From an uncultured virus (IMG/VR IMGVR_UViG_3300050821_006652) (Duplodnaviria; Heunggongvirae; Uroviricota; Caudoviricetes): a DNA stretch of 20,000 bases. Every line of letters starts with the position of its first letter. Position 1 is the stretch's first letter. Where the stretch lies: the IMG/VR virus record IMGVR_UViG_3300050821_006652; one strand, written 5' to 3'. Below the pieces are notes generated by a model that was given only the letters and a program-made list of their open reading frames with translations, did not search any database and was not told the origin of the DNA. Position numbers and translations under genes: made by a program. Shown in pieces: positions 1 through 20,000 of this stretch.

Positions 1-525
1 CATCGGCCAGCGGTTCGCCCGCCGCCCGAAAAAGTCCTTCGTTATGACCGTCAACCCATCCCTGGCGTCAACGTCCTGAGTCGTCTCGGCCTGGGCCTCG
101 ATGATTCCCGCCTTGGCCACTTCCTGAAAAGCGAAGATCATATCACCGTTCGAGAGGGCCGTCAGCCACGCTTCCGACCGCTTCATCACATCCGGATCAC
201 TGGCCAATGTCGGCCGCCGCTCGAACAGCAACGCCATCGTCACGTCCGAGATTATCTGGTACATCAACCCTTGGGACGGGCTCCCAACCGGCAACGCCAG
301 CAAATCGGCAAGGGCATATCGTTCACCCCTGAACACCGCCGACTCAAAAAACCCCGAAGCCCGGACCAGCATCGCCGCAAGATTCTTGTCTGTCGGAAGA
401 TTAGCGGCTGGCACTCGGTTCCCATCATCGCCGCACAAATCCCCGACCGTGTTTACGTCCTTCCCCTTCAAGAACTCGGCCACGGGAAGGTAACTGCCAG
501 TGTTTCCAATCGGCGTCATCGGCAT
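1..525 (-). CDS. Head-tail adaptor, Mu gp36/DUF1320-like (runs off the window edge)
   Basis: Not in the ORF track; translated by hand from ATG 525: MPMTPIGNTGSYLPVAEFLK...LAAMLVRASGFFESAVFRGERYALADL...LMYQIISDVTMALLFERRP...RSEAWLTALSNG. It is open to position 1. The motif spacing resembles gp36, and it lies downstream of the capsid gene. Confidence 0.7.
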   Translation of the reverse strand, partial: MPMTPIGNTGSYLPVAEFLKGKDVNTVGDLCGDDGNRVPAANLPTDKNLAAMLVRASGFFESAVFRGERYALADLLALPVGSPSQGLMYQIISDVTMALLFERRPTLASDPDVMKRSEAWLTALSNGDMIFAFQEVAKAGIIEAQAETTQDVDARDGLTVITKDFFGRRANRWPM

Positions 526-527
526 GG

Positions 528-1142
528 TTACACGCAAGTTGTTCCGGACATCGAAACCGACTCGAAAGTATGGGCACCACCCGCCGCCGTGAATTCCAAC
601 GTCATCGCCGTGGCCGCCGTACCGGGAATATTCAACCCCGACAGATTGATCGTGGAGAAGGCCCCCGCCGTGGCGGGAATGGCAATCGTCCAGGTCATCA
701 AGATCGTCCCGGCACCCGTGGCCCCGTCTCGCAGGTTGACGGTCAGCACCGTTGCTGCCGGAGCGGTCGAATCGCCTGCGAGGTTGATCGAGACTGCTTG
801 GCAGACATTTCGAACCCCCGCGCCGCCCGCAGCTTGGTTGCACGTCGCCTTCACGTTCACCGCAGGTCCGTGCGTTGCCGCCCATTGCCCTGGCTCTGTC
901 ACAAGCTGCGCGTTCACGCTTGATTGGGCTGCGAGGTTAGCCGCCGATCCGCTCAGGAATGGATTGGTGCCGTCGCCCGGAGCCACGAATTTTGACCGGG
1001 CAATCACGTCTCCAGACGGAGCCACGTTGCCACTCGCATCCATCGAGATGTCGAAGTTGGCATAGACACCGCCGCCCGTGTCCTTGGCCTTGCGGGTCTG
1101 CGTGGTTCCGTCGCCGGCACGGAATTTATAATTGTCGGCCAC
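528..1142 (-). CDS. Hypothetical virion protein (G/A/T-rich, probably beta-rich)
   Basis: 204 aa, tightly packed in the late operon between capsid and adaptor. Confidence 0.6.
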   Translation of the reverse strand: MADNYKFRAGDGTTQTRKAKDTGGGVYANFDISMDASGNVAPSGDVIARSKFVAPGDGTNPFLSGSAANLAAQSSVNAQLVTEPGQWAATHGPAVNVKATCNQAAGGAGVRNVCQAVSINLAGDSTAPAATVLTVNLRDGATGAGTILMTWTIAIPATAGAFSTINLSGLNIPGTAATAMTLEFTAAGGAHTFESVSMSGTTCV

Positions 1143-1153
1143 TTGTCACCCCT

Positions 1154-1594
1154 TTAATCAACGGCCATAAACACGCTATTGTCCTCAAGCGAGTAGTCCA
1201 GCCCGGCCAAAGGCATGTTCGACCGAACCTTGTGGGCCACCGTGATCTTCCCAGGCACCGCCCCGCCGCCAGACGCCAGAGTTATCGTCATGGCCCGCCC
1301 AGGCGTCCCCTGTTTCGGGAAGGCGAAGGTGATGTCGAACACCCCGGCTGCCGGAATATCCACGTTCGCAATCACGTCCGCTCCATCGGCCACTTGCAGG
1401 TTCCCGCCCGTCGGCGTCGTGGCGTAACTCACAATCGCTTGCTTCACAACATGCGCCCAGCCATCGCCAACTGCCGGGTAGGTGATGATCGCCGCCGCCC
1501 CCGTCCCGGCTGCCACATCGCTTGTGAAGCCGACTTCCGGAGCCTCTTGGACAAGCTGCGGCTCCCTGGCCAAATCCAACGGTTCGGCTTCCAT
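1154..1594 (-). CDS. Hypothetical virion protein
   Basis: 146 aa, starts 10 nt after the capsid stop; A/G/T/V-rich. Confidence 0.6.
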   Translation of the reverse strand: MEAEPLDLAREPQLVQEAPEVGFTSDVAAGTGAAAIITYPAVGDGWAHVVKQAIVSYATTPTGGNLQVADGADVIANVDIPAAGVFDITFAFPKQGTPGRAMTITLASGGGAVPGKITVAHKVRSNMPLAGLDYSLEDNSVFMAVD

Positions 1595-1604
1595 CTCAGC
1601 CCCC

Positions 1605-2681
1605 TTAGCCGATGATGTTGGTGATCTGGTAGCCAGCCAGCGCCCCAGCCAGTTCGATGTCGATGGCTTCCGAAGCGTGGGTGCGCGTCAGCCGATCTTC
1701 CGAATCCGGGTACGCTTCCAGTTCCAGAAGTCCGCCGTGGTGGAAAGCCTGGATCGTGGAGAAGGAAGTCGAGTTCGGGGCACCGTCCAAGCTGCCGGGC
1801 CGGGCAATGATGTACGCCGTGCCCGAGGGCAGGATGAACTTGCGGTCCACGTCGATCACCGCTTCCGTCCCGTCCGCTCGCGGAACCGAGGTCACGATGG
1901 GGGAATCCTCCACAACGATGGGGAGGGCGGCGATCTGCGGCGGGCAACCGTACAGGTTCTTCATCGTCGCCACTTCGCCCTCAAGCTGGTTCTTGGCGAG
2001 GACCGTGTGGTTCAGCAAGTCACGCACTTCGGGGGTCAGACCGATCCGGATCGCGTCGTCCGGGTTCAGGAGCAGCATCAAGTCGTCGTAATCGACTTCG
2101 GCGTTCGTGATGAGCTTGATGTTGCGGACGGCGTTCACCAAGGTCTGGCTGATCGCCTGATAGTTCGGGTTGTTCGGATCGTTGCTGGCCTTGTTCCAGA
2201 ATCCCCGGCCCTTATTGAGAACATTGGCGTCGGCAGAGTTGCCCTGCCAGTTGCCGGTGATGAGCTGGTTGACGGCGAGTTGAGTCCGCCCGGTCATCAT
2301 CACCGACGCGCACCGCCGCATATCCGTGGCCAGGATGTCCCAGCGGTGGGACTGCTCGTTTTCCAGCCAAGGAACGTTGCCTGACTCATCGCGGCGGATG
2401 CACACGCCGGTCTGCTCGGCGAAGAGCGTGGCCTTGTCATTGCCGCGCGACTTGCGGGAGGCACCGGACGGCCACACCATCTCGTTCGTGTTGACGACGC
2501 GCACCGAGGCATCACGCGACAGGCGCATCCACAGGAATTGCATCGTCTTGACAGGGACGTATTGCATCCACTTGTTGATCGTGAAGTTTTCCGGCTTGCG
2601 CATCCACGCGATGATCTGCCCCACGTCGGACGGCAGAACCACGTTCGTTGCGCTTGGTGCCCGAAACGTTGAAAGAGCCAT
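1605..2681 (-). CDS. Major capsid protein (HK97 fold, inferred)
   Basis: 358 aa, placed after protease/scaffold and decoration genes; C-terminal AGYQITNII is typical of lambda-E/Mu-like capsid ends. Confidence 0.8.
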   Translation of the reverse strand: MALSTFRAPSATNVVLPSDVGQIIAWMRKPENFTINKWMQYVPVKTMQFLWMRLSRDASVRVVNTNEMVWPSGASRKSRGNDKATLFAEQTGVCIRRDESGNVPWLENEQSHRWDILATDMRRCASVMMTGRTQLAVNQLITGNWQGNSADANVLNKGRGFWNKASNDPNNPNYQAISQTLVNAVRNIKLITNAEVDYDDLMLLLNPDDAIRIGLTPEVRDLLNHTVLAKNQLEGEVATMKNLYGCPPQIAALPIVVEDSPIVTSVPRADGTEAVIDVDRKFILPSGTAYIIARPGSLDGAPNSTSFSTIQAFHHGGLLELEAYPDSEDRLTRTHASEAIDIELAGALAGYQITNIIG

Positions 2682-2711
2682 CTTGAAACCCCTTTGCTTG
2701 GGAAAACTTCG

Positions 2712-3131
2712 CTAACTCGAAATCTGCGCCGGGAAGATCAACTGCACCGGGATCAGGTCGCCCAGCACTCCGGAGCGGAGAGCAATCGCGCCCACTTCGT
2801 CCTTGTCGGTCACGGTGGTCAGCGCCACGCCGAGGGCGCCGGACTTGAGCCGGTCCCGCCGCGTGATCGTGCCGCCGGCTTCGACCAGAATTTCCATGCC
2901 GTGCTCGCCAGGTCCATAGACATTGAGCTGGCCACCGGCGATTGCCGCATAGCCGTCGTCGATGTTGAAGTTCCCATCCGAGAACGGCGGGTTGCGGACG
3001 CCCTTCTGAGACACGCCGAAAATCTGATCCCCCGCTCCGCATACCAGGACTTGGCCGGGAGTCGTCGTGTCTTCCTTCACGAAACGGCAAGGAGGGATAT
3101 TGCCGCCAGCAATTGCGCCAAAGAACGCCAT
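2712..3131 (-). CDS. Head decoration/cement protein (DUF2190-like)
   Basis: IPPCRFVK...IFGVSQ...VEAGGTITRRDRLKSGALGVA...GAIAL...GDLIPV pattern; immediately upstream of capsid; GAGGTG SD. Confidence 0.75.
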   Translation of the reverse strand: MAFFGAIAGGNIPPCRFVKEDTTTPGQVLVCGAGDQIFGVSQKGVRNPPFSDGNFNIDDGYAAIAGGQLNVYGPGEHGMEILVEAGGTITRRDRLKSGALGVALTTVTDKDEVGAIALRSGVLGDLIPVQLIFPAQISS

Positions 3132-3142
3132 GAGTCACCTCG

Positions 3143-3895
3143 TTATCGTTCGGAATAAAAGCCGTGCAAGAGTTCGAGCGTGCCGTGATTCGTCGTGTTC
3201 GGGCTATACCACAACATCGGGTCGCCAGCCGAGTGAGCCTCCACCGCGCCGGTAAACGGCGAGTCATACAGCAACTCCCGCACGCCAGTAGCGGCCGTCG
3301 TGTCGATGGACGGGTGGACCTGACCATCGAACGGGTTCACGTCGGCAGGCTCGCCCATGAGGTACAGCAGAGCGCCCTTGAGGATGCCCGGAGGCGAAGC
3401 GCCGCTCGCCGTGGGAATCGCTGCTACGGTCAGAGAAATCGGCGGACCAGCACTCACGGCGGTCACGATTGCCGCCCACCATGAACCATCGGCCAACTGG
3501 ACCACGATGTAATCGTTCGAGTCGATGGGGTTGTCCGCCGACTGCGCCGGGGGAGGCCCGTACTTGTAGTTCGTGCTGTAGAGTCCTGGGTCGTCCGCTA
3601 TGGTGATTGCCGTAGCGCCAGCCACCACAGCCGCGTTGACCAGCGTGAAGTTGAGTGGCCGCATGATGGTCAGCAGATGCGCCGTGGCCGTCGGCGTGTA
3701 GGCCATCTTTGTGACGTGAGCGCGGCCCTGGCCGCGTTCCTTGTTGCTGCCGAGAGCGCCGAGGGTCCACGATTGCTTCGGTCCGCCCGCTCCGCCGCGA
3801 AACGGCGGGATGACGGCGAACGCCGGCGTTGCGTCCACGCCGAGGATGCGCGGCAGGGAGAACGTGCCGAGGATCGGAAAGCCAGCATCGTACAT
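3143..3895 (-). CDS. Hypothetical protein, probably structural
   Basis: 250 aa ORF packed between scaffold and decoration genes. Confidence 0.6.
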   Translation of the reverse strand: MYDAGFPILGTFSLPRILGVDATPAFAVIPPFRGGAGGPKQSWTLGALGSNKERGQGRAHVTKMAYTPTATAHLLTIMRPLNFTLVNAAVVAGATAITIADDPGLYSTNYKYGPPPAQSADNPIDSNDYIVVQLADGSWWAAIVTAVSAGPPISLTVAAIPTASGASPPGILKGALLYLMGEPADVNPFDGQVHPSIDTTAATGVRELLYDSPFTGAVEAHSAGDPMLWYSPNTTNHGTLELLHGFYSER

Positions 3896-3925
3896 GAGTC
3901 AACCCCTTTGGGTCAGAGATCGAGT

Positions 3926-4768
3926 TTACGCCGTCTTCTTCTTCGCCTTCATCACCGCTTCGACCGCCTGATTCCAGGTCATGCCCGGATGCGATTCCTG
4001 ATACTGGATGATCGGCATCACGTCGTCTTCCTGCACCTGCCCGTTGAGGGCCGCGACTTCGGGAGCCGCTTCGGGATGGAACGCCTGATACTGCTCGACC
4101 ATCTCCGTATCGGGAGCAATGCCGAGGGCCTGATTCGGGATGATCCGCGCCCCACCGACGCTGCCGAGGGCGGCGTTGACAGGCCCCTTCGGATACTTCG
4201 TTTCGATGCGGTGGTAGAGCTTCTTGAACGCGGCTTGCGTGATCGGGCGTCCGCTCTCGTCCTTGCAGTCGGCCAGTTCTTCCGGCACGTTGACCTGGAT
4301 GCCGAGCGAGAGAAGGTGGTTCAGATCGCGCTCGTACTGCGCCATGAGCGTGGCGTCCTGGCTGACCTGCACGTTGCCGTGCAGTTGCGTCACCGTAGCC
4401 TTGAGGGATTCATTCTCCCGCTGGTATTGCGAGAGCAAAGTCTCCATGCGGTTCAGCCGCAACCGCGTATCTTCGTCGGCGGGAGCTGGAACGACTGCCG
4501 GGACAACCGGCGCGGGTGCCGGGGTGACGACCGGGGCGGTTTCGGGAGTGGTTCGTTGCATGTGGGTATGCTCCGGCTTGTGTTCGGGCTTGTGTTCCGC
4601 AGTATTCGTCGCCGACGGCGCGGCCAAGGCGGACTCGGCGTGATGCTCCTTGGCAAGAGCCGGATAGCACTCTGCGAAGCAGCGCATGAACATCGACTTG
4701 AACTGTTCGTACAGGGCCGGGTCGGGAACGGGAGCAACAGGATCGGCCGGTGTCTGTGTCGGGTCCAT
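3926..4768 (-). CDS. Probable internally initiated scaffold protein (in frame with the protease, from Met192)
   Basis: GGAG (4781-4778) lies 9 nt before an in-frame ATG at 4768, right after the protease domain; analogous to Mu gpI/gpZ. Confidence 0.55.
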   Translation of the reverse strand: MDPTQTPADPVAPVPDPALYEQFKSMFMRCFAECYPALAKEHHAESALAAPSATNTAEHKPEHKPEHTHMQRTTPETAPVVTPAPAPVVPAVVPAPADEDTRLRLNRMETLLSQYQRENESLKATVTQLHGNVQVSQDATLMAQYERDLNHLLSLGIQVNVPEELADCKDESGRPITQAAFKKLYHRIETKYPKGPVNAALGSVGGARIIPNQALGIAPDTEMVEQYQAFHPEAAPEVAALNGQVQEDDVMPIIQYQESHPGMTWNQAVEAVMKAKKKTA

Positions 4769-5341
4769 TTGAAAGCTCTCCGAGTAAAATCTCAACCAGG
4801 GGCATTCTCCATAAAGCGTTAGCCCCAAATCAAGTTTCGGATCGGTTTTGAGAAGCGCCACCGCCGTTATCGCATCGTAGTGGTCCGGCGATACCATCCC
4901 CGGCACCAACTCAGCGACCTTGGCCGAGATGAATTCGGGAGAGCGATAGGGATACTTCTTGGACTCTTCCCACATTCCGGGTAGGAAATAGCGGTCCATC
5001 AGGATTGCCGGAGTCCGCGCGGGGCCGAACGTGCCGATACGCGGGTTCCACAGGTAGCCAACGGTGTCAGGTTGCGCTTGCTGATTCGTGCGGACCAGTT
5101 CGAGGATGGTGTGGCCGAGGGTCATGCGAGGGAAGACAGCCGACTCGCGTCCTAGCTTGAGCAAGCGCTCGACCATGCGTTCGAGGCGGGCCACGTCGTA
5201 CACGCTCTGGAATGGCTTCTTGTCGATGGGGTTGACTTCCTGCGCGACGTGCGGCTTCATGATGGGGATGGCATAGTCGATATGCTCCCACATCTCAGGG
5301 CGCGTGAAGCGTTCCAGGAGGTCCAAGGTAGGATCAGACAT
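3926..5341 (-). CDS. Mu gpI-type prohead protease with C-terminal scaffold
   Basis: GH...VGY...YPYRSPEF...AVALL..DP motifs of Mu-like proteases in the first ~190 aa, followed by a Pro-rich linker and a coiled coil. Confidence 0.8.
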   Translation of the reverse strand: MSDPTLDLLERFTRPEMWEHIDYAIPIMKPHVAQEVNPIDKKPFQSVYDVARLERMVERLLKLGRESAVFPRMTLGHTILELVRTNQQAQPDTVGYLWNPRIGTFGPARTPAILMDRYFLPGMWEESKKYPYRSPEFISAKVAELVPGMVSPDHYDAITAVALLKTDPKLDLGLTLYGECPWLRFYSESFQMDPTQTPADPVAPVPDPALYEQFKSMFMRCFAECYPALAKEHHAESALAAPSATNTAEHKPEHKPEHTHMQRTTPETAPVVTPAPAPVVPAVVPAPADEDTRLRLNRMETLLSQYQRENESLKATVTQLHGNVQVSQDATLMAQYERDLNHLLSLGIQVNVPEELADCKDESGRPITQAAFKKLYHRIETKYPKGPVNAALGSVGGARIIPNQALGIAPDTEMVEQYQAFHPEAAPEVAALNGQVQEDDVMPIIQYQESHPGMTWNQAVEAVMKAKKKTA

Positions 5342-5381
5342 GCCACCGATTATGCGGAAATGCGGTGGGGGTAATCAAACT
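5342..5381 (-). promoter_or_regulatory. Late promoter, copy 1: TTGATT-18-CATAAT-7-ATG (leaderless)
   Basis: Shares the exact 15-mer AGTTTGATTACCCCC (5367-5381) with the site upstream of portal. Confidence 0.65.
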
Positions 5382-5394
5382 AACGGGAAGTGTT

Positions 5395-5742
5395 CTACAT
5401 CAGCTTCACCGGCTCCATCACGTTGAAGTCCATCACCCGCAGGTGGAACGGCTTCTCTTCCGCCAGCGCCGCCTTCCAACTCGCAGCGTCCGTCACCACG
5501 ATGTCGCACACCGGCACGAACCGCCCATCCGCCGTCTCAGCCACCCGGAAGCCACGCGCGTTGCCGAGGTCGATGTTCTTGTCCCGGTCCACCAGCCACA
5601 AGGTCGTCGTGGCGTCACGCAGCACAGCGAGTAACCTCTGATCGGCGCAGAGTTCCACGGTGTAATTCAGGCGGTCGGGCAGGAAGAAGTTGCCACCTGT
5701 CGGCGGGTCCATTACCACGGCTTCGCTCTTTCTACGGGCCAT
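5395..5742 (-). CDS. Hypothetical protein
   Basis: MARRKSEAVV..., GAGG upstream of ATG 5742; part of ORF 5395..5754. Confidence 0.6.
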   Translation of the reverse strand: MARRKSEAVVMDPPTGGNFFLPDRLNYTVELCADQRLLAVLRDATTTLWLVDRDKNIDLGNARGFRVAETADGRFVPVCDIVVTDAASWKAALAEEKPFHLRVMDFNVMEPVKLM

Positions 5743-5750
5743 TGGCAACC

Positions 5751-6008
5751 TCACGTTTTGATTTCAAACTCCAAGCCCTGAGTTTCGCTAATCACGTTAG
5801 CGAGGTTGTCAACCTCTTTCAACAGATCGAAGGTAATCCACCGATTACTAAACAATCGTTTGAGGGCCTGGAAAGACTCAGGCGACAAGACGAAGCCGCC
5901 ATTTTCCAGACGGCCATATTTATCGGGCAGCAATACCGCCCTCAACACGTCGGCCACTCGATCACCCCCTAACTCCCGGTCCTGTCCGGGCGGACACACG
6001 ATGGTCAC
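5751..6008 (-). CDS. Hypothetical protein
   Basis: Likely GTG start at 6008 overlapping the stop of the previous gene (GTGA), with GAGG upstream. Confidence 0.5.
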   Translation of the reverse strand: MTIVCPPGQDRELGGDRVADVLRAVLLPDKYGRLENGGFVLSPESFQALKRLFSNRWITFDLLKEVDNLANVISETQGLEFEIKT

Positions 6009-6190
6009 GGCTTCCTCGCTCGAATCATTTCGGCTGCGACGTAGCCTCCGATTCCTTCGGCCAGTTTGGCGCACGCTTCCCGCTCTTCAGCGACGGCGAG
6101 GCGAATGACGTTGGCGATTTCTCCCAGAGCTGGCCACATGTCGCCTTCGCTATGTACCTGGTTTTCCCATTCTTCAGGCGTCATTGTCAT
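6005..6190 (-). CDS. Small phage hypothetical protein
   Basis: AEEREACAKLAE...AAEMIRAR, a common small phage protein motif; ATGA coupling to the KTSC gene. Confidence 0.6.
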   Translation of the reverse strand: MTMTPEEWENQVHSEGDMWPALGEIANVIRLAVAEEREACAKLAEGIGGYVAAEMIRARKP

Positions 6191-6843
6191 CCCTTGTAGC
6201 TGCTCGGCGGCGGTTTGACCCCACGGGCATACATCCCCGTCGCCCCAGTCCCCGGCCGCTTCTTGAGCACCTTCTGCATCTTAGCCGATATGCGGAATGG
6301 CGTCCCGCTGAATCTGTCCGGCGCAGGCGGAAGCGTCTCTGCCCCACCGCCCACCTTGCGATAGTTAAAGTGTATGCCGCTCTCGGAACGCGGGTCGCCC
6401 AGCACATACCAGCGAAATTGGCCAGGCGAATGCGTTTGCAAAAACTCCATGAACACCGACCCCGGAACCTCATCATACTCGTATACCGAGCCATCTTTGA
6501 ACCTTACTTGCAGCTTTTTGGACGGCTTATGATACCGGATAGCGTCAACGTTGCTCGACACCAGATGGTGCCACGGCTCATGCTCGACATCGGGGAACTC
6601 GTATTCCTTCTCGACCTCAGCAACCATTTTGTCGAAGATTTCTTGCGACCGATCACGCGGCGGCGGCTTCGCCCGTGGATGTTCCAACTCGGCCAGGTTC
6701 CGCAGCGTTTCAGGACGCATCTGCCGTTCGAGCGTTTCCCGCACCCCGGCCTTGCGCCTGTTCACGCGACCCATCAGGTCGTCGGCACGCTTCTTCGCCG
6801 CCGCCTTGCTGCCACCGTAGAGCCACGAGAACCAGCTTGCCAT
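6187..6843 (-). CDS. KTSC-domain protein
   Basis: SSNVDAIRY...KLQVRFKDGSVYEYDEVP..VFMEFL..HSPGQF is the KTSC signature; basic N- and C-terminal extensions; GAGGTG SD. Confidence 0.85.
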   Translation of the reverse strand: MASWFSWLYGGSKAAAKKRADDLMGRVNRRKAGVRETLERQMRPETLRNLAELEHPRAKPPPRDRSQEIFDKMVAEVEKEYEFPDVEHEPWHHLVSSNVDAIRYHKPSKKLQVRFKDGSVYEYDEVPGSVFMEFLQTHSPGQFRWYVLGDPRSESGIHFNYRKVGGGAETLPPAPDRFSGTPFRISAKMQKVLKKRPGTGATGMYARGVKPPPSSYKG

Positions 6844-6851
6844 ACGTCACC

Positions 6852-9236
6852 TCACTTCGCCAATGCCCTGATCGTTGACAGCGTGCCCGTCCCCACTTCA
6901 CGCCTCAAATCGGGATACCGGTCGAGCACGTTCACAAGGTGCCGGTACAACGCCACCGCCTCTGGCATGTTGATCCGCTTCAACCGCTCCAAGAACTGCG
7001 TCAAATCCAGCGAATACAATTCCGGCGACACCAGATGCCGGTACAGGATGCCACCCTCTCCGAACGGCACGTCCCGCGCGTGTACCGCCAGGGCCATCAA
7101 CGCCCGGCTGTAGTGCATCGTTTGTTGCTCGGCCGGATGCCCGGTGCCGCTCCCGACGATCCACTTCTTGAATAGTTCAATCGGCATCGCCTTGATGCCG
7201 CCGAATCCTTTCCAGCCCGGCGAGTAATTCGCATGGTAAGCATCCTTCGCCTCTTCCTCAGAAACGAAGCCGATCATGCACTTGTGCTCATCGAAACTAC
7301 CATCCGCTTTCATTTGGTCGATGATGAAGACGAGTTCACTTTCAGGAGTCGGCCCAAGGAACACATCGACGTGATCTCCGTCGGCATCGCTCTCGGTACT
7401 TTTGATGTAACCGTAGTGATTGGCCATCGTCACCGACCACTCTTTGCCGGCCTTGCTCTTGCCGCTCCGCGTGCTGCCCTTGGGATTCTCGATGGAGATA
7501 TTCAGGCCATGCAAGGTGACGTGGCCCTTGCGATAGTTGCCGGACTTCTTTTGTTCTTCGCTGGGATTCGTTTCGGTATCCTTCGCAGCGGCGGCAATGG
7601 CATCGGCGTAATCGCGGCTGTAATTCTGCAAGGCCGGTTCCTCTTCCTCTTCGGCAGCGTCGGGAGGGTTTTGTGAACCTTGTGAACCATCTGGTTTTTC
7701 ATTGCCAGGTGGGAAGCCGGGTTTCTGCCCCGGCATCGGCTCCGGCCCCTTCTTCAGCACCGCGTCACCCTCCATCGGCTTCGTGAACCCGATAGCGTCG
7801 ATAACCTCATCCTCAAGCAGGCCAGCCCCCATCTCCCACGCCGCCTTCGCCGCCTGCATCTTGTTCTCAGCCTTCTGCCGCTCCACCCCAAACCGGAAAT
7901 ACGCCGGGATCTCCTCATACTCCGGGTAGGTGTACTTCTTGATCGTGTTCAATAGGTCGAACGTCACCGACTCGGCCAAGCTGAACGAATCCGACTCGGT
8001 AATATCGTTCTTCGTCTCCGAGGCCAACTCCGCCCAAGCCGAACCGGAAATGAGGCCACCGCCCTTGCCCTTCGTGCCGCCGCTCATGGTCTGCCCGACG
8101 ATGTACCGCTCGTGCCACTTCTCCACATACTCGATCAGCCGCAGGATCAACTCCGGACCAGTGCCCCCAGGCTCGCGCCAGTCCATATCCTCCTGCACAC
8201 CGCCCCGCTCGTCCGTGTATCGCGGAATGAGGATATTCGTGCGGTGGATGTTGGCCTTCGCCGCCGCCTCCACCGCCTTCTGACTCGCCGGATTGCCCGC
8301 GTTGTAATACCACACCCGCACCCCGATACCAGCCCGCTCCACCCAGTCCGTCACGTTGCTGATCCACTCCCTCTTGAGATAGTCCAGGAAGTAGATGAAC
8401 GACCTGATGCCGCAGCCGTGAATCGAATCCGCCTCCATCGGTGAGTAAAAGTCCGCGTCCTGAATCCCCTCCATGAACTCGTGGATCATGAACTGCTCGC
8501 GCATCCACCCGCGCAGAGGCGCGGCCCGCCCCAGCGTGGCCCACTCTTGCGGCAGTCCCGGAGGTAACTGGTTGTCGTAAGCCCCCGTCACCAGCACGTA
8601 GGGCTCGCCATCGTAGGAGTGCCCGATCTTATCGCCGTTGATTGACATGTGCCCGTCATCGTGGTCTTCACGCTTGACGATCAGGCACTTCCGCCGCTGC
8701 TTTGGCTTCGACATCGGGTTGTCTTTGAGCATCGGATTCATCATGACGCGCAGCTTCGAAGCTGGGGCGGGCATATCCATCTCTTTCCACGCGAACCGGA
8801 ATTGCGTCCCCATCCTCCCATACCAGACCGCATCCGACGCGCACCACAAGAGCTTGCGGAACCGAGAGATCATCCCCACGATCTTCGTCAGCCCTTCCTT
8901 GAGCGCCATCTCATGCGGGTCTTTCTCGTTCTCCACTTCGATGTGCCAGGGCAGGATTGTCACGGCCCGACGTCGCTCGTTGATGAGGCACATGAGCGAC
9001 GAATCCCGCCGCATGGCCATCGCATCCTCACGCGAGTGCCGCATGGCCGTGTCGTGCTTCTCGTGCCAGAACTTCCGCCAGGCTGAACCCACCAGCGCGG
9101 AGAATTGGATTACCTTGGGGACCGCATAGCCGTCGAACTTGCCGCCGAGGGGGAAGGGATTGCCCGAGGGGTCGAGGATGGTGCCCTGCGGGTATTGCGA
9201 GGCCGTGCCGTTCATTGAGAAGCGAGATGGTGCCAT
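6852..9236 (-). CDS. Portal protein (Mu gp29/DUF935-like) fused to an InPase-type inorganic pyrophosphatase domain
   Basis: N-terminal ~490 aa: RRRAV..LPWHIE, DAVWYG, WVERAG, IVGQTMS; located after TerL. C-terminal: GNYRKGHV.LHGLNISIENPKGSTRSG...HYGYIKST..ADGDHVDVFLGP...FDEHKCMIGF. Confidence 0.8.
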   Translation of the reverse strand: MAPSRFSMNGTASQYPQGTILDPSGNPFPLGGKFDGYAVPKVIQFSALVGSAWRKFWHEKHDTAMRHSREDAMAMRRDSSLMCLINERRRAVTILPWHIEVENEKDPHEMALKEGLTKIVGMISRFRKLLWCASDAVWYGRMGTQFRFAWKEMDMPAPASKLRVMMNPMLKDNPMSKPKQRRKCLIVKREDHDDGHMSINGDKIGHSYDGEPYVLVTGAYDNQLPPGLPQEWATLGRAAPLRGWMREQFMIHEFMEGIQDADFYSPMEADSIHGCGIRSFIYFLDYLKREWISNVTDWVERAGIGVRVWYYNAGNPASQKAVEAAAKANIHRTNILIPRYTDERGGVQEDMDWREPGGTGPELILRLIEYVEKWHERYIVGQTMSGGTKGKGGGLISGSAWAELASETKNDITESDSFSLAESVTFDLLNTIKKYTYPEYEEIPAYFRFGVERQKAENKMQAAKAAWEMGAGLLEDEVIDAIGFTKPMEGDAVLKKGPEPMPGQKPGFPPGNEKPDGSQGSQNPPDAAEEEEEPALQNYSRDYADAIAAAAKDTETNPSEEQKKSGNYRKGHVTLHGLNISIENPKGSTRSGKSKAGKEWSVTMANHYGYIKSTESDADGDHVDVFLGPTPESELVFIIDQMKADGSFDEHKCMIGFVSEEEAKDAYHANYSPGWKGFGGIKAMPIELFKKWIVGSGTGHPAEQQTMHYSRALMALAVHARDVPFGEGGILYRHLVSPELYSLDLTQFLERLKRINMPEAVALYRHLVNVLDRYPDLRREVGTGTLSTIRALAK

Positions 9237-9276
9237 TCTGCCGATGGTAGCGGAATGGGGAGGGGGTAATCAAACT
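9237..9276 (-). promoter_or_regulatory. Late promoter, copy 2: TTGATT-18-TACCAT-7-ATG (leaderless)
   Basis: AGTTTGATTACCCCC at 9262-9276, with the same spacing to the ATG as copy 1. Confidence 0.65.
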
Positions 9277-9938
9277 CAGGCCAGAGGAGGCCGCTCACGC
9301 CAGCCGGAAGGCGGTTCTGCTTCCGGTTCGGTCATTTCCACAATCTTCTTGCTGGCCACCAAGAGGGCGTGACGGATTTCCTTGTCCCTGGCAACACACT
9401 CAAAGCAAGTCTTTTCGCCGCAGGCGCAGACGTTGGCAGGCGCGACGGTTTCCATCGAACCATCCGGCCACACCGTTACGGCTGGACCGCCTTCCTTGGC
9501 CAATGACTTTTCGGGACGACTCGTCATGACTTTTGACCGTTCCATAGCCTTTTCCACCGCTCCACATTCGCAGGGACAAGTACAGGCATTGGAAGGGTCA
9601 ACCAAACCATTAAGGGTATCGAGAGCGGTATCGAGATTCTTGGCCTGTACACTAATCCGCCTTGCCGCCTGTTCCCACCAAGGCGGATCGATGCCCTTGA
9701 ACTCCACGCCGAGGGCCGCTTCGATTGCCCTGATTGCGTCTCGGTTTTTATCCGTCAACGCCCGCAACATTTGATAAGGCCCTGTCCCTGACCGTTGCAG
9801 CCATTGGGCGCGTTCTTCATCACGAAGCATTTCCCGCACCATCTCCAGCAGGCTCCCGGTGAAGCCAGCGGCGCGGAGAAGGCCAACAGCTTCATTGATT
9901 TCTTGTCCCATTGAATACGGAATAGGAATCGTCATCAC
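9276..9938 (-). CDS. Hypothetical protein with Cys clusters (CTCPCEC, CACGEKTCFEC)
   Basis: 220 aa, coupled to the TerL stop (GTGA). Confidence 0.6.
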   Translation of the reverse strand: MMTIPIPYSMGQEINEAVGLLRAAGFTGSLLEMVREMLRDEERAQWLQRSGTGPYQMLRALTDKNRDAIRAIEAALGVEFKGIDPPWWEQAARRISVQAKNLDTALDTLNGLVDPSNACTCPCECGAVEKAMERSKVMTSRPEKSLAKEGGPAVTVWPDGSMETVAPANVCACGEKTCFECVARDKEIRHALLVASKKIVEMTEPEAEPPSGWRERPPLA

Positions 9939-11599
9939 TTCCCTCCAAACACCCGCTGATAAAGGTTCGGCCTGCCAGCTTCTTCAAGAATGGGAGGCGC
10001 GACAAAATCCGTTCCTGAATAATACCCCAGGTTCATCGAGTCGGCGGAATCTGGGGAACGCCCACACTTCGCCTTGGTAATGTCCTTCGGCTCGCACACC
10101 CGCCGCCCCTGCACCACCTCATATTCTACCACCATCGCCTGAGATTTCAGCCGCCGCAATGACGATTTCGATAGCCGCGTCAGATCGAGCTGCCCCGACC
10201 GCGCCCGATCGCGCGTGTCAAACCACAGCTCGCTCCGCTTGTTCGGATAGTAACCCGCGCGCGCCGCCCGCCCAGCCGCATTGACGCCGACAACCGAATA
10301 CCCCCAGCTCCGCAGGATCGACACCACTCCCCCGCCCGTTCCGTCATCGTCCACCTTGATCCTGATTTGCGGCCCCTCTATCGGCTTCGCCTGCGGTTCC
10401 CGGTGCTTCGTGACCAGCGCCGCGTATTCGTCGGCCAGGGCCTTGAGGCGCTTCGCCGTGCGCACATGGTCCCACCCGTTATGCTCCTCGTGGTGCATCC
10501 CGCACGGACCCCAACGCACGAAGAAGGCCGTCCAATCAGCCCCATGATAGGCGATGTCCGCCCCGATCTCTGGAAGTATCTCAATGGGCAGCGGCAATCG
10601 CTTCGCAGTCACAGTCTCCCAGAGCGATTCGGACCAGACGCCTTGCGTCCCCATCGTCGGCCAAACACCCTGACATCGCGCCTGAAATACCGGGCCAGGC
10701 CGATGCCACTTCCCGCTCTTGGGAGGCCATTCCAAATCCTCTGGCGTTATCTCGTCTTGCTCCCGATCTATCGGTTCCGTCCACTCCTCCACCCACTGAT
10801 TCACCTGCTGCAACGTCACCGCCGCAGGTATCGGGGGAGGACGACCTGCCAGCTCCGCCGCGATATTCGGATGATCGAGAGCCGACAGGGTGTAGGTGTG
10901 CCAGGACGGAGTTTCCGCCATGCCGGAATCCGACTCCTGCGCGTACGCCTCAGAGGTAGTCTCAGTGGGGTTGCAGATCGCCAGCCACGCATGGCCAGCT
11001 TCGGGCTTGAACATCGAGGCGAACGTCTGCCAGAAGATCGGGGAAATGCCAACGGCCTCATCCATGACCAGCAGCATCCGCAGATCGTGCCGCCCTTGGA
11101 GCGATTCGCCCCGCCGAGCCGTGAAACCCTTGGCGTAGTGGTCAGGCCCCGTCCGCATTTCGGGAGCCGATGGCCCGACAAACACATCGGCCAGCCCCGC
11201 CCGCTGACGCTGCATCCGCACTTCTTTCCACAGCACGTCCCGCACGTCGCGCGCCGTCGGAGCGGTCGAGATAACCGCGCAAGGAGCTTGGCAGTCGAAG
11301 AACCAGTTAATCGCCACCGCTGCCAGGTGGGTCTTCCCGACCGAATGGCCCGACTTCGCCATCGTCCGGTAAGGGGGGATCGTCAGGCTTCGGAGTATGT
11401 CCTGTGCCGTTGGTGTGAGGTCCACCATTAAGACTTGGCGGGCATAGTCCACCGGGTCCGGGTATTTTCCCGTTAGTGGATACGCCGTTAACGTGGCCGT
11501 TCCCATTGACCAGCGACTCAGCTCGTGAGGCGTGAACGCCGACCGCAAGATTCGCTCTAAGTCGCTCAAGGGATTCGGGGGAGACGTTGAGCCGTGCAA
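9935..11599 (-). CDS. terL: Terminase large subunit
   Basis: Walker A GHSVGKT, Walker B LLVMDEA, coupling motif ICNP, RNase H-like nuclease IGADIA / VDDDGTGGG / SPDSADS; TTG start with GGAGG 6 nt upstream. Confidence 0.93.
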   Translation of the reverse strand: MHGSTSPPNPLSDLERILRSAFTPHELSRWSMGTATLTAYPLTGKYPDPVDYARQVLMVDLTPTAQDILRSLTIPPYRTMAKSGHSVGKTHLAAVAINWFFDCQAPCAVISTAPTARDVRDVLWKEVRMQRQRAGLADVFVGPSAPEMRTGPDHYAKGFTARRGESLQGRHDLRMLLVMDEAVGISPIFWQTFASMFKPEAGHAWLAICNPTETTSEAYAQESDSGMAETPSWHTYTLSALDHPNIAAELAGRPPPIPAAVTLQQVNQWVEEWTEPIDREQDEITPEDLEWPPKSGKWHRPGPVFQARCQGVWPTMGTQGVWSESLWETVTAKRLPLPIEILPEIGADIAYHGADWTAFFVRWGPCGMHHEEHNGWDHVRTAKRLKALADEYAALVTKHREPQAKPIEGPQIRIKVDDDGTGGGVVSILRSWGYSVVGVNAAGRAARAGYYPNKRSELWFDTRDRARSGQLDLTRLSKSSLRRLKSQAMVVEYEVVQGRRVCEPKDITKAKCGRSPDSADSMNLGYYSGTDFVAPPILEEAGRPNLYQRVFGGK

Positions 11600-12038
11600 G
11601 GAACTCCTCCACCGGATTTCGCTCCGACTTCACCGGGTACAGCCCGATCAGTTTCGCCTCATCCTCCAGGATGTCGAGGCACGTCCCCCACTCCCCATCA
11701 GCGAAGGCCGCAGCGTATAGGTCCCGTCGCCGGGCTAAGTGCTGCCAGAACTGCCCGGCCCGATCCTCTTGCTCTATGAGCTGTGAGCGGAGACGGTCCA
11801 CATAGACGCACATCTCCTTCAGCTCTTTTTCGGTCAGCGGCAGTTCGTTCCGCTCTCCGCACGTCCAGGGGCGGGGAGGCACGTCGTCCGGGCCCTCACC
11901 GCTGGCCCAAGCGATGATCTTGAGTTTAGGCCAGCCCTCCGCTTGGAGCATCAGGATTTTGTCGAGGTAGAGCTTCTGCTTGGCGCGGGGCATCCGCCGC
12001 CGGTTGCGGAACTTCGGGAGGGCAGGCAGAGCGTCCAT
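11307..12038 (-). CDS. terS: Probable terminase small subunit
   Basis: Directly upstream of TerL; helical protein whose core ends in EAKLIGL; GAGG upstream. Confidence 0.65.
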   Translation of the reverse strand: MDALPALPKFRNRRRMPRAKQKLYLDKILMLQAEGWPKLKIIAWASGEGPDDVPPRPWTCGERNELPLTEKELKEMCVYVDRLRSQLIEQEDRAGQFWQHLARRRDLYAAAFADGEWGTCLDILEDEAKLIGLYPVKSERNPVEEFLARLNVSPESLERLRANLAVGVHASRAESLVNGNGHVNGVSTNGKIPGPGGLCPPSLNGGPHTNGTGHTPKPDDPPLPDDGEVGPFGREDPPGSGGD

Positions 12039-12042
12039 AGGC

Positions 12043-12240
12043 CTACCTCCGCTCTTTCAGGATGCGCCCCTCTTCCGCCAACACCGCCCTCACCCGCGGA
12101 AGGTCGCGCTCTTCGATCAGCCTGTCATGGCCGGGTTGCTGGTATTGGATCAGACCGCTCCGACACAGCCGGTCGATATGCCAGTACTCAACGCCGAGAT
12201 CCGCGAACCGGGACACCACTTGCGGGATTGTTAGCAACAT
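12043..12240 (-). CDS. Small MerR/excisionase-like HTH protein
   Basis: MLLTIPQVVSRF...WHIDRLCRSGLI....PGHDRLI.E.DL. Confidence 0.65.
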   Translation of the reverse strand: MLLTIPQVVSRFADLGVEYWHIDRLCRSGLIQYQQPGHDRLIEERDLPRVRAVLAEEGRILKERR

Positions 12241-12313
12241 AGACAGTAATTTACATTATTGAACCGCCCCAATGCAAGTTGCGGGACGTGGCAGGCCAAG
12301 TAAAATCGCAGGT
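12241..12313. promoter_or_regulatory. Back-to-back divergent promoters
   Basis: Minus: TTGCAT-18-TAAATT-7-ATG(12240). Plus: TTGCGG(12279)-16-TAAAAT(12301)-7-ATG(12314). Confidence 0.55.
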
Positions 12314-13312
12314 ATGCGAGAAGAAAATTGGTTCGACTATGCGACGTTCACGGCCCAGAGCGGGCCGCGTGCAGCCGGTGACGACCGCGTCCCGAACATA
12401 CGGGACGACGACGAGCCGCCCAGCGGCCGAGCCAGACGCCCAGGCTTGCCAGCCGAGCGACTTCCCCCGGCCACACCCTATGAGCCATCGGCCTACGCCA
12501 AGATCGAGGCCCCCCCACTCCGCGCCGCCGTGCTCGCGTGGTTCCGCACCTTGACCGAGGCCCAGATAATCGACTGGATCAAACGGCAGCCCCGCCGCCG
12601 CCTCCTGATCGTGGAGCAGTGGTTCGGCTTCGGCGATTGTAGCTGCCCCGTCATGCTCGCCCCCTGCCAGCGCCACCCCGACGGCTGCCACTGCCCGATA
12701 CTCGACCTAGACCACGGGATTATCAGAGCTTTGCCCTGCCTCAATCACGCCCGCGATCCTGGGGACTGCCTGCCCAGAGCAGCCCAACTCGCCCTGTTGC
12801 AGGCCATCTACCCAACCCCAGGCCGCAGAGCCAAGGGCAGAGCTTGGGACAGCCAATACGCCGATCCCCCACCGCCCAAGCCCACAGCGGCCACCGACCG
12901 CCACACGCGAGCCGTCGACGTGCTGCCGGCCCGCCATGCCAGAGGCCGGCACCTCTACACGGCAGGCGACCGAGAGCTTGCTGATCACCTGGCCTTAGCT
13001 GGGCCCAAGCTCAGATGCGGACACGTCGGCGCGACGACCACGATACCGGCCAAAGCCGATTTGCTCACCTGCCACTATTGCCGCAGCACAGCCAGCGCAA
13101 GCCCATCACAGGCCCACACTTGGGAAAACCAGCACGGTCAAGGCAGCACATCGAGCGTAGATCGAGAGACGAGGCTTAGGATCGAGGAGGAGGAAGAGAT
13201 AGAGACGGCCTGTTATTGCGCGGCCTGTCAAGCCGCAAACATAAACGGCCACTGGATTTGCCACGCCTGCGCCGTCACGCTTGCGGGTTGCACTCGGAGC
13301 ATAGTCGCATGA
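12314..13312 (+). CDS. Hypothetical Cys-rich (possible zinc-binding) protein
   Basis: ORF with CSCP..C..H..CHC, CHYC, CYCAAC, CHAC; promoter directly in front of ATG 12314. Confidence 0.5.
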   Translation: MREENWFDYATFTAQSGPRAAGDDRVPNIRDDDEPPSGRARRPGLPAERLPPATPYEPSAYAKIEAPPLRAAVLAWFRTLTEAQIIDWIKRQPRRRLLIVEQWFGFGDCSCPVMLAPCQRHPDGCHCPILDLDHGIIRALPCLNHARDPGDCLPRAAQLALLQAIYPTPGRRAKGRAWDSQYADPPPPKPTAATDRHTRAVDVLPARHARGRHLYTAGDRELADHLALAGPKLRCGHVGATTTIPAKADLLTCHYCRSTASASPSQAHTWENQHGQGSTSSVDRETRLRIEEEEEIETACYCAACQAANINGHWICHACAVTLAGCTRSIVA

Positions 13313-13589
13313 CCGAGCGATTGCCGACGCGGTCACACCGCTTGCAGAGTGGCTTGCCGGCGGCATCGTCCACGCCCAAGACCGCCGAGGCCGATCCGGT
13401 TGGAGATGGCTTGACCGACGGCGCAGGAACGGCAGACCGAGGCGAAGGTTCAGCGGTCACCGACGGCTGGCCATCGAGCAAGGACCGGATGAGGCCCGCG
13501 AGCGTTACCCCAGCCGCCGACGCCCTCGCCGTCCATCGGTCCATCTCATCTTGGGTAGCCCGCAGATTGTATAGACGATTTTTGGCCAT
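13275..13589 (-). CDS. Ribbon-helix-helix regulator with C-terminal CxxC..CxxC
   Basis: MAKNRLYNLRATQDEMDRWTARASAAGVTLAGLIRSLLD is RHH/MobC-like; CKRC and CSEC at the end. Confidence 0.7.
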   Translation of the reverse strand: MAKNRLYNLRATQDEMDRWTARASAAGVTLAGLIRSLLDGQPSVTAEPSPRSAVPAPSVKPSPTGSASAVLGVDDAAGKPLCKRCDRVGNRSVMRLCSECNPQA

Positions 13590-13607
13590 GCCGAGAATTG
13601 TATAGAC
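13566..13607. repeat. Direct repeat ATTGTATAGAC x2 (13566-13576, 13597-13607), probable RHH operator containing the -10 TACAAT
   Basis: Exact 11-mers flanking the RHH start codon. Confidence 0.6.
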
Positions 13608-13757
13608 AGAGGACAGCATGACCACCCCATCCCAGATCGAGGCAGCCATGGACGCCCACATAGCAGCCCAGCGCCAAAAGCCCAAGCGCAGGCCAATGAA
13701 GCGGAAGCCAAGGCGAAAGCCATTGACCACGGCACGGTAATAGCTATGCTATTACCC

Positions 13758-13943
13758 ATGACCAGACGCACCCGTTCCCAACTGCCACCCGTCCGCTGCC
13801 AGCCCGAGCTATTGGCCGAGGCCATCAGCACCGTTGGTAAGTCCAATCTACACCAGCTTATCCGTACAGCCGTTGCCAAGGCCATCGGCAAGCCAGAGCT
13901 GGCAGCACCCCGGCCAGTAGGACACCCTACCACCCCAAAATGA
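13758..13943 (+). CDS. Small RHH-like DNA-binding protein
   Basis: LPPVRC.PELL....NLHQLIRTAVAKAI; preceded by TTGACC-16-TATGCT-7-ATG. Confidence 0.55.
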   Translation: MTRRTRSQLPPVRCQPELLAEAISTVGKSNLHQLIRTAVAKAIGKPELAAPRPVGHPTTPK

Positions 13944-13952
13944 CTGTATCAT

Positions 13953-14081
13953 ATCGCATAGCGTTTAGGTACAATATGTACGAAAACGCATAGCGATTAA
14001 ATCGTATAACAGTTTACTACCTTTTACATAAGACCATATACGATAACGAGTTATGGATATTCGCTCTAATCGCTATGCGAT
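13953..14081. repeat. Three copies of quasi-palindrome ATCGCATAGCGATTA (13953-13967, 13985-13999, inverted 14067-14081) in an AT-rich intergenic region
   Basis: Read directly; the first two copies each differ from consensus by one base. Confidence 0.7.
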
Positions 14082-14124
14082 TGGCATGGTCATTGCATTG
14101 TTATACTGACGATGACGACGACCG

Positions 14125-14154
14125 TTGATTTTTGTCCCGAAAACGGGTATAATA
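14125..14154 (+). promoter_or_regulatory. Sigma70-type promoter TTGATT-17-TATAAT with a palindromic operator in the spacer
   Basis: Perfect -10; spacer contains CCCG-AAAA-CGGG; ATG 6 nt after the -10. Confidence 0.8.
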
Positions 14155-14159
14155 CCAGC

Positions 14160-14354
14160 ATGAAAAAACAGGACCTACTCACCGTTGCCGAGGCCGCCGC
14201 CTTGCTAGACCTGGACCCGTCGATGATCCGCCGCTATATCCGACGCGGACTAATCCCGATTATCGACTACGGACCCCACGCAAGATTGATCGAGCCGGCG
14301 GCCCTGAAAAAACTCAAAAGAAATCCAGTAGGACAGCCGCGCAAACAAAACTAA
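14160..14354 (+). CDS. HTH_17/excisionase-like DNA-binding protein
   Basis: MKKQDLLTVAEAAALLDLDPSMIRRYIRRGLIP...RLI. Confidence 0.85.
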   Translation: MKKQDLLTVAEAAALLDLDPSMIRRYIRRGLIPIIDYGPHARLIEPAALKKLKRNPVGQPRKQN

Positions 14355-14432
14355 ATGTCCTACTTGCGGGACAATAAAAACACGTGCCGTATACCGTTGC
14401 ATAATAAGGATTTAGGGAAGCGATAATTTTAC

Positions 14433-14462
14433 TTGCTTATTGTCCCGAAAACGGGTATAATA
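14433..14462 (+). promoter_or_regulatory. Sigma70-type promoter TTGCTT-17-TATAAT with the same operator
   Basis: 23-nt exact repeat TTGTCCCGAAAACGGGTATAATA at 14132-14154 and 14440-14462. Confidence 0.8.
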
Positions 14463-14502
14463 ATGGTGTAAGGCAAAACGAAACACTAACGGAGAAACGA
14501 CG

Positions 14503-14937
14503 ATGAACGCGACCAAGACAGCCCGCCAGCAAGCCGCCGACAAAATCCAGGGCACAATCCACGGAGATTACGTCGAGTATTACGACGACAACATGAGGGT
14601 GATGTACCGCAACCCGGTCGAGGATTTGGATTATCTTGCCGAGCTGATGGACAGTGACGACGAGGCGATCCGCGCCGACGCCTACAGCCATTGGTGCGCC
14701 GGCACTGAAAGCGAAGAGCTGGCCAAATACAGCGTACAGACCGATGGTTTTTTGTGCGACGATTTTTGGGCGGCGAACCTGGACGAAGCCATCGAGTACG
14801 CATTTACCGGCGAGGGCCTCGGCAAGATCGTTGACGAGGCCAGCCTGCACGCCAAATTCGCAAAGTACGTTGCGGACGGAGGATGGTGCGTGATCGAAAG
14901 GGACGGCGAGGAAATCCTGAAAATTGGCAGCAACTAA
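14503..14937 (+). CDS. Acidic hypothetical early protein
   Basis: GGAG SD; about 31 D/E versus 12 K/R in 144 aa by hand count. Confidence 0.75.
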   Translation: MNATKTARQQAADKIQGTIHGDYVEYYDDNMRVMYRNPVEDLDYLAELMDSDDEAIRADAYSHWCAGTESEELAKYSVQTDGFLCDDFWAANLDEAIEYAFTGEGLGKIVDEASLHAKFAKYVADGGWCVIERDGEEILKIGSN

Positions 14938-14948
14938 ACGGAGCGACC

Positions 14949-15173
14949 ATGCCCTACGACCACCTGACCTGCACTCACCAGATCGCCGCCGGCAAAACCG
15001 GGCTTTGCCCAGGATGCCAGGAAGAATACGAAACCGATCCGTCCGCGTGGTATGAGTACGGACACCACCCGCGCGGTGAAGAAAACTGGCGGAAGACGCA
15101 AGAGGAAATCGCGGAGTTCGCGGCCATGATGCCCACGACGCCGATTGAACCTGATCCAGAGATGCCTTTTTAG
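14949..15173 (+). CDS. Small acidic hypothetical protein (CTH...CPGC)
   Basis: GGAG SD before ATG 14949. Confidence 0.65.
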   Translation: MPYDHLTCTHQIAAGKTGLCPGCQEEYETDPSAWYEYGHHPRGEENWRKTQEEIAEFAAMMPTTPIEPDPEMPF

Positions 15174-15334
15174 GAGCCTGACCATGAGCCAGTTAGCCGA
15201 ACAAATCACGAAAGCCCAGCAGACCGCCAGCATGGTATCCGACGACCTCCGACAGGCCCAGAAAGCCCACAGCAGCCTTGCCACGCCCCCAGAGGGCCGC
15301 CTGGCAACTCTAACCGCCCACGGAGCAACGACCC

Positions 15335-15607
15335 ATGAACCGCTACACGACCACCTACGCCGCCGCAGCCCACGCCTACGACAACGCCGAGCCGCCCGAC
15401 CTTGGCGACGTGACCGAAGAAGAGGCCCAGGCCGAGGAACGCCGCCTCAAGCGGATGCGCCGCACGGCCCGGCGAGGCCCGCCGACATGGACCACCGGCG
15501 ACGCGGACCTCGATGCGAGGTTGCGGGCGCGGTGGGAGAAGATTTACCACCCGTACACCGACGCCGGACAAGCGGAATTGCAAGCACGACTGGACCGCCA
15601 ACGCTAA
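15335..15607 (+). CDS. Small hypothetical protein
   Basis: GGAG upstream; AYDNAEPPD motif typical of small phage proteins. Confidence 0.6.
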   Translation: MNRYTTTYAAAAHAYDNAEPPDLGDVTEEEAQAEERRLKRMRRTARRGPPTWTTGDADLDARLRARWEKIYHPYTDAGQAELQARLDRQR

Positions 15608-15753
15608 GCGAGAATGGAGTTCGGGTTGGGCCGGGATGATTTTCGCCGGTTCCATTCGCTCTTCCGTGGCCGGGATGATCTCTTCCCCGACCTGGAGGTG
15701 CCGCCCGCTTCCGGGGAATAGAACCAGCGGGCACCACATACGAAAGGAATCCG

Positions 15754-16197
15754 ATGACAACGCCATGCAACGTGCCGAAAGGCCCATGCTCGACCTGCCC
15801 GTATGCCAAGGCCACTCCGAGCCAAGCGGCGAATGAGGAATACGACAAATTGCCGGAATACGACCGGGAGACATGGGCGCAGCCGTCCTCTCTATTCCTC
15901 TGTCACCACTCGCCAACGCTGCCTAGCGACACGGTTTGTTTCGGCTGGCTGGTTGTCCACGGCGATGAAGCCCTAGGGCTGCGGCTGGCAATGGCCACTG
16001 GAAGCATTGATGGCAAAGCCGCTGCCGAGGCCCACAATGGCGCGGACCGAAGCCAGTTTTACAAATCGGGCACGGAAGCCGCCAAGAGTGGTATGGAGGC
16101 CATTGAAATCCCGTCAGCCGATGCCATTCAAGCCGTGCGGACACTGGCCAAGCGGCGAATGAGGAAGGCCATGAAACGAAAGGCGCGTGCAAGATGA
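15754..16197 (+). CDS. DUF6283-like Cys-rich protein
   Basis: PCSTCPY...YDKLPEYD...FLCHH...CFGWL...LGLRLA; AAGGA SD. Confidence 0.7.
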   Translation: MTTPCNVPKGPCSTCPYAKATPSQAANEEYDKLPEYDRETWAQPSSLFLCHHSPTLPSDTVCFGWLVVHGDEALGLRLAMATGSIDGKAAAEAHNGADRSQFYKSGTEAAKSGMEAIEIPSADAIQAVRTLAKRRMRKAMKRKARAR

Positions 16198-16757
16198 CCG
16201 ACGACCTCGAAGCCATGCGCGCCGAAGCGGACGCCGAACTAGCCGCCGCCAACCCGTCGCCACTCGCCCGCACGAATGACGATGCGTTCCTGGAAAGATA
16301 CGTCCGCACGATGGGCCGGTATGCCGACGAGAAGGCCCGCGTCAGTGCCGGTTGCGATTCGATAATTGCGGACATCACACGGAAGGAATACATCGTCCGC
16401 GTGTGCATGGAACAGAGGGCGATGGAAATTGTCCGAATGAGATTGACCGGCAAGAAGCGCAGCGTCAAGACGCCGTGGGGATCGGTGGGGTTCACGAAGA
16501 TACTTGCCCGCGTTGAAGTGGCTGATGCCGCTGAGCTGCCCGACGAATACCTGCGCCGCGTCCCCGATCTGTCCGCACTAGTGGCCCTCTATCGCAAGAC
16601 CGGGGAGATCGCCAGCGGTTGCCGGGAAGTCGAAGGCGGCGAGAAGTTCGGACTCAAGGCCCAGCGGCAACCAAAATCCACCGCTGACGCCGCAAGAAAT
16701 GTTGACGAAGACTACCCCGAAAGCGAAGATACCGAAGAGGAAGAACGTTTCCGTTGA
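16194..16757 (+). CDS. Gam/Siphovirus Gp157-like host-nuclease inhibitor
   Basis: Helical N-terminus followed by KKRSVKTPWGSVGF.K...VEV.D...LPDEYLR..PD..AL. Confidence 0.65.
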   Translation: MTDDLEAMRAEADAELAAANPSPLARTNDDAFLERYVRTMGRYADEKARVSAGCDSIIADITRKEYIVRVCMEQRAMEIVRMRLTGKKRSVKTPWGSVGFTKILARVEVADAAELPDEYLRRVPDLSALVALYRKTGEIASGCREVEGGEKFGLKAQRQPKSTADAARNVDEDYPESEDTEEEERFR

Positions 16758-16782
16758 CCACAGTAATCCGTATGATGCACTT

Positions 16783-16974
16783 ATGCTTCCTCACCAAATA
16801 AAAAAACTTCGGATCGCCATGAAGATGACCCAAGGTGAATTCGCTGCGCGTCTCGGCCTGAAAACCAAGGGCGCTATTGCCCATTGGGAATCAGGCAGAA
16901 AAGACCCGCCAGGAACAGCACTCGTCTTGCTAAACCTTCTGGCCGCTGAATTTCTCAAGAAACGAGCATCGTGA
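16783..16974 (+). CDS. XRE-family HTH regulator
   Basis: IKKLRIAMKMTQGEFAARLG...AIAHWESGRKDP; TATGAT 6 nt before the ATG. Confidence 0.88.
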   Translation: MLPHQIKKLRIAMKMTQGEFAARLGLKTKGAIAHWESGRKDPPGTALVLLNLLAAEFLKKRAS

Positions 16975-17021
16975 CCACCCAAACTACTTTCGATAAAAGC
17001 TACTAAATTTTGTTTTTATGG

Positions 17022-17050
17022 TTGACTATGGTAAACAGTATGCTTATAGT
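17022..17050 (+). promoter_or_regulatory. Sigma70-type promoter TTGACT-17-TATAGT
   Basis: Near-consensus hexamers in AT-rich intergenic DNA. Confidence 0.75.
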
Positions 17051-17080
17051 ATTGAGATGTGGAAAGGCACGCCCTGTTTT

Positions 17081-17133
17081 GGCGGTGCGCGGTGCGGCGG
17101 GGTCTGGTCGGGTAAGCCAAGGTTCTTTTAACC
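17081..17133 (+). ncRNA. GGY-NN pentamer tract with short 3' hairpin (candidate VIPR-type guide RNA)
   Basis: GGCGG TGCGC GGTGC GGCGG GGTCT GGTCG GGTAA GCCAA GGTTC: 7 of 9 pentamers start with GGY. GGTT-CTTTT-AACC at 17121-17133. Confidence 0.55.
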
Positions 17134-17145
17134 AAAGGAGACTGT

Positions 17146-17523
17146 ATGAAGAAGGTCAACGCAACTGAGATTGGCGGCGAGGTTCCGACGAACGGAGCCG
17201 AACAATCCCTCGAATTGTCCAAGCCCTATGTCGTGACCGTCACCCTGACCGGCACGGCCGACTTCCTCTTTCACCGCTACAACCCGGAGAGCGTGAAGGC
17301 CAAGGGAGAAGCGGCGAAAGGTAGCAAGGCCAAGAAGTCCGATGACATCGAAACCTACGTCTACCGCAACGACGCGGGGGAACTCTGCATCCCAGGCGAA
17401 TATGTCAGGCAATCCATTCTCCATGCCGCGAAGTTTCGGGCACAGGCCGTCTTTCGATACGGCAGGAACGTAACGCGAGAAGTGGAAAAGGAAATCGAAT
17501 CCCGGAAGGTGCAGCAGCCATGA
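17146..17523 (+). CDS. Cas7/RAMP-like (Vipr-like) protein, N-terminal half only; probably truncated
   Basis: VTVTLTGTADFLFHRYN (RRM beta1) and YRNDAGELCIPGEYVRQSILHAA (RAMP IPG..++ motif); AAGGAG SD; no C-terminal Gly-rich loop. Confidence 0.6.
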   Translation: MKKVNATEIGGEVPTNGAEQSLELSKPYVVTVTLTGTADFLFHRYNPESVKAKGEAAKGSKAKKSDDIETYVYRNDAGELCIPGEYVRQSILHAAKFRAQAVFRYGRNVTREVEKEIESRKVQQP

Positions 17524-17822
17524 GCGAATACCTCTGGACCACCCGCGAAGGCCAGCAGTTGACGCTGGACCAGATCGACAACCGGCACCTGGCGAACATC
17601 CTCAAGATGCTCCTGCGCAACGCGGAGCGGATACGGATGGAATCGCTATGCCAGATGGGATCGCCCCCAACTGCGGAAATGGCGGAATACTATTTTGAGC
17701 AAGCTCAGACAGCCCTTACCGAAGCCGAGCCGGAAGAATTGATCGAGCAACTGTACCCCGAACTGACCGCCGAGGCCGAGAGGCGCGGCATTGACTGGAC
17801 CAAAACGGAGAAAACGCCATGA
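17520..17822 (+). CDS. Phage hypothetical protein
   Basis: WTTREG..L.LDQIDNRHLANILKML; ATGA-coupled on both sides. Confidence 0.7.
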   Translation: MSEYLWTTREGQQLTLDQIDNRHLANILKMLLRNAERIRMESLCQMGSPPTAEMAEYYFEQAQTALTEAEPEELIEQLYPELTAEAERRGIDWTKTEKTP

Positions 17823-19102
17823 CCACCGACCTAGCCGAAACCCGGAACCATCTCGCCGTGCCCCTTCGCCCCGATTCATGGGCCGGAGCCGCCGCCCGTG
17901 GGCTTGGGGCCCGCAAAGAGCGAGAGGCCATCGTCCACCAAGTTCTCATCAAAGGCGTGGACACCAAGCCGATCCCCGGCTGCGGAGATAAGCCGGTCCT
18001 CCATGACTCCGGTGCCCAGAAGATTCTGGACGCCCTGGAACTGTGGGCCGACTACGAAGTCATCAAGGAAGTTGAAGATTGGGCAAACCGCTTTTGGTTC
18101 TATCGATACCGCTGCACCGCTCGCCAGCGCGGGACCAATATCGCCGTGTCCAGCGGCATCGGTTCTTGCAACAGTCGGGAGAGTAAGTACGGCTATCGTT
18201 GGGTGCCCGCTCACGCTCTGCCGAAAGGAACCGACCTCTCTTCCTTGAAGACGAAAGGCGGCAGGATTTCCGAGTTCGACTTCGCCATCCAGAAAGGTGA
18301 GACAACGGGAAAGTTCGGCAAGCCCGCTGAATACTGGCAGCAATTCCGCGACGCCATCGCCAGCGGTGAAGCCAAGAAAATCAGCAAGCCCACCAAGAAA
18401 GGCGAAATGCAAGCCTGGGAAATCGACGGCACGCTGTATCAGGTCATCAATGAGGACGTGGAAACTCAGGTCAACACCATCGACAAAATGGCGCAGAAAA
18501 GGGCGAAGGTCGCCGCCTGTATCGCTCTGGGATTCGGGGAGCATTTGACCCAAGACATTGAGGAGAACCCCGAAGCGTTCGGAGGCCACTCGGTCCCCAC
18601 CTACGCCAGCGACAAGGGCGAGAAGGCGGAAGGTGAAGTCGATCCGGTCGATCCCGAATTCGCCTCAGCCGATGCCCAACGCGAAGCCGTGGCGAAGAAG
18701 AAGCCAGCCCCACCGCCGCCAGAGGACGCCCACGCCGGCATCACCCGCGAACAGGCCGCACAGATCAAGGTGAGCAAGGAGAACTGGCCGCTGTTCTCGT
18801 CCTACCTGGGAATCTCGAAGCTCTCCGACATCCCGGCCAGCGACTTAGATTTCGTCATGTCCATCCTGAAAGACGATGAGGCCGATTGGGGAGACGCCAA
18901 GGCGCCGCCGCGAATCAGCCTGGCGAAGTGGTCGCAGATTGTCGAAGCAGCCCGCGACCTGGCGGACCCCTGGCGTATCGTCAGCAGCCTGGCGCAGATC
19001 AACGCCCCATGCGACCTGCCCGTGAGCCAGTGGCAGGCCGCGATGGACCTGGCCAAGTTCTGCCCACCGGAGTTCAAAAAAGTGAAGAAAGAAGGTGCGT
19101 AA
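17819..19102 (+). CDS. Probable ssDNA-annealing recombination protein
   Basis: IPGCGDKPVL...GAQKI, GIGSCNSRESKY, NTIDKMAQKRAKVAA motifs, then an acidic/Pro-rich linker; early-module position near a Gam-like gene. Confidence 0.55.
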   Translation: MTTDLAETRNHLAVPLRPDSWAGAAARGLGARKEREAIVHQVLIKGVDTKPIPGCGDKPVLHDSGAQKILDALELWADYEVIKEVEDWANRFWFYRYRCTARQRGTNIAVSSGIGSCNSRESKYGYRWVPAHALPKGTDLSSLKTKGGRISEFDFAIQKGETTGKFGKPAEYWQQFRDAIASGEAKKISKPTKKGEMQAWEIDGTLYQVINEDVETQVNTIDKMAQKRAKVAACIALGFGEHLTQDIEENPEAFGGHSVPTYASDKGEKAEGEVDPVDPEFASADAQREAVAKKKPAPPPPEDAHAGITREQAAQIKVSKENWPLFSSYLGISKLSDIPASDLDFVMSILKDDEADWGDAKAPPRISLAKWSQIVEAARDLADPWRIVSSLAQINAPCDLPVSQWQAAMDLAKFCPPEFKKVKKEGA

Positions 19103-19103
19103 C

Positions 19104-20000
19104 ATGCGTAATCCCCTGCACGAACAAGCCCTGAAACGATTCGGCATCGACTACGAGTACATCGAAAAGGTGCCCGTCAGCGACATCAACACCACGCGCG
19201 GCAAGCAGATGCAAGCGCGGTTGATGCCGCTCGATGACAGCCTGATCGAAGAGTACAAGGATATGCTGAACGACGGCTCCATGCCGCCGCCGCTGTTGCT
19301 CTGGAAGCCGGGGCGGGGAATGTACGTTCCTCTGGACGGCAACCAGCGCCTCGCCGCCAACGAACGGGCCAAGAACCGCCTCAAGGCGTTCGACGCCTAC
19401 GTGGTCAAGACCGACGACCCGATGGTGGCCGACCGCCTCTGCTGGCAGTTCAACAATGCCGTGAACGGGAGACGGCTGTCCTACGAGGAGTGCTTGCAGC
19501 ACGCCATCACGATGGTCCGCAAATACAACCAAGCGCAGGCCAAAGTCGCCCGCGACTGGGGCGTTAAGCTGTGGGAACTGAACGCCCGCGTGGTCGAGGC
19601 GAACATGCGCGACGCCGCCGAGCGCAAGGGCGTGGATACCAAGAAAGTCTCGGCAGGGCACATCCTCGCCCTGCACAACTTGAGCAACATCGGAGAGGAC
19701 TTGGCGGTCAAGGCCATCAAGACCGTGGCGGAAACCGGCATCGGCGTGGATTCGGTCAAGGAACTGTCCTCCAAGGTCAGCAAGATCAAGGACAGCGCCG
19801 CCAAGGTCAAGGCCGTCGAAGAATGGGCGGCGAGCGATGAAGTCAGGCGGGCCAAGGCCATCACCAAGGGCGGGCGTGTGCAACATCGCAAGGGGCGGAC
19901 CCCGCGCGAAAAGCTGGAGTGGCTGCTCGACAGCCTGGGCTCGGTCCTCGACTGCTACAAGCTCGACGCCTTCCGGGGCGGCGACACCAAGAAGTTCCGG
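19104..20000 (+). CDS. ParB/Srx-like N-terminal domain protein (runs off the window)
   Basis: Translated by hand: MRNPLHEQ...VPVSDI...IEEYKDML.DGSMPPPLLL...YVPLDGNQRLAA...FNNAVNGRRLS; open to 20000. Confidence 0.75.
   Translation, partial: MRNPLHEQALKRFGIDYEYIEKVPVSDINTTRGKQMQARLMPLDDSLIEEYKDMLNDGSMPPPLLLWKPGRGMYVPLDGNQRLAANERAKNRLKAFDAYVVKTDDPMVADRLCWQFNNAVNGRRLSYEECLQHAITMVRKYNQAQAKVARDWGVKLWELNARVVEANMRDAAERKGVDTKKVSAGHILALHNLSNIGEDLAVKAIKTVAETGIGVDSVKELSSKVSKIKDSAAKVKAVEEWAASDEVRRAKAITKGGRVQHRKGRTPREKLEWLLDSLGSVLDCYKLDAFRGGDTKKFR

Follow-up and report, generated by a model that had tools for sequence, protein, structure and literature searches.

The window, by which we mean the whole 20-kb stretch of DNA that was analysed, presents a tailed-phage setting (Mu-type portal, large terminase, excisionase-like helix-turn-helix (HTH) gene and XRE HTH gene) and carries on its plus strand a compact unit consisting of a promoter, a leader with a run of regular pentamers, a Shine-Dalgarno (SD) sequence and an open reading frame (ORF). 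The promoter is of the sigma-70 type (TTGACT-17 nt-TATAGT, 17022-17050, with the -35 hexamer at 17022-17027 and the -10 hexamer at 17045-17050) and agrees with the consensus at 10 of 12 positions, as expected from the sequence-only reading, which had placed a promoter before the pentamers. A consensus scan of 16600-17900 returned this as the only promoter-like site and found no terminator-like site; transcription would be expected to start near 17057.

The pentamer tract, which resembles the guide RNAs (vrRNAs) of the VIPR systems discussed below, occupies 17066-17125 on the plus strand in a single register. Its core of nine units at 17081-17125 (GGCGG, TGCGC, GGTGC, GGCGG, GGTCT, GGTCG, GGTAA, GCCAA and GGTTC) includes seven of the form GGY-NN and is preceded by three degenerate units: GGCAC (at 17066, in register), GCCCT and GTTTT. 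The NN dinucleotides of the core are GG, GC, GC, GG, CT, CG, AA, AA and TC; these, the nine in-register pentamers, the seven GGYs and the register of GGCAC had all been listed before, and can be read directly from the sequence. A register-aware scan of both strands returned no other tract in the window with at least seven of nine in-register GGYs, and when the window was simulated 1000 times with a first-order Markov model, a tract of this kind came up in just one run.

At 17121-17145, a short pyrimidine-rich tail (GGTTCTTTTAACC) leads into the SD sequence GGAG (17137-17140), which ends 5 nt before the ATG at 17146, the order of SD and ORF that had been described. These features were delimited from listings of upstream sequence and from an alignment; in the 120 nt before the start codons of many relatives the layout is the same, with the tract followed by a T-rich stretch and then the ribosome-binding site (in the window, GGTAAGCCAAGGTTCTTTTAACCAAAGGAG). 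The tract of 9-12 GGY/NN units is in register with those of relatives: it could be aligned with the vipr-proximal tracts of 21 of them (chosen by eye), and in the resulting 22-sequence alignment the GG columns are at least 90% kept and the NN columns are variable. The window tract is no more degenerate than the tracts of intact relatives. In this alignment (A4; window 17081-17148 plus the 21 loci), the final full unit carries AA in 10 of 21 loci and AT in 5 of 21 (GGYAAGG and GGYATGG, respectively). Because the last units of the window (AA, AA) resemble this conserved GGYAAGG ending, the true extent of the guide is uncertain, and the final NN may be part of a conserved 3' handle rather than of the guide.

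A small hairpin had also been proposed in this region. The minimum-free-energy fold does contain one, a weak hairpin in which 17124-17129 pairs with 17134-17139, but it has no comparative support, since RNAalifold found no conserved base pair in the 22-sequence alignment of the window and its 21 relatives; with zero pairs returned, a conserved hairpin or an anti-SD pairing in the tail was rejected. Of 200 dinucleotide shuffles, 199 fold better than the leader as a whole (z +1.99), which fits an RNA meant to remain single-stranded. No Rfam family came at or near its gathering score, and the sole match (SNORD48 at 16818-16860, 15.8 bits against a threshold of 36, E 0.84) is noise.

The upstream neighbor of the module is an XRE-type HTH gene, P0004 (16699-16974, plus strand; Pfam HTH_3, E 4.3e-9, from Pfam and PHROGs scans). 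Downstream, the stop codon of the ORF overlaps the start of a 100-aa gene, P0002 (17520-17822, plus strand), as ATGA; P0002 is probably translationally coupled to the ORF and stands in the position of a vap gene. It is followed by P0003 (17819-19102, plus strand; 427 aa; phrog_10048, of unknown function), an ordinary phage gene of the rightward unit. Neither P0002 nor P0003 matched Pfam, NCBIfam or PADLOC, and no homolog of P0002, P0003 or P0004 was found within 3-4 kb of vipr in the loci of 82 relatives; on the evidence of gene content, the VIPR cassette sits in a neighborhood unrelated to those of other vipr loci. Pfam scans of 26 ORFs of the window gave no Cas family, bearing out the earlier statement that no other cas gene is present.

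Farther away, the minus strand encodes the large terminase (9935-11599), which is at most 27% identical to that of any deposited phage, and a 794-aa protein (6852-9236) in which Pfam finds a Mu-type portal (PF06074) fused to an InPase domain (PF18823, E 3.6e-56). Domain scans place the excisionase-like HTH gene at 14112-14354. Around it lie two copies (93% identical) of a 30-nt element, at 14125-14154 and 14433-14462, each of the form TTGATT-17 nt-TATAAT and enclosing the palindrome CCCGAAAACGGG; judged by sequence, the pair resemble a regulated promoter, operator included, that occurs twice. In the gap where the leftward genes give way to the rightward ones (13945-14082), there are inverted repeats of 25 nt, 80-84% complementary, together with a direct repeat of 23 nt, sharing the core CGCATAGCG; they may be operator sites of a phage switch region.

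Half of a vipr gene

The ORF (17146-17523, plus strand) encodes a 125-aa protein, P0001, for which Pfam gave no match and PHROGs a weak one (phrog_4652, E 0.016) confined to the N-terminal half of a 194-position profile. A word-indexed protein search with P0001 returned 866 matches at E <= 0.01 (best E 2e-41); among the best 120 of these, nearly all are 195-219 aa long and cover 67-80% of P0001. In an exhaustive search of representatives, 229 clusters matched at E <= 0.001, and among the best 150 of them the match ends by residue 102 of P0001 in all except two (residues 107 and 111). BLASTP against one 209-aa homolog, P0006, gave 73% identity over residues 2-98 and nothing beyond. Because the matches cover the N-terminal part only, P0001 can be read as the first half of a family protein of ~208 aa to which 27 unrelated residues are appended.

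The family could be identified through its full-length members. Searched on its own, P0006 hits the “SUSP1 Vipr protein” in the PDB (chain 36pp_D, E 7.2e-6). The hit strengthens to E 8.5e-13 when a profile built from 42 full-length homologs (A1) is used, and then spans profile positions 31-205 of 210 and residues 4-191 of the 202 in the chain. P0001 alone falls short of SUSP1 Vipr, so that the link between the two is transitive. Vipr is described as a small RAMP protein found mostly in phages, used with vrRNAs in which a tail follows 9-16 YNNGG repeats, each repeat being bound by one protomer; the NN bases are reported to pair with double-stranded DNA, every third base being skipped, so that the transcription of rival elements is silenced (10.64898/2026.04.26.720920; 10.64898/2026.04.26.720927). 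The reference locus is that of Escherichia phage SUSP1, a type II system (10.64898/2026.04.26.720920). Among the profile collections, Pfam, NCBIfam and PADLOC hold no model for the Vipr-related family, and only phrog_4652 (function unknown) matches it, four full-length homologs doing so at E 6e-15 to 1e-17.

With A1 as the alignment, AlphaFold2 modeled P0006 at a mean pLDDT of 89.9. The best Foldseek matches of this model in the PDB are the Csm3/Cas7 proteins of type III-A and type VII systems (E ~2e-7, probability 1.00, TM ~0.5), so that the comparison with Cas7/RAMP folds that had been proposed for the ORF succeeds with a full-length homolog; the model predicts for this homolog an RRM core, a thumb and a glycine-rich loop, i.e., a RAMP architecture. 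Since the family profile matches SUSP1 Vipr, the model resembles Csm3/Cas7 and GGY tracts flank the homologs (see below), the locus is, by sequence and predicted fold, a member of the VIPR family, and the proposal of a VIPR-type module is upheld.

The proposal that this module joins a guide to an effector is not supported as far as a working pair goes: there is a VIPR-family gene with a guide-like tract, but the effector keeps residues 1-98 of about 208 and has neither thumb nor glycine-rich loop (G-loop). When searched over the six frames of the window, the A1 hidden Markov model matches only at profile positions 1-99, at 17146-17439 on the plus strand, and the C-terminal half of vipr with its thumb and glycine-rich loop is absent from all six frames of the 20 kb. 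Codons 1-98 (strand beta-1, the helical bundle and helix-1) are homologous to the N-terminal half of the Vipr family; the remaining 27 codons and the stop (17440-17523, plus strand) have no significant similarity to it. When SUSP1 Vipr is mapped onto the profile, H17 (equivalent to H43) and E71/M72 (E85/Y86) fall in the retained half, and R138 of the thumb and D177, W178 and R179 of the G-loop (GDFRP in the window family) fall in the lost half. Of the residues that contact GGY (H17, R138, D177, W178 and R179), the window thus keeps the equivalent of H17 alone; in SUSP1 Vipr, D177A or R138A is reported to abolish silencing (structural preprint 10.64898/2026.04.26.720927).

Could the 125-aa protein nevertheless be a minimal working Vipr, and the locus an intact and self-sufficient pair of guide and effector? 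The ORF is open, its SD is good and the conserved N-terminal residues are all kept (within residues 1-98, all 12 columns with >=90% conservation and 30 of the 31 with >=70%), and the tail faintly recalls the end of the G-loop (FR..YGR). The protein lacks, however, 15 columns that are >=90% conserved in the family, among them the counterparts of SUSP1 R138 and D177 that are needed for silencing, and the AlphaFold2 model of P0001 (pLDDT 71, pTM 0.41, tail below 50) has no beta sheet, and hence no RRM sheet. Shorter family proteins that we inspected are either fragment-like or end in different, unrelated tails, none of them the tail of the window. We consider a working minimal Vipr highly improbable.

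Compared with the C-termini of homologs, the 27-aa tail shows a marginal likeness (YGR...EIES, spaced as in the homolog P0063; shuffle p ~0.05) and may be a remnant of the vipr C-terminus left by an in-frame internal deletion. Because the frame is open and runs into the next gene through ATGA, an arrangement also found in intact relatives such as phage DSL-LC04, an in-frame internal deletion of about 90 codons is the history that we favor. A metagenome scan with P0001 recovered its own sequence (contig L020) and three distant partial loci, and no close intact relative that would mark the ends of the deletion.

One might suppose instead that the phage has a full vipr and that the deletion arose in metagenome assembly, given that the only other copy, L020, is 100% identical to the window over 7855 bases and may share source data with it. 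The reading frame continues across the junction as far as the ATGA overlap, the exact protein is on record in two contigs and comparable truncations occur in independent genomes, all of which makes an assembly artefact very unlikely.

Such truncations were seen in 3 of the 72 genomic relatives that we collected. In one (L082, 3001-3531) vipr is cut at residue 174, in another (L093, 2962-3441) the break comes at residue 114 and the frame carries on into the downstream GGY tract of the locus, and in the third (L095, 2995-3405) it is cut near residue 90 and there are no tracts. In addition, a contig of an archaeal metagenome-assembled genome (L088, 3001-3826) has a vipr split by ~295 nt, with many tracts around it. 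Since truncated genes turn up in 3 of 72 relatives, annotators should check that vipr is complete before calling a working system.

GGY tracts of relatives and the target search

Tracts beside homologs were counted when at least six of eight in-register units were GGY on the vipr strand within 700 nt, and the genomic set comprised 72 loci, gathered with an alignment of 13 closer homolog sequences. All seven viral homolog loci have tracts on the strand of the gene and directly adjoining it, and, under the same definition, 69 of the 72 genomic loci have tracts nearby (upstream in 51 and downstream in 49). Combined, 76 of 79 homolog loci have GGY tracts, versus none, on either strand, of 11 control loci (viral-contig relatives of P0002 or P0003, none of them with vipr), which is the association that the sequence-only reading had suggested looking for in the neighborhoods of homologs. 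A single genomic locus of the 72 (L063) carries tracts on the opposite strand (six), together with two downstream on the vipr strand.

These counts also speak to whether the G-rich leader might have nothing to do with VIPR and be an attenuator, a G-quadruplex or a chance periodicity. Its runs of two to four Gs could form weak quadruplexes; against this, a comparable tract arose in a single simulation of the thousand, in-register tracts flank 76 of 79 homolog loci, and neither an Rfam family nor a conserved structure was found. An unrelated leader is extremely unlikely.

Two of the intact relatives illustrate how such loci are arranged. In phage DSL-LC04 (OR003939.1; L096, 2640-3582), an intact Vipr homolog has been deposited as a “helix-turn-helix transcriptional regulator”; ~320 nt of GGY/NN tracts lie upstream of it, the last tract ends in a hairpin and a T run, and the annotation of the record misses the system. 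In L002 (3670-4000), a GC hairpin and a recurring leader (GCGATGCGTRAGC...) stand between the upstream tracts, a layout that suggests several separately bounded vrRNAs, and the vipr-proximal tract ends in a plain T-rich tail like that of the window.

The sequence-only reading had further supposed that the guide is aimed at a competing phage or a host gene, and had called for a search with the gapped pattern. We built the pattern from the nine NN units under the rule of a 1-nt skip. It has no match in the 20-kb window at up to three mismatches, and in the viral contigs it has one exact match, at 3001-3026 of L019, in the 5' part of an integrase gene, with the skipped bases at codon position 1 and not at the wobble position. 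Two control patterns with permuted order gave zero and three exact matches in the same viral collection. Across 97 sequences (560 kb), the L019 site is the only one to reach 15 of 18 positions, against an average of 0.33 for permuted controls. The L019 match is at chance level, and we name no target; the supposed competing phage or host gene did not emerge from the search.

Present role of the locus

We think it probable that the locus is a decayed, non-autonomous VIPR module in which a promoter, one guide-like tract and half of a vipr gene survive. In the intact ancestor, the promoter would have driven a vrRNA of GGY/NN pentamers lying immediately upstream of vipr; each Vipr protomer would have bound one GGY, and the exposed NN dinucleotides would have paired with double-stranded DNA, every third base being skipped, so that a gene of some rival would be shut off. 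According to the preprints, it is for SUSP1 only that the binding of GGY, the rule of the 1-nt skip and silencing have been demonstrated (10.64898/2026.04.26.720920; 10.64898/2026.04.26.720927). In the window, a deletion (probably in-frame, internal and of about 90 codons) would then have taken the codons from about 99 onward and with them the thumb and most of the glycine-rich loop. The product of the 125-aa remnant would be unable to form the RRM/RAMP fold or to grip GGY, and for this reason the module would be unable to act alone. We infer that the strong promoter still yields a leader RNA with 9-12 guide-like units; its main present role would be the expression of the remnant ORF and of the coupled downstream phage genes.

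Several observations sit uneasily with decay. The remnant itself shows none: its conserved columns are kept, there is no stop or frameshift in residues 1-98 and the ORF shares the bases ATGA with the gene that follows. The promoter is near consensus and the tract is as regular as in intact relatives. In view of the conservation of the remnant and the ATGA overlap, either the deletion is recent or the fragment or guide is still under selection. Moreover, the 20-kb window is part of a contig whose reported length is up to 74 kb, so an intact vipr could lie elsewhere in the phage, and the junction is backed by an identical assembled sequence only (L020).

Alternatively, the leader might act as a solo guide in trans, its own effector lost and its vrRNA loaded by the Vipr of a co-resident prophage or a co-infecting phage, which it would turn on a rival or tie up as a decoy. 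The near-consensus promoter, the tract intact at seven of nine GGYs and a leader apparently selected against self-folding (z +1.99) would all suit such a guide, and in L093, too, tracts persist next to a shortened vipr. A foreign Vipr could plausibly load the leader because, as SUSP1 is described, GGY is recognized by generic residues, and these are conserved in the window family; satellites that encode their own vrRNAs have also been reported in the discovery preprint (10.64898/2026.04.26.720920). On the other hand, no Vipr is known that could serve as partner, no target emerged from the search, we are dealing with a single sequence, and the features retained are equally explained by a recent deletion together with the role of the promoter for the downstream genes. 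We regard a solo guide as unlikely.

A related thought is that half gene and guide are kept together as a counter-VIPR device, through guide piracy, as an RNA decoy or by an N-terminal fragment that poisons the filaments of foreign Vipr; this seems to us quite doubtful. Either way, it is improbable that the guide serves a foreign Vipr in trans or that the RNA or the fragment counters VIPR, yet this is the sole route to real novelty at this locus: a solo guide active in trans, if true, would point to guide piracy or anti-VIPR decoys among competing phages. Under the reading that we prefer, that of a decayed module, the locus illustrates how a VIPR system breaks down, with the guide and the promoter outliving the effector.

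Relation to known systems

VIPR was first described in 2026 preprints, and the window offers an independent example from a distant and very widespread Vipr clade, whose breadth is apparent from the 229 representative clusters (at 50% identity) and from the 72 genomic loci, which come from many phyla. Among its nearest points of comparison are intact loci of the same clade (for instance DSL-LC04, L001, L002 and L025). The N-terminal half of their Vipr is 55-78% identical to that of the window, and in both the GGY/NN tract runs to a T-rich tail and the vipr SD; unlike the half gene of the window, however, their genes have ~205-213 codons and include the GDFRPTYGRF loop, and their tracts, which lie before the gene, after it or on both sides, amount to 120-450 nt, compared with 45-60 nt in the window.

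The likeness to VIPR proper, as known from SUSP1, is extensive. Both are phage-encoded with no CRISPR array apparent, the gene families are homologous over nearly their whole length and share a Cas7-like fold, and the tract is intergenic, adjoins vipr and lies on the same strand; the 9-12 GGY/NN pentamers of the window are inside the 9-16 range given in the preprints. The differences lie in what has been lost and in distance: the vipr of the window is cut after residue 98, without thumb and G-loop, there is a single vrRNA-like tract, no recognizable vap gene is present in the window, and the clade is far from SUSP1 (single-sequence E 7e-6). Where the vrRNA tail of the SUSP1 clade is described as a pseudoknot, in the window a short U-rich segment leading to the ribosome-binding site seems to take its place.

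With the Cas7/Csm3 backbone proteins of class 1 CRISPR systems, the window family shares its full-length fold (Foldseek E ~2e-7, probability 1.00) at 10-16% sequence identity. Unlike those systems, the window has no other cas genes, and its guide would be a pentamer-repeat RNA rather than a spacer-repeat crRNA.

A parallel to the state of the locus, as opposed to its ancestry, is found in orphan CRISPR arrays and in the decayed cas loci of phages and bacteria, where guide DNA persists beside a broken or absent effector gene, as it does in the window. Orphan arrays belong to another system, whereas here what persists is a single guide under its own strong promoter.
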